Below are positions 1-54,738 of a stretch of DNA of 54,738 nucleotides, piece after piece. Both the position numbers and the translations under genes were made by a program. The notes under the pieces were generated by a model, which was not told the origin of the DNA, did no database searches, and was given only the letters and a program-made list of their open reading frames with translations. The first letter of the stretch is position 1, and each line of letters starts with the position of its first letter. Source of the DNA: a virus (taxonomy: Duplodnaviria > Caudoviricetes); the IMG/VR virus record IMGVR_UViG_3300027719_000273, positions 1 through 54,738 of that record. One strand, given 5' to 3'.

Positions 1-1290
1 TTATTCCTTCTTTTTCTTATCTTTAGCAGCGTGCATGGGTACTACATTGCTATTCACGGCTTCTTTTAATATGTCCCCCATGACACCAGCAGCTTCCTTC
101 TTCATTTTCTTTGTAACATGTCCATATTGTTCAGCTGTAAAGGTTGGGCTATAGTGTCCCAGCTGTTCCTGTACAGCGTTAAGGGAAACGCCGCCTTCCA
201 GCAGCATTGTAGCGTAAGTATGCCGGAGGTCATGGAAACGTACCTTTTCAAGCCCTGCCTGTTTTAAGCAGCCCTGGAAGTCTCTCACAAAGCTTCGCGG
301 ATTAACCAAATTACCTAACCCTGTGCAGAAGACAAGGCGTTCCTTTTCTTCACCTTCACACTGGTATGCTTCCCCGACTTCCAGCTTTTCAGCATTTTGC
401 TTCGCTCTGTGCGATTTTAGGACCTGTATAACTTCTTCCGTTATCTCTACAGATCTCTTTGACTTTTCGGTCTTTGGTTCCTGGATTGCCAGGCCGCCTT
501 TTACACGTACCAGGTGCCGTGCTACTCTAACAGTGCCCGCTTTAAAGTCTATGTCCTTCCACCGTAGGGCCAGTATTTCACCCCTTCTTAATCCGGTTGC
601 CAGATCAAGAAAATACGCTGCATAGTATCGGTATGTTTTAGCCTTGTCTAAAAATATACCTATGTCGTCGCGGCTTAACGTCTTCATTTCCTTCTTTGGA
701 TTGCGGGGCAGCTTGACTGCTTCTGCCGGATTAACAACCAGCTTATGTTCTGACACCGCCTGCTTAAGCGCTGTATTAATTATTCCGTGTATATACCTTA
801 CGGTTTTAGGAGATAAGCCGCCTTCCCTGGGCACCAGTTCGCCTTTTTCATTCTTCATTTTATCGGCCCTACCACCTTCCAGCTTTGCATTATATAGCCG
901 CTGTAGGTCTGCTGTCTGTAAGTCCTTAAGCTTTATTTTTCCTATAGTCGGTATGATGTGCTTATATACTTGGACTTCGTAGCTTTCGTAGGTAGTCTGG
1001 CGAAGGCTGTTTTTCATGGTTACAGTCAACCAGGTTTCGATCCATTCGCTAAAGGTAAGCTTGCCGGGATCTGCGTAAGTTTGTGTCTGCAGCTGATTTT
1101 GTACTTCTATCAATTTGTCCCTTACTTCTTCACGCTTCTTACCGTATACTGTTTTCCTGATCGGTGTACCCTTAAGTGGATCTATGCCAGTGCTTATTTG
1201 TGCGCACCAGGTCCCGTCTTTACGTTGGTATATTGTGCCCTCACCATTGCCGCGCTTGTTTTTCTTATCGGTCTTCTTCGGCCTTGCCAT
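1..1290 (-). CDS. int: Tyrosine recombinase/integrase
   Basis: N-terminal arm-binding motif RGNGEGTIYQRKDGTW; catalytic TGLRRGE, RFHDLRH, LGH..EQYGH. Confidence 0.97.
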   Translation of the reverse strand: MARPKKTDKKNKRGNGEGTIYQRKDGTWCAQISTGIDPLKGTPIRKTVYGKKREEVRDKLIEVQNQLQTQTYADPGKLTFSEWIETWLTVTMKNSLRQTTYESYEVQVYKHIIPTIGKIKLKDLQTADLQRLYNAKLEGGRADKMKNEKGELVPREGGLSPKTVRYIHGIINTALKQAVSEHKLVVNPAEAVKLPRNPKKEMKTLSRDDIGIFLDKAKTYRYYAAYFLDLATGLRRGEILALRWKDIDFKAGTVRVARHLVRVKGGLAIQEPKTEKSKRSVEITEEVIQVLKSHRAKQNAEKLEVGEAYQCEGEEKERLVFCTGLGNLVNPRSFVRDFQGCLKQAGLEKVRFHDLRHTYATMLLEGGVSLNAVQEQLGHYSPTFTAEQYGHVTKKMKKEAAGVMGDILKEAVNSNVVPMHAAKDKKKKE

Positions 1291-1544
1291 TACTTTACCC
1301 CCTGTTCTGCTTTCGCAAGCATAAGTTTTTCTTGGACTTCTCTTTTGGTATGTCCATACACATACTTACGGATATATTTACTTGTTTCCGGGTCTTTGCC
1401 TACGTATAAGGTCCCCATCCATCTACCATCTTTACGCTTTACTACGCTTCCGCTGCCCTTGATTTTATGTTCGATCCGATAATGCGGCTCCGGCTGGATA
1501 AGCTTCAACGGCTTATCTAATGCCTGCTGTTGTCCTCGATCCAT
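1290..1544 (-). CDS. Stand-alone integrase arm-type DNA-binding domain protein
   Basis: 20/48 ungapped identities to the N-terminus of the adjacent integrase; GGAGGG RBS before ATG 1544; TAATG overlap with int. Confidence 0.8.
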   Translation of the reverse strand: MDRGQQQALDKPLKLIQPEPHYRIEHKIKGSGSVVKRKDGRWMGTLYVGKDPETSKYIRKYVYGHTKREVQEKLMLAKAEQGVK

Positions 1545-1570
1545 GTTCGCACCCTCCAATACTTCAATTT

Positions 1571-1864
1571 TTAAAACCCCAGCAATGTATCCAGTGCCGT
1601 ATTTATGTCCTGCGGCATTTCTTTTTTATCAACGGGTACCAGATCCGGCTTTACAGATTTCAAAGGTACAGAACGTGCTGGACGTTCTGTAGACTGCTGC
1701 CTTTTCCTTAGTACCCTGCCTTGACCTTCCAGCTCAAAATAAAGCCGTAAGGCTGCTCGTACTATGTCGCTTTCATCCTGTGTCCGGGTAGCTTCGTTTA
1801 ATGCAGCCTGTATATCGTCGTCCTTGCCGGGGCGCAGGCGTGCCCGTGCTACGCCGTCCGCCAT
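1571..1864 (-). CDS. Ribbon-helix-helix protein, putative ParR-like adaptor
   Basis: ARARLRPGKDDDI...ESDIVRAALRLY fits the RHH pattern; overlaps the end of the parM-like gene. Confidence 0.7.
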   Translation of the reverse strand: MADGVARARLRPGKDDDIQAALNEATRTQDESDIVRAALRLYFELEGQGRVLRKRQQSTERPARSVPLKSVKPDLVPVDKKEMPQDINTALDTLLGF

Positions 1865-2856
1865 TTCCTGCGCCCTATCTTTCCATAGCCCTTAAGGTTT
1901 CCCAGCTGGTCCATGATGTGCGTATTTTCCGGTAGCTTAAGCCTGCGCGCCATTTCATCAGCCCAGCCACCCGTTACTATGCAGCCATGAAAGCGGCGGT
2001 TAATACTGTCAATTTCGTTCTGCGCCTGAGCTGCTATTGAATTAAACGCCCATTCCTTAAGAGGTGCCAGGTCGTACCCGTCATAAGGCAGGCCCTTAAG
2101 TATATAGTGGTCCAGGGTATATATGTCCGGTGCCTGCCCCAGCTGCCCGGTCAGTTCGTCACGGATCAGGCGGTAAGCTTCACCTATACCCAAGTTCGGC
2201 GGGCTGCCGCTACCTGGCTTGATTTCCAACCCTTCAAGTACCAGTATGTCGAAGGTGTGAAAGCCGAAGTCAAGGACCAGCCAAAGCTTACGGGCGTCCG
2301 CTGCGTCGATAAGGTCGCCCTGGTCGTTCGCGTGAAGGTTCATAAAAGCGCCCAGCGGCTGCGGGACTATGTGAAAGTCTGCTATCCATGGGCGTACAGC
2401 CTTCGGCCAGTTCCTAGTCCCTTCTATTGCGCCGTATATGGGTTCAGTATTGAAGTTTTCAAGCATAGCCTGAAAGTCGGCCCGCTGTTTAAAGTAGAAG
2501 TCTACCGGAAGCCCTGTTACCAGGTTTACGTTATTATTCCCAGCTGTAAGCGCCAGGCCTGTTTCCAAAAGTACGCGGGTTATCCAGGCTTTCGCCCTGT
2601 CCTGCCCGGTGCTGGTGTATTTTACGCGGCTGTGTCGTATAGCCAGGTTTCCTATGAAGTACTTTACTTTTGACAAGTCCCCGTCCGGTACGAAATACCT
2701 TACATCGTCACGGTGTATGTCTTCGTCCCTTATCTGCCTGGGTTCGCCTACGACCGCAGGCTGCCGCCAGGTCTTACCGCATGCGCTTATTTTCGGCCAG
2801 CCATAGCCCAGGTCGGCTGCACCTATTACTGGCGTGTTCAAAGTCTTGTTTATCAC
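1849..2856 (-). CDS. parM: ParM/StbA family actin-like ATPase
   Basis: DLGYG (phosphate 1), LVTGLP, PQPLGA, LDFGFHTFD (phosphate 2), VTGGWA (adenosine) motifs. Confidence 0.92.
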   Translation of the reverse strand: MINKTLNTPVIGAADLGYGWPKISACGKTWRQPAVVGEPRQIRDEDIHRDDVRYFVPDGDLSKVKYFIGNLAIRHSRVKYTSTGQDRAKAWITRVLLETGLALTAGNNNVNLVTGLPVDFYFKQRADFQAMLENFNTEPIYGAIEGTRNWPKAVRPWIADFHIVPQPLGAFMNLHANDQGDLIDAADARKLWLVLDFGFHTFDILVLEGLEIKPGSGSPPNLGIGEAYRLIRDELTGQLGQAPDIYTLDHYILKGLPYDGYDLAPLKEWAFNSIAAQAQNEIDSINRRFHGCIVTGGWADEMARRLKLPENTHIMDQLGNLKGYGKIGRRKWRTA

Positions 2857-2878
2857 GGTTATTTACCCCTTTCGTTTT

Positions 2879-2898
2879 TGTGCCACAATGTGCTACAT
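2879..2898. repeat. Two tandem 10-bp repeats upstream of parM, possible RHH binding site
   Basis: TGTGCCACAA then TGTGCTACAT, each TGT-N3-ACA. Confidence 0.4.
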
Positions 2899-2899
2899 T

Positions 2900-3304
2900 T
2901 TATAAGTCTTTTAAACTTTTGGGTTTTTTCATACTAAAATCAAAATATGGGCAGTGTCTGGCTGCATCGTTTTGTTCTTCCAGTGTCATAAAGTTACCCG
3001 GGTCCAGTGTGTCCTTATAACAATAGCACCGTATATCGTAAAGTATGCCAAAGATATTACCATATCCCGACCAAGTGTATTTTGCTGCATAATCCTTTAC
3101 TTTGTGGTAATCTACGAACAGATCCAGGATTTTTACATACACATCACCAATATGGGCACTTATATGTTTCGCTATAGGGAGGTACCTTATATATTCCTGG
3201 TTTATACGCACCTGACCGTTATCCCCTACCATATGGCAGTAATTCGCCATAAGTACTTGGAAAGCCCTTATGTATTCGTCCCGGTTAAGCTTGTTAAGCT
3301 TCAT
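2900..3304 (-). CDS. Hypothetical protein
   Basis: 134-aa ORF with GGGGG RBS, within operon. Confidence 0.7.
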   Translation of the reverse strand: MKLNKLNRDEYIRAFQVLMANYCHMVGDNGQVRINQEYIRYLPIAKHISAHIGDVYVKILDLFVDYHKVKDYAAKYTWSGYGNIFGILYDIRCYCYKDTLDPGNFMTLEEQNDAARHCPYFDFSMKKPKSLKDL

Positions 3305-3305
3305 A

Positions 3306-3521
3306 CTAAACCCCCTTCCTTTCGTCCAGCCACTTATCCCTGGCGATTCGGCAAGCTTCCAGCGTTGGCTTTACGCAGCTGAAAAGTTCGCCGTCATCTG
3401 CTCTGAATTCGTACTGGACATACTTCTTACGGTTTATGCGGCTTGTGAAGCCTTTATATTTCTCCTGACCTATCTTACAAGTGCTTACAGCGTCTAAATT
3501 GTAACCTTCTAATGGTTCCAT
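3306..3521 (-). CDS. Small phage protein, DUF3873-like
   Basis: YVQYEFRADDGELFSCVKPTLEACRIARDKWL resembles this family from memory. Confidence 0.6.
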   Translation of the reverse strand: MEPLEGYNLDAVSTCKIGQEKYKGFTSRINRKKYVQYEFRADDGELFSCVKPTLEACRIARDKWLDERKGV

Positions 3522-3611
3522 ACTTTACACTTCCTTTCGTGTGGCTTTATAGCCTTAAACGAAGCCCGGAAGGTTCCGGGCCTGCGGTCCTGCCCCGCAT
3601 TGACTTAGCGG

Positions 3612-3767
3612 CTATTCGTTAAGATTATACAGCTTAAGGTCCTCTATGGCTGCTTTCAGTCGTTCTTCGGTACCTATAAGCCTAGGGTATGTGGTAGCTG
3701 GTAGATTACTCTTTACTACGTTGTGTATTAGTTCCAGGGCTGTTTCCAGCTGCTTAACTCTATTCAT
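3612..3767 (-). CDS. Small hypothetical protein (51 aa, absent from ORF track)
   Basis: MNRVKQLETALELIHN...; ATGA overlap with upstream stop; GGAGG RBS. Confidence 0.65.
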   Translation of the reverse strand: MNRVKQLETALELIHNVVKSNLPATTYPRLIGTEERLKAAIEDLKLYNLNE

Positions 3768-4162
3768 GCTTTTTGTCCTCCTGGTTGTCTGTTTACATCT
3801 ATAACCTTATCAATTACAGCATTGCCGTCTACCAGCTTTATGATCGCTTGCTTACCCCGCTTTCTAAGTCCGTCCATTTCGTGAAGCATATCCCAGTTTT
3901 TCGCGCCCTTGTATTCGATCGGGTAGCTGTGAAATTGCTCTATATAGTTTACTATCCTGTCTTCCGGACTAAATATGTCCTTTGCAAAGTATCTGCCTAT
4001 GTACTTATGATCCGGTGCGTATTCCTTCTTAAGTGCTATACCTGTCGATACGTGGTATTCGCCATACTCAAATATTACGTTAACTTCGTCGAATGCCTTC
4101 AAAGTGTTTATAGCCTTGTCCTGCACGTCCTGGGGTAATTCCTTAAAGTTTGTGTTTGTCAT
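3764..4162 (-). CDS. Hypothetical protein
   Basis: 132-aa ORF with RBS. Confidence 0.7.
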   Translation of the reverse strand: MTNTNFKELPQDVQDKAINTLKAFDEVNVIFEYGEYHVSTGIALKKEYAPDHKYIGRYFAKDIFSPEDRIVNYIEQFHSYPIEYKGAKNWDMLHEMDGLRKRGKQAIIKLVDGNAVIDKVIDVNRQPGGQKA

Positions 4163-4196
4163 TCTAACATTACCTGCCTTTCTTTCCGGCCAGGGC

Positions 4197-4700
4197 TTAA
4201 GCCCCAGCCTGTTCCTTTGTCATATAATCGAATAACCGCGCTTTAAGATCCTTCATGGTATCGCGGTCTACCATTGCCCGACCTTCCAGCTGGTGTTTTG
4301 CTACCGTTAATTCCTTTATGTCGTCGTAGGCTGCGTCCAGCTTCTTTTCGTTCCCCGTGTAGCTTTCTTGCCATTCCTGGGCTGCCCGTTTGAAGTTATC
4401 GCGCTGCCTGTTGGCTTCTGCTAGTTGATCTTCCAGCTGTTTTACCTTGATAATGTACGGGTCTACGGCGGCTTCTACATCCCTTTTAAGCTGGGATATT
4501 TCGCGGTAGTTGTGGTCGATAGTGTCCTGCGGGTCTATCCCGAAGTCGTCCTGTATTTGCTGTTCTGCATAAGCCGGGAAACGTGCCAGCATACGCTTAA
4601 GGTAGCTGTCCTGCGGTAGCACCTGGTAAAAATCATATATAAGTGCTATTTCCTGGTCTTTTCCCATGTTTTCAGGTATTGTAAGTCTTTTATCTGCCAT
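4197..4700 (-). CDS. Coiled-coil hypothetical protein, first gene of left operon
   Basis: GGGGG RBS before ATG 4700; heptad-like C-terminal half. Confidence 0.7.
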   Translation of the reverse strand: MADKRLTIPENMGKDQEIALIYDFYQVLPQDSYLKRMLARFPAYAEQQIQDDFGIDPQDTIDHNYREISQLKRDVEAAVDPYIIKVKQLEDQLAEANRQRDNFKRAAQEWQESYTGNEKKLDAAYDDIKELTVAKHQLEGRAMVDRDTMKDLKARLFDYMTKEQAGA

Positions 4701-4728
4701 TTGTACGACCCCCTGATTTTTATAAATT

Positions 4729-4827
4729 TGTCTGTATGACAACATTATAATCCTTGATTTGTCTATAAGACAAAGTTAAAATACTGTCATATAGACAAGA
4801 GGTCGTTTACTATCTGTCTTTGCGACA
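4729..4827 (-). promoter_or_regulatory. Sigma-A-like promoter overlapped by four TGTC-N5-GACA palindromes
   Basis: Palindromes start at 4729, 4760, 4785, 4815; minus-strand TTGTCT-18-TATAAT at 4773-4744. Confidence 0.75.
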
Positions 4828-4921
4828 GATTTTCTTTTGTTTTCTTCGTTTTTCACGGCGCTATATTTAATAGAAGAAACAGGGTAAAAAAAAAATATAT
4901 AAGGCAGGCAAAATTAAAAGA

Positions 4922-5060
4922 GGGTTATTAAACTTTCACACCCCCAGCGGTGTAGAAGTTTAATAACCCCTTAAGAAAAAACAATATACTATATATTATA
5001 TAAATAATAATATATTTATTTTATTATTATTTATTATTATAGTAGTATTATTTATACTAC
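4922..5060. repeat. 14-bp perfect inverted repeat plus AT-rich tract, origin-like
   Basis: GGGTTATTAAACTT (4922-4935) pairs with AAGTTTAATAACCC (4956-4969); an almost pure A/T tract follows. Confidence 0.55.
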
Positions 5061-5428
5061 TATAATAAGACTGTAAGTTCTTCGTAGGTATCCCGCAATT
5101 CGTTTATCTGATCCGTGGGTATTTCCCCGTCCAGCCGATCCAGTATTTCGTCAAGCCTTCGCCTGTATTCCAGGGCCATATTCTTACGCCGCAGCCATTC
5201 CAACCATTCTATGTAGTGGGTACATTCCTTAGATTCTGTGAAAGATTTTGCGTTATCCCGTGATTCCTCAAAGCTGACAATTAGCCAGTAAAAAGATTCG
5301 TCCGGGTATTCTATTTTATGCCTTAGAATGTTTGTTTCCATGGCTGCTATAAGGGATATTTTGTCTTCGTGCAATAAATTACCTGTTTCAGCCCAGATTT
5401 TGGTACCGACTTTGTAACTCATATTCAT
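5060..5428 (-). CDS. Hypothetical protein
   Basis: 122-aa ORF with GGGGG RBS. Confidence 0.7.
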   Translation of the reverse strand: MNMSYKVGTKIWAETGNLLHEDKISLIAAMETNILRHKIEYPDESFYWLIVSFEESRDNAKSFTESKECTHYIEWLEWLRRKNMALEYRRRLDEILDRLDGEIPTDQINELRDTYEELTVLL

Positions 5429-5439
5429 TTATTTACCCC

Positions 5440-5595
5440 CTATCCACATTTAAATAATTTCCCGGCGTCTATCCCCAGGGCTTTTGCAAGCTTGCATATA
5501 CTTCGAAGCATTGAAATTCTAAACCCATGTTTTATATAACTTTATATACGCCTTCTTTACTCTTGATCTCTTTAAGCCTACAAATTTATTTTCAA
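5440..5595 (-). pseudogene. Degenerate Cro/XRE HTH gene
   Basis: Fragments MKIN, CRLKEIKSKEG and ICKLAKALGIDAGKLFKCG* lie in different frames with stops; divergent from the repressor. Confidence 0.55.
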
Positions 5596-5770
5596 ACACT
5601 TTCCTTTATTGTAACACTGTTTCCGTTCATTAGGGTGAAATATCCAGGTTATTATTTGTATATACGGAAATTATATTATGTTTGTCATTCCATATATACA
5701 CAAATTATGACATTTTATAGCAATTACACCTAAATATCTATTACAATATATGTATACGAGGGGTGATACT

Positions 5771-6124
5771 ATGAATCCGGGGGAAAATATGCGTAGGATT
5801 AGAGAAACTTTTAAATTGTCAAGGGCAGAAGTAAGCGCAATGACTGGAGTGAACGATCAGTATATAGGGGATATAGAACGTGACGAAAGCAGCCCTACGT
5901 TAGAGGTGCTTCAAAAGCTAGCTTCTGCTTATAATATAACTATCTCGGAATTAGTAGGTGAGGTATCATTATATAATGAGAAGCTTAACGGTCTTATTAA
6001 GAAATTGAAATATACAAATAAGAATGATGTGTATAGGTTACTCAAAACCTTTGAAAAGCTGTCTAAAAAGGAAATAGACTTGCTTATAGACTTAATAAAT
6101 GAAATGAAGAAAAGCCCAGTTTAA
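5771..6124 (+). CDS. XRE family HTH repressor (CI-like)
   Basis: MRRIRETFKLSRAEVSAMTGVNDQYIGDIERDESSPTLEVLQKLA; only convincing plus-strand gene. Confidence 0.9.
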   Translation: MNPGENMRRIRETFKLSRAEVSAMTGVNDQYIGDIERDESSPTLEVLQKLASAYNITISELVGEVSLYNEKLNGLIKKLKYTNKNDVYRLLKTFEKLSKKEIDLLIDLINEMKKSPV

Positions 6125-6143
6125 CTAGGCTTTTTGTTTTTTA
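6109..6143. terminator. Bidirectional intrinsic terminator
   Basis: AAAAGCCCAGTT-T-AACTAGGCTTTTT between convergent genes. Confidence 0.7.
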
Positions 6144-6151
6144 TTCACACC

Positions 6152-6529
6152 TTATAATAAGCCAGTAAGTGCTTCGTATTGCTTGCCATTACAGCGTATG
6201 TATATACTGCTCTGTATACCGTTATCCAGGATCGTTATAACAGCTGTAGAAGTATCTTTACGCTTTCCACCTATGGCTGCACCAGCTACCAGGCCAATAC
6301 CGCCAGTAAGTACGCCGCCGATAATAGCCCCAGCTGCCGCTTTTCCAGCGCTTCTTTTTGCGCTCTCCTGCCAGCCAATCCCTGCTACCTCATATTCCAC
6401 TGTTTTACCCAGAAGTCCTGAATTTATAAATTTCAAAACATGCAGGTCTTTGCCTTTTGCAATTGTAATGCTTTTGCCTTTTATATCCTTATACCCTGCC
6501 ACCAGTTCCAGCGTAATACTCAACAACAT
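6152..6529 (-). CDS. Glycine-zipper membrane protein (moron)
   Basis: AAAGAIIGGVLTGGIGLVAGAAIGG; own promoter TTTACT-17-TATAAT at 6585-6557. Confidence 0.65.
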   Translation of the reverse strand: MLLSITLELVAGYKDIKGKSITIAKGKDLHVLKFINSGLLGKTVEYEVAGIGWQESAKRSAGKAAAGAIIGGVLTGGIGLVAGAAIGGKRKDTSTAVITILDNGIQSSIYIRCNGKQYEALTGLL

Positions 6530-6591
6530 AACCCCCTTTATTACCTGTTTTTATCCATTATATTACATACTTGTCTGTTAGTAAATAAAAG

Positions 6592-6632
6592 AAAAAAGCC
6601 CCTGCGGTCCTTTCCAGGATTCCGTAGGGGCT
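6592..6632 (-). terminator. Intrinsic terminator after lysis genes
   Basis: AGCCCCTACGG...CCGCAGGGGCT stem followed by a T run on the minus strand. Confidence 0.7.
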
Positions 6633-6641
6633 GGGGTAAAA

Positions 6642-7025
6642 CTACCTTATGGAGTTTTTGGTTTTGGTTTCCAGCTGTATTACTTCTTCTGCATATGTAA
6701 GTAGGTTCGCTTCTGCCTTCGCCAGCTGGTCGTCTAACCATTTGACGGCATCCTTTATCAGTTGGTCGATTTCTTCCGGTGTCCATAGCGTCCGGATCAG
6801 CCAGGGCAGGCTGGCGTATACAGCATTCCACTTAATAGGCCCGGTCTTGCTGCCGTAGGCCTGTTCTGCCTTTGCTACCAGGTTCCGAATTATCCTTATG
6901 ACGGCTTTTCTGCGGCCGATTTTCCACAGCCAGGCAAGGACGGCCAGGAATATTAGGACCAGCAGGACGTCCAGCCAGTGGAGTTTAAGGAACGTTAATA
7001 ATATTGTTACAAGTGTCATAATCAT
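6642..7025 (-). CDS. Putative holin
   Basis: N-terminal hydrophobic segment then basic patch; directly after the endolysin. Confidence 0.7.
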   Translation of the reverse strand: MIMTLVTILLTFLKLHWLDVLLVLIFLAVLAWLWKIGRRKAVIRIIRNLVAKAEQAYGSKTGPIKWNAVYASLPWLIRTLWTPEEIDQLIKDAVKWLDDQLAKAEANLLTYAEEVIQLETKTKNSIR

Positions 7026-7026
7026 T

Positions 7027-7845
7027 TTACCCCCTTCTTAAGCCTTTGGCATTTGTAAAGGCTTTTGTTAAATTAGTAAGACTTACAGGTATTTCCCCGT
7101 TAAGGACTTTAAGCCAGTAAACCCGGTCGGTTATTAACCTGGCAGCCAGGGCAGCGTCTACAGCCCTTTCCTGATTCGTTGGTTCCACTTCCGGCTTGAC
7201 TTCGTAAACCAGGCCGTAAAACTCACAAACGCCCATAAGTATCTGGGTTGCAGTTTCTAGCTGGAAAGCAGCCGATGTCATAAGTACGGCTTCCCTAGGG
7301 TCGTCCATAAAACCCGCTTCAATAAGTACCGCGGGCATATTAGTTTCGCGTAGTACATGCAAGTCGCCCATTTTTACCCCGCGGTTTTTCTGTACAGTCC
7401 CGCGTAGTATGTGTTTATGTATTAATCTGGCTAACAGTTCACTTTCACCGCCAAACTTGAAACAGAAGGTTTCTACACCTTCGGCGCTGTTGCCTTCGAA
7501 AGTGTTTAGTATTGCGTTATAATGTTCGCTGATAAATAAGCTTATGGGCTTGCCGCCGATAAGTGCGCTTCCCAGCTGTTTTTTATAGGCAGCGTGGGCC
7601 GCGTTCGCCTTGTCTGTCCTGGTCTGTAGTGGTACGTTATTGTCGCCTGGTGCGACTTGTAACGTCTTAAAGCCCAGGCGCAGGGCGTCAGCTTCCAGTA
7701 GGTCAATAACTGCTCTATTGAATTCGTTTTCGTGGGTGAAGTGCCCGTCCGCGAATTTTGGAGTACGTTTACCTGGTGTTTCCATACCATGGCCGTCGTC
7801 GAGTATAAGCAGCGGTATAAATCCCAGTTTTGCTTTAATATCCAA
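7027..7845 (-). CDS. Endolysin, N-acetylmuramoyl-L-alanine amidase (Amidase_3)
   Basis: LDDGHG, E, FISEHYNA, LHVLRETNMPAVLIEAGFM motifs. Confidence 0.95.
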   Translation of the reverse strand: MDIKAKLGFIPLLILDDGHGMETPGKRTPKFADGHFTHENEFNRAVIDLLEADALRLGFKTLQVAPGDNNVPLQTRTDKANAAHAAYKKQLGSALIGGKPISLFISEHYNAILNTFEGNSAEGVETFCFKFGGESELLARLIHKHILRGTVQKNRGVKMGDLHVLRETNMPAVLIEAGFMDDPREAVLMTSAAFQLETATQILMGVCEFYGLVYEVKPEVEPTNQERAVDAALAARLITDRVYWLKVLNGEIPVSLTNLTKAFTNAKGLRRG

Positions 7846-7846
7846 T

Positions 7847-8284
7847 TTATGGCCCTCCTTTACTTGCCAGGTAGCCGACTACAGCGGCCGCCAGCAGTTT
7901 AACAATTTCCTTTATAGTATTAAGCAGTTTTTCCCATTTCTGCGTTGTTACTTTTGCATTTGTAGCCGCCAGGGCTTCCGCCTTCTTTGCTTCGGTTACA
8001 GTTTCCGTTTCTTCCTTTCTGGTAAGGTTAGTTACCAGGTCCCCCATGAAGGCAAAAAGCCGTTCTTCCAGCCTGTTAAGTTGATCCTTTATTTCACAGA
8101 CATAAACCTTTGTACCGCCCTGGAATTCCATTATGTCTGCCAGATCTTGAGCGTGTTCTTTTACCTGGTAATTTATTTCGTCTACTTGCTTTTTCAATTC
8201 TATCATCTCTACTTTAAGCTTTTTTACGTCGTCACATTGTCCCTCTGGTCCGTGCGCCCCCTTGTTATCGTTATCCCCTGTCAT
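7847..8284 (-). CDS. Coiled-coil protein with C-terminal hydrophobic helix (XhlA-like lysis accessory)
   Basis: Position before the endolysin; IVKLLAAAVVGYLA tail. Confidence 0.55.
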   Translation of the reverse strand: MTGDNDNKGAHGPEGQCDDVKKLKVEMIELKKQVDEINYQVKEHAQDLADIMEFQGGTKVYVCEIKDQLNRLEERLFAFMGDLVTNLTRKEETETVTEAKKAEALAATNAKVTTQKWEKLLNTIKEIVKLLAAAVVGYLASKGGP

Positions 8285-8331
8285 TATGTTTACCCCCGTA
8301 TTCTATTTTCTTGATACTTTTCGTCTAACGT

Positions 8332-10317
8332 TTATACAAATACTTGTACAATATTTGATGATACTCTTTTCATAACTCTATAGCCGCTTTCACTATTTGT
8401 TGCTACTCCATTGTCGTTAGACTTACAGTATCCATTTACAATACACGTACCATCATCGCGCACTAATAATTTACCCATTAATCCTATTGCAGCCCACTCT
8501 TTTCTTTTTTCTCTAGGGGTATAATATACTGTACTATCCCAATCAGGATTATATATCTGTTGAATTTCTGCATGTTCTGGTGTAATTATATTTCCTTCGC
8601 TATCCAATTCATCAGGTATTATTACTTCATGATACTGTACCCTGCCCCAATCATCAGTTAAATATTTACCTTGCCAATGGTCATCCTGATTATCACCTAT
8701 AATTGACGGAGTAGCCGAAACAATACCTAATATGTAATTATCAAGTGAATTAGCTTTTCTTAGCTTATCCCCATCAAGTGTAACGAAGTAACCTACTCTG
8801 TCTTCATTACCTGGATTACTGTCAAGCCATTCGAAGTACTCTGCATAATCGGCCCCTGTAGAAGTATACGCCCCATCAGCATATGTTTGTCCATTGAATA
8901 GCACTTTAAATGCTAAACCCCTTGTGCTTGAATTTGTTCCATTGCCTATCATAAAAGCCTCTGTGGTCGCGTCATATGCGGTATCAGAAGCAGAGGAAAC
9001 AGTACCACATCGTCCTATTGCAGTTTGTGCATATTTTGATTGAGTATAATAGCCACCTGCCTGTGAATAATTTCCACTTGCTATTGTGCTATAGCCACCT
9101 GCATGTGAATCAATACCACTAGCAGTTGTATCGTAACCTTCAGCATGTGCTCTATCCGCGGTAGCCTCTGTGTTTCGTCCTTCTGTATATGAATACGCAC
9201 CACTTGCTGTTGTGTTATAACCACCTGCATGTGAGTAGTCTCCACTAGCAGTTGAGGCATCACCTTCAGCATGTGAGCTATATCCGGTAGCAAAACTAGC
9301 ATTACCCTCCGCATGTGAATAAGCACCACTTGCAGTTGTACTAGTACCTTCTGCATGCGAACTATCACCAGTTGCTAAAGTACCAATGCCTTCTGAATGC
9401 GAATTTAGGCCACTAGCTATTGTATTATTACCTTCTGCATGAGAAGATTCACCACTTGCTAAAGTATTATATCCTTCTGCATGCACTGGATAATATTGCG
9501 CTGTAATAAGTTCAATAGCGTACTTCCAGTCAGATGTTATTGTAGCTGTTGTATTCAAAGTTACTATTAAGCCATTTATTGCGGTTATAGGTATATTAAT
9601 TTTTGAAGTACTAAGGCTTACTTTTATCTGTAGTAAATCACCAACAGATAATCCTGTCACTGTATCTAAAGTTATTGTTTTAGAGGTATTATTATATTCT
9701 GTTATTTTATATGTTTTGCCGTAAGCTCCTAAAGAATACCGCCCTTCTGTATGTGAATAGTTACTTACCGCTACCGTATTATAACCCTCTGCATTTGCAT
9801 TTGTACCCGTTTCAATACAATCGGTGGCATTAACGTGTTTTGATGTATCTGTTTCGTGAGACTTAGCCGCATATGCTGTATCATGATTATGATTACCTAC
9901 CGAAACAGTACTTGAAGTAGTACCCGTAGGAACATTTGCTATAGGAACTTTAGCAGAAGCATCAAGTACAACTAAATTATTTGCTGTGCTATCTGCATGT
10001 TTACCATCAACCATGTCTGCATCAATAGTTGAACCAGAACCATCTATGGTCAATAATTTTGCTTTAACATCTGCGGCAGTATAAGAACTTGCAGGCAAAG
10101 CTGCATCTGCCTTTACCCCCTGCGCGGCTGTTGCATATACACCGTCGTGATTATGATCGCCTTCTGCTGCTGTTCCGGCTGTAGTGCCTAACTGCACATG
10201 CCCTGCATCAATTTTATCCCAGTTGTCGTTAAGCATTGTGGCAACATTAAAACTGTCGTTGCCCTCTGTTTCTGGATCTTTTTTAAGTAAATTCAAATTA
10301 GTTGTATAGCTTGCCAA
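8332..10317 (-). CDS. Tail fibre/spike with 14-aa beta-roll repeats and C-terminal peptidase G2-like autocleaving chaperone
   Basis: Repeated ASGxxSHAEG units; GADYAEYFEW and WAAIGLMGKLLVRDDGTC; N-terminus MASYTTNLNLLK typical of fibres. Confidence 0.9.
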   Translation of the reverse strand: MASYTTNLNLLKKDPETEGNDSFNVATMLNDNWDKIDAGHVQLGTTAGTAAEGDHNHDGVYATAAQGVKADAALPASSYTAADVKAKLLTIDGSGSTIDADMVDGKHADSTANNLVVLDASAKVPIANVPTGTTSSTVSVGNHNHDTAYAAKSHETDTSKHVNATDCIETGTNANAEGYNTVAVSNYSHTEGRYSLGAYGKTYKITEYNNTSKTITLDTVTGLSVGDLLQIKVSLSTSKINIPITAINGLIVTLNTTATITSDWKYAIELITAQYYPVHAEGYNTLASGESSHAEGNNTIASGLNSHSEGIGTLATGDSSHAEGTSTTASGAYSHAEGNASFATGYSSHAEGDASTASGDYSHAGGYNTTASGAYSYTEGRNTEATADRAHAEGYDTTASGIDSHAGGYSTIASGNYSQAGGYYTQSKYAQTAIGRCGTVSSASDTAYDATTEAFMIGNGTNSSTRGLAFKVLFNGQTYADGAYTSTGADYAEYFEWLDSNPGNEDRVGYFVTLDGDKLRKANSLDNYILGIVSATPSIIGDNQDDHWQGKYLTDDWGRVQYHEVIIPDELDSEGNIITPEHAEIQQIYNPDWDSTVYYTPREKRKEWAAIGLMGKLLVRDDGTCIVNGYCKSNDNGVATNSESGYRVMKRVSSNIVQVFV

Positions 10318-10338
10318 TGTATTAATCCCCTTCCTTTT

Positions 10339-10887
10339 CTATAGAAACGGCGCGAAGTTGTTTAGTGGCGTCGCGTTCATTTCTGTTATTGTTTTAATAC
10401 TAACTTGGTATAGCGTTAAATATTTAAAAGTATAACCTATACCTAAATGTGCGTGTATTATATCGCCTATCTCTGCTTCCAGGTCAAAAAGGTTCGGTGG
10501 TATGCCAAAAGCTCCGTTAAAAGTTATTTGTACTATCTGGTTCGGTATATCTATTGTTACGAATACTTCACCATTAGTAAAGGCTTCACATACCGACTTT
10601 ATCAGTTCGGCACTAAAATTACCCACGCCACGCCATTTGCTTAGTACGCGGCTTCTTCTTATATCGTATGGATCAGCTTCTAAGGTTGTTATCCCCAGAG
10701 CTGCTTCCCAGTACTTAAGTCCCCAGGTTGCCGTTTTTATATACAATTGATTCTGTAGGTCCTGATCCTTCAGATCTTGGCTATCGAATTCGTCTGCCTG
10801 GGCTGCCTGTAGAGCTTCAAATATAGCACTAGTTTGGTAATAATCCGGAGCACTGTTCATCATTCTTTCAGTTCTTAGCGTAGCCAT
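10339..10887 (-). CDS. Baseplate protein, XkdU/YmfQ (DUF2313)-like
   Basis: TATWGLKYWE..RRSRVLSK..IIHAHL; follows baseplate J. Confidence 0.85.
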   Translation of the reverse strand: MATLRTERMMNSAPDYYQTSAIFEALQAAQADEFDSQDLKDQDLQNQLYIKTATWGLKYWEAALGITTLEADPYDIRRSRVLSKWRGVGNFSAELIKSVCEAFTNGEVFVTIDIPNQIVQITFNGAFGIPPNLFDLEAEIGDIIHAHLGIGYTFKYLTLYQVSIKTITEMNATPLNNFAPFL

Positions 10888-12005
10888 TAATTAAAAGTCA
10901 CCGCCTCTAGCGTTGCTATAGCTTCGGTACCTACTGGCAAATCTGCCGTTCCGTCGTTTACCGTAAGTCCGGAAAAATTGCTTACGCCGTCTGTAAAGGC
11001 TAAAAGCGCCGTTATTTTATTGTAGACGACGTTAGGAACTTCCGCGAATACCAGGCCTTTTAAGTAGTTTGTTACAGCAGTCTCAAAAGCCGTTTTAGCT
11101 GCTACCTGGTCCGCACCTGCTGACCAAGTGATAGTTACCGCAATGGTTAGGGCCACGTTTGAAGCTGCTATAACTGTTACCGCTGCCCCACAGGGTGCCT
11201 TTCCATTCCCCAGGCCTTCACTATTTGGGTCCAGATATTCCTGTGCGTCTGCAACTACCAGGGACGTAGCAGGCTTATAGTCTGAACCTGCCAAAACTAC
11301 CTTTACAGTGCCATTACCGTTCCACCGGGGTACGCATTTCGCTTTCCCTACACCTGTAACTTCCTGCGCCCAACGTACATAATCATTCTTATTCCCGCCC
11401 GTATCAGGATTTTTTACTTTGAAGTCGTACCGCGCCCAGGCTGCGGCATCGCTTTCCTTATCCGTGCCCGGTACCGTCGTCCCTGCGTCCACTATAAGGC
11501 GTATGCCAGGTATAGACGGCTGGAATATAAACTGGGTACCGTTCGGTACGTTACTTTCAGCTCCCAGGGTCTTACAGGTAAGGCTTACTGTCTGAGAGCC
11601 GGATTCTGCAAATACCACGACAGCATCTACCGTAAATTCGTACGGGTTTCCATCCCCGTCCACCACCACGCTGAAAGCACTATGCCCCAACGGTATAGTT
11701 ACTCCGGCATCAGCTGTCACAGTAAGCGCCCGCTTATTTGCAGAAGCAGGTATACGCTTAAGTCCCACCTCGTCCAGTAACAAGTCCAGGTAGTCACCTT
11801 CCGCGTACTGTGCAAAGCTGTTTTTGAGAATAAAGTCCCGCTGTATTTGCCCTTCTTTAACTTCAAGGGGTGCAGCAGCTACTGCATCATAAATATAGTC
11901 GCCGGGTTCCTTACGCCAGTCGTCACTTATCCGACCCAGCATACGTTCCCGTATTACGCTTTCTTCTTCTTCAAATACGGATACAAATACCGGCCTATCA
12001 GACAT
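10887..12005 (-). CDS. Baseplate J-like protein (XkdT-like)
   Basis: AEGDYLD, GTDKESD, GGNKNDYVRWA, PRWNGNGTVKV. Confidence 0.93.
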   Translation of the reverse strand: MSDRPVFVSVFEEEESVIRERMLGRISDDWRKEPGDYIYDAVAAAPLEVKEGQIQRDFILKNSFAQYAEGDYLDLLLDEVGLKRIPASANKRALTVTADAGVTIPLGHSAFSVVVDGDGNPYEFTVDAVVVFAESGSQTVSLTCKTLGAESNVPNGTQFIFQPSIPGIRLIVDAGTTVPGTDKESDAAAWARYDFKVKNPDTGGNKNDYVRWAQEVTGVGKAKCVPRWNGNGTVKVVLAGSDYKPATSLVVADAQEYLDPNSEGLGNGKAPCGAAVTVIAASNVALTIAVTITWSAGADQVAAKTAFETAVTNYLKGLVFAEVPNVVYNKITALLAFTDGVSNFSGLTVNDGTADLPVGTEAIATLEAVTFN

Positions 12006-12426
12006 CTATTACCGCCCCCTTTACGTATAATTCGTTATCAAAAACAGTAGTAAGGGTATAATCAGCATAGCGGCCTTTTACCCCTTCTATTATTGACTCG
12101 TACGCATTTATATCCTGTACGTCTGTTATCCATGGATCATACACCAGGGCCTCCCTAATCGCCCTTTTTATCTCACTTATTCGGACGTCTTCGCTTACAT
12201 TCTTCCGGGTCATAATTTCCGGTACGTCTGTGCCGTACTTGTGGTTCTTCTCCGGGTTTACAGGGTCTGCATATATCAGAAATATACCCCTGGGTGTGCT
12301 ACTTGCTTTAATTACAACTTGCTCCAGTGCTTCCCCTCCGGTAGCTGTTAGTACGCGGCCCTGGCTGTCTGTTTTGAATTCGCCTGTTTCCCAGTCAAAT
12401 ATCGGTGTCTTTCTACTATCAACCAT
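11998..12426 (-). CDS. Baseplate wedge/sheath initiator, XkdS (DUF2634)-like
   Basis: FDWETGEF, SEIKRAIREALVYDPWI. Confidence 0.85.
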   Translation of the reverse strand: MVDSRKTPIFDWETGEFKTDSQGRVLTATGGEALEQVVIKASSTPRGIFLIYADPVNPEKNHKYGTDVPEIMTRKNVSEDVRISEIKRAIREALVYDPWITDVQDINAYESIIEGVKGRYADYTLTTVFDNELYVKGAVIDV

Positions 12427-12441
12427 TACCCACTTACCCCC

Positions 12442-12903
12442 TTATTCGTAAACATGTATTACTGCGTATTTTATACTACCACTGTCGTAAATCGGGGCTA
12501 CGCTTACCCTTTTCCCAGCTGTAAGGCCGGAAGATACTACCAGGTCGTCAGTGGTATAAGTCTTCGCTATGCCGTCTATAATAAGGCTTGTAGGTCCTTG
12601 CATGGTCGCCAGATTTACCGTACAGCCGTTTATTTTCTGTATCAGCGTCCAGCGGGAAGCTGCCCCATTGTTAATTATAGGATATGTAAGGAAACGGTCG
12701 TCTTTTTTTATCGGATACATGTTATAGGGTATCTCGAATATTTCTGAACCTAGAGCCAGCTTTGTACCTTCAAATATGAATGTAGCTGCATCTGGTTCAG
12801 CGGTTACAGCCCGTACTATTTTGATACCGTTAACCACCCCAGCCCCTTTTCCTTTCGGATTAAGAAGCTTATAAAGGTCTACGCTTTTGTCTGTTCCTGC
12901 CAT
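12442..12903 (-). CDS. Baseplate spike-region protein (XkdR-like position)
   Basis: Synteny between hub and wedge genes. Confidence 0.55.
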   Translation of the reverse strand: MAGTDKSVDLYKLLNPKGKGAGVVNGIKIVRAVTAEPDAATFIFEGTKLALGSEIFEIPYNMYPIKKDDRFLTYPIINNGAASRWTLIQKINGCTVNLATMQGPTSLIIDGIAKTYTTDDLVVSSGLTAGKRVSVAPIYDSGSIKYAVIHVYE

Positions 12904-12914
12904 GTTACCGCCCC

Positions 12915-13991
12915 CTATATTCCGTAGTCTGACATAACCTTTTTTAGTTCTGGGCTATAGTTTTGTTGGACACCTGTAGTACTCTCTTTTGTATTTGGCT
13001 TCTTTTCGGCGTCCGTAAATTGTATTTCTGGTACGTATGGGTCTACTTCAAGGTCTGCGCTTATACTGATAAGGTTGCTATTTTCAAAACTATGCGTAAT
13101 ATTTCGAACGTGATAGCCACCAATAATACGCGTATATTTTTCTTCGGCGTAGATATAGTCACCGCTATAAAGCTGAGGCATTATTCCGTCAGGGTTTATT
13201 CCTTCTATTTGCTGGGTTATGTTCAGCTTTGCCAGGTTCTTTAAAAGAGTCTGGGCTTTCGTTTCCATTGTGGTCGCTTCGTCCTTGTCCACTTCTTCAA
13301 AATGGACAGCTTTACCGTAGGCTTTAAGCTTTACGTCGTCAATTCTGGTTACTATCTTGCCCGTGTCCCTATTTACCAGCTTTACTACTGTTATTGTGTC
13401 TTCTATGCTTTCTTCGTAGCTTGCGCCTGTAAGGTTTACCCCGACCTGGAAAGCCCACAGCTTCGAAGGTATTACCCTTTCGAAAAGGTCCAAGCCTTCA
13501 GCTGTATGGTCTGGCTTGTAGTTAAACCAGAATTTTTTCTTATTCTTTTGGTAAGTTCTACTTAATTGGTCTATCGCTACTGCGTCCGCAGCTTTTCCCT
13601 GGTAGTATAACGGCGGTAATACCACCCCCGTATTTGCCAGATTCTTTATTCGTATCCCGGACTTTTCGGCCAGAGTCTTTATGCCCTGGGTCGCTGTTAC
13701 TCCAGTAAAATACCAGTCGTCGATGTTCTTTACCAGGAATATTAAGGGGTCGTATACCAGGTATGTAATTACCCCATCGTGTTTTCGGCCGCGTTTTCGT
13801 AGGAAGCCCACAAACCAACGGCTACCGTTGTACCACAGTTCTACCTTTTGGCCAGGGTAGTTTTCCAGGCCTTCGGTGTCCCTTACGGAAAATTCCATGG
13901 TACGACAAACAGCTTCTAGCTGGTCGTTTATCTTCGGCGGTCCTACTAGTATCGGCTGTAAGTCCCGGCTGTTTAATGTGACTTGTATCAT
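12915..13991 (-). CDS. Baseplate hub, XkdQ/YqbQ-like
   Basis: Size, synteny, YDPLIFLVKN and YEESIED motifs. Confidence 0.85.
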   Translation of the reverse strand: MIQVTLNSRDLQPILVGPPKINDQLEAVCRTMEFSVRDTEGLENYPGQKVELWYNGSRWFVGFLRKRGRKHDGVITYLVYDPLIFLVKNIDDWYFTGVTATQGIKTLAEKSGIRIKNLANTGVVLPPLYYQGKAADAVAIDQLSRTYQKNKKKFWFNYKPDHTAEGLDLFERVIPSKLWAFQVGVNLTGASYEESIEDTITVVKLVNRDTGKIVTRIDDVKLKAYGKAVHFEEVDKDEATTMETKAQTLLKNLAKLNITQQIEGINPDGIMPQLYSGDYIYAEEKYTRIIGGYHVRNITHSFENSNLISISADLEVDPYVPEIQFTDAEKKPNTKESTTGVQQNYSPELKKVMSDYGI

Positions 13992-14656
13992 ACAGTCAGT
14001 ACCTGGCCTACTTTTATTAAACTGGGATTCGTTCCTATTACCGCTTTATTTTTTTCGTATAGCGTTTTCCAACCTGTGGTTACTGGTATTTTTTTCGCTA
14101 TAAACGTGAGCGTATCCCCAGCGTTTACTGTGTACGTTGCTGGTTTTGCTTTCTGCGGTATAGGTTCCCTGTTCTGCGGTCCTGGCTTCGCTTGCTGCGG
14201 TATTGCAGCTGCTAAAGCTACCTGTACAGGGCGCAGTACCTTTTTTTCTTTGAATTGGACCGTATAGTATATGTCGCCTTCGAAGCCTTGCAGCTGCCAT
14301 TTAAAGCTGTTTAAGGTCATGTTCTTATTTATGCCAGCAGCTGGACAAATAAGCTGTAAGCTGGTCGCCTGGTCCTTCCAGGTGCTGAATAGGTCCCGGT
14401 ATTCTATTGGCGTCAGTAAGTCCGACGTCGTACAGTAGCCGGGGTCATATCTGACAGGAAAGAAGCTGGACCATTCCATACTATCCAGTTCCACACCACT
14501 ATGGAAGTCAACGCTACCCAGGTCTATTATCTTTATCGTGTCCTTAATAGCGTCGCCGTCGCTGTAGGGGATTTCTTCCGGTAGCACGGGGACACGGTAA
14601 TACTGTCCGGTATCATTGTTAAGTATTGTTATGTCTACGTTTATACCACTAACCAT
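13988..14656 (-). CDS. LysM-containing tail tube initiator, XkdP-like
   Basis: C-terminal LysM YTVNAGDTLTFIAKK..IKVGQVL; PVLPEEI, WSSFFP. Confidence 0.9.
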   Translation of the reverse strand: MVSGINVDITILNNDTGQYYRVPVLPEEIPYSDGDAIKDTIKIIDLGSVDFHSGVELDSMEWSSFFPVRYDPGYCTTSDLLTPIEYRDLFSTWKDQATSLQLICPAAGINKNMTLNSFKWQLQGFEGDIYYTVQFKEKKVLRPVQVALAAAIPQQAKPGPQNREPIPQKAKPATYTVNAGDTLTFIAKKIPVTTGWKTLYEKNKAVIGTNPSLIKVGQVLTV

Positions 14657-16838
14657 TTACCAGCGCCCCCATTTCGTCGTTATTAGCTATTTCTGCCGCA
14701 TTACTTAGTTTTTCGAAAAGTATATTTATTACCCGCTGCGCGAAGCTTTCGCTATCTTCGCCAGGCTGTTGGTGAATTTCCAGCTTTCCTATAAGGTTCT
14801 GTATGTTTACCCCGCCTTTGCCTTCCAGGATCTTGTCGGTCTTGTCTGAGGGTATCACCTGACTGCCACCTGGTAGTATAGCAAGTTCGCCGCCGCGTTC
14901 GTTCATGTATGCTGGACCACCTTGCCAGTTCTTTGTACCTTTCGCCAGGTACGGAATTTCTTTTATGTTGAAAGTGAACTGTTTACCACCTATAAGGGGT
15001 ACCCATTTCGGTATCTTTATGTCCATACCGTTAAGGCCTTCTATTAGTGTGTTAACAGCTTTTATTAAGAAGTTTACAGGGGCTTTTATGATTGATACCA
15101 GGCCCTTAAAAACAGCTGCTATACCCAGCCCTACTCCTTTAAAAGCGTCTTTAATCCATACAACGGCAGTACTTAACAACGCCTTTACTTTGTCCCAGTT
15201 TTTATATATAACATAGGCTACCATACCAAAAGGCCCAGATATTACAGCCAGTGCAAGCAGGCCCCATTTTTTTATAAAGCCTAATAGACTATTAAAGACG
15301 TTTATAGCGGTGGTTTTTATTCCGGTCCACAAATTTACAAAAAAGGTACCTACTACTTGGGCGCCACTCTTAAACACAGCTACTACAGTGTCCCAGTTCT
15401 TTACCAGCAGTATTATTAAGCCTATCAGTAAACCTACCCCTGTAATAATAAGTCCTACAGGGTTCATATTCATTATGACATTAAGTGCCGCCTGTGCCAT
15501 TGCCCAGCCTTTCGTAGCCAGCGTTACAGCTTTCGTATACAGTAGCGCGGTCGCCCCTATACCCAGATACACGCCCCAGGCTGCCGCTATGCCCAGTATT
15601 AAAGGACCTATCCAGCCCGAGTTTTCAGTAAACCAGCCAGATATTTTTAGTACCCAGTCAGCGACCAGGGAAAGTCCACTTATTAACAGTGGGATACCTG
15701 TACCTGTAAGCCAGTTAAATACTGGCGGTATGCTTGTCTTAAGCCACGTTACAGCCGCAAAGAATGCCCCTACCAGCTTGTCTATAAATGGCTTGTTACT
15801 TGTGTATACCTGGCTGAATTTCTGCCGTATAAGTGATACCAGGCCTGTTATATATGTACGGACCTTATTAAACGCAGCCCCGGCCATTGACACAGCCTTT
15901 ACTGCTTCCTTCCCCCACTTTCCCAGGGTTCCGTTATCGTTCAACTTTTGCGTGAAGTCCATTACCTTCTGTAGTTGGCCTTTAAGCGCTTCAAATACTG
16001 GCGCGCCCAGTGTCCGGCCCATGCTGCCCATGAAGTCCTTAAGATTCGATAGCATACCTTTCCAGGTCTTAGCCTGCATTGCCATACCGCCCTTGAAACG
16101 CTTTTCCATAAGCGTAAACAGTACAGCGTTAAAGGCCTTCTGGTCTGTTATCTGGCCCTTATTATTTGTTACTGTTACCTTCATGACTTTGGCCTGGTCT
16201 TCTATCATTTTCTTAGTTATACCGAATTCCTTAAGCCGTTCCAGTTCTCCGGTCTGGGCGTCCGCGACGGCTTCTACAGCCTGCATTAAGTCCTTTCTCA
16301 TTACCGCCGCCATATCCCCGACTATGCCCATGGTCTTCTGTGCGTTGATACCGTAGGCAGACATTCGGGTAGTCGCTTCTACTATCTGAGGTATTTCAAA
16401 AGGTGTCTGCGCTGCAAATTTTGTAGCCCATGCCAGCATTTCTACTGCCTTTTTTTCATTTTTTAAGACGACGGTAAGCGTGTTTTTATAGGTTTCCATG
16501 TCCGCGTTAGAATCTATCAGCCAGTTTTTAGCCTTATATAGCCCGAAGGCCGCGGCTGCTGCTTGTATGCCCCTGGTTACTAAACTAAATGAAGTAGTCA
16601 GTTTGCCATTTGCGTTTATCCAAGTTCTAGTCATTGCTGAAGCTTTATTGCCGGACGCCACATACCGGCCTTGAGCGTCACGAAGTCGGCCCATACTGTC
16701 TGTATATGTTTTTACGCTGCGGTTAGTACTGTCTACATTCTTCTTAAAATCACGGGTGCTATTTATTATTTTGCTAATGGTACCTTTAAACTGGTCTTTA
16801 AGAGTCATTCTAGCCCCCATTTGAAAGGTACGTGCCAT
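14649..16838 (-). CDS. Tape measure protein
   Basis: FAAQTPFE motif, Trp-spaced helical repeats, hydrophobic segments. Confidence 0.92.
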   Translation of the reverse strand: MARTFQMGARMTLKDQFKGTISKIINSTRDFKKNVDSTNRSVKTYTDSMGRLRDAQGRYVASGNKASAMTRTWINANGKLTTSFSLVTRGIQAAAAAFGLYKAKNWLIDSNADMETYKNTLTVVLKNEKKAVEMLAWATKFAAQTPFEIPQIVEATTRMSAYGINAQKTMGIVGDMAAVMRKDLMQAVEAVADAQTGELERLKEFGITKKMIEDQAKVMKVTVTNNKGQITDQKAFNAVLFTLMEKRFKGGMAMQAKTWKGMLSNLKDFMGSMGRTLGAPVFEALKGQLQKVMDFTQKLNDNGTLGKWGKEAVKAVSMAGAAFNKVRTYITGLVSLIRQKFSQVYTSNKPFIDKLVGAFFAAVTWLKTSIPPVFNWLTGTGIPLLISGLSLVADWVLKISGWFTENSGWIGPLILGIAAAWGVYLGIGATALLYTKAVTLATKGWAMAQAALNVIMNMNPVGLIITGVGLLIGLIILLVKNWDTVVAVFKSGAQVVGTFFVNLWTGIKTTAINVFNSLLGFIKKWGLLALAVISGPFGMVAYVIYKNWDKVKALLSTAVVWIKDAFKGVGLGIAAVFKGLVSIIKAPVNFLIKAVNTLIEGLNGMDIKIPKWVPLIGGKQFTFNIKEIPYLAKGTKNWQGGPAYMNERGGELAILPGGSQVIPSDKTDKILEGKGGVNIQNLIGKLEIHQQPGEDSESFAQRVINILFEKLSNAAEIANNDEMGALVNG

Positions 16839-16840
16839 GT

Positions 16841-17044
16841 TTATCTTTTACCCCCTTTCGTTGCTGGTTTTTTCGCCAGCTTCTTATTTTCCTTTTCCCT
16901 TTGTTTTATTGCTTTGTCAGTAGCTGCATATATGAAAAGCTTTTCACGGTGTGATCTATTGTACACGTCCCCAGGGAATACATGATATTCATTCCAGATA
17001 TACGTTAGTATTGAAGCTTCCGGGTCCGTGTCTATTAGTTTTTT
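16841..17044 (-). CDS. Tail assembly chaperone -1 frameshift extension (gpGT-like)
   Basis: Slippery A AAA AAC at 17044-17038 just before the stop; -1 frame stays open to 16841 (LIDTDPEASILTYIW...). Confidence 0.8.
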   Translation of the reverse strand, partial: KKLIDTDPEASILTYIWNEYHVFPGDVYNRSHREKLFIYAATDKAIKQREKENKKLAKKPATKGGKR

Positions 17045-17493
17045 ATGTTTTCTGCTTCTTCTTCCGCTGATTTGTCAGTAAAGCCGCAAACTTCCTGTAT
17101 GTCCATGGCTGCGTTGTATATCTCACCGATACTCATAAGCTTTGTTACTGCCTGATCCGCTGTGACTACTCCCAGCTTTTCCAGCAGCGCCTTGTTCGCA
17201 AAAGTAAAGTTACTTCTAGCGTCGGCCTGCTTGCTTTCCTTGTCTACAGCGGCGACTACCAGTTGTACCATAAGCTTATCGTCGTCCAGTTCTGATACCT
17301 GGGCGCCCCTGGTTCCCTTCGGGTCCGGTACCATACGCATACAGTCGTGTTTTATGGTCTTGTATTCCTTCGCGTCGATTTCACAAAAGGGTACGTTCCC
17401 CAGCTTTTCAGCTGTAAATTCACCTCTGCCCAGCGCTGTAAGTTCTTCTTGGTCCTTGCCCAATATGGCTTCCAATGTTAAAAATGTCTTCAT
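17035..17493 (-). CDS. Tail assembly chaperone, XkdN-like
   Basis: Between tube and tape measure; KLMSIGEI..IQEVCGF..IKN end. Confidence 0.85.
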   Translation of the reverse strand: MKTFLTLEAILGKDQEELTALGRGEFTAEKLGNVPFCEIDAKEYKTIKHDCMRMVPDPKGTRGAQVSELDDDKLMVQLVVAAVDKESKQADARSNFTFANKALLEKLGVVTADQAVTKLMSIGEIYNAAMDIQEVCGFTDKSAEEEAENIKN

Positions 17494-17532
17494 AAAAAAT
17501 TTACCCCCAATAGTGTTATTTTCTGATAGAGG

Positions 17533-17562
17533 AAAAAAGGGCAGGCCCGAAAGCCTACCCTT
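17533..17562 (-). terminator. Intrinsic terminator after tail tube gene
   Basis: AAGGGTAGGC-TTTCGG-GCCTGCCCTTTTTT. Confidence 0.7.
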
Positions 17563-17570
17563 ATATACCT

Positions 17571-17999
17571 TTAGTCGATATAATCCGTATAACGGAAGTC
17601 GTCAGCAGTAAAGTCCAGTTCTACTTCTGCGGTTTCTCCTAGCGCCCATTTTATTATGTCGTTGCCATCGAAGCTTAAGCCCAGGATAAGTACAGCTTCA
17701 TTTCCCTTTGCGTCAGGGTCCGCAAGTTTACCCATATAATTAAATTTAGCCGTAGGATTTTCGCCTATTTTCTTCTGCAAGCGACTGTCTTTCTTATTCA
17801 ATCTCATGCTACCCGAAAGACTGCCACCAATTACCTTATGAACATTGTAAAATTTCCCAGGCACTTTTATTTCTGCTTTTTCGAATTCTGCAGAAAATTC
17901 AAATTCCTGGGTTTCCTGCATATGCTGACCGTTTTCATCATACAGATACCCGTACAGCCCGTTTATGACTTCGTTTGCGTTGTATGTTACGTTATCCAC
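17571..17999 (-). CDS. Tail tube protein, XkdM-like
   Basis: VINGLYG, KLADPDAKG, ELDFTADD. Confidence 0.9.
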   Translation of the reverse strand: MDNVTYNANEVINGLYGYLYDENGQHMQETQEFEFSAEFEKAEIKVPGKFYNVHKVIGGSLSGSMRLNKKDSRLQKKIGENPTAKFNYMGKLADPDAKGNEAVLILGLSFDGNDIIKWALGETAEVELDFTADDFRYTDYID

Positions 18000-18016
18000 T
18001 TGTTAAGCCCCCTTCC

Positions 18017-19420
18017 CTAAAAGTTTACGCCGATTTTCTGGTAGATACGTTCCATACTGTCCACGGGTGTAATATCCGCGAAGAAGTAGGCTTCGTCTAT
18101 CTTCGGCGTAAAAATAGCGTCCTTACCATGCCAGTCCGGATCCGGTCTATAGAAAAAGCCCAGCTTTATGATTTCCAGGGCTGCCAATGGCCCCAGGTAT
18201 TCCTTTTCCACTATGGACGCGTATATTTCGCGGGCTTCTTGGGTATTACTCTTGTCCCTCTTGTACGCGTCGCCGAAAGCTTCCAGGTCCTTACTGGTAT
18301 AGTCCAAGGCGTTACTTATTCTTATCTTCCCGAATTCGGCCGTTTCGCCTTCTAATACAGGGGTAGTCAATGTATTTACACCTTCGTCGATAAGGATATT
18401 ATCGCCGACCTGGACGAATACCAAGGTACCCGCTTCTTTGCAGGCGATACGCTGGGACGGTTTCAGTTTCTTGTTTATAGCCGTATACGGTACAGGTTCG
18501 TCCGTAAGGGTCCTGTTTAAGCCGACAGCTGCTACCCTGGCCGCTATGAAAAGGGCCATTTCCGCAGCTGTGTATCCGTCGCAGCCGTTCCCGACATTGA
18601 CTACGCCGCGATAGTTGACCGCCTTACTTTTCGTATTGGCAGCAGTACCGCCGTCGTTATCCCAAGCGCCGCCCCCGCCACGTACGAAGGTTACGTAGAA
18701 GCCTTCGCCCCTTACCCTTTTTACAAAGGTTTCAGCCGTCGTAAGTATGGTTTCGTCGGTTACAGCGTCCAGCGTAAAGCTGTTCGCGGTTCCATCCGCT
18801 TCCAGGGAGTCCAGGAAGGCCGCGTATTCTGTAGCAGTCGATACGTCGCCGTTATTGCCGCCCGCGAAGTCTGTCCCTGCCGTTACAGCTGGAAGGTTTG
18901 CGCCCTTCGCCGATACTCTTACGTAGTCGGAAGCGTTAAGCTTTGCTTCCAGGCCTGACAGAGTAGTATCTTCGACTTCGACCAGGATTACCCCGGCTTC
19001 TATGATCTGGACTATAGTACCTACGGTTCCAGCCTTTACTACTGCCTTGAAAGCCCTTGCCGACTTATACAGCGTTTGTAATGTCAGTGACATAGCAGCG
19101 CCCGCGTCGTTAAGTATGCAGCTGCCTTTCGCGCCTGCTGCTGTTACCATACGATAGCCCAAAACCTTGTACGGGTTCCCTTTGTATGCATGTTTATAGA
19201 CTTTCCCGGCGGTAAGTGCGGTTTTATCCGCATTATAAAGGGCCTTGAATTCGTTAGACTGTACACTTACAGTCAGTTCGTTTTCCGGCCCCCAGTCGCT
19301 TGTAAAGCTGTAAGCAGCTATACCCCTTTCGCCCCTGGTAATAGTACTTATTACCGACTTAATAAGGGTATAGACGCCGCTTAATACCTTGCTTATACCT
19401 TCAATGTATGTTCCGGCCAT
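18017..19420 (-). CDS. Tail sheath protein (XkdK-like)
   Basis: DWGPEN, IDEGVNT, KIRI, PVDSMERIY. Confidence 0.93.
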   Translation of the reverse strand: MAGTYIEGISKVLSGVYTLIKSVISTITRGERGIAAYSFTSDWGPENELTVSVQSNEFKALYNADKTALTAGKVYKHAYKGNPYKVLGYRMVTAAGAKGSCILNDAGAAMSLTLQTLYKSARAFKAVVKAGTVGTIVQIIEAGVILVEVEDTTLSGLEAKLNASDYVRVSAKGANLPAVTAGTDFAGGNNGDVSTATEYAAFLDSLEADGTANSFTLDAVTDETILTTAETFVKRVRGEGFYVTFVRGGGGAWDNDGGTAANTKSKAVNYRGVVNVGNGCDGYTAAEMALFIAARVAAVGLNRTLTDEPVPYTAINKKLKPSQRIACKEAGTLVFVQVGDNILIDEGVNTLTTPVLEGETAEFGKIRISNALDYTSKDLEAFGDAYKRDKSNTQEAREIYASIVEKEYLGPLAALEIIKLGFFYRPDPDWHGKDAIFTPKIDEAYFFADITPVDSMERIYQKIGVNF

Positions 19421-19423
19421 GGT

Positions 19424-19633
19424 TTACTTACCCCCTTCTTTCTGTATTGGCCTGGTTAAGAAGTCTTCGACCTTTTCCCTGGCCTGATCTATTGTTATAG
19501 GTTCTTCGACTGCATACAGCGCGCCCGCTATAACTTCGGGCGGCTGGTTGAAAAGCTTCTGCGCCTGGGCTATAAGTGTATCCTTCGGAAAGGTCGGCTT
19601 TTCGCCTGCGCCAGCTTGCTTTTTATTGATCAT
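19424..19633 (-). CDS. Small tail-region protein
   Basis: Position before the sheath gene; RBS. Confidence 0.65.
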   Translation of the reverse strand: MINKKQAGAGEKPTFPKDTLIAQAQKLFNQPPEVIAGALYAVEEPITIDQAREKVEDFLTRPIQKEGGK

Positions 19634-19637
19634 AGAC

Positions 19638-20108
19638 TTATACCCCCTGTTCGTAGTCCGTTCTTACTGTGTTGATTATCTTTGTAGCATGTGGTACCGG
19701 GTCTGGCTGCTGCCTGTAATATGTTACTTCATACGACAGGGTAAAGCCGCCTTCTAGGTCCTGCCCCATAAATTCCAGCTGTACATTACGAAGCTTACGT
19801 ATAATGTCGCTGCCTTCCATTACGGGTATTACGCCGCAGCGTTCTTCCAGGTCAGTAAGCAGCTGATCCTGGTACGTAAGGGCATCTTCGACGCTGCTTA
19901 CGCATAGGCGCCCGTACTGCTGTACAGCCGTTACATATTCGTAGCGGCTTACATTTCTGGTCCTGGTCCGGCTGGGCGTTTCCCATATGATAACAGGCCG
20001 GGGTAATTTCGTCGGCGCTTCTTTAAGCTTCCAGGACGGTAGCCCAGCGACCGACTTTACCCAGGTCTGTATTGCGGTAAGTTCTTTGCCGTATGTCATT
20101 GTCGCCAT
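19638..20108 (-). CDS. Putative tail completion/terminator protein
   Basis: Synteny and size. Confidence 0.6.
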   Translation of the reverse strand: MATMTYGKELTAIQTWVKSVAGLPSWKLKEAPTKLPRPVIIWETPSRTRTRNVSRYEYVTAVQQYGRLCVSSVEDALTYQDQLLTDLEERCGVIPVMEGSDIIRKLRNVQLEFMGQDLEGGFTLSYEVTYYRQQPDPVPHATKIINTVRTDYEQGV

Positions 20109-20112
20109 ATCT

Positions 20113-20613
20113 CTACCCCCTAAATAGTTCCGCGTAAAGACGCCGGAATTCGAATTCTACAATTCTGTCAACGTCGCCAGCTTCCAGAGCTTGTATACCC
20201 TTTTCAAACATGTGCGCCCCTTCTATGATTTTACCTGTAAGGATCATTCCTTTATCGTACCCAGGCTGGTAGTGGAAGGTATCCCCCTGCCAGAAGCCAG
20301 GTACGAAGCGACCCCGTTCCTGCTGGTGTCCATCGTTTACGGCAGCTGCATAACTTACGGCGGTGCCATAAAATACGTAGCTTGTCTTCCCTACGGATAC
20401 CTTAAAAAGATTGTCTTTGTCGCCCATAGACATACTTCCTGCCAGGCGTGAAGTCTTCCTGGGCGTGTTGTCCTGGGTTACTTCCAGGCCCCGAAGGCCT
20501 ATACTGCGAAGTACGCGACCCTTCATTCTGTCGACGTCTTTAGCTTCCAGCTTTTCCAGCCATTTAAGCCACTGGTTCAGTTCCGGTATCTGTAGTCCGT
20601 CTTTGCTACTCAT
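20113..20613 (-). CDS. HK97 gp10-like neck protein
   Basis: TPRKTSRLAGS, GTAVSYAAAVNDGH, GAHMFEKG. Confidence 0.85.
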   Translation of the reverse strand: MSSKDGLQIPELNQWLKWLEKLEAKDVDRMKGRVLRSIGLRGLEVTQDNTPRKTSRLAGSMSMGDKDNLFKVSVGKTSYVFYGTAVSYAAAVNDGHQQERGRFVPGFWQGDTFHYQPGYDKGMILTGKIIEGAHMFEKGIQALEAGDVDRIVEFEFRRLYAELFRG

Positions 20614-20993
20614 AGGAATTTTACGCCCCGGTCGGACTTCGTCACATTCGCCGCCTTGTATGCGTCCGCGTAAGGCTTAAGCATACCGTCGACTATCGCC
20701 CAGGGGTCCCGTGCTTTGTCCCTGACGAAAGCGCCTGCCGGGGCTGCTTCTGTGATATCCCCAGTGGTAGTGTTTACCTGGGCTGTGTCTGCTTTTGCGA
20801 ATAGCTGAAAGGCTAGTGATACAGCAGACTTAAGGCTTTTTCCGTCGTCCTTTGGTATAGCTGGAGGTATCCCGCCTATTTGCCCGAAGGCGTGGGCGTT
20901 TGCCTGTGCTAAAAACTGGGTAACGTCGTCCGCGTCCATATCTACGGCTTTCTTGTAGTACGTGGTCTTAAGTTCGTCTTCCGTTAAAAACAT
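20610..20993 (-). CDS. Putative head-tail adaptor
   Basis: MFLTEDELK start, MLKPY motif, synteny. Confidence 0.6.
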   Translation of the reverse strand: MFLTEDELKTTYYKKAVDMDADDVTQFLAQANAHAFGQIGGIPPAIPKDDGKSLKSAVSLAFQLFAKADTAQVNTTTGDITEAAPAGAFVRDKARDPWAIVDGMLKPYADAYKAANVTKSDRGVKFL

Positions 20994-21007
20994 GACGTAA
21001 TCCCCCT

Positions 21008-21523
21008 TTACTTAAGTAATGACGCAGCCTTACCCTGTGCTATGACAGCTTCCACTATATCGGCCTTCTTAGCGTCGTACGCTATTTCTACGCCTACCTT
21101 TATGGCGGCATCGTAAAGTTCGTCCCTTTTGTACTGACCGTTAAGTGTTTTCCTGATTTTCGTCAGTTCTTCTTCGACCTGCTTTGCTGCTGCGTTCGGG
21201 TCCTGGTTTCCAGTGTTGTTACTTCCGTCGGTATTTTTTCCATCTTCCGTACCTGTCCCTGTACCCTCATTTGTACCCGTATCGTTCGCGTCATTGGCAT
21301 CTGTCTGCCTGCTGCCCTCTTCCGCGGGTAACTTATCCCCTGACGGGTTTGAATTGATTGTGGGCGATTTAAACGCATTTTCGGCGACGGTTTTTACTAT
21401 TTCCCGGGCGTAGCCGTCCGCAATAAGACTTTTTCCGCTGACTGCGTCGGTTTCTCTCTGTTCACCTACAGGGACGTCCTTACCGTTGTGAGTTACCCCT
21501 GTTTTGATTATTTCTAATAACAT
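21008..21523 (-). CDS. Head-associated protein with C-terminal HeH/Rho-N-like motif
   Basis: KRDELYDAAIKVGVEIAYDAKKADIVEAV after a low-complexity linker; follows the capsid gene. Confidence 0.6.
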   Translation of the reverse strand: MLLEIIKTGVTHNGKDVPVGEQRETDAVSGKSLIADGYAREIVKTVAENAFKSPTINSNPSGDKLPAEEGSRQTDANDANDTGTNEGTGTGTEDGKNTDGSNNTGNQDPNAAAKQVEEELTKIRKTLNGQYKRDELYDAAIKVGVEIAYDAKKADIVEAVIAQGKAASLLK

Positions 21524-21613
21524 ACATTTACCCCCAATTCGTTCTTATTGGAAATAGGAATAAAAAGGGACGCCTACTGCACCCCGTTATCCTATATAAG
21601 CCGCCCGACTGTA

Positions 21614-22630
21614 CTAGCTTAGTACAGTCGCTATTTTGATAAGGTCCGGTTCCATAACCTTCGGGAAGGAAGCCGCTACGACTTCTATTACCTGTCTGTA
21701 TGGTCTTTCCATTTGGAAAGTCCTGCCGAATATACCAGGTTCCATGTTGTTTTCAACGGTAGGACCGAGAAGCTGGCTGCCGATTGCGCCGCCTTCTTTG
21801 AGGAAGACACCGACCTTTTCGGAAAGCAGTCGCTGGGATACCCTAACGCCGCCATTGTCTACGTCCCTGTATGTTACCTGGGCGTCGAAGGCTTCCATAG
21901 GCGGCAGTTTTCTACCCCTTAAGAAGGTGTTAAGTTCGTCTATGGTTATAAGCGCCTTCGTAGCATTGTCGCCCTTTATAGCGGCAATTACGCCTGGGTC
22001 GGAAAGTACTTCGTAGATTACAGTAAGGGACGTTACGAATACTTCCGGCATTTCCCCATTAAGAGCTACATAGGCCTGTACCCAGCCCTGGTAGTCTGAC
22101 AGTATAGTAGCGTTGTTCTGGTCCCATTTAACCAGCGGTGCTACCTTATTGCCTGCGGGTATCCCGAAGTCTACGCCCAGTATGATACCGCCTTTATTGT
22201 AAACCAGTTGTCCGGTACCCAGTGCCTGCCAACGAAGCCACTCCATCCTGGCGTCGACATTCTGTTTTATCCTTGCGGACTTGTTCAACAGCTGCTTTTC
22301 AGCTATCTTCCTCTTACCGTCGTTTCCTTTGTCAGACAATGCCGCCAGTTCCTTCTTTGTAACGATGTGGGACTGACCTATGTCTGTGATTTCCCCGGAT
22401 ACCCTTCTCATTGGGTCCCCGTCAGTAAGTGGAAGTTCTGCGCCCCTGTCCACTATGTCGGCCATATCTGCCTGCCTGGACAGTACAGTTTCATGGAAGT
22501 CTATATCGTAGGTCGTGTCTATAGGCAGAAAGCGCTGTCCTATATACTTCGTGTCTACTGGTACTTCATTGATAATTTCTGTAAACAACGGATTCGCGAA
22601 TAATTCGCTAAACTGATCTAATCCTGCCAT
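21614..22630 (-). CDS. Major capsid protein (lambda gpE-like family)
   Basis: RMEWLRWQALGTG, VDFGIP, ASFP; follows the decoration gene. Confidence 0.9.
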   Translation of the reverse strand: MAGLDQFSELFANPLFTEIINEVPVDTKYIGQRFLPIDTTYDIDFHETVLSRQADMADIVDRGAELPLTDGDPMRRVSGEITDIGQSHIVTKKELAALSDKGNDGKRKIAEKQLLNKSARIKQNVDARMEWLRWQALGTGQLVYNKGGIILGVDFGIPAGNKVAPLVKWDQNNATILSDYQGWVQAYVALNGEMPEVFVTSLTVIYEVLSDPGVIAAIKGDNATKALITIDELNTFLRGRKLPPMEAFDAQVTYRDVDNGGVRVSQRLLSEKVGVFLKEGGAIGSQLLGPTVENNMEPGIFGRTFQMERPYRQVIEVVAASFPKVMEPDLIKIATVLS

Positions 22631-22661
22631 GTTGTTTATACCCCCTTATTATTTTTGTGCA

Positions 22662-22686
22662 TAAAAATGACGCTTAGAAAGCGTCT
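22662..22686 (-). terminator. Intrinsic terminator/attenuator between decoration and capsid genes
   Basis: GACGCTT-TCT-AAGCGTC-ATTTTT. Confidence 0.55.
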
Positions 22687-22708
22687 TTAGATAATTTGCA
22701 GCGCGAAT

Positions 22709-23884
22709 CTAGCTTCTGAAAAGGATTGCACCTGCCAGTTTTGCCTTAAAGGCTTCTGTACAGCCGATAAGCATACCCGTAAGTACGCTTCCCCTTATTA
22801 ATACCTGGCCTGCTGTTACGTCAACATTTGCACCCAGTTCGTCTACGGGTATCTTTATGCTTTCGTCCAGTATCACCGGGTCAGACTTCCCTGCCGGGAA
22901 ATACGTTGCAGTTTGTCCTGCTACCGCTGCCGGAATAGCTACGCCCAGAATACCTTCTACTGTAGCTTCGTCCCCGGCTGCACCCCATGTTCCGCTAATA
23001 TTGACGGAGGTACCCGCCCCACTGTCTTTTGTAACTATGCGAAGTTTGCCGCCTACTACGTCTACGTTTGCCAGGTCAGTTACTTTCAGCCCGCTTGCTA
23101 TTGACAAGGCGCCTATAGCTGCGGCCATTTGTTCGGCTGCGGAAGCTGCGCCCACGACAGTTTCTACAGGGAATGAAATACCAAAAATGCCCTCAAAAAG
23201 TACTTCGTCCCCTGCTGCACCCCAAGTTCCGGCTAGGGCTACTGACTGACTAGCGCCTACGTCCTTCGTGGCTATGTGTATTACGCTACCCACCAGAAAG
23301 AGGTCTGCCACTGCTTGAACACTTGCGCCGTCAGCTGCGGCGGCCGCTGCTAAAGCTGCAAGTATTACTGCGTCAGTACTATCCGCAGCCAAGGCTGCTA
23401 AATTAGCGTTAGGTACTATATAATCCTTGCCGTTTACAGTGATTTTAATTACTGTAGCAGCGTTCGCGCCAGAGGCATCTGCATTATTTATGGCTGCGCC
23501 CCCTGCTACTTCCGCGGGTTTTGCGACTGCTGCGGCTATTGGTAAAGCTTTCAGTCCTGCGTTACTCATTTCAAAAGTATTCCCGTTAACTTTTACCGTT
23601 AATCTTGTACCAGCGTTTAAACCAGCTACAGCCACAGGTGTTATTGCGTTCGCCCCTAATAAAATAGCGGGCGCAGCCTGTACTGCGCTGTCTGCGTATT
23701 TTTCATATTTCCCTGTTACATCGTCTTTCATAAGACACTGACCTTCTAACAGGAGTTCGCCCGTAGCAAATTTACTGCCGTCCAGGGTTATACCACGGTT
23801 AACATAGTCAAAGTTTGCGCTGGCTTTAATTTCCCTGGGCGCTGTGTAGCTGGTCTTTCTAATCGTTATATCGTTGTTATACAT
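22709..23884 (-). CDS. Head decoration protein with large internal insertion
   Basis: Decoration-like termini (GITLDGSKF..TGKYEKY; PVILDE..GQVLIRG) flank Ala/Gly-rich repeated domains; between scaffold and capsid. Confidence 0.7.
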   Translation of the reverse strand: MYNNDITIRKTSYTAPREIKASANFDYVNRGITLDGSKFATGELLLEGQCLMKDDVTGKYEKYADSAVQAAPAILLGANAITPVAVAGLNAGTRLTVKVNGNTFEMSNAGLKALPIAAAVAKPAEVAGGAAINNADASGANAATVIKITVNGKDYIVPNANLAALAADSTDAVILAALAAAAAADGASVQAVADLFLVGSVIHIATKDVGASQSVALAGTWGAAGDEVLFEGIFGISFPVETVVGAASAAEQMAAAIGALSIASGLKVTDLANVDVVGGKLRIVTKDSGAGTSVNISGTWGAAGDEATVEGILGVAIPAAVAGQTATYFPAGKSDPVILDESIKIPVDELGANVDVTAGQVLIRGSVLTGMLIGCTEAFKAKLAGAILFRS

Positions 23885-23903
23885 GGATTCTTATACCCCC
23901 TTG

Positions 23904-24653
23904 TTATTTTTTGGTTTCGTCTTTCTTGATATTGAGTAATTCCCTGGCGCGGCTTAAGTTCGCGTCATGACCTTTATCTTCTGCGCCAGCTGCGCCAACG
24001 CCACCCGGACCTTTGCCGCGAAAGTCGTTACCCTTGTTTTTGTCATCCCCCTTGCCGTCGTCGGTTTTGAACAGTGTAGGTTCGTCCAGTTGTAGCTTTT
24101 TTACGGCCCTGTCCACGCTCTTAAGGTCGACTTCTCCGGTCGTTTCGTCCACAAAGTCGATAAGGTACGCATAGTCAGATCTCATAAGCGCTATTACTGG
24201 CCCCTTGCTTACAGGGTTGTACTTGCCTACTGTCTTAAGTAGTGCATTTTCCAGCCTTAAGGTCTTCATTTCCGCGGTCAATGTATCGACCTTTCCAGCC
24301 TTTACTTTCAGCGCTTCTACTTCCTGGCCTTCGGGTACTTTCATTTTTCCAGTTCCAACTTTAACAAATTCTACCACCTTGCCGGGTAGGTCCTTGTTAG
24401 ACGCGTCGACTTCTACGCCTGCGTCCTTAAGAATTTTACGCAGCTGCTGGGTAGTTTTCCTGGCTATCATACCATCTACGTCGGCCTGGGTGTATATTGG
24501 CTTATCGGCTTCCGGGTTATAGTCGGCCGCGTCGTCTGCTTCTTCCTGGGTTATGTCTTTGCTTTCTACAAGCTTCGTCAGTTCTGCCAGGTATGCGCCC
24601 TTCTTGATTTCCCCCTTTTTGTACTTTTCCTGTAATTCCTTTAACTTGTTCAT
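23904..24653 (-). CDS. Capsid scaffolding protein
   Basis: YTQADVDGMI, charged coiled coil, EPTLF, Gly-rich tail; synteny. Confidence 0.85.
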   Translation of the reverse strand: MNKLKELQEKYKKGEIKKGAYLAELTKLVESKDITQEEADDAADYNPEADKPIYTQADVDGMIARKTTQQLRKILKDAGVEVDASNKDLPGKVVEFVKVGTGKMKVPEGQEVEALKVKAGKVDTLTAEMKTLRLENALLKTVGKYNPVSKGPVIALMRSDYAYLIDFVDETTGEVDLKSVDRAVKKLQLDEPTLFKTDDGKGDDKNKGNDFRGKGPGGVGAAGAEDKGHDANLSRARELLNIKKDETKK

Positions 24654-24759
24654 TTCTCTCCTTTCAGTTTCAGCCCTGCGGCTTCTCCGGTTTGTACGAT
24701 ACCGTTAAACGCATTTTGTCAGCGGCCAGTATTATAGGCCCTGGCTACTGTACGGCACG

Positions 24760-24785
24760 AAAAAAGGACGCCCGTAAGCGTCCTA
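24760..24785 (-). terminator. Intrinsic terminator after MuF and small gene
   Basis: AGGACGC-TTACGG-GCGTCCTTTTTT. Confidence 0.75.
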
Positions 24786-24804
24786 TAATCACTTTATAAA
24801 GCTT

Positions 24805-24990
24805 TTATCCTATCTGTCTTAGTATTTCCGCGTGTACCCTGTCTTCCCCCAGGTCCAGTATCTGCTGTAAGACGACAATCTTCTGCTGCTGTATGTCTTC
24901 TCCTACGTCTACTTCGAAGTCCGTAAGCAGCTGCGATACCTTCGCTTCGTTATTCGGGTTCCTGTATAAGGTCTTAGGAATAAAAAACAT
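24805..24990 (-). CDS. Small protein, candidate MuF-toxin immunity protein
   Basis: 61 aa, 2 bp after the MuF stop, followed by a terminator. Confidence 0.55.
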   Translation of the reverse strand: MFFIPKTLYRNPNNEAKVSQLLTDFEVDVGEDIQQQKIVVLQQILDLGEDRVHAEILRQIG

Positions 24991-24992
24991 TG

Positions 24993-27029
24993 TTACAATA
25001 CCCCCACTTCCCGCATGGCCGCAGCCAACACGTTATTAAATACCCAAGCTTCGTTACCCATAGTCGGAGCTGGGCCGCCGTTCTTTATGACGTCCCATAC
25101 TGTCCTGGCGTCGTTAAGTATAAAGCTTCTAGCGCTTCTGCTTTCCGGCGAATTTTCCAGTACCTTGTCTACCAGGTCTTCCAGGTTGTTCTGTATATAG
25201 TCTACGTAATTCTTTCTAGCGTAGTCTTCTATATCCCAGAACTTATTCGCGCTATCCATGTCTATCTTGATGTTGTGCCATAAACTAGTCTTCCGGTCTA
25301 TCATTCTATATTTTACCATAACTTCCCCGAAGTCTTCTATAGTCTGGCAATCTTTGAACATATCCAATTTTTTGAGTCGTGGAAGGTTACGCACTAGTTT
25401 ATCAGGATAAGCAGGCTGTAGTTTTTTCATTATGCCTGCTTCACGTGTCAGGTAATGGGAAGCGCTTTCTGCGTAAGTTTCTTCTATGTCTACCCAAGCG
25501 TCAAAGTCCCAGCCATGTACGCCTGTCATGTAATCATGTTCCAGGCCGTCAGCTGTTGCGTGGAACAGTTCATGGAAAGTCGTTTTAACTTTGTATAAAT
25601 CGTCGCGCGTATCCGTAGACTGTAGCGAATACTTCGCTATTCCAATCTTTCCGCTTGCCCTAGTAGTGCTGGTATATGCACAGTAGCCGCGGCTACTCTG
25701 CTTTTCTATATATTCTGGTACACGCTTAAGGTCCACATTATCCAACAAATCGCGGGCCATTTTCCGACGGTCTGTTATAGCGCCTTTGTCCATGTGCTTA
25801 TTTACCACATCAACTAGTTTCTGTACCAGCATAGGCCGTTGCGGCGTCGGTGCTGGTGCCGGGGTCTTCGGTTTACGCTGCGCCCTGGGCTTCTTTACTG
25901 CCGTGGCTATCGGCGGTATGACTTCCGGCGGCTTTACCCAATCTGGGGTCGGTACTTGTATCGTCTTACCCCGGTACGTCCAGCGTCGTACTTCTTTATT
26001 TAAGTCTACTACGCTTTCCCCAGGACGTAGATAGCTTTTCAGATAGTCGTTACTTAAGCGATCATCCAAGTTTGGCAGCCCGTATTCTTTCGCATACTCC
26101 CGGTAGCTGCCTGCCTTCGTGTAGGTCCTGCTGTTTCCGTCCCTGGCTATGCGATCCTTGTCGTTTATGCCCAGGGCTGAAAGTATCGGGGACCAGATAC
26201 AACGACAGTTCGGGTGGTTCGGTATCCTCTTACCAGGTACGCCGGGGTTCTCCGGGGTATCGTAGTCCAGGTCAAATACCTTTGTATCGTTAGCAGCGTC
26301 CTTCGCGGCCGTATAGTTATCTAAGGTCGCGTTCCAGCGCTTACCGTCCAGTACGTCCTGGTTCTGTAAGTAGCTGTAGGAAGCGCCCAGGGCAGCCGCC
26401 CGGTTCAATTCGGTACGGGCCAGCCTTACAGCCCTAAAATAACCTTCCCCGGTACGCGTCTGTATGTTTCGGGCTACTGTGTTCCAGTCCAGGCCTTCTT
26501 CGACGGCCTGCTGTATGGTTTCTTTCATTTCCTGGGCTAGTAAGGCTGTATTCGCCCTTATTCGGTCGCTGTAGTTCGCCTTATCCGGTAGCCAGGGATT
26601 CGCCAGTACCCCCAGAACTTGCGCCGGGGTCAGTACTGGGACCGTCGCCGTTACCTTCGCCGCCTGTTCAAGCCCCCAGGCGTTCATGTAGTAGGCCTTT
26701 TCGAATTGATGCTTAAGTATCCCCGTGTAGTACGGCTGTTGCTGTGCGCCTGTACTTATTATGTCCCTTTGTATCTGTGCTATGAAAGCTTCCAGGCGGT
26801 CAGCCTTGCCTTTAAGGGCTTTTATCTTATTCGGGTCCTGCAAGGCGCCCATTTCCTTGTATAGCGCCTTTAATTGTGCCTGTAATCGACGATCCAGCTG
26901 GCGCCATATGTCACCCATGGTCGCCATTTTCTGGCCTGCCAGACGTTCGAAGTATTTCTGTAGGTCTGCGGTACGCTTATCCAGGTCCAGCTGGCGCCGT
27001 CTTAGTACCGCGTCATCTATTCCTGCCAT
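24993..27029 (-). CDS. Minor head protein (MuF/SPP1 gp7) with C-terminal zincin metallopeptidase-like domain
   Basis: RLARTE, WNATLD, PNHPNCRC; Pro/Lys linker; FHELFH...EETYAE; RBS supports ATG 27029. Confidence 0.88.
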   Translation of the reverse strand: MAGIDDAVLRRRQLDLDKRTADLQKYFERLAGQKMATMGDIWRQLDRRLQAQLKALYKEMGALQDPNKIKALKGKADRLEAFIAQIQRDIISTGAQQQPYYTGILKHQFEKAYYMNAWGLEQAAKVTATVPVLTPAQVLGVLANPWLPDKANYSDRIRANTALLAQEMKETIQQAVEEGLDWNTVARNIQTRTGEGYFRAVRLARTELNRAAALGASYSYLQNQDVLDGKRWNATLDNYTAAKDAANDTKVFDLDYDTPENPGVPGKRIPNHPNCRCIWSPILSALGINDKDRIARDGNSRTYTKAGSYREYAKEYGLPNLDDRLSNDYLKSYLRPGESVVDLNKEVRRWTYRGKTIQVPTPDWVKPPEVIPPIATAVKKPRAQRKPKTPAPAPTPQRPMLVQKLVDVVNKHMDKGAITDRRKMARDLLDNVDLKRVPEYIEKQSSRGYCAYTSTTRASGKIGIAKYSLQSTDTRDDLYKVKTTFHELFHATADGLEHDYMTGVHGWDFDAWVDIEETYAESASHYLTREAGIMKKLQPAYPDKLVRNLPRLKKLDMFKDCQTIEDFGEVMVKYRMIDRKTSLWHNIKIDMDSANKFWDIEDYARKNYVDYIQNNLEDLVDKVLENSPESRSARSFILNDARTVWDVIKNGGPAPTMGNEAWVFNNVLAAAMREVGVL

Positions 27030-27048
27030 AAAGTACCGCCCCCTTTCG

Positions 27049-28701
27049 TTATTCGTCGCCTGTGTCGCCGCCTTCGCCGCCTTCGCCTCCGGTACTATTA
27101 AATTCACCGTTAGCAGAAGAATTGTATAACGTGTCCATGGTCGCCTTTTGTTGTGCGTCGCGCTGTGCTTTCATTTCTTTCTGAGCTTGTTTCGGGTTCT
27201 CAATAAACCACAGCAATTCATACAGATAGCTTTCCGGTACAATGTCCTTAAGAATTCTGACAATATCCGCAATTTCCTTATAATTTTGCGGAAGGTTACG
27301 GGTTAAAGTCGTCGCCAGCCAGTCAGCCTGATACAGTTCTACCGGGCTGTCTGCATTGCCCGCCAGAATGTCGTAAACGTCTTCCCTGGCTATCCTGGAT
27401 TCTATAAGGCGCTTCGCATTAAGTAAATCTGTAAGCACCTGGATAAATTGCTTTATAGCGCCCATAAAGTAGATTTCCTTCTTACCTACCTTTATGTCAA
27501 GGTTCGCGTACTTCATTTTTACTTCTGTCGCTGTCGCTCCAGCAAGGTCCTTAAGCTTCGGCGTAAATGTCTGGTCGTATGCCAGATTTTCCAGCCGATC
27601 CAGGTAATGTTCTATTGCGTCGTCTTCCTGGTCCTGGGCTATAAATGACGCGTCGCTGTTTTCGCCTTTAAGTGCCAAGGCACGGGCCTTCCTCATTTTC
27701 AGTACTTCGTCTTCGTCTACATCGACGCCCTTAAGCAATAGGTACTGATCCTGTAAGTATTCGGCCAGGTTTGCCTTGTCGCTTACGCCATGCGCCAGGG
27801 CTTCCAGCAGGCTTAAGACGCCGTTACCCAGATCGGACGTTCCGGCCCTTTTAATGCGTTTTTTATAGCTTGCGGCCTGCCCGTTCACGAATAAGCTTAC
27901 CGGAATACGCCCCGCCAGGTGCGGTACCGGGTTCCCATCATAGACATACAGCCCTTTTTCTTCGTCAGACGCTACCAGGTTTTCCTGATCCATTTCTCGA
28001 TCGTCAAGTTCGAAGCCGTCGCCTGTTTCATTAGCCAAGTAGTAGGTTATATACTTGTCATCGTATACCTCTACCCTGATTTTTGTGGTTACGGTTACGC
28101 CATCAGCAGCTAGTACTTCGTCCTGGTAGTACCGTATAAGCATAATAAAACGGCCCCTGGTATCCATTACCGCGATACATTCATTTACCGGGAATTCTTC
28201 ATAGTCGATATTTCCCTTTTCGTCTACCCAGAATATTACGACACTATAACCCGCTATACCGCCCTGGCGCAGTTGTTCAGCAAGGACACGCTGAGCGTCT
28301 TCCGTCGTAAGCAGTTTTACTATTTCCTTCCGGTACTCTACAACTATGTCCCTTTCGCTTATTTCTCCGGTTTTAGGGTCTGTTACTGCTTCCGGATCTT
28401 CGACAGTCCAGACAGGCGGCTTACCTAGCATATAGTCTACGGGTGTATCTATAATCACCTGGGCCAGATTTACCTGTAATTTGTGTTCGGTTCCGTCGCC
28501 CCTGGCCTTTTTCCGTTCTATTATGGTCGGCAGTTCGCCATCATAGGCAGCCTGAAAGACTTCTACCTGGGATTCCTTTAGGTCTGCCTTATGCTTTTCA
28601 ATAATACGCTTTAACCAGGCGCCGTTATCCTTCGCCCAGTTCGGCGCTGCCAGTATTCCCAGCTGCGATATTGTGCTGGGCGTTTTGCTTACTACGGCCA
28701 T
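27049..28701 (-). CDS. Portal protein, SPP1 gp6-like
   Basis: NLAQVIIDTPVDYMLGKP, TRNLPQN, acidic tail; follows terminase. Confidence 0.92.
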   Translation of the reverse strand: MAVVSKTPSTISQLGILAAPNWAKDNGAWLKRIIEKHKADLKESQVEVFQAAYDGELPTIIERKKARGDGTEHKLQVNLAQVIIDTPVDYMLGKPPVWTVEDPEAVTDPKTGEISERDIVVEYRKEIVKLLTTEDAQRVLAEQLRQGGIAGYSVVIFWVDEKGNIDYEEFPVNECIAVMDTRGRFIMLIRYYQDEVLAADGVTVTTKIRVEVYDDKYITYYLANETGDGFELDDREMDQENLVASDEEKGLYVYDGNPVPHLAGRIPVSLFVNGQAASYKKRIKRAGTSDLGNGVLSLLEALAHGVSDKANLAEYLQDQYLLLKGVDVDEDEVLKMRKARALALKGENSDASFIAQDQEDDAIEHYLDRLENLAYDQTFTPKLKDLAGATATEVKMKYANLDIKVGKKEIYFMGAIKQFIQVLTDLLNAKRLIESRIAREDVYDILAGNADSPVELYQADWLATTLTRNLPQNYKEIADIVRILKDIVPESYLYELLWFIENPKQAQKEMKAQRDAQQKATMDTLYNSSANGEFNSTGGEGGEGGDTGDE

Positions 28702-28852
28702 TATCAATACCCCCTTTCTGTATAGCTGTTTCTGCCACGTCCAGGGTTATGCCCGCAGCTGCTACCATGCTATCATCGTCTATGATAGCTAAAAAATTTC
28801 CCTCTTTGTCTAGGACACGTATCTGATATATTTCCTTATCGGCTATAACCAC
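28625..28852 (-). CDS. Small hypothetical protein
   Basis: GGGGG RBS; between terL and portal, overlapping the portal start. Confidence 0.5.
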   Translation of the reverse strand: MVIADKEIYQIRVLDKEGNFLAIIDDDSMVAAAGITLDVAETAIQKGGIDNGRSKQNAQHNIAAGNTGSAELGEG

Positions 28853-28867
28853 AGTTGCACCCCCTTC

Positions 28868-30571
28868 CTATACGCCCGTCTTACCGCGATCTAGTGCCGA
28901 AGCCTGCCGCTTGTTCGGGTCTGTTATATATTGGGCTGCTCTAAGCAATAAAAAAACGACCGTCGCCAGGTCGTCGTGGGGTATGTGCCCAGGCTTACGC
29001 GGTTCCGCATTGCTGGGTACATACCAGTTTATTTGCTGCTGCTTTTTCGCTACCCTTATCAGCTGTTCAAGCTGCCATTTTACCTCCCGCCACAATTCCA
29101 ACTGCTGCGGGTCCTGCGGCGGCCTTGCTGATATCTTTAACAGGTCGCCCATGCAGTAAGTATAAGCCAGGTACCCCAGCTTACTTTTGTTTTCGTCCCC
29201 GGTCGCCTTGAATTTATAGGCTTCAATCTCCATCTTGCCCCTAAAGTATTCGACCAGGTAATATGCCAATGGTTCACCGATACCTGTAGCATCACATACA
29301 CCGCCAACGGTTCCCCAGTGCTTTAATATTTTCGGTATCACTTCACGGGCTTTTGTGTGTGCCAGTCCTACCCATTCGTAAAAGCATACGGGTATTACCG
29401 TTCCGTCCCGTTCAAGCTCTGCAATGCCCAGCGCCAAGCTGTCACGCTTATTCGTACCTATTTTGGCTGTGTTGCCGTTATTGTCCTCCGCGTTTTCTTC
29501 TTGCCCGGCTACGTCTGTACTGAAAATATACACTTTTCCAGGTTCAGGACCTACGCGCATACTGAAAGTATTGGCATATATCCGCGCCAGCTGTTCACTG
29601 CCGAAGAAACGCCCGATACTGTCAATAAAATTAAGCTTGTACTGGGTCTGTATTGCTATATGATCTTCGCCCAGTCTTGCTACCTGATTCCTATACGCCT
29701 TTTCATAGTTCTTATTACCGGATCGTATTACAGCTTCGGCGTCGACCCTAAATACCAGCTTCGGACGGTACCCCATTTCGTCTTCCACGCGGGCTTCCAT
29801 TTCGTAAGCCTGATTCATTGCCTGGAATATGTGGCTTTCCTTTGTCCATGCGACGCCCCAGAATACCGTCGTTGCATTGTTGTAAGTTCCCATAGGCTGC
29901 GCGTCACGTTCCCATTTATTTGTATCAATGTCCTGGGCTTCGTCACCTTCCAGCAGGGTAAAAGCTGTCTGGCTGGCGACGTTAGCCGAAGGGTTAATAG
30001 ACAAGAAGACGTACTGGTTCGACTGCCTGGGCTTCCCTATGTGGTACTTATAACCGTCCGACTTTTTCCATATCTTCCGGGTTACTACGCTGCCAGCCAG
30101 ACCGCCGCTGTCGTCAGCTTCTGCGCCTTCAAGCCTGTCCATGCTGGCCTGTAACTGTGGCTTATGTACCGGTGCGAATTTTACGCCGGATACCCGCTTC
30201 CCGAAATACCAGCCATACAGTAGAATATACTGCTGGATAAATGCGCTTATTTCGTTCTTTCCAGCTTGCCTGCTTATCATTACCACGAAAAGCCAGCCCA
30301 GACCTTGAATTGCGCTGTATAGTATCGCGTCGGCTATTTCTATCTGATAGTCGTACGGATCATTCCTACGGAAAACGCGCCAGGCTTCCCGTAGGTTTTC
30401 CCGCTTGAATAGGTTGCCAAAGTCACTTATAACCGTGTATGGTACGCCTTCCCTTGCTGCCCTGGCTGTTTTCGGTACTGCGGTTATTACAGGCGCCCCG
30501 CTTACGTCGTCTATTCCTTCCAGGTAATCGAATTCCGTTAGTTTGTACGCGCTGGTCCCGTCGGTTATCAT
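28868..30571 (-). CDS. terL: Terminase large subunit
   Basis: SRQAGKNE Walker A, EGDEAQD Walker B, DVAG, DATGIG, HDD nuclease motifs. Confidence 0.92.
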   Translation of the reverse strand: MITDGTSAYKLTEFDYLEGIDDVSGAPVITAVPKTARAAREGVPYTVISDFGNLFKRENLREAWRVFRRNDPYDYQIEIADAILYSAIQGLGWLFVVMISRQAGKNEISAFIQQYILLYGWYFGKRVSGVKFAPVHKPQLQASMDRLEGAEADDSGGLAGSVVTRKIWKKSDGYKYHIGKPRQSNQYVFLSINPSANVASQTAFTLLEGDEAQDIDTNKWERDAQPMGTYNNATTVFWGVAWTKESHIFQAMNQAYEMEARVEDEMGYRPKLVFRVDAEAVIRSGNKNYEKAYRNQVARLGEDHIAIQTQYKLNFIDSIGRFFGSEQLARIYANTFSMRVGPEPGKVYIFSTDVAGQEENAEDNNGNTAKIGTNKRDSLALGIAELERDGTVIPVCFYEWVGLAHTKAREVIPKILKHWGTVGGVCDATGIGEPLAYYLVEYFRGKMEIEAYKFKATGDENKSKLGYLAYTYCMGDLLKISARPPQDPQQLELWREVKWQLEQLIRVAKKQQQINWYVPSNAEPRKPGHIPHDDLATVVFLLLRAAQYITDPNKRQASALDRGKTGV

Positions 30572-30768
30572 AGCCGCAAGCCTCCCAGCTGGTCTTTATC
30601 TTCCTGGGGTTGGGACTTGTCGCAGTTCGAAAGGCAAATACTGCCGCAAGTACTACAGCGATTACAACCGCTGTACACATTACCCTGCTTTTCTGATAGT
30701 TTGCACGTACTACATATGCAGCCTTTACATCTGTCTTTCTCCTTTTCCAAGTCGTTACCCCCTTTCAC
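30568..30768 (-). CDS. Small Cys-rich protein
   Basis: CKGCICSTC...CNRCSTC; ATGA overlap with terL. Confidence 0.6.
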   Translation of the reverse strand: MKGGNDLEKEKDRCKGCICSTCKLSEKQGNVYSGCNRCSTCGSICLSNCDKSQPQEDKDQLGGLRL

Positions 30769-30785
30769 GTAAAAAACCGGAAGCC

Positions 30786-30911
30786 TTACTTTTTAAGGCC
30801 TGCCAGCTTAATTATCTGGTCATACGTCATATGCTTGTAGTCTATCGGTTTAAGCCCCCTAGCCGCCAGTATTTCCTTTGCCTGCTGTAGAAGACTTATA
30901 GGCTGTTCCAT
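30786..30911 (-). CDS. Small hypothetical protein (41 aa)
   Basis: GGAGG RBS before MEQPISLLQQ. Confidence 0.55.
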   Translation of the reverse strand: MEQPISLLQQAKEILAARGLKPIDYKHMTYDQIIKLAGLKK

Positions 30912-31232
30912 TTTTTCGCCTCCTGTAAATTTGTTGCCAGTTTGTAGAATTGAAGTTTTAAGCCCTGGTATTTTTTGGCAATGTGTCAGGGCCACGTTTT
31001 CGGTTTTTCGTGAAAGGCCCCCACTTGGACAGCGGCCGCCCCCCCATTTCCGGGGGTGGGGGGTGCCCTGGTCGTGTCTTCCAGGCATAAAACAAGCTGT
31101 AAAAATACGACCGCTTAATAGGTAATCAAGACTCTGTATTAAATAATGTATATGCCGAAAGCTTGCAATATAAGGCTTCCATAATTATAAAGTACTTCGA
31201 TTTTTAGCCTTTACTGCAACGATTTACTGCAA

Positions 31233-32006
31233 TTACCCTTTATTTTCTTCCCTGGTCTGTGGTTTACCGCCCCAGGAAATACTTACTTGTCCAAAAGAAG
31301 CGCCCCTTAATTCACTGTTTATCTGTTCCAGGATATTATCGGCGTCAGAATTATCCAAGCCTTTAAGTTTCGCATGTTTATCAATAAGGCGGCTTAAAGT
31401 TTCCATCGCTCTTACCAGCGGCTTATCCTCTATAGTACCAGCATGATAGTAGTGCGTTTTCCTGCTTACAGATTCGCCGTCGTCTTCTTCACTTACGACG
31501 CTGTAGAATACCCTGGTTTCCTTATCCGCAGCTTCCGCGGCCTTTATATCGCCCAGGGCTTGCTTTTGTTCATATACCCGCTGCCACTTGTCTCTATTCT
31601 TGTTAAGATAACTTACTATTTTGGACTTCCATAAGTTTATTTCGAATTCCAGGCCTACGTCCTGTTTTGCGAAGTTATCGAATATTTCCTGTTCGTACGG
31701 AAACAGCGCAGCGCGATACAGACCATGTATAACATTATTACCGCCGCTTCGTTCCTTCCCTTCTTTGGTTTTAGGTCCTGTATTACAACCACCATGATAC
31801 TTACAGCGTCCATATCCCGCGTGACCTGTGCCATATCCGGCGGGAAGCTTACACCTGTTACCCCTTTTTGTGGCCCCACACGCTAACATGGGATTTTTAA
31901 ACTTAATCGTAATAAAATTCAAGTCGTCAGCCTTTTCATTTAAGCGTCTTTTTAGGTTAATGTCGTCTGGGTCGAACGTTTCCGGCCAATTAACTGTCTT
32001 TCCCAT
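31233..32006 (-). CDS. Putative terminase small subunit with HGGxSTG-type domain
   Basis: CGATKRGNRC..GRCKYHGGCNTGPKTKEG, NNVIHGLY; upstream of terL. Confidence 0.7.
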   Translation of the reverse strand: MGKTVNWPETFDPDDINLKRRLNEKADDLNFITIKFKNPMLACGATKRGNRCKLPAGYGTGHAGYGRCKYHGGCNTGPKTKEGKERSGGNNVIHGLYRAALFPYEQEIFDNFAKQDVGLEFEINLWKSKIVSYLNKNRDKWQRVYEQKQALGDIKAAEAADKETRVFYSVVSEEDDGESVSRKTHYYHAGTIEDKPLVRAMETLSRLIDKHAKLKGLDNSDADNILEQINSELRGASFGQVSISWGGKPQTREENKG

Positions 32007-32070
32007 ATATGCGCTGCCCCCTTTCCTCTATTTTGTAGCCGTCGTCGCTATGTATGAATTTCTAGTCGTG

Positions 32071-32109
32071 AAAAAAGCCGGGGCAGCGTCGACGTTTGCT
32101 TTTCCCGGC
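32071..32109 (-). terminator. Intrinsic terminator before the late operon
   Basis: GCCGGG...CCCGGCTTTTTT. Confidence 0.6.
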
Positions 32110-32189
32110 CAATTCCAAATTATGTATTTTATCCGCTTTGACGTAACTACGTCATTCTAACATAAACTTAGCACACTTTTCGGGTCATT

Positions 32190-32591
32190 TCAAGAAAAAT
32201 TTGTCATAATGACAGATTTACCCTTTAAATCGTCTAAAAATGCCCGTCTATCGTCCTCAAAACCGTTCACGTGGTAATACAAATAGTCTATTGCCCAGTC
32301 GCACCGCTTATAGTACTGGTCCTTCGACAACCCTAGAAGGCGCAATGTAAACAGGAAGCCGTCTTTATCAATCCAGCGCGCCCTACAGCAGCGGTAAAGC
32401 ATCTCAGCTTCCCAGCGCATAGACTTAAGCCCCTGGGCTAATATAATCCGGTTCAGCATAGCGCCCGTTATCCCGTCGTCGGGTTTACAGCCACTATTCC
32501 GTGGCATATCATCAACGCCCCTGCTGTCCTCCAGCAGCCCCTGGTAGTTATCCAGCCAGCTGCGAATAACGTCCCTACCAATCATTCCCAT
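32190..32591 (-). CDS. Putative late transcription activator (ArpU/RinA-like)
   Basis: C-terminal HTH-like LLGLSKDQYYKRCDWAI; last gene before packaging genes. Confidence 0.6.
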   Translation of the reverse strand: MGMIGRDVIRSWLDNYQGLLEDSRGVDDMPRNSGCKPDDGITGAMLNRIILAQGLKSMRWEAEMLYRCCRARWIDKDGFLFTLRLLGLSKDQYYKRCDWAIDYLYYHVNGFEDDRRAFLDDLKGKSVIMTNFS

Positions 32592-32599
32592 TTTAACCC

Positions 32600-32795
32600 C
32601 CTAAAATAATATATAAGGGTCGTTTTGAAAGCATAGGGTATTAGAGTAATTTCCAAAGCAAAGAAAAAAAAGTAAATACCCCCTTAAAAAAAAGAATACC
32701 CTTATATATTATATAAATAATAAAATTAAATAAATAAAATAAATATTATTATATTATATAGTGTAGTATTACTTACTTTAGTAAGTAATAGGGTT
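32600..32795. repeat. Second AT-rich element homologous to 4890-5060
   Basis: Exact 21-mer TATATATTATATAAATAATAA at 32703 and 4990, plus shared flanking motifs. Confidence 0.65.
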
Positions 32796-34067
32796 TTACA
32801 AGCCTGTAGGTTCTTTCCTTTTGTCGTCCTTCGGCCCGCGTTCTACTTCGGACGGAAGTTTGATCCGCTTAAGTGTGTCGTCCAGCTCTATTACGCTATG
32901 CGCCAGCCTTTCCACGGTTTGGCTGTTTGCTAGTTTACTGGCTCTTAGTTCTTCTACCGTAGCCCCATATGCGGTTATGACGCCCTGTGCTGCGACTTGC
33001 AGTGTCTTAAACTTAAGGGTCGTATAGCCCACCGGGTCCCCTGCTTCGAAGGTCGGCGCCATGGGTGTAGTTAACAGGTAGTATAAGCGGTTTAGCTTGT
33101 ATATTGGTTCGTACGGGCTTTCACCAGGGGCGCATTGGGCTGGATTGTTATGTATGACTTCTCCTACGGCCTGGGTCAGTGCCGCCAGTTTCGCGCTTAT
33201 GGTCGTGATTACCGCCTTACCCCTTTCGTATACCAGGGCTTCTATTTTCGTGTTCGGTTCCAGCATTGCAACCAGTTCTTTTACATGCGGCGTTATGCTT
33301 ATGTGTGTTACCTCTATCGGTATCATTCGCCCCAGGCCTGCTATAACATCTTTATCCAGCGGTACTTTGGTGCATGGTCCCCAGTCACAGGTCGGATACT
33401 TACTTAAGGCTTTTTCTATCACCTGGAATATTTCCCCATTTGGCTCCAGGCCTTCCCTGTTGCACATTTTCGTTAATGTGTCTTTGCAATAGTACAAAGC
33501 TTCCCTTAGTGTTATATAGTCTGACGCCAGGCGGGTAAAGTCTACAGCTTTGTACGGTCCCATATCTACGGCCTGCTTCGTAAGTGCGACCTGGCGCAAG
33601 TCGGAAAGTGCGCCTATGTGCTTCGTTATTGCTGTGGCCCTGGTGTCGTCGTCTGCATTGCTTATCGCCAGCTGGGTATCACATACCGCCAGGCTGGTCT
33701 TAAAGTACTTAGTTACTTGATTCATAAGCTCGCCTATGGTTTGATTCATCGTCTTTATTACTTCGGCTTGTTCCTGGCAACGGTTATACAACTGCTGCGT
33801 TCTGGCTTTAGGTACAAGGTGCCGCGGGAAGTCTTCGTAGTCGTCCACTATTGTCAGTATGCGGTCGGCTACGGCGTCGCCTACGTACTGGTAGAATTCT
33901 TTCCGGTTTTGGTCTAGTTCTTCCCAAGAAAAAGTAGGGGAAGGTTTCGCGTTCGGCTGGCCTTCGGTCCACCTTATCCATGTGTCCCGGACCAGTGGTC
34001 CCAGCTGCGCCCTATGCAGCGCTGAAATATGTAGCCCCGGCCTGTCTTGTGTTTCCTTGTTTTCCAT
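32796..34067 (-). CDS. Hypothetical protein
   Basis: 423-aa ORF with GGAGG RBS. Confidence 0.75.
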   Translation of the reverse strand: MENKETQDRPGLHISALHRAQLGPLVRDTWIRWTEGQPNAKPSPTFSWEELDQNRKEFYQYVGDAVADRILTIVDDYEDFPRHLVPKARTQQLYNRCQEQAEVIKTMNQTIGELMNQVTKYFKTSLAVCDTQLAISNADDDTRATAITKHIGALSDLRQVALTKQAVDMGPYKAVDFTRLASDYITLREALYYCKDTLTKMCNREGLEPNGEIFQVIEKALSKYPTCDWGPCTKVPLDKDVIAGLGRMIPIEVTHISITPHVKELVAMLEPNTKIEALVYERGKAVITTISAKLAALTQAVGEVIHNNPAQCAPGESPYEPIYKLNRLYYLLTTPMAPTFEAGDPVGYTTLKFKTLQVAAQGVITAYGATVEELRASKLANSQTVERLAHSVIELDDTLKRIKLPSEVERGPKDDKRKEPTGL

Positions 34068-34078
34068 ACAATTACCTC

Positions 34079-34345
34079 CTATCCCTTTCGGTTTAACTCT
34101 TTTGTAAAATGTTCTATGAATTCAGTAAAACTATAGGGGCGGCCGAAGCTTTCCGCTATACATTTACCATTTTTGTACGCCGTAACTATAATGTCCGCTA
34201 TGCTGTCTTTGTGTTTCTTATATTGTCCCTTTAGTTGGTGAACTGTCTTAAATAGCAGGGCTGCGTCGTCGTGATTCATGTCATAGTGTTCCATAAAGTC
34301 CTGTACCGTTTTTTCATTGTCGTCTGGTGTATTTGTGCCTCCCAT
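34079..34345 (-). CDS. Hypothetical protein
   Basis: ORF with RBS in operon. Confidence 0.65.
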   Translation of the reverse strand: MGGTNTPDDNEKTVQDFMEHYDMNHDDAALLFKTVHQLKGQYKKHKDSIADIIVTAYKNGKCIAESFGRPYSFTEFIEHFTKELNRKG

Positions 34346-34357
34346 GCCCTTACCTCC

Positions 34358-34615
34358 TTAGTGGAAGCCGTCCAGGTCTTCCTTTATAGCGTCTATTATT
34401 TCGCTTGCTTCGTTTAGCGTTAATTCATCCAGTGGTACGTTTGTGTATTCGTCCAGGTCATTTCCCGTCTGATCCAGAAGTAGTTCTATGTAGTCCTTCT
34501 GTGGTTCGGTTATCGGCCCGCCGCCTAGGGCTACTGCTAGGTCGTAGGCTTCCTTTTCTGTCAGTGGTTCACGTTGGGCTTTTTCTTGTAGGTCCAGGAT
34601 TCGTTCTACGTTCAT
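34358..34615 (-). CDS. Small acidic helical protein
   Basis: PITEPQKDYI...LTLNEASEIID motif, common in phage proteins. Confidence 0.65.
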   Translation of the reverse strand: MNVERILDLQEKAQREPLTEKEAYDLAVALGGGPITEPQKDYIELLLDQTGNDLDEYTNVPLDELTLNEASEIIDAIKEDLDGFH

Positions 34616-34824
34616 TGTTTACCGTTGCCCCCTTTCTTTTCGTGGCTTTCTGGTGTCGTAGAAAACCAACGTACGCCACCATTTAACGGGATATGGCGGT
34701 TACCCCCGTCTTTAAGCCGTAACCATAGCAGCGCGTTACCGAAGCGTACTTCTGTGGCTTCAAAAGTTTCCAGATATCCGTCGTACCAACGAACATTTAC
34801 TGTAATTAACTGTTTTTCGTTCAT
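34612..34824 (-). CDS. Hypothetical protein
   Basis: Translationally coupled ORF. Confidence 0.65.
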   Translation of the reverse strand: MNEKQLITVNVRWYDGYLETFEATEVRFGNALLWLRLKDGGNRHIPLNGGVRWFSTTPESHEKKGGNGKQ

Positions 34825-35229
34825 TTACTTACCGTCGCCCCCTTCTGCGGTCTGCGTCGCCGTTTGTGCCAGTCTTTCCTTTTTAACACAGTCCGGGCAG
34901 CTGTTGGACGGTACTTCTTCCATAATGTCGTCGCTGTTCATACAAGTTTTAACCAGGCCAGTATCCCGGTCATATACGACGACGTGCTTACGTCTTTTAC
35001 GCTTTATGTCCTCCGGCAGCAGTATAGGTGGCCATGGGACGCCCCAGAAGTCCACGAATACCCCGGCGACGGCGTCGCCTTTCGTTCCCCAGGTTATCGC
35101 CCGCACCGAAGACACTATAACGGTTACAGTACATTCCTTACCGTCGTCGTTTTTCTCATTCACTTGTATTAGCTTGTCAGCCTGTGGAAGCTGGCTGCCT
35201 ATCGGTATCAATACCCTATATTCGTTCAT
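34825..35229 (-). CDS. Hypothetical protein
   Basis: Translationally coupled ORF. Confidence 0.65.
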   Translation of the reverse strand: MNEYRVLIPIGSQLPQADKLIQVNEKNDDGKECTVTVIVSSVRAITWGTKGDAVAGVFVDFWGVPWPPILLPEDIKRKRRKHVVVYDRDTGLVKTCMNSDDIMEEVPSNSCPDCVKKERLAQTATQTAEGGDGK

Positions 35230-35417
35230 AGTCTTAAGCCCCTTTCTTCCAGGTATTTGTTTGCTTTGTCCGTCAGTTTTGCGACTGGTTCCGTAGTATA
35301 GTCCAGTTCCAGGTGGCCGGATTCTTCCAGCTTCTTAAGCATTGCGGAAAGGGCCAGGGTTCCTATCTGGCCCCCTTCCTGTTTGATAATGCATAGCAGT
35401 GCTTCACTGGTTTTCAT
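35226..35417 (-). CDS. Small winged-helix-like hypothetical protein
   Basis: LKKLEESGHLE...KLTDKA pattern; coupled ORF. Confidence 0.5.
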   Translation of the reverse strand: MKTSEALLCIIKQEGGQIGTLALSAMLKKLEESGHLELDYTTEPVAKLTDKANKYLEERGLRL

Positions 35418-36195
35418 TTTTTGTGTATAGCTCTGGTACGAAGTCGGCAGCGTCTAAACGCTTAAAGGCCGCAGTCGCTCCCATAGGGCGGTTAAGCTCT
35501 AACGCCTGCGCTACAATTTCGTCGCTGGGTTCTTCGTCACACCTAACATATGCAATTTCGTTGTTGCTGTCTTTATACATTAAGTAGACACGCCATACGG
35601 GTTCCTTTTGTGAATTATGCGAACGAGTTCCAGCCCTTACCATAGTTCTATGGTATTCCTGCCAGTTTGTACGAAATAGGCCCATGTAGACGACGTCCCA
35701 GTACTGCCCGTTTCGGTAACATTCTTCTAGTACACGGCCTTCCTCTTTAAAGCCCACAGACTGGTATAAGTGCATAGCCCTTTCATTGAAGCTGTAGACG
35801 GTTATCGCTATTTTCCGACAGTTCACTTCCTGAAAGGCTACATACATAAGCAAAGCCATGAGCTGCTTTCCGTAGCCCTTATCGCGGAAGGCCTTACCTA
35901 TGAATAACATAGGATGGGCTGTGTGCGTTATCCAGTTCACAGTAAGGCTACAGTACCCTACTACTGCGTCGTCGATTCTCTGCCGGATCAGAAAGCGTAA
36001 GCCATCCCCTGTTATAACTTCTTCCAGCAGCTTATACGTTCTGGGTATTACAAAGTCCGCGGTACCTTCTATTCCTACCTGTACTTCGTAGTCGTTGTAA
36101 AGCTTGTACAATGCCTGGCCGCCTTCGTCGGTTACTGCGTCCAGGTATAAGTCTTTAGTGTAAAACATTCCCTTACCCCCTTTATTCGTCGTCAT
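35404..36195 (-). CDS. GNAT acetyltransferase (RimJ/RimL-like) with C-terminal extension
   Basis: FRDKGYGK, NERAMHLYQSVGFKEEG. Confidence 0.9.
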   Translation of the reverse strand: MTTNKGGKGMFYTKDLYLDAVTDEGGQALYKLYNDYEVQVGIEGTADFVIPRTYKLLEEVITGDGLRFLIRQRIDDAVVGYCSLTVNWITHTAHPMLFIGKAFRDKGYGKQLMALLMYVAFQEVNCRKIAITVYSFNERAMHLYQSVGFKEEGRVLEECYRNGQYWDVVYMGLFRTNWQEYHRTMVRAGTRSHNSQKEPVWRVYLMYKDSNNEIAYVRCDEEPSDEIVAQALELNRPMGATAAFKRLDAADFVPELYTKNENQ

Positions 36196-37025
36196 ACTGC
36201 TGTAAAAAACTCTTTATTACTTGAAACAATTGCTGCTACCCTACACCATGATCGTTGAAATGCCGCCCAGGTAGGATCTTGAAAGCCATTATCATCCATG
36301 TGTAGCATTGCGAACGGGATAAACCCAGCTTTCAGCGTGTCCTTGCAGCGCTTTTCTGCTTTTTCGAATGTATCCCCTGGGTATCCCATTAGCACATAGC
36401 AGAATGTTTTACGCTTCCTAAGTGTGTATCCGGCTTCTTGTAGTAATTTTCCGGCTATTATAAGCGGCTCGTAATCGTCCACTGTATCATATGCAAAGAA
36501 CATTTGTGCAGTTTTTACCTTTTGCATTAATTCCACATGCCAGGGTTTCAGTAGTTTAGATTCTAGCCCTCCTGAGAATACTGCCCTTTCGGGCTGCTTG
36601 GAAAGCATATCAAACACAGAAATAATATGATCTTTACTATTAAGCAGAAAGTTATCATCCTGTACTATATTCCCTTCGGTAATAGGCAATGGTCTTAGTT
36701 TTCCTGCTCTCTTATGGACCTTACAAAACCAGCAGCTATTATTACAGCCAACGCTTGTTATTACATAACCTTTATGTAAGTACAAACCGGGTACAAATGT
36801 GTCTGTAACCTGATCATATGCTGGGCCTCCGATTTTTACTGGTATGCCTGTTTTATACCAAGCATTTGCCAGACTCTCTGCATAAGGCTTATCGCCTGTA
36901 AATGATACTGATACGTGTATTTCATCAACTTCCGGTACTAATTTGGCTCTCGGATAACCGAAAAACACAAGCGGATCATCTGGAGTACCTTTTGTTTTTC
37001 TTGGAAAAACTCTTGCTATATTCAT
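36192..37025 (-). CDS. Radical SAM-like protein
   Basis: GCNNSCWFC (CxxxCxxC), IGGPA, DDNFL, YVLMGY. Confidence 0.85.
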   Translation of the reverse strand: MNIARVFPRKTKGTPDDPLVFFGYPRAKLVPEVDEIHVSVSFTGDKPYAESLANAWYKTGIPVKIGGPAYDQVTDTFVPGLYLHKGYVITSVGCNNSCWFCKVHKRAGKLRPLPITEGNIVQDDNFLLNSKDHIISVFDMLSKQPERAVFSGGLESKLLKPWHVELMQKVKTAQMFFAYDTVDDYEPLIIAGKLLQEAGYTLRKRKTFCYVLMGYPGDTFEKAEKRCKDTLKAGFIPFAMLHMDDNGFQDPTWAAFQRSWCRVAAIVSSNKEFFTAV

Positions 37026-37039
37026 TTTACTTATACCCC

Positions 37040-37279
37040 CTATTCTTCCGGGCCGTAGATTCCCGCCAGCGCCCCGGCGTTTCTACGGGTTTCTTCGTCC
37101 GATCCTACTAGTAATTTGGCTTCCGCTTGCTTCATTTCGATAAACGCTTTATTCTGTATGTAAAAGTCTGTACAGTTCATGGGATCCGGCGTACAATCCT
37201 TCTTCGCTTTGCCCTTACATTCCCGGCAGCAGGGAAGCGTCCCTGGCTGGTGTGGAAATTCGGATAGCTTTACTTTCAC
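37040..37279 (-). CDS. Small Cys-containing hypothetical protein
   Basis: Coupled ORF. Confidence 0.6.
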   Translation of the reverse strand: MKVKLSEFPHQPGTLPCCRECKGKAKKDCTPDPMNCTDFYIQNKAFIEMKQAEAKLLVGSDEETRRNAGALAGIYGPEE

Positions 37280-37938
37280 TGGCCCCGCCCCCTGTCCTCG
37301 TTCCAGCCGTGGTACGCCTTTCCGGTCGGTGCGTCCGGCTTCCTAGTCGATGCCGTTTCCTTGATATAGTCTTTAAGGTATTCCATGGCTTCTACCTGGT
37401 CGTCTATGGTACCGTGGGGTATTGCGACGTCCGCGTTGTGTATGTCTAGGCCCGACCTTTGACGCAGCCACAGAGTAACAATACCCGCAAAATTATGAGG
37501 TGCCACGAATTCTTCCGCAGGCCTTCCGTTTATCCTATACAGTAGGAAATGTTCCTGGGTACCGTCCCAGCAGGACAGTACTATAATTTCGTGGTGTCCT
37601 CCTAGGTACTTCACATACTCCCGGTTTACAACCACTTCGCCAGGCCTGCCTGGTATTATCTGCCCCGGTGCCAGGCCCTGTTCCAGCTGTAGGTTGTCGC
37701 CCCCGGCTACCGGGTTCTTATTCCCTACGCTGGTGTCGTTAAATACCCGGTAGCCCTTGATTATTGAAAGGTCTTTAAACCGTACTATACTGTAGTCTTC
37801 CAATTCAACGAAGCGCCCATTTTCGGCCAGGTTTGCGACGTAGTCGCCAGCGCCTGCTATGTCTATTTTCTGGTTAACTTCTTCCGGCGTCGTCGCTATG
37901 AAGCTGCCGACGACGGTAAGAATTTCGACTTTATACAT
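37276..37938 (-). CDS. Hypothetical protein
   Basis: 220-aa ORF with RBS. Confidence 0.7.
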   Translation of the reverse strand: MYKVEILTVVGSFIATTPEEVNQKIDIAGAGDYVANLAENGRFVELEDYSIVRFKDLSIIKGYRVFNDTSVGNKNPVAGGDNLQLEQGLAPGQIIPGRPGEVVVNREYVKYLGGHHEIIVLSCWDGTQEHFLLYRINGRPAEEFVAPHNFAGIVTLWLRQRSGLDIHNADVAIPHGTIDDQVEAMEYLKDYIKETASTRKPDAPTGKAYHGWNEDRGRGQ

Positions 37939-37949
37939 TCAATTCACCC

Positions 37950-38090
37950 CTAACTGATATTTGATAAGGATTCATGCAGTTCTAACCGCTTGCTTTCCAT
38001 GTTTTGCTTGTTTGTATCCGTGGGTTCTCTGTAGAATAATACAATAAACTCGTCCAATTCCTGGGATAGCTTTAACCTTTCATCTGACAT
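37950..38090 (-). CDS. 46-aa protein with Spo0E-type SQELD motif (absent from ORF track)
   Basis: MSDERLKLSQELDEFIVLFYREPTDTNKQNMESKRLELHESLSNIS; AAGGGGG RBS; fills the intergenic gap. Confidence 0.65.
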   Translation of the reverse strand: MSDERLKLSQELDEFIVLFYREPTDTNKQNMESKRLELHESLSNIS

Positions 38091-38104
38091 AATGTAAGCC
38101 CCCT

Positions 38105-38362
38105 TTATAGTTCTACATAGTCGCCGCCTTCGCCATAATAAACGACGTCGAATACTTCCTGCGCCAGTGATTTTACAGCCTGTAAGTATTCCTTCTGGAT
38201 TTCCCAGCGCTTCTTTTCGTCGTCCCAGCGTCTGGCTTTTGCGGGTACGATGTTCTTAAGGTTCATACGGAAGTTGTCGTTATAGCTTCCTTCTACGTAA
38301 AATATTTCTGGGTTCCTAGCACGAAAATAGGTTATGTATTGATGATTTCCAGTGCTGTTCAT
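38105..38362 (-). CDS. Small HARP-like domain protein
   Basis: SYNDNF...LKNIVP..RRWDDEKKRWEI pattern. Confidence 0.5.
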   Translation of the reverse strand: MNSTGNHQYITYFRARNPEIFYVEGSYNDNFRMNLKNIVPAKARRWDDEKKRWEIQKEYLQAVKSLAQEVFDVVYYGEGGDYVEL

Positions 38363-39049
38363 TGCTGCTTATCCCCCATTTCCAGTATGATGATTTTCCG
38401 GTATTGTACGCCCCAGGCTTTCGCGTCGGGTAGTTGGGACATTGTATAAGTCAATATGTTTACCCTTTACAGCGTCGCCTTTGTCCTCTACCGTAAAGAC
38501 GGCGCCTATACCTTCTATAACCACTTTAGTACCCAGCGGCAGTACTCTAAGGTCTGCTGCTATTGTATGGTTTTCTTTCACCATGGCACCGCTGTATGTT
38601 TCGCCGTAGCCTTCGTCGCCGGGGTTCTTACCTGTGCTTTCGTAGCCTGCCTTATAGGCTGTTATCTTGAATTCCTGGCCTAACGAATTAAATAGGTCAG
38701 AAGAAAGCCTATTACTGCGCCCACTGCTGCCCCTACTAGAAAGTTGCGTCGGGCTATTGTCTTCCGTGATTTCCGCATTATTTCCAGGTTGCGAAAACCT
38801 GCTTCTATTAGCTTCTGGGTCTGTTCCCGCAGCTGTAATACTTCTTGTTCTGCTTGTGCCAGCGCCTGGCGTAGCTGTGTATATGTTTTCCCCATTTCGT
38901 ACCTCTCTTTCCGTGTATATGGGCTGGGTTCCCTGCCTGGCCGTTCCCCCTTGTGCTTGTTCGTCATGTGTACAGCCCCCCAGTGCCAGGACTAGTATCG
39001 CCAGAAGGATAAACGCCCGGGGCTGTATTATTCGTCGTACTATTCTCAT
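38359..39049 (-). pseudogene. 3D-domain (lytic transglycosylase-like) lipoprotein, frameshifted near the 3' end
   Basis: Lipobox LALGGC; ITAY, IAAD, VEDKG, IDLY; one extra A at about 38443 displaces the end MSQLPDAKAWGVQYRKIIIL. Confidence 0.8.
38680..38895 (-). CDS. Overprinted 71-aa coiled-coil protein with C-terminal TM helix
   Basis: GAGAGGT RBS before ATG 38895; heptads then FLVGAAVGAVIGFLLTYLI; nested in the 3D gene linker. Confidence 0.55.
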   Translation of the reverse strand: MGKTYTQLRQALAQAEQEVLQLREQTQKLIEAGFRNLEIMRKSRKTIARRNFLVGAAVGAVIGFLLTYLIR

Positions 39050-39068
39050 AAGCGCTGCACCTCCTCCT

Positions 39069-40454
39069 TTATACAAAGTACTTAAGTATCGCCTGAGCTA
39101 TTTCTTCGTCGTAAGTGTCTTCGCAGGCGCCGTCTATGGTTATAATGGCATCGCCGTTTATAGCCAGTTCTTCCATATCGAAGGAATTAAGTATCAGCTT
39201 TTCTTCGAATACTCCTACCGTCGTCCTTATAGCCTTTTCAACCTTAAGGGCCATGACTTCCAGGGACCGCTTACGTATGTAGGCTTCTTTTACAAAGGTT
39301 TCGTATTCCGCTGGGTCTACCAGGTTTATAAGGTCCCTTACGAATATGCGGCGTATCTCCGTCGGTTCCAGCGCGTCCAATTCCAGGCCCATAGGTTCGC
39401 CGTCTATACCGCCTGTACGATCCAGCCATTTTTCCAGGTTCGCGGGCTTCGGGCTGTACTTGTTAGCTTCTACCAGGTCGTCGTCCAGCTGGTCCGGTGT
39501 TATGCCCACGCGCTTTACCTCGACGTTTATATGGCTCATACCTTGGGACGCCAGTATGTCCCTTACCTGGGTTTCCAGGGCTTCGGCGATATAGTACCCG
39601 GCCGGGTCGTAGTCTGTCATGGTCAGAATGTAAACTGTGTCGGCCCCGCCGTACAGGTCCTTTTCCTTGTAGTATCTGTCGCAGCCTATTTCCACTATCT
39701 TATGACGGCGTAGGAAGTCGGCGACGTTGCTTTTATACAGCTTTACCAGTTCCACTATCTGCACGTCCGTTTCGTCCAGTTCTTCCGGTTTGTATTCTTT
39801 CAGTAGATATTCGTTGTCTTCTACATACTGCTTCCAGTCGGCGTATTCGCTGCCGTCAAGTGGGAAAAGTTCGCCCTGGCTGTCGGCCTTCGCTAGCTTC
39901 ATACCGCGTATTAAGTCTTCCATGGCGCCCAGGCTGTTCTGTCCTTTACAGGATATGCAGCTACAGCCGAATAGCTGGGCTATGTCCTTTATTATGTTGT
40001 ATACAGTGTCTTTCTCTGTCGCTATGATAATGTTACTGTATGGGGCCAGTGTGGCCTTATAGCAGTATATCGCGCGGTTTACCGTGTAGTAGGTTACGCT
40101 GGGGTTTTCCCTCTGCCTGGAATTGTCCAGTATATGAAGGTCCTTGTAAGTGAGATAGCCACGACGCAGAAGGTCGGCCACGTATCGGGACAGTGTCGCA
40201 TCCCATTTCGTAAGGCTTTCTTCGGTCATATCTTCACTTTTTAGCTTGCCCAGTTTGTCCAGTGTCGGCTTTACGATACTGTACCATAAGCTACGTAGGC
40301 TTCGGTCGTAGTTTACGCTGGGGTAGTTCTTTTCCGACATAATGATGCTACGCATAAGGTAGCTGTTATCCACGTCCGGCGGAAATACTACCTGTAGTTC
40401 AGCCTTCGTTATACTTTTAGCGTTTTGCAATAATCTGTAAAATAAGTCTGCCAT
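39069..40454 (-). CDS. Spo11/Topo VI-A-like (Mini-A/DUF2399-type) TOPRIM protein
   Basis: SLRSLWY (putative catalytic Tyr), TEKD, CKGQ, TDYDPAG, VKRVGIT, ELDAL. Confidence 0.75.
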   Translation of the reverse strand: MADLFYRLLQNAKSITKAELQVVFPPDVDNSYLMRSIIMSEKNYPSVNYDRSLRSLWYSIVKPTLDKLGKLKSEDMTEESLTKWDATLSRYVADLLRRGYLTYKDLHILDNSRQRENPSVTYYTVNRAIYCYKATLAPYSNIIIATEKDTVYNIIKDIAQLFGCSCISCKGQNSLGAMEDLIRGMKLAKADSQGELFPLDGSEYADWKQYVEDNEYLLKEYKPEELDETDVQIVELVKLYKSNVADFLRRHKIVEIGCDRYYKEKDLYGGADTVYILTMTDYDPAGYYIAEALETQVRDILASQGMSHINVEVKRVGITPDQLDDDLVEANKYSPKPANLEKWLDRTGGIDGEPMGLELDALEPTEIRRIFVRDLINLVDPAEYETFVKEAYIRKRSLEVMALKVEKAIRTTVGVFEEKLILNSFDMEELAINGDAIITIDGACEDTYDEEIAQAILKYFV

Positions 40455-40472
40455 TGTATCTACCTCCTTAAT

Positions 40473-41588
40473 TTAGGCCTGCTTATTGGGTTCTAAAATC
40501 AGATCTTCCCATGCCACCCCAATGTAATCTAATACTTTCCCCCAGCCGTACTTCTCTCTGGTTACTTCGTCAGTGCAGCACCGATACATCCAAAATTCCC
40601 ACTCTTTAGGGTTTCGCTCTCTAAGCCTGTCGAAACGGTGGGGGCGTTTTTCCATATGAATTCCAAACCCACACATGTTGCATCCGGTTCTTTGCGCTAA
40701 TGTGGTGTATAATGTCCCATCAGGTTTCCTTTTTATTTCCCCATAGATTTCCGGTACAGGGGCCTTTAAATCAAGTGCCAGCTGTAATAAATCCTGCCGT
40801 AGAAATGGCGCAAACGGTGCGCTCCTGATAACTGTTTTTCCAAAATAATTGCAGCCATGTTCTATCAATGATTCTTCACGTTGACCACCCTCAGACGCCA
40901 TTAATCCAAGGTATGGATAGCTGTTATTCTTTTTTGCCCAATCGTCGCACGGCTTTTCTTTCATGTGATAACAGCATTTGTTGGACACTGCAAAAGGCGC
41001 CTCCATATAATCGGTTCCGTATTCTTCGTTAGCCATACCGGCAAATAGCTTAAGCCATTTTTGTGGTAGCTGCATTCTACTTTTTTTAGCAAAATGTCCT
41101 TGTTTGCCACACTCCCCGGTTATAATTGCGTGTCGTACAGTCTTGTTTTTCTCTGTTGGGTGTTGCAAAGTGTCAATCCTACCAGCAATTTTCTTCGATA
41201 TAACAGGGAAGCCTATATTATTCAGGACTTCAACTTTAGACTTGTAAGGATCAATCTTAATAAGGCCTAACTGCTCATGAATTCGTTGTATGCTTTTATC
41301 TTCTATTGATGATACAGATATTCCAGGTACATTGATTCCGATACTCTTAAGAAACAAGAATAGTGTTATACTATCCAACCCTCCAATAGACACATGGCAG
41401 TCATGTCCCCGTTTATCCATTTCAGCCCTGAATTCATACGCACGTATTTCTGCCCTACGTACCTTTATTTCATATGGGAGATTTTGTTGCGCTGTAAACT
41501 GATCTCTTTTTTTTGCTTTCTGTAGCTTCCACTCTTCAAGTGAAGTGTCTTTATTTATCGTGTTTTGTTCATCACCCCTCATGTTCAT
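40473..41588 (-). CDS. PAPS-reductase-like PP-loop protein
   Basis: SIGGLDS, SNKCCYHMKEKP, RTGCNMCGFG. Confidence 0.85.
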   Translation of the reverse strand: MNMRGDEQNTINKDTSLEEWKLQKAKKRDQFTAQQNLPYEIKVRRAEIRAYEFRAEMDKRGHDCHVSIGGLDSITLFLFLKSIGINVPGISVSSIEDKSIQRIHEQLGLIKIDPYKSKVEVLNNIGFPVISKKIAGRIDTLQHPTEKNKTVRHAIITGECGKQGHFAKKSRMQLPQKWLKLFAGMANEEYGTDYMEAPFAVSNKCCYHMKEKPCDDWAKKNNSYPYLGLMASEGGQREESLIEHGCNYFGKTVIRSAPFAPFLRQDLLQLALDLKAPVPEIYGEIKRKPDGTLYTTLAQRTGCNMCGFGIHMEKRPHRFDRLRERNPKEWEFWMYRCCTDEVTREKYGWGKVLDYIGVAWEDLILEPNKQA

Positions 41589-41592
41589 TAAC

Positions 41593-41871
41593 CTACCCCC
41601 TATTCTTAAGCTTCTGTATTAGCCTTTTGGCGTTATCCTTTTCGCCCTGAGTAGCCCCTGGGTCGTTTATAATTGCCTGTAGCTTGCGTATCTTATCCTG
41701 TTTCGGGTCCAATGCTTCTTCCATGGTTACATACTTCTTTTGCTGCTCCTGCTGTTGGCGCTTCTTTTCTTCGTAGCGTTCCTTTGCTGCTTTTACGCCG
41801 CTGGTGTCCATGGTTCCCATAAGAACAGCGTCCAGGGCGTCGTATATACTTTTATACCTTTTCTTGCTCAT
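41593..41871 (-). CDS. Small protein, DUF2786-like C-terminus
   Basis: DKIRKLQAIINDPGATQGEKDNAKRL. Confidence 0.55.
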   Translation of the reverse strand: MSKKRYKSIYDALDAVLMGTMDTSGVKAAKERYEEKKRQQQEQQKKYVTMEEALDPKQDKIRKLQAIINDPGATQGEKDNAKRLIQKLKNRG

Positions 41872-42004
41872 AGTCGCCCCCTGGTTCTTTTACTTGGAGG
41901 CTTTCACATTTGCCCCGGTAATTGATTTTTACAGCTTGCTTATGACATATTCCGTCGATACAATGGGTACATTCTTCGTTTTCGCAGTAGATATTTGTAG
42001 GCAT
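41852..42004 (-). CDS. Small Cys-rich protein (50 aa, absent from ORF track)
   Basis: MPTNIYCENEECTHCIDGICH...C; AAAGGGGG RBS. Confidence 0.6.
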   Translation of the reverse strand: MPTNIYCENEECTHCIDGICHKQAVKINYRGKCESLQVKEPGGDYEQEKV

Positions 42005-42023
42005 TTATATAACCCCCTTTGTA

Positions 42024-42099
42024 TCAATCTGTCTGTACGACAGATTGAATTCCTAAAAATAGCCTATACGACAGTCCTTTTAAACGTGTCAGATAGACA
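42024..42099. promoter_or_regulatory. Cluster of TGTC-N5-GACA operator-like palindromes
   Basis: TCAATCTGTC-TGTAC-GACAGATTGA (42024-42048), degenerate copy at 42061, perfect copy at 42087. Confidence 0.72.
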
Positions 42100-42102
42100 G
42101 AA

Positions 42103-44703
42103 TTAAGCGGTTTCCTTTTGCCCCAGTCCCTTAAGCCATTTATCATATTCTACCTTACTACCCCAGTTATACCCTATGGCAGCTTCCGCGATTATAGGTA
42201 CAGGGAAGTCGTCTGTAGGCTTTACTTCCATGGCCGCCTTTATCCAGTTGGCCGCAGCCTTTGTTCTTTCTGAATTATCGTCCATTTGAAATAGTATTTC
42301 GTCGTGAATTTGCGCCGCCATATCGTTATGACTGTGTACCAGTACCAGGCCTTCCAGGGCTTTTTCTTCCGGTGCGCCGTCGTCTATGCGCTGGAAGAAT
42401 TCGCGGCTGTCAGTTCCGACCTTATCGTATACCGCGTTCTGCGCCCGCTTCATAAAGTCAGCCGCGCTGCCCTGTATCGGTGTATTCCCGGCCCTTCTTT
42501 CGTCGCTGCCGCGTAGGTAGTTGTTGCTACTGTTGATATTCGGAAGTAACCTTATGTACCCATAGGCAGTAGTTACGTATCCGTTTTCGCGGGCCTGTAG
42601 GACGATATTACGCTGGTATTCCGGGATTCTGGGGTACGCTTCCTTTACGGCCCTTACCAGGGTCGCGCATGTTTCCAGGGACCAGCGCATATCCAATTCA
42701 GTTTTTACGGTCTTCTGTAGGGCGTATTCAGTACCGCCGTAGCATATGCCGAAGTTTGCAGGCTTTGCGCTATACCTTTCATGCTTTGTTACCTGGTCCA
42801 TAGGTTTACCTGTGGCCTTGCTGGCGGTCATTTTGTGCATATCCCCGCCAGTGTTGAATATTTCTATCATAACTTCGTCACCGGACTTCCAGGACATAAT
42901 GCGAAGTTCGAAGCCGGAAAAGTCGATAAAAAAGAATACCTTGCCTTCTTCGGCTTTATACATTGTACGTACGCCCAGTTCGTCATGGTCGGACCGTGGC
43001 ACGTTCTGGCCGTTCGGTCTGAAACAATTACAGCGACTGGTTTCAGTCCATACTCCGTAATTGTGATGTATGCGCTTTGTTACCGGGTGTAAGTACTTTT
43101 CCCTACCGTCTACGTGAGAAGATAGCAGCGTAGCGTATTTCTGTATCTTCTGCATTGTCCTAAGCAACTGTATACCCTGTTCCTTGTGCGGGTGCGGCTG
43201 CCTTCTTTTTATCCTTACGGCCCGGCGTTCATCCTTGCTTAAGTACGGGTCCGTTTCCGGATCCCTGGCTTCCCAGTCGTCCGGTAATGGGGTCGTAAGG
43301 TATTCTTCTTCGTCCAGGGTTTCCAGGTTGTTTTCCAGCATGAATATCATATCCAGAAGGGCTTCTTTATCCAGGCTGGGCGACCTGACCCCATCCTCTT
43401 TAGCCTTACCCCAGCTGGCGGCCGGAAGCTTCATTACGTCGAAGATAAGGTACCGGACGTCGCCAGTCTTACCCGCCTGGCCCGGGTCCACGTCTATACC
43501 GAAAGTGTCTTTAGCCATGTACCGTATTTCGTCCTGGTATTCCTTCTGCTTGTCTTCGGCTTCCTTGCGCTTCTCTGCGGCCAGTTCGGTATCCCAGGAC
43601 ATACCCCAGTATTCCATAAGGCCGATTACGCGCATAAATGGCATTTCGATATTATGCAGCCAGTCGTAGTACCTAGGTATCTGCTTTGCTATCTCTACCC
43701 AGTAGAAGTAGAGCTGTAAAGCGTAGTCGCTGTCCTCTGCGGAATAGCTTATAGTGTCCGGGTCGTCAGTACTGATTTCGTCGAAGAACTCTACTTTATG
43801 CTTATCCAGCAGCTTTTTAAACTCTGTCATTATGACGCCCAGGTATTCCTTTGTCATTTTCTTAAGGCTTTTACCTACGTAGGCTCTTTCGTCTGCCTGT
43901 ACTTTGCTGGGTGCGACTACTTGCAGGCAGCGTATTAACATTATAAACGGGTCGGCTACAGGCATGTTTATGTATTTGCCCTGGTGCGCGCTCTGCTTTG
44001 TTTCGAATGACAGATTATACGCGACCTTTACTATCTTGTCATTGGCGAATATAAGACGATCCAGAACGTCAAAGAATAGCTTACGGGCTGCTGACCTACT
44101 TAAGCCAGGTTCGAACATCAGACGGCCTTCCTTGTGATCTAGATATATTACCCGGGCTTCGTGTACTGCCGCTGCTATGGAAGCCGTACAGACTTTACTA
44201 CGCCACGGATCCAGTGGGCTTAAAAGGTGATCCTTTTGCTTCTCTGTGTATTCTTTAGTCAGTCCTGATATTTCAGCGTTTAGGGCTTTTACTACTGCTT
44301 TGTCCGGCTTCTCCTGGCCTTCTTCTGCTGCTGCCAGGGAAGCATTAAGCTGTGCCAGCTTCTTGTTATACTCTTTAAAGTAGTCAGCCCAGTGCTGCCT
44401 TTCGTCGTCGTCCGGCGCTGTTTCATAGTCGAAGCTGGCGTACCCGGTCAGCTCGCATTTTTTAGCGTATTCAGCTAACTCCTTCGCAGTCGTAATTACC
44501 CGGTAGTCCTTTGGCTGCTGTACGGGCATTTTAGGCCATACTACGGAGAATTCCCCAGGCTTACGCTTTACTACTCCTGTACCGTTGACAACCGCCAAGC
44601 CCTTACCTACGGAAGACGTAGCACTGGCGCTTAAGTTCTGCAATGTTGGCTTTGGTGCCGTCGCTAAGGTCTTCGTCTGTGGAAATAAGCTGCCTAGCCG
44701 CAT
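42103..44703 (-). CDS. polA: DNA polymerase family A with 3'-5' exonuclease domain
   Basis: FDYET, YNLSFE, YSAED exo motifs; DFSGFELR, RYSAKPANFGICYG, QIHDEI. Confidence 0.96.
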   Translation of the reverse strand: MRLGSLFPQTKTLATAPKPTLQNLSASATSSVGKGLAVVNGTGVVKRKPGEFSVVWPKMPVQQPKDYRVITTAKELAEYAKKCELTGYASFDYETAPDDDERQHWADYFKEYNKKLAQLNASLAAAEEGQEKPDKAVVKALNAEISGLTKEYTEKQKDHLLSPLDPWRSKVCTASIAAAVHEARVIYLDHKEGRLMFEPGLSRSAARKLFFDVLDRLIFANDKIVKVAYNLSFETKQSAHQGKYINMPVADPFIMLIRCLQVVAPSKVQADERAYVGKSLKKMTKEYLGVIMTEFKKLLDKHKVEFFDEISTDDPDTISYSAEDSDYALQLYFYWVEIAKQIPRYYDWLHNIEMPFMRVIGLMEYWGMSWDTELAAEKRKEAEDKQKEYQDEIRYMAKDTFGIDVDPGQAGKTGDVRYLIFDVMKLPAASWGKAKEDGVRSPSLDKEALLDMIFMLENNLETLDEEEYLTTPLPDDWEARDPETDPYLSKDERRAVRIKRRQPHPHKEQGIQLLRTMQKIQKYATLLSSHVDGREKYLHPVTKRIHHNYGVWTETSRCNCFRPNGQNVPRSDHDELGVRTMYKAEEGKVFFFIDFSGFELRIMSWKSGDEVMIEIFNTGGDMHKMTASKATGKPMDQVTKHERYSAKPANFGICYGGTEYALQKTVKTELDMRWSLETCATLVRAVKEAYPRIPEYQRNIVLQARENGYVTTAYGYIRLLPNINSSNNYLRGSDERRAGNTPIQGSAADFMKRAQNAVYDKVGTDSREFFQRIDDGAPEEKALEGLVLVHSHNDMAAQIHDEILFQMDDNSERTKAAANWIKAAMEVKPTDDFPVPIIAEAAIGYNWGSKVEYDKWLKGLGQKETA

Positions 44704-44705
44704 GA

Positions 44706-45173
44706 TTATTCAGCTCCCTTATATACTTCTATGATGTGGGCCAGGGCGTCGTCCAGGCTATCCCTGTGCGCTGTAAGGTGCCTTTTTACCCAGGGGTAGC
44801 TGTGTACCTTACTATTCGTTCCCCAGGCTATTACAGGCTTCTTAAGTTCTCTGGCAGCTACAACTACTTCGCCTATAGTGCCTATGCTTGTCCGGTTAAA
44901 ATTGAATTCTGCCAGTACTAAGCTGCTGCGGGCTATGTGGTATACGTTGCTGTCTACCACTTCCGGGGCTGGTGTGTTCACTACTTCGGCGCCATGGTAA
45001 GCAATGTCCATAAGCTGCTGGAAGTTACCACCGTCTACGCGTTCGCATGGGTCCAGGACTTCGAAGCCGTGGGACTTTAGTACGCGGGCGGCCTTTATAC
45101 GCCATTCCTTCATTTCCTCATATGTTAAGCCAGTCATGGTTCCGGCGAAATATACTACAGGTTTTTTACTCAT
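44706..45173 (-). CDS. Nucleoside 2-deoxyribosyltransferase-like protein
   Basis: VYFAGTM, VLDP, SIGTIGEV, KPVIAW. Confidence 0.75.
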   Translation of the reverse strand: MSKKPVVYFAGTMTGLTYEEMKEWRIKAARVLKSHGFEVLDPCERVDGGNFQQLMDIAYHGAEVVNTPAPEVVDSNVYHIARSSLVLAEFNFNRTSIGTIGEVVVAARELKKPVIAWGTNSKVHSYPWVKRHLTAHRDSLDDALAHIIEVYKGAE

Positions 45174-45178
45174 TGAAT

Positions 45179-45592
45179 TTATACCCCCTTGCAAAATAAT
45201 GTTTTATAGATACGTTCCGGTGTCTGGGTTTCCTCTACCCTTAGTAAGAATTCGTCTATACTGCTGTCGTTCTTCGAAAGGTTGCAGGGTCCGCAGGCTG
45301 TACACAGGTTTTCTACGGTGTTTTCCCCGCCTTTACTAAGCGGGTCCATATGGTCGAAGTGTACCTGGGCCGGAGTAAGCGGCGTTTTACAGTAGAAACA
45401 GGCTTTATTCGATATTTCGTACAGGTGCTTAAGTTGCTGACCCGTTACCTTTTCAGTACGGCCGTACTTCTCCCGCGCGTTCCGGTTTATGAAGCGCGCC
45501 CGATCGCTAAAGTAAGGTAGGCGACCTTCTTCTTTGTTGCGCTGTTCATACAGCTTTACCCGATCCTTTCGCTTGTGCCAGGGTACAGGCAT
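45179..45592 (-). CDS. HNH endonuclease
   Basis: CFYC...DHMDPLSKGG..NLCTACGPCNLSK. Confidence 0.92.
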   Translation of the reverse strand: MPVPWHKRKDRVKLYEQRNKEEGRLPYFSDRARFINRNAREKYGRTEKVTGQQLKHLYEISNKACFYCKTPLTPAQVHFDHMDPLSKGGENTVENLCTACGPCNLSKNDSSIDEFLLRVEETQTPERIYKTLFCKGV

Positions 45593-45606
45593 ACTACCCG
45601 CCCCCT

Positions 45607-48600
45607 TTATAGTTCGTCTTCGTAGTTATCGAACAGACCCAGTTCGAAGGCCTTTGCAATATACGCATTAAAGCGGGCTGTTTTCCTGTAGCCCCCGGTC
45701 GTTACCTCTACCATCTTAAGCCGGGTAAGTGCTGTCGCTACAGCCTTCGCTTCTTCCTTGCTTATCGCCAGCATAGCTTCCAGGTCTGACTGTCTTAAGT
45801 ACTTTGTTCTGGCGAACAGGTTAAGGAATTCAGTAAACTTAATTTCGCCTTTAAGGGTGTCGACTTCCTTAAGCTTTTCAGTAAGCTTCTGGTACTTTGG
45901 GTCGTCAAGTTCTTCTTCCTTTACGCATAGCTTCGCGTAGTAGTTCAGTCCGCAGCCACCAGCGTTATATACACCTTTAAGGTAGGATATGATAAAATCA
46001 ACGTGTCCCGGCCATACCTGTATACGTTCACCGCTTTCGTCTGTGCTGTGCAGTAGGGCTGACAGGGCGACCGATAAACGGGCGATTTTGTTACGCTGAT
46101 CCGAAGGTGTAACCAGTGGAATGTCCGAAGCGTTCCCGTACAGCCTGGAAAGTTCCGTAGCGCCTTCCAGTATCTTGTCCTGGGCGTCCGCGGTTATTAT
46201 GACGTCGTCGGTCTTCCTGGACCACGCGAAAAGGATATTATCTTTTAGCAGTTCGGCTGTTATCTGTACCGGGTACGTCTTAAGCTTTTGGTTATACAGT
46301 TCCGGGTCTACGTCGCTATATCGCATGAAGGTAGCGAAGTCGAAACGTCTTATATCCTCATTGTTGAAAATGTCTTTAAGCGCTTCTACGCCCTGGGTGT
46401 AGTCGGAAAGTCTTTTACCATGCGGTACGTTACCGGACAGTATGGCCCTTACTCTGCAAGGAGTTTCAGCCGTTACAGCCCTTTTGACTTCCAGTTTTCC
46501 GTCAGATCTTGCCAGGGTCATTTCCCCGTATTCGTCCTTCGTTATTCCGGTATCTTCGTCAATCCAGATAAGTTCCCGGTCCGCAAGCGGCCAGGCGCCC
46601 CATACTATATACCAGGCCCCGCCAGTGCCAGATTGCTCCATTTTGTAGGTTAAGCCTGTACGGCTTGTACTTTCGGCGTTTACCCTGGTGCCCAGGCCTA
46701 CAAATTTCTGGACCTTTTCAATAAGGGCGCTTTTGCCTGTCGCGGTGTCCCCTAGTATCTTCATTTCTACCCAGCCCCTTATCGGTTGATTATCCCAGGG
46801 TACCGTAAAACGTAGGACACTATGATAAGTAAGTAGGACGCCTAGCAGTACTTCGTCCCTTTCGACTATATGGGTTACGTTATAGGTAAGGTCGTCCATA
46901 ATAGCCTGTAGCTTTTCGTATATGGCTTCCTGGGTGTGTTCGTGCGGTCTGAATATCTTAAGGTTTTCCTTGATTTCATCGGTTATTTTGAAGCGTTCTA
47001 CGACGTCCTGCAATGGCTTTGCAGCTTTTATAATTATCGTACCTTCCTGGTTCTTCGGGTGCGGGAATACGTAGCCATCGATTTCGTAGTACTTGTTTTC
47101 CTGTATATTGAGGTCGCCTACGCTGTATATTTTACGTAGTACGTACTTCCCTTCGGTTACGGCTTTTTCGTCGATAGCCCCTATGTCGTTGTCTTCGGCC
47201 ATGGGTATTGTCAGCAGTTCGTCTAGGTTTACACTTTCTACCGTCGTCATATCGAAGCGCTGGCAGGCTGGTATAGTACTTACCTGGCGAAGTATCCCTT
47301 TTATGTTGTCGTCGCCAACGCCGCACATTTGTAAAAGTTCGCGGTCCTGGACATTCAGTGCCTTGTATATAGTCCCATTTTCTATGTTGTACAACGGACA
47401 GTGGACCTTTTTACAGTTCTTCTTACCCCAGCAGCTGTATTCTACTTTCTTCGGAACTATATATGGGGTATGCTTCTTCCCTGCAACCATTATACGAGTC
47501 TTTACAAGCTTCCCGGTAAATTCAGCCTTTCCTGTCTGTGCTAGGTGTAAGGCTGTGGCTTCTTCCTCTACTTCGTTGTTTTGTTTAAGGCAGGGACAAA
47601 GTTCATAAGTACACGCGACACGGTCGTATTCGTCGTTTCCTGGTTGTTTCGGTCCATGCAGTGACCGGATAAACGCGCAGCCGAAACGGTAAGCGTTTTC
47701 CTGTCCGTATACAGCGTCTATAACACTGCGAGTATTGGCTACCCTTTGTTGTGAACTGTATTTCGTATCTGCGCTAGTATGCTTAATCACCCAATCTGTC
47801 AGTACTTCGGCTGTTTCTTCCTTCGTAAAGCCCGCATCTTTGTAATAGCAAGCCAGCTGGACCGTCGCCTGGTTCCTGTCGCCGTCCTTCTTCCAGCCAC
47901 CTTTCAGAATGTCCAGGACACATACGGGCGGGTTTTGTTTATCAAAGTAGTAGACTTCGTTACTGTATCGACTGGTACTTGTTGCTTCTGCCTGTTCGTA
48001 TTCCTTAAGCTTATCTACGTATAAGGCGAAAGCAAACTTACGCAGTTTTAGCGCTTTCTTCCGGTCTTCGCCTGAAAGCCCTACGTCCTTCCGTGGTTGC
48101 TTTGCCAGTTCCTTTATTTGTTCCAAGTTTAAAAGTCTTAATTCCTCTATGGTTAATTCGATTTTAAATAGTCTGGTATTTTGGTGTATGCTATTCGGTA
48201 AACGCAGCATACGGGCGCTGGTGTATACCGCGGGGTCGATACTTTTAAGTGGTATAATCTTTTCCCTGTTTTCCCCGTCCGGTCCTGATTCTGTTATTCT
48301 ATCCCCCAGGCGATACTTAAGGTAGTTCGCGATATGGTTAAAGGCTTTATGTAGGTCGTTCCTGGGTTCTATCCCTATTGCCTGGTTTGCTATGAGGATA
48401 TGGAAGCCCTTACTACCGGAAAAATATACCCATATATCGCTTTCCTTAAGGTCCAGCTCATGTAAGAAAAAGTCTACGATACGTACAGCTTCGTCTTTCG
48501 CTATTTGCGGGTTTTCCTTGTAGTCAAGGTCGAAGAAAAGGGGTGCCGCGTACGACTCCCCTTTTGTCCTTGTACTGTTAGCGTACCGCTGTACCGTTAT

Positions 48601-48756
48601 GAAACAATTGAAATTTAAAGCGTGTTCCTGCTGGTATTTTGCCACTTCTCCGACCTCTATACGGGTCCATTCGTGGTTTTTACCGTTTATATCGGTATAC
48701 CAGAAATCAACATATTTGAAGTCGGCCAGTTTTAGCGTTTTATCTGTGTCACTCAT
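45607..48756 (-). CDS. AEP primase-MCM-like helicase fusion
   Basis: FFDLD, SGSKGFH, RMLRLP (AEP); GDTATGKS, SRTGLT, WPLADRELIWIDE, IRRFD (MCM AAA+). Confidence 0.9.
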   Translation of the reverse strand: MSDTDKTLKLADFKYVDFWYTDINGKNHEWTRIEVGEVAKYQQEHALNFNCFITVQRYANSTRTKGESYAAPLFFDLDYKENPQIAKDEAVRIVDFFLHELDLKESDIWVYFSGSKGFHILIANQAIGIEPRNDLHKAFNHIANYLKYRLGDRITESGPDGENREKIIPLKSIDPAVYTSARMLRLPNSIHQNTRLFKIELTIEELRLLNLEQIKELAKQPRKDVGLSGEDRKKALKLRKFAFALYVDKLKEYEQAEATSTSRYSNEVYYFDKQNPPVCVLDILKGGWKKDGDRNQATVQLACYYKDAGFTKEETAEVLTDWVIKHTSADTKYSSQQRVANTRSVIDAVYGQENAYRFGCAFIRSLHGPKQPGNDEYDRVACTYELCPCLKQNNEVEEEATALHLAQTGKAEFTGKLVKTRIMVAGKKHTPYIVPKKVEYSCWGKKNCKKVHCPLYNIENGTIYKALNVQDRELLQMCGVGDDNIKGILRQVSTIPACQRFDMTTVESVNLDELLTIPMAEDNDIGAIDEKAVTEGKYVLRKIYSVGDLNIQENKYYEIDGYVFPHPKNQEGTIIIKAAKPLQDVVERFKITDEIKENLKIFRPHEHTQEAIYEKLQAIMDDLTYNVTHIVERDEVLLGVLLTYHSVLRFTVPWDNQPIRGWVEMKILGDTATGKSALIEKVQKFVGLGTRVNAESTSRTGLTYKMEQSGTGGAWYIVWGAWPLADRELIWIDEDTGITKDEYGEMTLARSDGKLEVKRAVTAETPCRVRAILSGNVPHGKRLSDYTQGVEALKDIFNNEDIRRFDFATFMRYSDVDPELYNQKLKTYPVQITAELLKDNILFAWSRKTDDVIITADAQDKILEGATELSRLYGNASDIPLVTPSDQRNKIARLSVALSALLHSTDESGERIQVWPGHVDFIISYLKGVYNAGGCGLNYYAKLCVKEEELDDPKYQKLTEKLKEVDTLKGEIKFTEFLNLFARTKYLRQSDLEAMLAISKEEAKAVATALTRLKMVEVTTGGYRKTARFNAYIAKAFELGLFDNYEDEL

Positions 48757-48776
48757 TTACAGCGGCCCCCTTGTGT

Positions 48777-49565
48777 TTATTGTGCAGCATCTTCCTGTAT
48801 ACCATAGTCAGCAGGATTAAACAGGCCTACTGCTGCAAATTCAAGACCTATCCAGCTGGTATTCTTGCCCTTCTTATCTGCGGTCGTAATTCTGGTTACG
48901 ACCTTGTTTACACCTGTCCTTTGGGGGATATCCATAGCCTTGAAATTACCCATATACAACGCCCGGGCGTATTTGCCGTATGCTATGGTGTTCGTAGGCG
49001 CGAACGACATTATATAGATCTTAGGCATTTCGTCGCCTTTTCCAAGGCTTGCGACCGGTACCACATAAGCCATGTACCTTAATTCCAGATCGTCCATGCT
49101 GTAACGGGTAGCCGCATCCGGGTTTGCTTCCAGCCATACAGCCAGGGCAGCTTCGGCGTCTGCCTTTTCTTTGCATGCTACGATAAGCTGGCCGTCTTCC
49201 GGGCTGTCCTGTAGTCCCCATAAGGACCAGTGCTTTTCTCCCTGACCTATAACAACGTCGATATGGTCGCCGTAGGCTACGTCCGGGTTATCCTTTTCAT
49301 GGAATACTCCCTTTTTATTGAATATAAGCCAGCTTCCCATATAGACAAAGTCAAGGTCCAGGCCTTCGTTTGCCAGCATGAAGTCAGCCATAAGGTTTTC
49401 TAGCAGTTGCGTTATGTAAGCAGGCTGTCCGCTTGATATTGCGACTGCATTAAGTTCAGTCGCTACTAATGCGGTAGTTGCATCTGCGCTGCCTTCCTTT
49501 GCGGCTGCGGCTACTATTGCGTTTTGATTGTTCTTTTCCATGTTTACGGTTTGATCGACTTTCAT
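48777..49565 (-). CDS. Replication-module protein, possibly ssDNA-binding
   Basis: Between helicase and primase; aromatic beta-rich core, acidic end. Confidence 0.45.
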   Translation of the reverse strand: MKVDQTVNMEKNNQNAIVAAAAKEGSADATTALVATELNAVAISSGQPAYITQLLENLMADFMLANEGLDLDFVYMGSWLIFNKKGVFHEKDNPDVAYGDHIDVVIGQGEKHWSLWGLQDSPEDGQLIVACKEKADAEAALAVWLEANPDAATRYSMDDLELRYMAYVVPVASLGKGDEMPKIYIMSFAPTNTIAYGKYARALYMGNFKAMDIPQRTGVNKVVTRITTADKKGKNTSWIGLEFAAVGLFNPADYGIQEDAAQ

Positions 49566-49646
49566 TTTGTAACCCCCTATAAATTTGAATTGTGTTTGTG
49601 TTGTATTTCAAAGGTATCTTAATACCCCCAGTACCAGAAAAAAGGT

Positions 49647-51332
49647 CTACTGCATTCCTAAGAATGTATCGATTTCGTCTACTGTTGTCCTTGGCTTCTT
49701 TGGTACTTTGAAGCCAAGGCGCTTATATACTGCCCTACGGCTGTAGTACTGATCCCGGAATACCCCTACATTATAATCCACATAGTCGAATAGTATTGCC
49801 TTCTTGCCTGCGTTATGTGGGTCTGGTCTTTGGATACGTCCGGCTTCCTGTTCTACAGCGCTGCCGTCTTTTCGGCTGTAGTGTGTGTCCCCACGCTTTG
49901 ACATTGTCATATGTTCAATGTTCAGGTGCGGAATGTCCAGTCCTTCACGGGCCAGCTGCGTTGCAAAGAGTATGTCAAGCTTCTTATCCCTTAACGCCTG
50001 TATAGCTGCCGCCCTCTGTGTGGGTGTGCATTTCCAGGCTTCGGCTTCCTGCTCTGTATACTGCTCTATACGGACTTCCCAGCGGCTTTTCCTGTCGTTA
50101 TACCTTGCTTCTACTGCGCTGCCGTCCGCAACCCTTCCCTTTGCTGTACGTTCGTTTTTAACGACCCGCCATACATAACGGGATATACCGCCGTGTACGA
50201 CCGCCATACGGGGTATAGGCCGATTTAGGCTTTTTGCCAGACTTTCTACCTGGTTCATCAAGTAAAAGCAGTACCGGACGTTTTCAGTAAGTACCAGGGT
50301 GTAATTTCCCGGTGCATTGCCCAGAACGTTGCAAGCTATCAGTTCCTTACGCTGCTGATCGTACACTATACGCCTTACCAGGTCTGCGTAGTCCAGGTCT
50401 TCGCCGCCTGCGTCTACAGCCCCAGAAAGTTCGTCTACCGTACTGGCCGGATCATCCCTGAAAGCTGTATAAACAAAGCGTACTTCTGGGATTATCAGCT
50501 GCCCTGCTTTGTGCAGTACGTCCCTAGGTACTTCGTGGCGCTTAGGTCCGATTCCAACATATAAGTAGCGTTCCAGCCCGTCCTTACGATCCGGCGTCGC
50601 TGTCAGCCCAACGAAGTTTTCGGCGTCGAATTGATTAGCGACTTCCATAAACAGCGGGGCCGGGAAGTGGTGCGCTTCGTCAATTACCAGGGTCCCGGCT
50701 ATCTTCGCCAGGGCTTCTACCAGCTGCGGATTTTCTGCCAGGGTCTGGGCCATGCAGATTATCAGCTTACCGTCGCCCCATTCCAGGCGCCCGTCGCCGA
50801 TAAGCCCTACCTTACCGACGCCGCCCAGATACTTTTCCGCGTTTTCCTTCGCCTGCTTCATAAGGTCGCTTGTATGGGTAAGCCATACGGTACAGCGGCC
50901 CTTTTTCCATATGTAGTACATACCCATAAGGGTTTTACCACTTCCGGCAGGCGATACCAGGACGCCGTTACTGTCAATTATGGCGGCCAGGGCTTCCAGC
51001 TGGTATTCACGCGGCGGCCAGCCCTTCCATTCTCCGAAGTCTGCCGCCAGGCCTTCGTTAAGCTGCTTTTCGATAACGGTATAGGGGTTTATCTTATGCG
51101 CCTGTAAAATGGCTGTAAGTTCATTCAGAAAGCCCCTGCCCGTTACTATGTCGCCCTGATCCATGGCGAAAAGCTGTAGCTTATTAGGTATCCCCCAGGT
51201 ACTTTTACGCTTCTTTAGCTTGTCCACGTATTCCGGGTTATCCATTGTAAGCGCTGAAAGTATCGCAAGCTTTACAGGCGAAGCAGTTACTAGTCCCCTT
51301 ATCCGTAGGTTATTCTTTACAAGTATTTGCAA
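49647..51332 (-). CDS. SF2 DEAH-box helicase
   Basis: PREYQ, PAGSGKT, DEAHH, TATPDR, EGLDIP, QEAGRIQR. Confidence 0.95.
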   Translation of the reverse strand: MQILVKNNLRIRGLVTASPVKLAILSALTMDNPEYVDKLKKRKSTWGIPNKLQLFAMDQGDIVTGRGFLNELTAILQAHKINPYTVIEKQLNEGLAADFGEWKGWPPREYQLEALAAIIDSNGVLVSPAGSGKTLMGMYYIWKKGRCTVWLTHTSDLMKQAKENAEKYLGGVGKVGLIGDGRLEWGDGKLIICMAQTLAENPQLVEALAKIAGTLVIDEAHHFPAPLFMEVANQFDAENFVGLTATPDRKDGLERYLYVGIGPKRHEVPRDVLHKAGQLIIPEVRFVYTAFRDDPASTVDELSGAVDAGGEDLDYADLVRRIVYDQQRKELIACNVLGNAPGNYTLVLTENVRYCFYLMNQVESLAKSLNRPIPRMAVVHGGISRYVWRVVKNERTAKGRVADGSAVEARYNDRKSRWEVRIEQYTEQEAEAWKCTPTQRAAAIQALRDKKLDILFATQLAREGLDIPHLNIEHMTMSKRGDTHYSRKDGSAVEQEAGRIQRPDPHNAGKKAILFDYVDYNVGVFRDQYYSRRAVYKRLGFKVPKKPRTTVDEIDTFLGMQ

Positions 51333-51823
51333 TGGCTTACCATCTCCTTTAAGTTGTACCCAGGTTTACCGTCCGGCATTACTGCCCTTGATAAATACAC
51401 CCGCGGTATTGCATTGTTATATAGTTCTTCCATGCTTATGTACTTGCGTCTTTTCTGCCGCATGTAGCGCATGGCTGTTACAAGTCGGAAGGCGTAGGCT
51501 ACGTCCCTTTTCAGTTCTTCATTCAGGAAGCTTACGTACACCAGTCCGTAGTTTCGGTCTATTACCTTGTCAAAGTCCAGCAAGCCCTTTATCTGGTGTG
51601 GTTCTAAAAATGCCAGTTCGAAACAATCCCCTTCTGTACGTTTCATTTCTGCCAGAATATTAATATTTTCAAATAGTACCAGTTCGTCAGCTGGACGTGT
51701 ACCGCCCTTACCGTCTGGTATCCTCATGCGCCAGGTGTGGGAAATAAGCCGCCAGCTTCTTCGTATTTCGTCCTGAAAGTCCGTGCCGCGCTGCTGGCGT
51801 TCTTGTTGTTTTACGTCCTTCAT
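51317..51823 (-). CDS. RecU-like PD-(D/E)xK nuclease / Holliday junction resolvase
   Basis: RGTDFQ, RPAD, AEMK, EPHQ. Confidence 0.75.
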   Translation of the reverse strand: MKDVKQQERQQRGTDFQDEIRRSWRLISHTWRMRIPDGKGGTRPADELVLFENINILAEMKRTEGDCFELAFLEPHQIKGLLDFDKVIDRNYGLVYVSFLNEELKRDVAYAFRLVTAMRYMRQKRRKYISMEELYNNAIPRVYLSRAVMPDGKPGYNLKEMVSHCKYL

Positions 51824-52323
51824 GCTGTCGGTTTTACAGCCAGCCCTGGTTCGTAGGCCTTGCCTATCATCGTCAGTGATGCTGCCTGTACGGCTGCCGC
51901 CGCCTTAAGGCTGTCTGCTGCGTCTGCCGCTGTCCTGTACTTGTCCTTCGCCCTGGCTATCTCGACGTCGATACGGGCCAGCTGGCTTTCTACCTTCGCC
52001 AGTTCTTCCCGCTTGTCTTTGGTTACGGTCCTGCGAAACGCGTCCCTGATCTGTTCATTGCTTAAGTAAGTCGTCTGACCGTTAATTATCACATACTGGC
52101 TTTTTCCTTCGCCCTGTATCTTCATAAGTGCGTCGCTTTCGTCTAGCTTTATTTCAGTTTCCAGCTGAATCCTTTGCGCCACCAGTGTGGACCTGTCCCC
52201 GTATGCTGCATCTATAACCTTGTCGGCTTCCAGGAAGTCCCCAACTACTGCCGTAAGTCTGTCATATACATATTGGACCGCGTCGGGTCCAATAATGCCT
52301 TTAAACTGTGCCGATATGTTCAT
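51820..52323 (-). CDS. Coiled-coil protein in the recombination module
   Basis: Helical, LSNEQIRDA motif; coupled ORF. Confidence 0.6.
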   Translation of the reverse strand: MNISAQFKGIIGPDAVQYVYDRLTAVVGDFLEADKVIDAAYGDRSTLVAQRIQLETEIKLDESDALMKIQGEGKSQYVIINGQTTYLSNEQIRDAFRRTVTKDKREELAKVESQLARIDVEIARAKDKYRTAADAADSLKAAAAVQAASLTMIGKAYEPGLAVKPTA

Positions 52324-52576
52324 TGTTCTTAATCCTCCGTTTCATATTCGATTCGTTTACCCATTGCCCGCCTACGTAGTCTAGTTCCCCCGCCATTATC
52401 GCGGCGCTTTCTTCCTCAGTCACCGGACGGCCTGGGCAGTCTGTTGGTATTTCTGCTTCGCCTGTTTTGCAAACTGTACAGTATGCCAGGCCCCCGTCAC
52501 ATATTGGGCAGCTGTAACCGTCGTCTATATGCGTCTTACCACATTCTTCTGCTGTCAAAAGCTTATGCCCTGCCAT
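52301..52576 (-). CDS. Cys-rich (zinc-binding) protein
   Basis: CPICDGGLAYCTVC...DCPG. Confidence 0.65.
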   Translation of the reverse strand: MAGHKLLTAEECGKTHIDDGYSCPICDGGLAYCTVCKTGEAEIPTDCPGRPVTEEESAAIMAGELDYVGGQWVNESNMKRRIKNNEHIGTV

Positions 52577-52787
52577 TTCTATACTTACCCCCTATTCTTA
52601 ACTTTGCCTTAACTACTAGGAATTCGCCGCTATGTAAGCCTGTGCGGTGTGCTATTGCGTAGCTACCGCAGGCCTGGCAACGGGTTATACATACGCCCCA
52701 GTCTGTCATGTAGAAGCCTAGGGCGGCCAGGTCGTCGGTCTGTGGGTGTTCATGCCCACAGTTCAGGCATTTCCAGCCCTTACACAT
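52563..52787 (-). CDS. Zinc-ribbon small protein
   Basis: CLNCG and CQACG pairs. Confidence 0.6.
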   Translation of the reverse strand: MCKGWKCLNCGHEHPQTDDLAALGFYMTDWGVCITRCQACGSYAIAHRTGLHSGEFLVVKAKLRIGGKYRNGRA

Positions 52788-52801
52788 AGGACCACCCCCT
52801 A

Positions 52802-52951
52802 CTAAACCCCTACTTGAACATCATTAGTACAGACTGTACCACCAGGAAAGCAGAACACATTTATGTAGCATTTATACTTTTGGGAAACCTCACTTACCAA
52901 TTCTTTCAGAGCTTCAACATCTTCCTCTAGCTGTCTTTGTTTATCGTCCAC
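52802..52951 (-). CDS. Small hypothetical protein (49 aa, absent from ORF track)
   Basis: GGGGG RBS, GTG start, fills the intergenic gap. Confidence 0.55.
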   Translation of the reverse strand: MDDKQRQLEEDVEALKELVSEVSQKYKCYINVFCFPGGTVCTNDVQVGV

Positions 52952-52963
52952 TTTATTACCCCC

Positions 52964-53941
52964 TTATGCCCTCATTTTTTCGCGTTCCAGGTCGATAGTT
53001 TCTAGGGCGACCTTTACGACTTCCGGGCTGTACTTTTCCTGTTCTGCTATGGTTTCAACTATCTGCGGCACGTTCAATATTACCTTTTCCCCGGTCTGCT
53101 TCTTAATTAAGGCGCTAAACTGTTCCATAGCATACTGGCGCTTTTCTTCGGCGTCTATAGCGCTGCGATCCAGCACTTCGTCGCCAGGCTTCGCGCACTT
53201 AAGCGGTATAAGCTTTACGTCAGCTTTCCCCTGGTCGACCGTTACCAGGGCTACCTGGGGCCTGCGGTTTATTTCCGCATGGCTGGCCTTGATACGCATA
53301 AGCGCTCCTGGATTACAGAATATCTTCCCGTCCTTTCGCTTTATAACGCCGTACCCTGTATGTTCGTGGCCTGTTAGGATTACGTCAGCCTGGGTCGGTA
53401 CGTCCTGTACCATGGTATAGCGGTCGAAGGGTGGCTTATGATCCAACAGCATACCATGGGCTACATGTATCTTTATGCCTGGAAAGTTCGCCAAGTCGCC
53501 CTGTGGGCTGTAGCCGTGCTGGTTTATGTCTATTTGTGCGCTGTAAGGTTCGAAGGTTATCTGTGTACTTTCACCGTACCGTATGCTGTCTTCTGGTTTG
53601 TATATCACATGAAAGCGCGGCACAAGCTTTTCCAGCAGTCTTAAGGAGGTACGCCAGTACGTTTCCAGGTTGTACCCGTATACGTCATGGTTCCCAATTG
53701 TGGTATAAATAGGTACCGGGGTGTGTTCCAGAAGGGCCGCGAAGTCGAACATTACACCCAGGGTTACTTCCGGGCTATCCCATATATCTCCTGGCAGCAG
53801 TATAGCGTCTACCGCGTGGTCCGCTGCCAGCTGGAATACCTCAGCTATCTTTGCCTTCACGTCTTCGCGGTAGCTGCCTATACGGTTCCTGGGGTTCGTG
53901 CCGCGTAGGTGCAAGTCCCCTACATATAAGAATTTTTCCAT
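52964..53941 (-). CDS. sbcD: SbcD/Mre11-like metallophosphoesterase nuclease
   Basis: GDLH, GDIWD, GNHD, AHG, GHEH, NPG motifs. Confidence 0.92.
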   Translation of the reverse strand: MEKFLYVGDLHLRGTNPRNRIGSYREDVKAKIAEVFQLAADHAVDAILLPGDIWDSPEVTLGVMFDFAALLEHTPVPIYTTIGNHDVYGYNLETYWRTSLRLLEKLVPRFHVIYKPEDSIRYGESTQITFEPYSAQIDINQHGYSPQGDLANFPGIKIHVAHGMLLDHKPPFDRYTMVQDVPTQADVILTGHEHTGYGVIKRKDGKIFCNPGALMRIKASHAEINRRPQVALVTVDQGKADVKLIPLKCAKPGDEVLDRSAIDAEEKRQYAMEQFSALIKKQTGEKVILNVPQIVETIAEQEKYSPEVVKVALETIDLEREKMRA

Positions 53942-54738
53942 TAAGCAGTCACCCCCCTTACTATGCTTTCGCCTTTGTCGTTCTGCGTTACTTCCAGACC
54001 TACGTCGCCTATTTCTGCCAGATCGCGGGAATGTGTGATAAGTATTATCTGTCTGTCAAACTGGCTGCTGTACTGCTTTAGGAAGTAAGCTACATTCGGC
54101 GCGTATTCTTTACTTACATGCTTACCGACTTCGTCTAGGTATAGCGGTCCAGGTATCTGTTCCAGTTCTCCGATTGCCAGCTTAAGCGCCAAGCTTATTA
54201 CGTCAATCTTACCGCCGCCCCTGTCGTAGTCTGGCTTTTCCAGCTTCGTTATTACTTGGCCGTCGTCCAGATAATAGTCGGCGACGGGCTGACTGCTGCG
54301 TACGTCCAGCTGGATAAAAAACCTATGATTGCCGCCGAATACCACATTAAGCGCCTGACTTACTATGTCTTCAACGCGGACCTTTATCTGTTCCCTAGCG
54401 AATTCAGAAGTTTTCTGTAGAAGGATCTGGACCAGGTCGAAGGTCGCCAGTGCCTTTTCAGCCTCTGCCTTTTCCTTCTCTGCCGTCGTCCGCTGTTTTA
54501 GCAGCATATCTCTTTTTCCTACCATGGTGTCTACTTTGGTGTGGGCTGCTTTCACGTCGGCCCGGATTTTCCCCAGACGATAAGAGGATGACAGCGGGGC
54601 GTTTCCCTGTATAGCCTGATTCGTTGCCTGCCTTTCGGTTCTGGGCGGTGCTGTCTGGTTCGGGGTCTGTGTCTGTATGCGGCCTGTAGTTGCAGCTTGA
54701 CCGCTGCCCTTTTTGTACATATCGAATAATGAAGACAT
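53941..54738 (-). CDS. SbcC/Rad50-like ATPase, C-terminal half only
   Basis: Coiled coil, RGGG signature variant, LYLDE Walker B, ITH; no Walker A. Confidence 0.85.
   Translation of the reverse strand: MSSLFDMYKKGSGQAATTGRIQTQTPNQTAPPRTERQATNQAIQGNAPLSSSYRLGKIRADVKAAHTKVDTMVGKRDMLLKQRTTAEKEKAEAEKALATFDLVQILLQKTSEFAREQIKVRVEDIVSQALNVVFGGNHRFFIQLDVRSSQPVADYYLDDGQVITKLEKPDYDRGGGKIDVISLALKLAIGELEQIPGPLYLDEVGKHVSKEYAPNVAYFLKQYSSQFDRQIILITHSRDLAEIGDVGLEVTQNDKGESIVRGVTA

What the first reader, a model, noticed from the sequence alone, without database searches (positions are those of the whole stretch)
1..2898. parM - RHH - arm-binding mini-protein - integrase operon: candidate partition-coupled integration switch
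Seen: four tightly packed co-oriented genes (16-bp overlap, short gap, TAATG overlap) link an actin-like ATPase and RHH protein to the integrase, with two TGT-N3-ACA repeats just upstream. Known: ParM with an RHH adaptor normally segregates plasmids, and an integrating prophage with an actin/adaptor pair exists (AlpC/AlpA of Corynebacterium CGP3). Inference: this phage may choose between an integrated and a segregating episomal state, or move excised DNA, with the four genes expressed together. I do not know this arrangement from any described element.
Basis: partly seen in the sequence, partly recalled or inferred. Interest (0 to 1): 0.8.

Follow-up and report, generated by a model that had tools for sequence, protein, structure and literature searches.

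The report
Actin-type partition genes beside prophage integrase
An integrated tailed phage carries a plasmid-style actin-like DNA-moving gene pair directly in front of its integrase genes; the genes are real, but this layout is already known from other integrating elements and is not kept in the phage's relatives.

Summary
On the minus strand lie a ParM-like actin ATPase (2856..1849), a small ParR-like adaptor (1864..1571), a free-standing copy of the integrase N-terminal domain (1544..1290) and a tyrosine integrase (1290..1), with the stated overlaps. Two 10-bp iterons sit at 2879-2897.

ParM, the adaptor and the iterons form a conserved cassette. All 8 related loci examined have an overlapping adaptor gene with a conserved C-terminal tail, and 5 of 9 loci have tandem iterons before parM. 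A complex model puts that tail on ParM (score 0.83, best control 0.01).

The link to the integrase is not conserved. None of 8 close loci has an integrase downstream, and two complete relatives have no recombinase at all.

The arrangement is not undescribed. SXT/R391 conjugative elements carry srpM-srpR-int in one operon with a tested partition role, and a Nitrospirota element (L020) shows parM-parR-xis-int-tRNA.

Most likely the cassette moves free phage DNA and is expressed together with Int from an operator-covered promoter at 4773..4744. A dedicated integration/episome switch is not supported.

I rate it a new variant of a known kind, of moderate interest. The free-standing arm-domain protein in the excisionase position is the least ordinary part.

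The parts
1849..2856 (-). ParM-like actin-fold ATPase, 335 aa, GTG start after a GGGG ribosome-binding site
   Evidence: Pfam ALP_N 4.5e-19 and PHROG 691 4.2e-33. The profile of 20 homologues matches the solved pCBH ParM 5.4e-27, Dh-cParM1 1.2e-24 and pSK41-type ParM 2.9e-14. Nucleotide-binding positions D15, G17, G19, K22, D196, G198, T201, G296 and G297 are invariant or nearly so in 20 homologues.
1571..1864 (-). ParR-like adaptor, 97 aa: N-terminal ribbon-helix-helix-like part, variable linker, conserved C-terminal tail (L-D-x-L-L-G-x-F type)
   Evidence: An overlapping small gene of this family follows parM in 8 of 8 close loci examined (alignment A3). The AlphaFold2 monomer has helices 14-24, 31-42 and 87-95 with mean pLDDT 63.5. 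Weak PDB profile hits to the RHH proteins NikR and CopG. The complex model places residues 87, 90-91 and 93-97 on ParM.
2879..2897 (.). Two tandem 10-bp iterons (TGTAGCACA / TGTGGCACA on the coding strand), candidate ParR site, about 20 nt before the parM ribosome-binding site
   Evidence: Sequence. The same unit occurs 3 times at the same position in L031. Other tandem units precede parM in L010, L011 and L012. Overall 5 of 9 loci against 0.52 expected.
1290..1544 (-). Free-standing paralogue of the integrase N-terminal (presumed arm-type DNA-binding) domain, 84 aa, lying in the position where an excisionase gene often lies
   Evidence: BLASTP against its own integrase gives 43% identity over 46 residues, E 5e-11. 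Four free-standing homologues (60-80 aa, 73-84% identity) all end at the same C-terminal motif. The AlphaFold2 model has three strands and one helix, mean pLDDT 74. No PDB fold match.
1..1290 (-). Tyrosine integrase, 429 aa, at the left edge of the provirus record
   Evidence: Phage_integrase 2.8e-29 and Phage_int_SAM_3 9.6e-16; PHROG 1 integrase 3.9e-79. The record is classed as a provirus, 96% complete.
2900..4700 (-). Five upstream genes of the same predicted transcription unit: 167-aa coiled-coil protein (4700..4197), 132 aa, 51 aa, DUF3873 protein (3521..3306) and 134 aa
   Evidence: ORFs. DUF3873 7.7e-19; the others have no family. No terminator-like site on the minus strand between 4744 and 204; the only minus-strand site below the promoter is a weak one inside int at 203..189.
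4728..4827 (-). Promoter-like site (TTGTCT, 18 nt, TATAAT at 4773..4744) covered by four TGTC-N5-GACA palindromes
   Evidence: Promoter scan gives 10 of 12 matches. The window has 7 exact palindromes against 0.38 expected, four of them here. None occurs in the ParM loci of close relatives: 81 of the 85 loci held have none, one of the four with matches is the window's own stretch (L001), and L014, L016 and L018 hold 1-2 single sites.
4922..4969 (-). Strong hairpin followed by a U-rich tail, a likely intrinsic terminator that separates the operon from the gene upstream
   Evidence: RNA fold -29.7 kcal/mol, z-score -6.2, 0 of 200 shuffles as stable.

Best explanation
Positions 1-2898 hold two separate modules that lie side by side at the left end of an integrated tailed phage. 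They are most likely read in one leftward transcript starting at an operator-covered promoter near 4773..4744.

Module 1 is a type II (ParMRC-like) DNA-moving cassette. It has two 10-bp iterons, an actin-like ATPase and a small adaptor. The adaptor's N-terminal part is inferred to bind the iterons, and its conserved C-terminal tail is predicted to dock on the ATPase. This cassette belongs to the phage lineage itself, because non-integrating relatives keep it. It most likely attaches free phage DNA (infecting, excised or replicating) to growing filaments, for positioning or for distribution to daughter cells.

Module 2 is the integration module: a tyrosine integrase preceded by a free-standing copy of its own N-terminal domain. 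That copy sits where an excisionase usually sits and may modulate Int at its arm sites.

The adjacency means ParM, the adaptor and Int are made together when the promoter fires, as in the srpM-srpR-int operon of SXT/R391 elements. It is a modular juxtaposition, not a dedicated integration/partition switch.

Shown here: gene identities, overlaps, conservation of the ParM/adaptor/iteron unit, and lack of conservation of the integrase link. Inferred: DNA binding by the adaptor, filament formation, co-transcription, timing of expression, and any role of the mini protein.
For: Identities.

Cassette unity:
- An adaptor gene overlaps the end of parM in 8 of 8 close loci.
- The adaptor alignment of 11 sequences keeps the N-terminal R-L-R...S-D-x-V-R-x-A-L-R part and the C-terminal tail while the linker varies.
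- Iterons lie directly before parM in 5 of 9 loci (0.52 expected; 1 of 2000 shuffles reached 5). The iteron sequence changes together with the adaptor's N-terminal strand: the window and L031 share both, while L009/L011, L010 and L012 differ in both.

Complex model: score 0.83, best of 3 controls 0.01. That mark was reached by 58 of 80 solved complexes and 2 of 110 mismatched pairs. The runs agree in at least 65% of contacts and the partner's pLDDT is at least 65. The interface is the adaptor's C-terminal tail. A ParM-ParR peptide complex has been solved (recalled, not fetched), so the pass may reflect that likeness.

Lineage:
- Bacillus phage vB_BboS-125 (43% ParM identity) carries the pair as gp17/gp18 between the lysis and early genes.
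- That phage and a 59.7-kb terminally repeated viral genome, both 100% complete, have no tyrosine or serine recombinase.

Transcription: a terminator hairpin is followed by a promoter-like site with four palindromic operators. No minus-strand terminator-like site lies between it and int. Each gene has its own GGGGG-type ribosome-binding site.

Precedents:
- The srpMRC-int operon of SXT/R391 stabilises the excised element (PMC4489591, passages).
- AlpAC of prophage CGP3 is induced early and is needed for efficient phage DNA replication (PMC4446434, passages).
- The independent element L020 has parM, an RHH-like gene, an HTH_17 Xis-like gene, an XRE gene, int and tRNA-Arg in a row.
Against: - Only two iterons are present, fewer than in studied centromeres (four repeats in srpC and 24 alpS repeats, per the passages read). 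The site could be only an operator.
- No further copies occur elsewhere in the window.
- The RHH fold is not established: sequence hits are weak, the model has mean pLDDT 63.5 with no strand called in the monomer, and Foldseek found nothing.
- No expression data exist, so co-transcription rests on pattern scans only. That scan found no clear sigma-70-type promoter directly before parM, so a separate promoter there is neither shown nor excluded.
The four-gene order might therefore be conserved in a narrow clade.
- L020 and SXT/R391 show that parMR next to int recurs, which could mean the adjacency is selected rather than incidental.
Confidence: 0.55

Rival explanations
1. The phage has two ways of being carried: integrated, or as a low-copy episome that ParM and the adaptor segregate. 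Co-expression with Int then couples the choice, or protects excised circles from being lost at division, exactly as srpMRC does for SXT/R391.
For: - The gene order parM-parR-(mini)-int lies in one predicted operon.
- The same order with a tested stabilising role exists in SXT/R391 (PMC4489591, passages).
- L020 repeats the order next to a tRNA attachment site.
- Relatives without any recombinase keep ParMR. They might be plasmid-prophages rather than lytic phages; the paper calls vB_BboS-125 lytic only because it lacks an integrase (PMC6375668, passages).
- The phage has its own DNA polymerase and primase-helicase.
Against: - None of the 8 close ParM loci has int downstream, so the coupling is not a conserved unit.
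- No plasmid record holds a close relative: the best plasmid hit is 26% identical, among 30 records.
- In the one metagenome run that holds the DNA, no contig joint was seen over 1-8000. The attachment sites lie outside the window, so this says little.
- In CGP3 the authors argued against daughter-cell segregation (PMC4446434, discussion passages).
Confidence: 0.2
2. The ParM/adaptor pair serves lytic development only, placing replicating or packaging DNA in the cell as AlpAC or PhuZ do. On this reading it has no functional relation to integration, and its position beside int is an accident of where the integration module was inserted.
For: - ParM homologues occur in 144 phage records, most of them large virulent Bacillus phages such as SPO1 and CP-51.
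- vB_BboS-125 has the pair and no integrase.
- L008 has a different integrase, placed upstream rather than downstream.
Against: - The tight packing with int, with no terminator in between, means both are made together whatever the origin.
- parMR next to int recurs in L020 and in SXT/R391.
Confidence: 0.15
3. The cassette is inert cargo or in decay, and the repeats are a chance feature.
For: - The two repeats alone are within chance in this window.
- No expression evidence.
Against: - All ORFs are intact.
- ATP-binding positions are conserved in 20 homologues.
- The adaptor tail and the iterons are conserved across loci.
- A confident predicted interface.
Confidence: 0.05

Closest known systems
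srpMRC-int operon of SXT/R391 integrative conjugative elements (Carraro et al. 2015, PMC4489591; passages read)
   Same: An actin-type ParM homologue, a small basic adaptor gene directly after it, repeats in the leader before the ATPase gene, and the integrase gene immediately downstream in the same operon of an element that normally sits integrated. There the locus was shown to stabilise a test plasmid and to reduce loss of the element.
   Different: - The host element is a conjugative element of Gammaproteobacteria, not a tailed phage of a presumably Gram-positive host.
- Sequence relationship to SrpM/SrpR was not tested here.
- There is no free-standing arm-domain gene between the adaptor and int.
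- The promoter there is activated by SetCD, whereas here it is covered by palindromic operators.
AlpC/AlpA/alpS of Corynebacterium glutamicum prophage CGP3 (PMC4446434 and PMC5539076; passages and abstract read)
   Same: A prophage-borne actin-like protein with a DNA-binding adaptor and repeat sites. It is induced early on prophage induction and links circular phage DNA to filaments.
   Different: - The gene order is adaptor first, then actin.
- There are 24 repeats.
- The pair lies at the border of a 187-kb cryptic prophage opposite to the integrase.
- Here the order is the plasmid-like motor-then-adaptor, next to int, in a 55-kb apparently complete siphovirus.
ParMRC of plasmids (R1, pSK41) and pCBH ParM of Clostridium botulinum
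   Same: - Actin fold; the profile matches pCBH ParM at 5.4e-27 and a pSK41-type ParM at 2.9e-14.
- The adaptor gene lies downstream and overlaps the ATPase gene.
- Tandem repeats lie upstream.
- The adaptor's C-terminal tail is predicted to bind the ATPase.
   Different: - Carried by an integrated phage.
- Only two 10-bp repeats.
- The adaptor has no significant sequence match to any named ParR family.
- The closest plasmid-borne homologue is only 26% identical.
gp17/gp18 of Bacillus phage vB_BboS-125 (Elmenteitavirus; PMC6375668, passages read)
   Same: The closest isolated phage. ParM is 43% identical and the adaptor N-terminus 60% identical. The pair lies in the same place, between the lysis genes and the early/replication genes. 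The phage also has tail genes related to the window's and its own DNA polymerase I.
   Different: It has no integrase or mini gene anywhere, no tandem repeats directly before its parM at my threshold, and is described as lytic.

Membership tests
Type II (ParMRC) partition system | Actin-fold ATPase of the ParM/Alp kind with intact nucleotide-binding motifs | tested here: met
   ALP_N 4.5e-19. PDB ParM matches down to 5.4e-27. D15, G17, G19, K22, D196, G198, T201, G296 and G297 are conserved in 20 homologues. Assigning these positions to the phosphate and adenosine motifs is from recall.
Type II (ParMRC) partition system | Small adaptor gene next to the ATPase gene, with a ribbon-helix-helix DNA-binding N-terminus | tested here: inconclusive
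   The gene is present and conserved in 8 of 8 close loci. Evidence for the RHH fold is only weak: ParD_antitoxin E 0.05, NikR 0.017 and CopG 0.23/0.47. The monomer model has two helices after an extended N-terminus, mean pLDDT 63.5. No Foldseek match.
Type II (ParMRC) partition system | The adaptor's C-terminus binds the ATPase | tested here: met
   In silico only. The complex model scores 0.83 against 0.01 for the best of 3 controls. The mark was reached by 58 of 80 solved complexes and 2 of 110 mismatched pairs. The interface is adaptor residues 87, 90-91 and 93-97. The pass may reflect likeness to a solved ParM-ParR peptide complex (recalled).
Type II (ParMRC) partition system | Centromere-like tandem repeats near the operon, bound by the adaptor | tested here: inconclusive
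   Repeats are present (2 copies here, 3 in L031; 5 of 9 loci against 0.52 expected). Binding cannot be tested with these tools, and two copies are few.
Type II (ParMRC) partition system | ATP-dependent filament formation and stabilisation of a replicon | not testable with these tools
   Needs protein biochemistry and a plasmid stability assay.
srpMRC-int type operon of integrating elements | parM and parR homologues directly upstream of int on one transcript in an integrated element | tested here: inconclusive
   The gene order and packing are met, with one extra gene in between. The record is a provirus. A single transcript is only predicted. Homology to SrpM/SrpR was not tested.
AlpAC system of CGP3 | Adaptor gene upstream of the actin gene, with many alpS repeats in the promoter region | tested here: not met
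   Here the ATPase gene comes first and only two repeats are present. The AlpAC order is taken from PMC4446434 passages.
Tyrosine integrase with an arm-type N-terminal domain | Catalytic domain, SAM-like core-binding domain and an AP2-like arm-binding domain (Pfam Arm-DNA-bind_4) | tested here: inconclusive
   Catalytic and SAM-like domains are met. Arm-DNA-bind_4 matches the Int N-terminus only below threshold (E 0.011, 12 bits against a cut-off of 22.3) and gives no listed match for the mini protein. Arm sites lie outside the window.
Excisionase / recombination directionality factor (for the mini protein) | Winged-helix or HTH_17-type small DNA-bending protein encoded next to int | tested here: not met
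   The position is met. The fold is not: the mini is a three-strand, one-helix paralogue of the Int N-terminus. HTH_17 and Tn916-Xis have no match in the window, and Phage_AlpA has only an 11.7-bit fragment elsewhere. This does not exclude a directionality role by another mechanism.

The most novel reading that the evidence does not exclude
The free-standing Int arm-domain protein is a new kind of directionality or dosage factor. On this reading it competes with, or bridges, Int at the arm sites. It would be made from the same induction-controlled transcript as ParM and its adaptor, so the phage couples excision to immediate capture of the excised circle by an actin-like filament. That would be a phage counterpart of the SXT/R391 srpMR-int logic, with an added Int modulator in place of a classical excisionase.
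Probability: 0.12. Interest if true: 0.7.

Novelty: new variant of a known kind. Interest (0 to 1): 0.4.

Why it matters
It is still untested why integrating elements keep actin-type partition genes, outside SXT/R391 and CGP3.

This provirus offers a compact case with clear parts: iterons, a motor, an adaptor with a predicted docking tail, and an integrase on the same predicted transcript. That would let one ask directly whether such cassettes hold on to excised DNA or organise lytic replication.

It also suggests that some 'chromosome-encoded ParMs' studied recently may sit on prophages or integrated elements. PMC12270681 does not contain the words prophage, phage, integrase or mobile.

The free-standing arm-domain protein is rare. 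Among the top 150 representative clusters matched by its profile, only 1 is a genuine stand-alone form as far as I inspected. It deserves its own test.

Tried and rejected
**Close relatives by DNA or single protein**
- blastn of 1-3600 against phage records found no match.
- A single-protein scan of viral contigs with ParM found no relative.
- A viral-contig scan with Int found only 25-36% identical integrases without ParM.
- A viral-contig scan with the mini alignment found only integrase N-termini (L081-L083).

**Contexts and wider searches**
- The mini profile found no match at E 1e-6 in 401 genomes of the class of G005. The threshold may have been too strict, so this shows nothing.
- A 'longer' search for fused forms of the mini scored nothing, which is weak evidence only.

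**Folds**
- Foldseek against PDB gave no significant match for the mini (best E 0.15) or for the adaptor model (best E 6.6).
- The PDB sequence profile of the mini hit only HisF and designed barrels. I take these as chance, and no solved integrase domain was hit.

**Defence role:** PADLOC gave no hit for ParM, the adaptor or the mini protein.

**Dispersed centromere:** I considered whether the TGTC-N5-GACA palindromes might be a dispersed centromere for the adaptor and rejected it. They are absent from the ParM loci of close relatives, whereas the 10-bp iterons are conserved with L031.

**Sequencing runs**
- Only one DNA run, a freshwater metagenome that may be the source, holds the stretch. 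No RNA holder is listed.
- Laying its contigs on 1-8000 showed no joints and no variants. One contig runs 147 nt past position 1 and ends there. This is neither evidence for nor against circles, because the attachment sites lie outside the window.

**Other limits**
- Earlier scan notes say ParMR is common in integrating P2-like prophages of E. coli. My literature search for this did not confirm or refute it from the listing alone.
- Supplementary files of the papers were not opened.

Full report
**What the window is.** The window is a complete IMG/VR provirus record of 54,738 bases, estimated 96% complete. Nearly every gene is on the minus strand. Reading leftwards from the right end, it encodes:
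- SbcCD-like proteins, a resolvase, helicases, a primase-helicase and a family A DNA polymerase;
- portal and head proteins;
- tail proteins, and an amidase endolysin at 7845..7027;
- one plus-strand XRE-type regulator (5750-6124);
- finally the block under study, which ends with the integrase stop codon at position 1.

The integrase therefore lies at the edge of the provirus. The attachment site must lie just outside the window.

**The observation.**
- The ParM-like protein matches Pfam ALP_N (4.5e-19) and PHROG 691 'partition protein' (4.2e-33). A profile of 20 homologues matches solved ParM structures: pCBH ParM 5.4e-27, a chromosomal Desulfitobacterium ParM 1.2e-24 and a pSK41-type ParM 2.9e-14.
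- The integrase has the catalytic and SAM-like domains.
- The mini protein is a paralogue of the integrase's first 60 residues (43% identity, E 5e-11). Its likely start is the ATG at 1544 behind a GGAGGG site, giving the 84-aa form found in the protein collection.
- The RHH assignment of the 97-aa protein is weak by sequence.
- The two 9-bp words at 2879-2897 are really a 10-bp tandem unit. They are not significant in this window alone.

**ParM, the adaptor and the iterons are one conserved cassette.** Alignment-based scans of viral, genome and metagenome contigs gave 63 loci with a ParM relative.
- In all 8 close loci I examined (ParM 36-66% identical: L003, L004, L008-L012, L031), a small gene overlaps the end of parM by 13-25 nt.
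- These small proteins share an N-terminal R-L-R-x-G-K-D-D-D ... S-D-x-V-R-x-A-L-R part, a variable linker and a C-terminal L-D-x-L-L-G-x-F tail (alignment of 11 sequences).
- The AlphaFold2 monomer shows an extended N-terminus, two helices and a C-terminal helix (mean pLDDT 63.5). That layout is what an RHH adaptor would give, but it is not proof.
- A complex model of ParM with the adaptor scored 0.83 against 0.01 for the best of 3 controls. That mark was reached by 58 of 80 solved complexes and by 2 of 110 mismatched pairs. The runs agree in at least 65% of contacts and the partner's pLDDT is at least 65. The contact is made by adaptor residues 87, 90-91 and 93-97, the conserved tail. A ParM-ParR peptide complex has been solved (recalled), so the pass may reflect that likeness.
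- Directly before parM, L031 has three copies of the window's 10-bp unit. L010, L011 and L012 have two copies of other units, and L009 has one. Overall 5 of 9 loci have tandem repeats against 0.52 expected, and 1 of 2000 shuffles reached 5.
- Loci that share the iteron also share the adaptor's N-terminal strand, and loci with other iterons have other strands. This fits recognition of the iterons by the adaptor.

**The link to the integrase is not conserved.**
- tblastn with the window's Int and mini proteins and a custom integrase HMM found an integrase in the flanks of only 2 of the 63 loci. Of these loci, 41 have at least 2.5 kb downstream and 38 have at least 2.5 kb upstream.
- None of the 8 close loci has one downstream.
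- L008 (Halalkalibacter flavus) has tRNA genes, a different 329-aa integrase, an HTH_36 protein and small genes upstream. After parM and the adaptor come the same genes as in phage vB_BboS-125.
- L031 (66% ParM identity) has the pair near what looks like the end of the element, followed by a subtilase gene and no integrase.
- Phage vB_BboS-125 and a 59.7-kb terminally repeated viral genome, both 100% complete, have the pair but no tyrosine or serine recombinase. The authors of vB_BboS-125 list it among phages without an integrase (PMC6375668, passages).
- The cassette therefore belongs to the phage lineage, and integration modules have been added beside it at least twice with unrelated integrases.

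**The arrangement is known elsewhere.**
- In SXT/R391 conjugative elements, srpM (actin-type), srpR and int form one operon, with int immediately downstream of srpR. SrpR binds repeats in the leader of srpM, and the locus stabilises a test plasmid and reduces loss of the element (PMC4489591, passages).
- In prophage CGP3 the AlpC/AlpA pair is induced early and is needed for efficient replication of the excised phage DNA. Its authors argued against daughter-cell segregation (PMC4446434, passages).
- Among my own loci, L020 from a Nitrospirota genome has a ParM-like gene, an overlapping 79-aa RHH-like gene, an HTH_17 excisionase-like gene, an XRE gene, an integrase and tRNA-Arg in a row. This is the same layout as the window, with a classical excisionase where the window has the mini gene.
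- Earlier notes of this scan also report ParMR cassettes in integrating P2-like prophages. I did not verify these.

**Transcription.**
- Upstream of the block a 21-bp-stem hairpin with a U-rich tail (-29.7 kcal/mol, z -6.2) ends the preceding gene.
- It is followed by a promoter-like site (10 of 12 matches) covered by four TGTC-N5-GACA palindromes. The window has 7 exact copies against 0.38 expected.
- No minus-strand terminator-like site lies between this promoter and int.
- The predicted unit is therefore nine genes: five of unknown function, then parM, the adaptor, the mini gene and int. It is controlled by a regulator shared with other phage operons.
- Whether that regulator is the lysogeny repressor is unknown.
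- No classical excisionase family matches anywhere in the window.

**The mini protein.**
- Four free-standing homologues (60-80 aa, 73-84% identical) end at the same C-terminal residues, so it is a maintained gene rather than a recent fragment.
- A profile search of 1.84 billion representatives found 2193 matches. Only one cluster, its own, lies below 1e-30.
- The 11 other short top hits I inspected continue into integrase linker sequence or have aberrant tails, so they look like truncated integrases.
- Its model is three strands and a helix (mean pLDDT 74). Foldseek and PDB sequence searches gave no usable match, and Pfam Arm-DNA-bind_4 matches only the integrase, below threshold.
- 'Arm-binding' is therefore an inference from its position in the integrase. 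Its role (directionality factor, Int inhibitor or helper) is open.

**Verdict.** The partition-like cassette has the usual three parts, and it sits in one predicted operon with the integration genes.

The proposed integration/episome switch is not supported, for two reasons. The cassette is older than its link to int and independent of it. The layout also has a tested precedent in SXT/R391.

What remains new is the setting (a tailed, apparently complete temperate phage) and the free-standing arm-domain gene in the excisionase position. I rate it a new variant of a known kind, with interest 0.4.

Noticed in passing
window 4729-4827, 32202-32214, 42030-42042, 42087-42099: Seven exact TGTC-N5-GACA palindromes against 0.38 expected. 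Four cover the promoter of the par/int operon and the others lie before two further gene blocks. This points to one regulator for three operons. The palindromes are absent from the ParM loci of close relatives.
   Followed up: partly
L020:6004-9146: A Nitrospirota genome locus with a ParM-like gene, a 79-aa RHH-like gene, an HTH_17 excisionase-like gene, an XRE gene, a tyrosine integrase and tRNA-Arg in a row, next to DnaC-like and HTH_36 replication genes. It is an independent integrated element with the same parMR-int layout.
   Followed up: partly
L008:1490-11452: A Halalkalibacter flavus prophage of the vB_BboS-125 type integrated beside tRNA-Gly/tRNA-Arg. A 329-aa integrase lies 3.2 kb upstream of parM, and an M23 peptidase and a 975-aa protein lie downstream.
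   Followed up: partly
window 4746-5059: An AT-rich gap (GC about 0.385 over 4001-6000) with several palindromes, including a perfect 15-nt inverted repeat at 5034-5068. Not examined.
   Followed up: no
window 48306-48386 (+): ARAGORN calls a tRNA-Phe with anticodon AAA inside the 1049-aa primase-helicase gene on the opposite strand. It is probably a false call.
   Followed up: no
literature, PMC12270681: The 2025 paper on 'genome-encoded ParMs' never uses the words prophage, phage, integrase or mobile. Its Dh-cParM1 matches this phage ParM family's profile at 1.2e-24. Chromosomal ParMs may often be carried by prophages or integrated elements.
   Followed up: no
window 1 and beyond: In the one metagenome run that holds this DNA, the contig covering 1-8000 ends 147 nt past the integrase stop. 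An assembly break there could mark the attachment site or strain variation. It cannot be judged from the window.
   Followed up: no
L031:3068-3322: In the closest visible relative, an 84-aa protein of no family follows the adaptor gene, where the window has the mini gene. The slot after the adaptor seems to hold swappable small genes.
   Followed up: no
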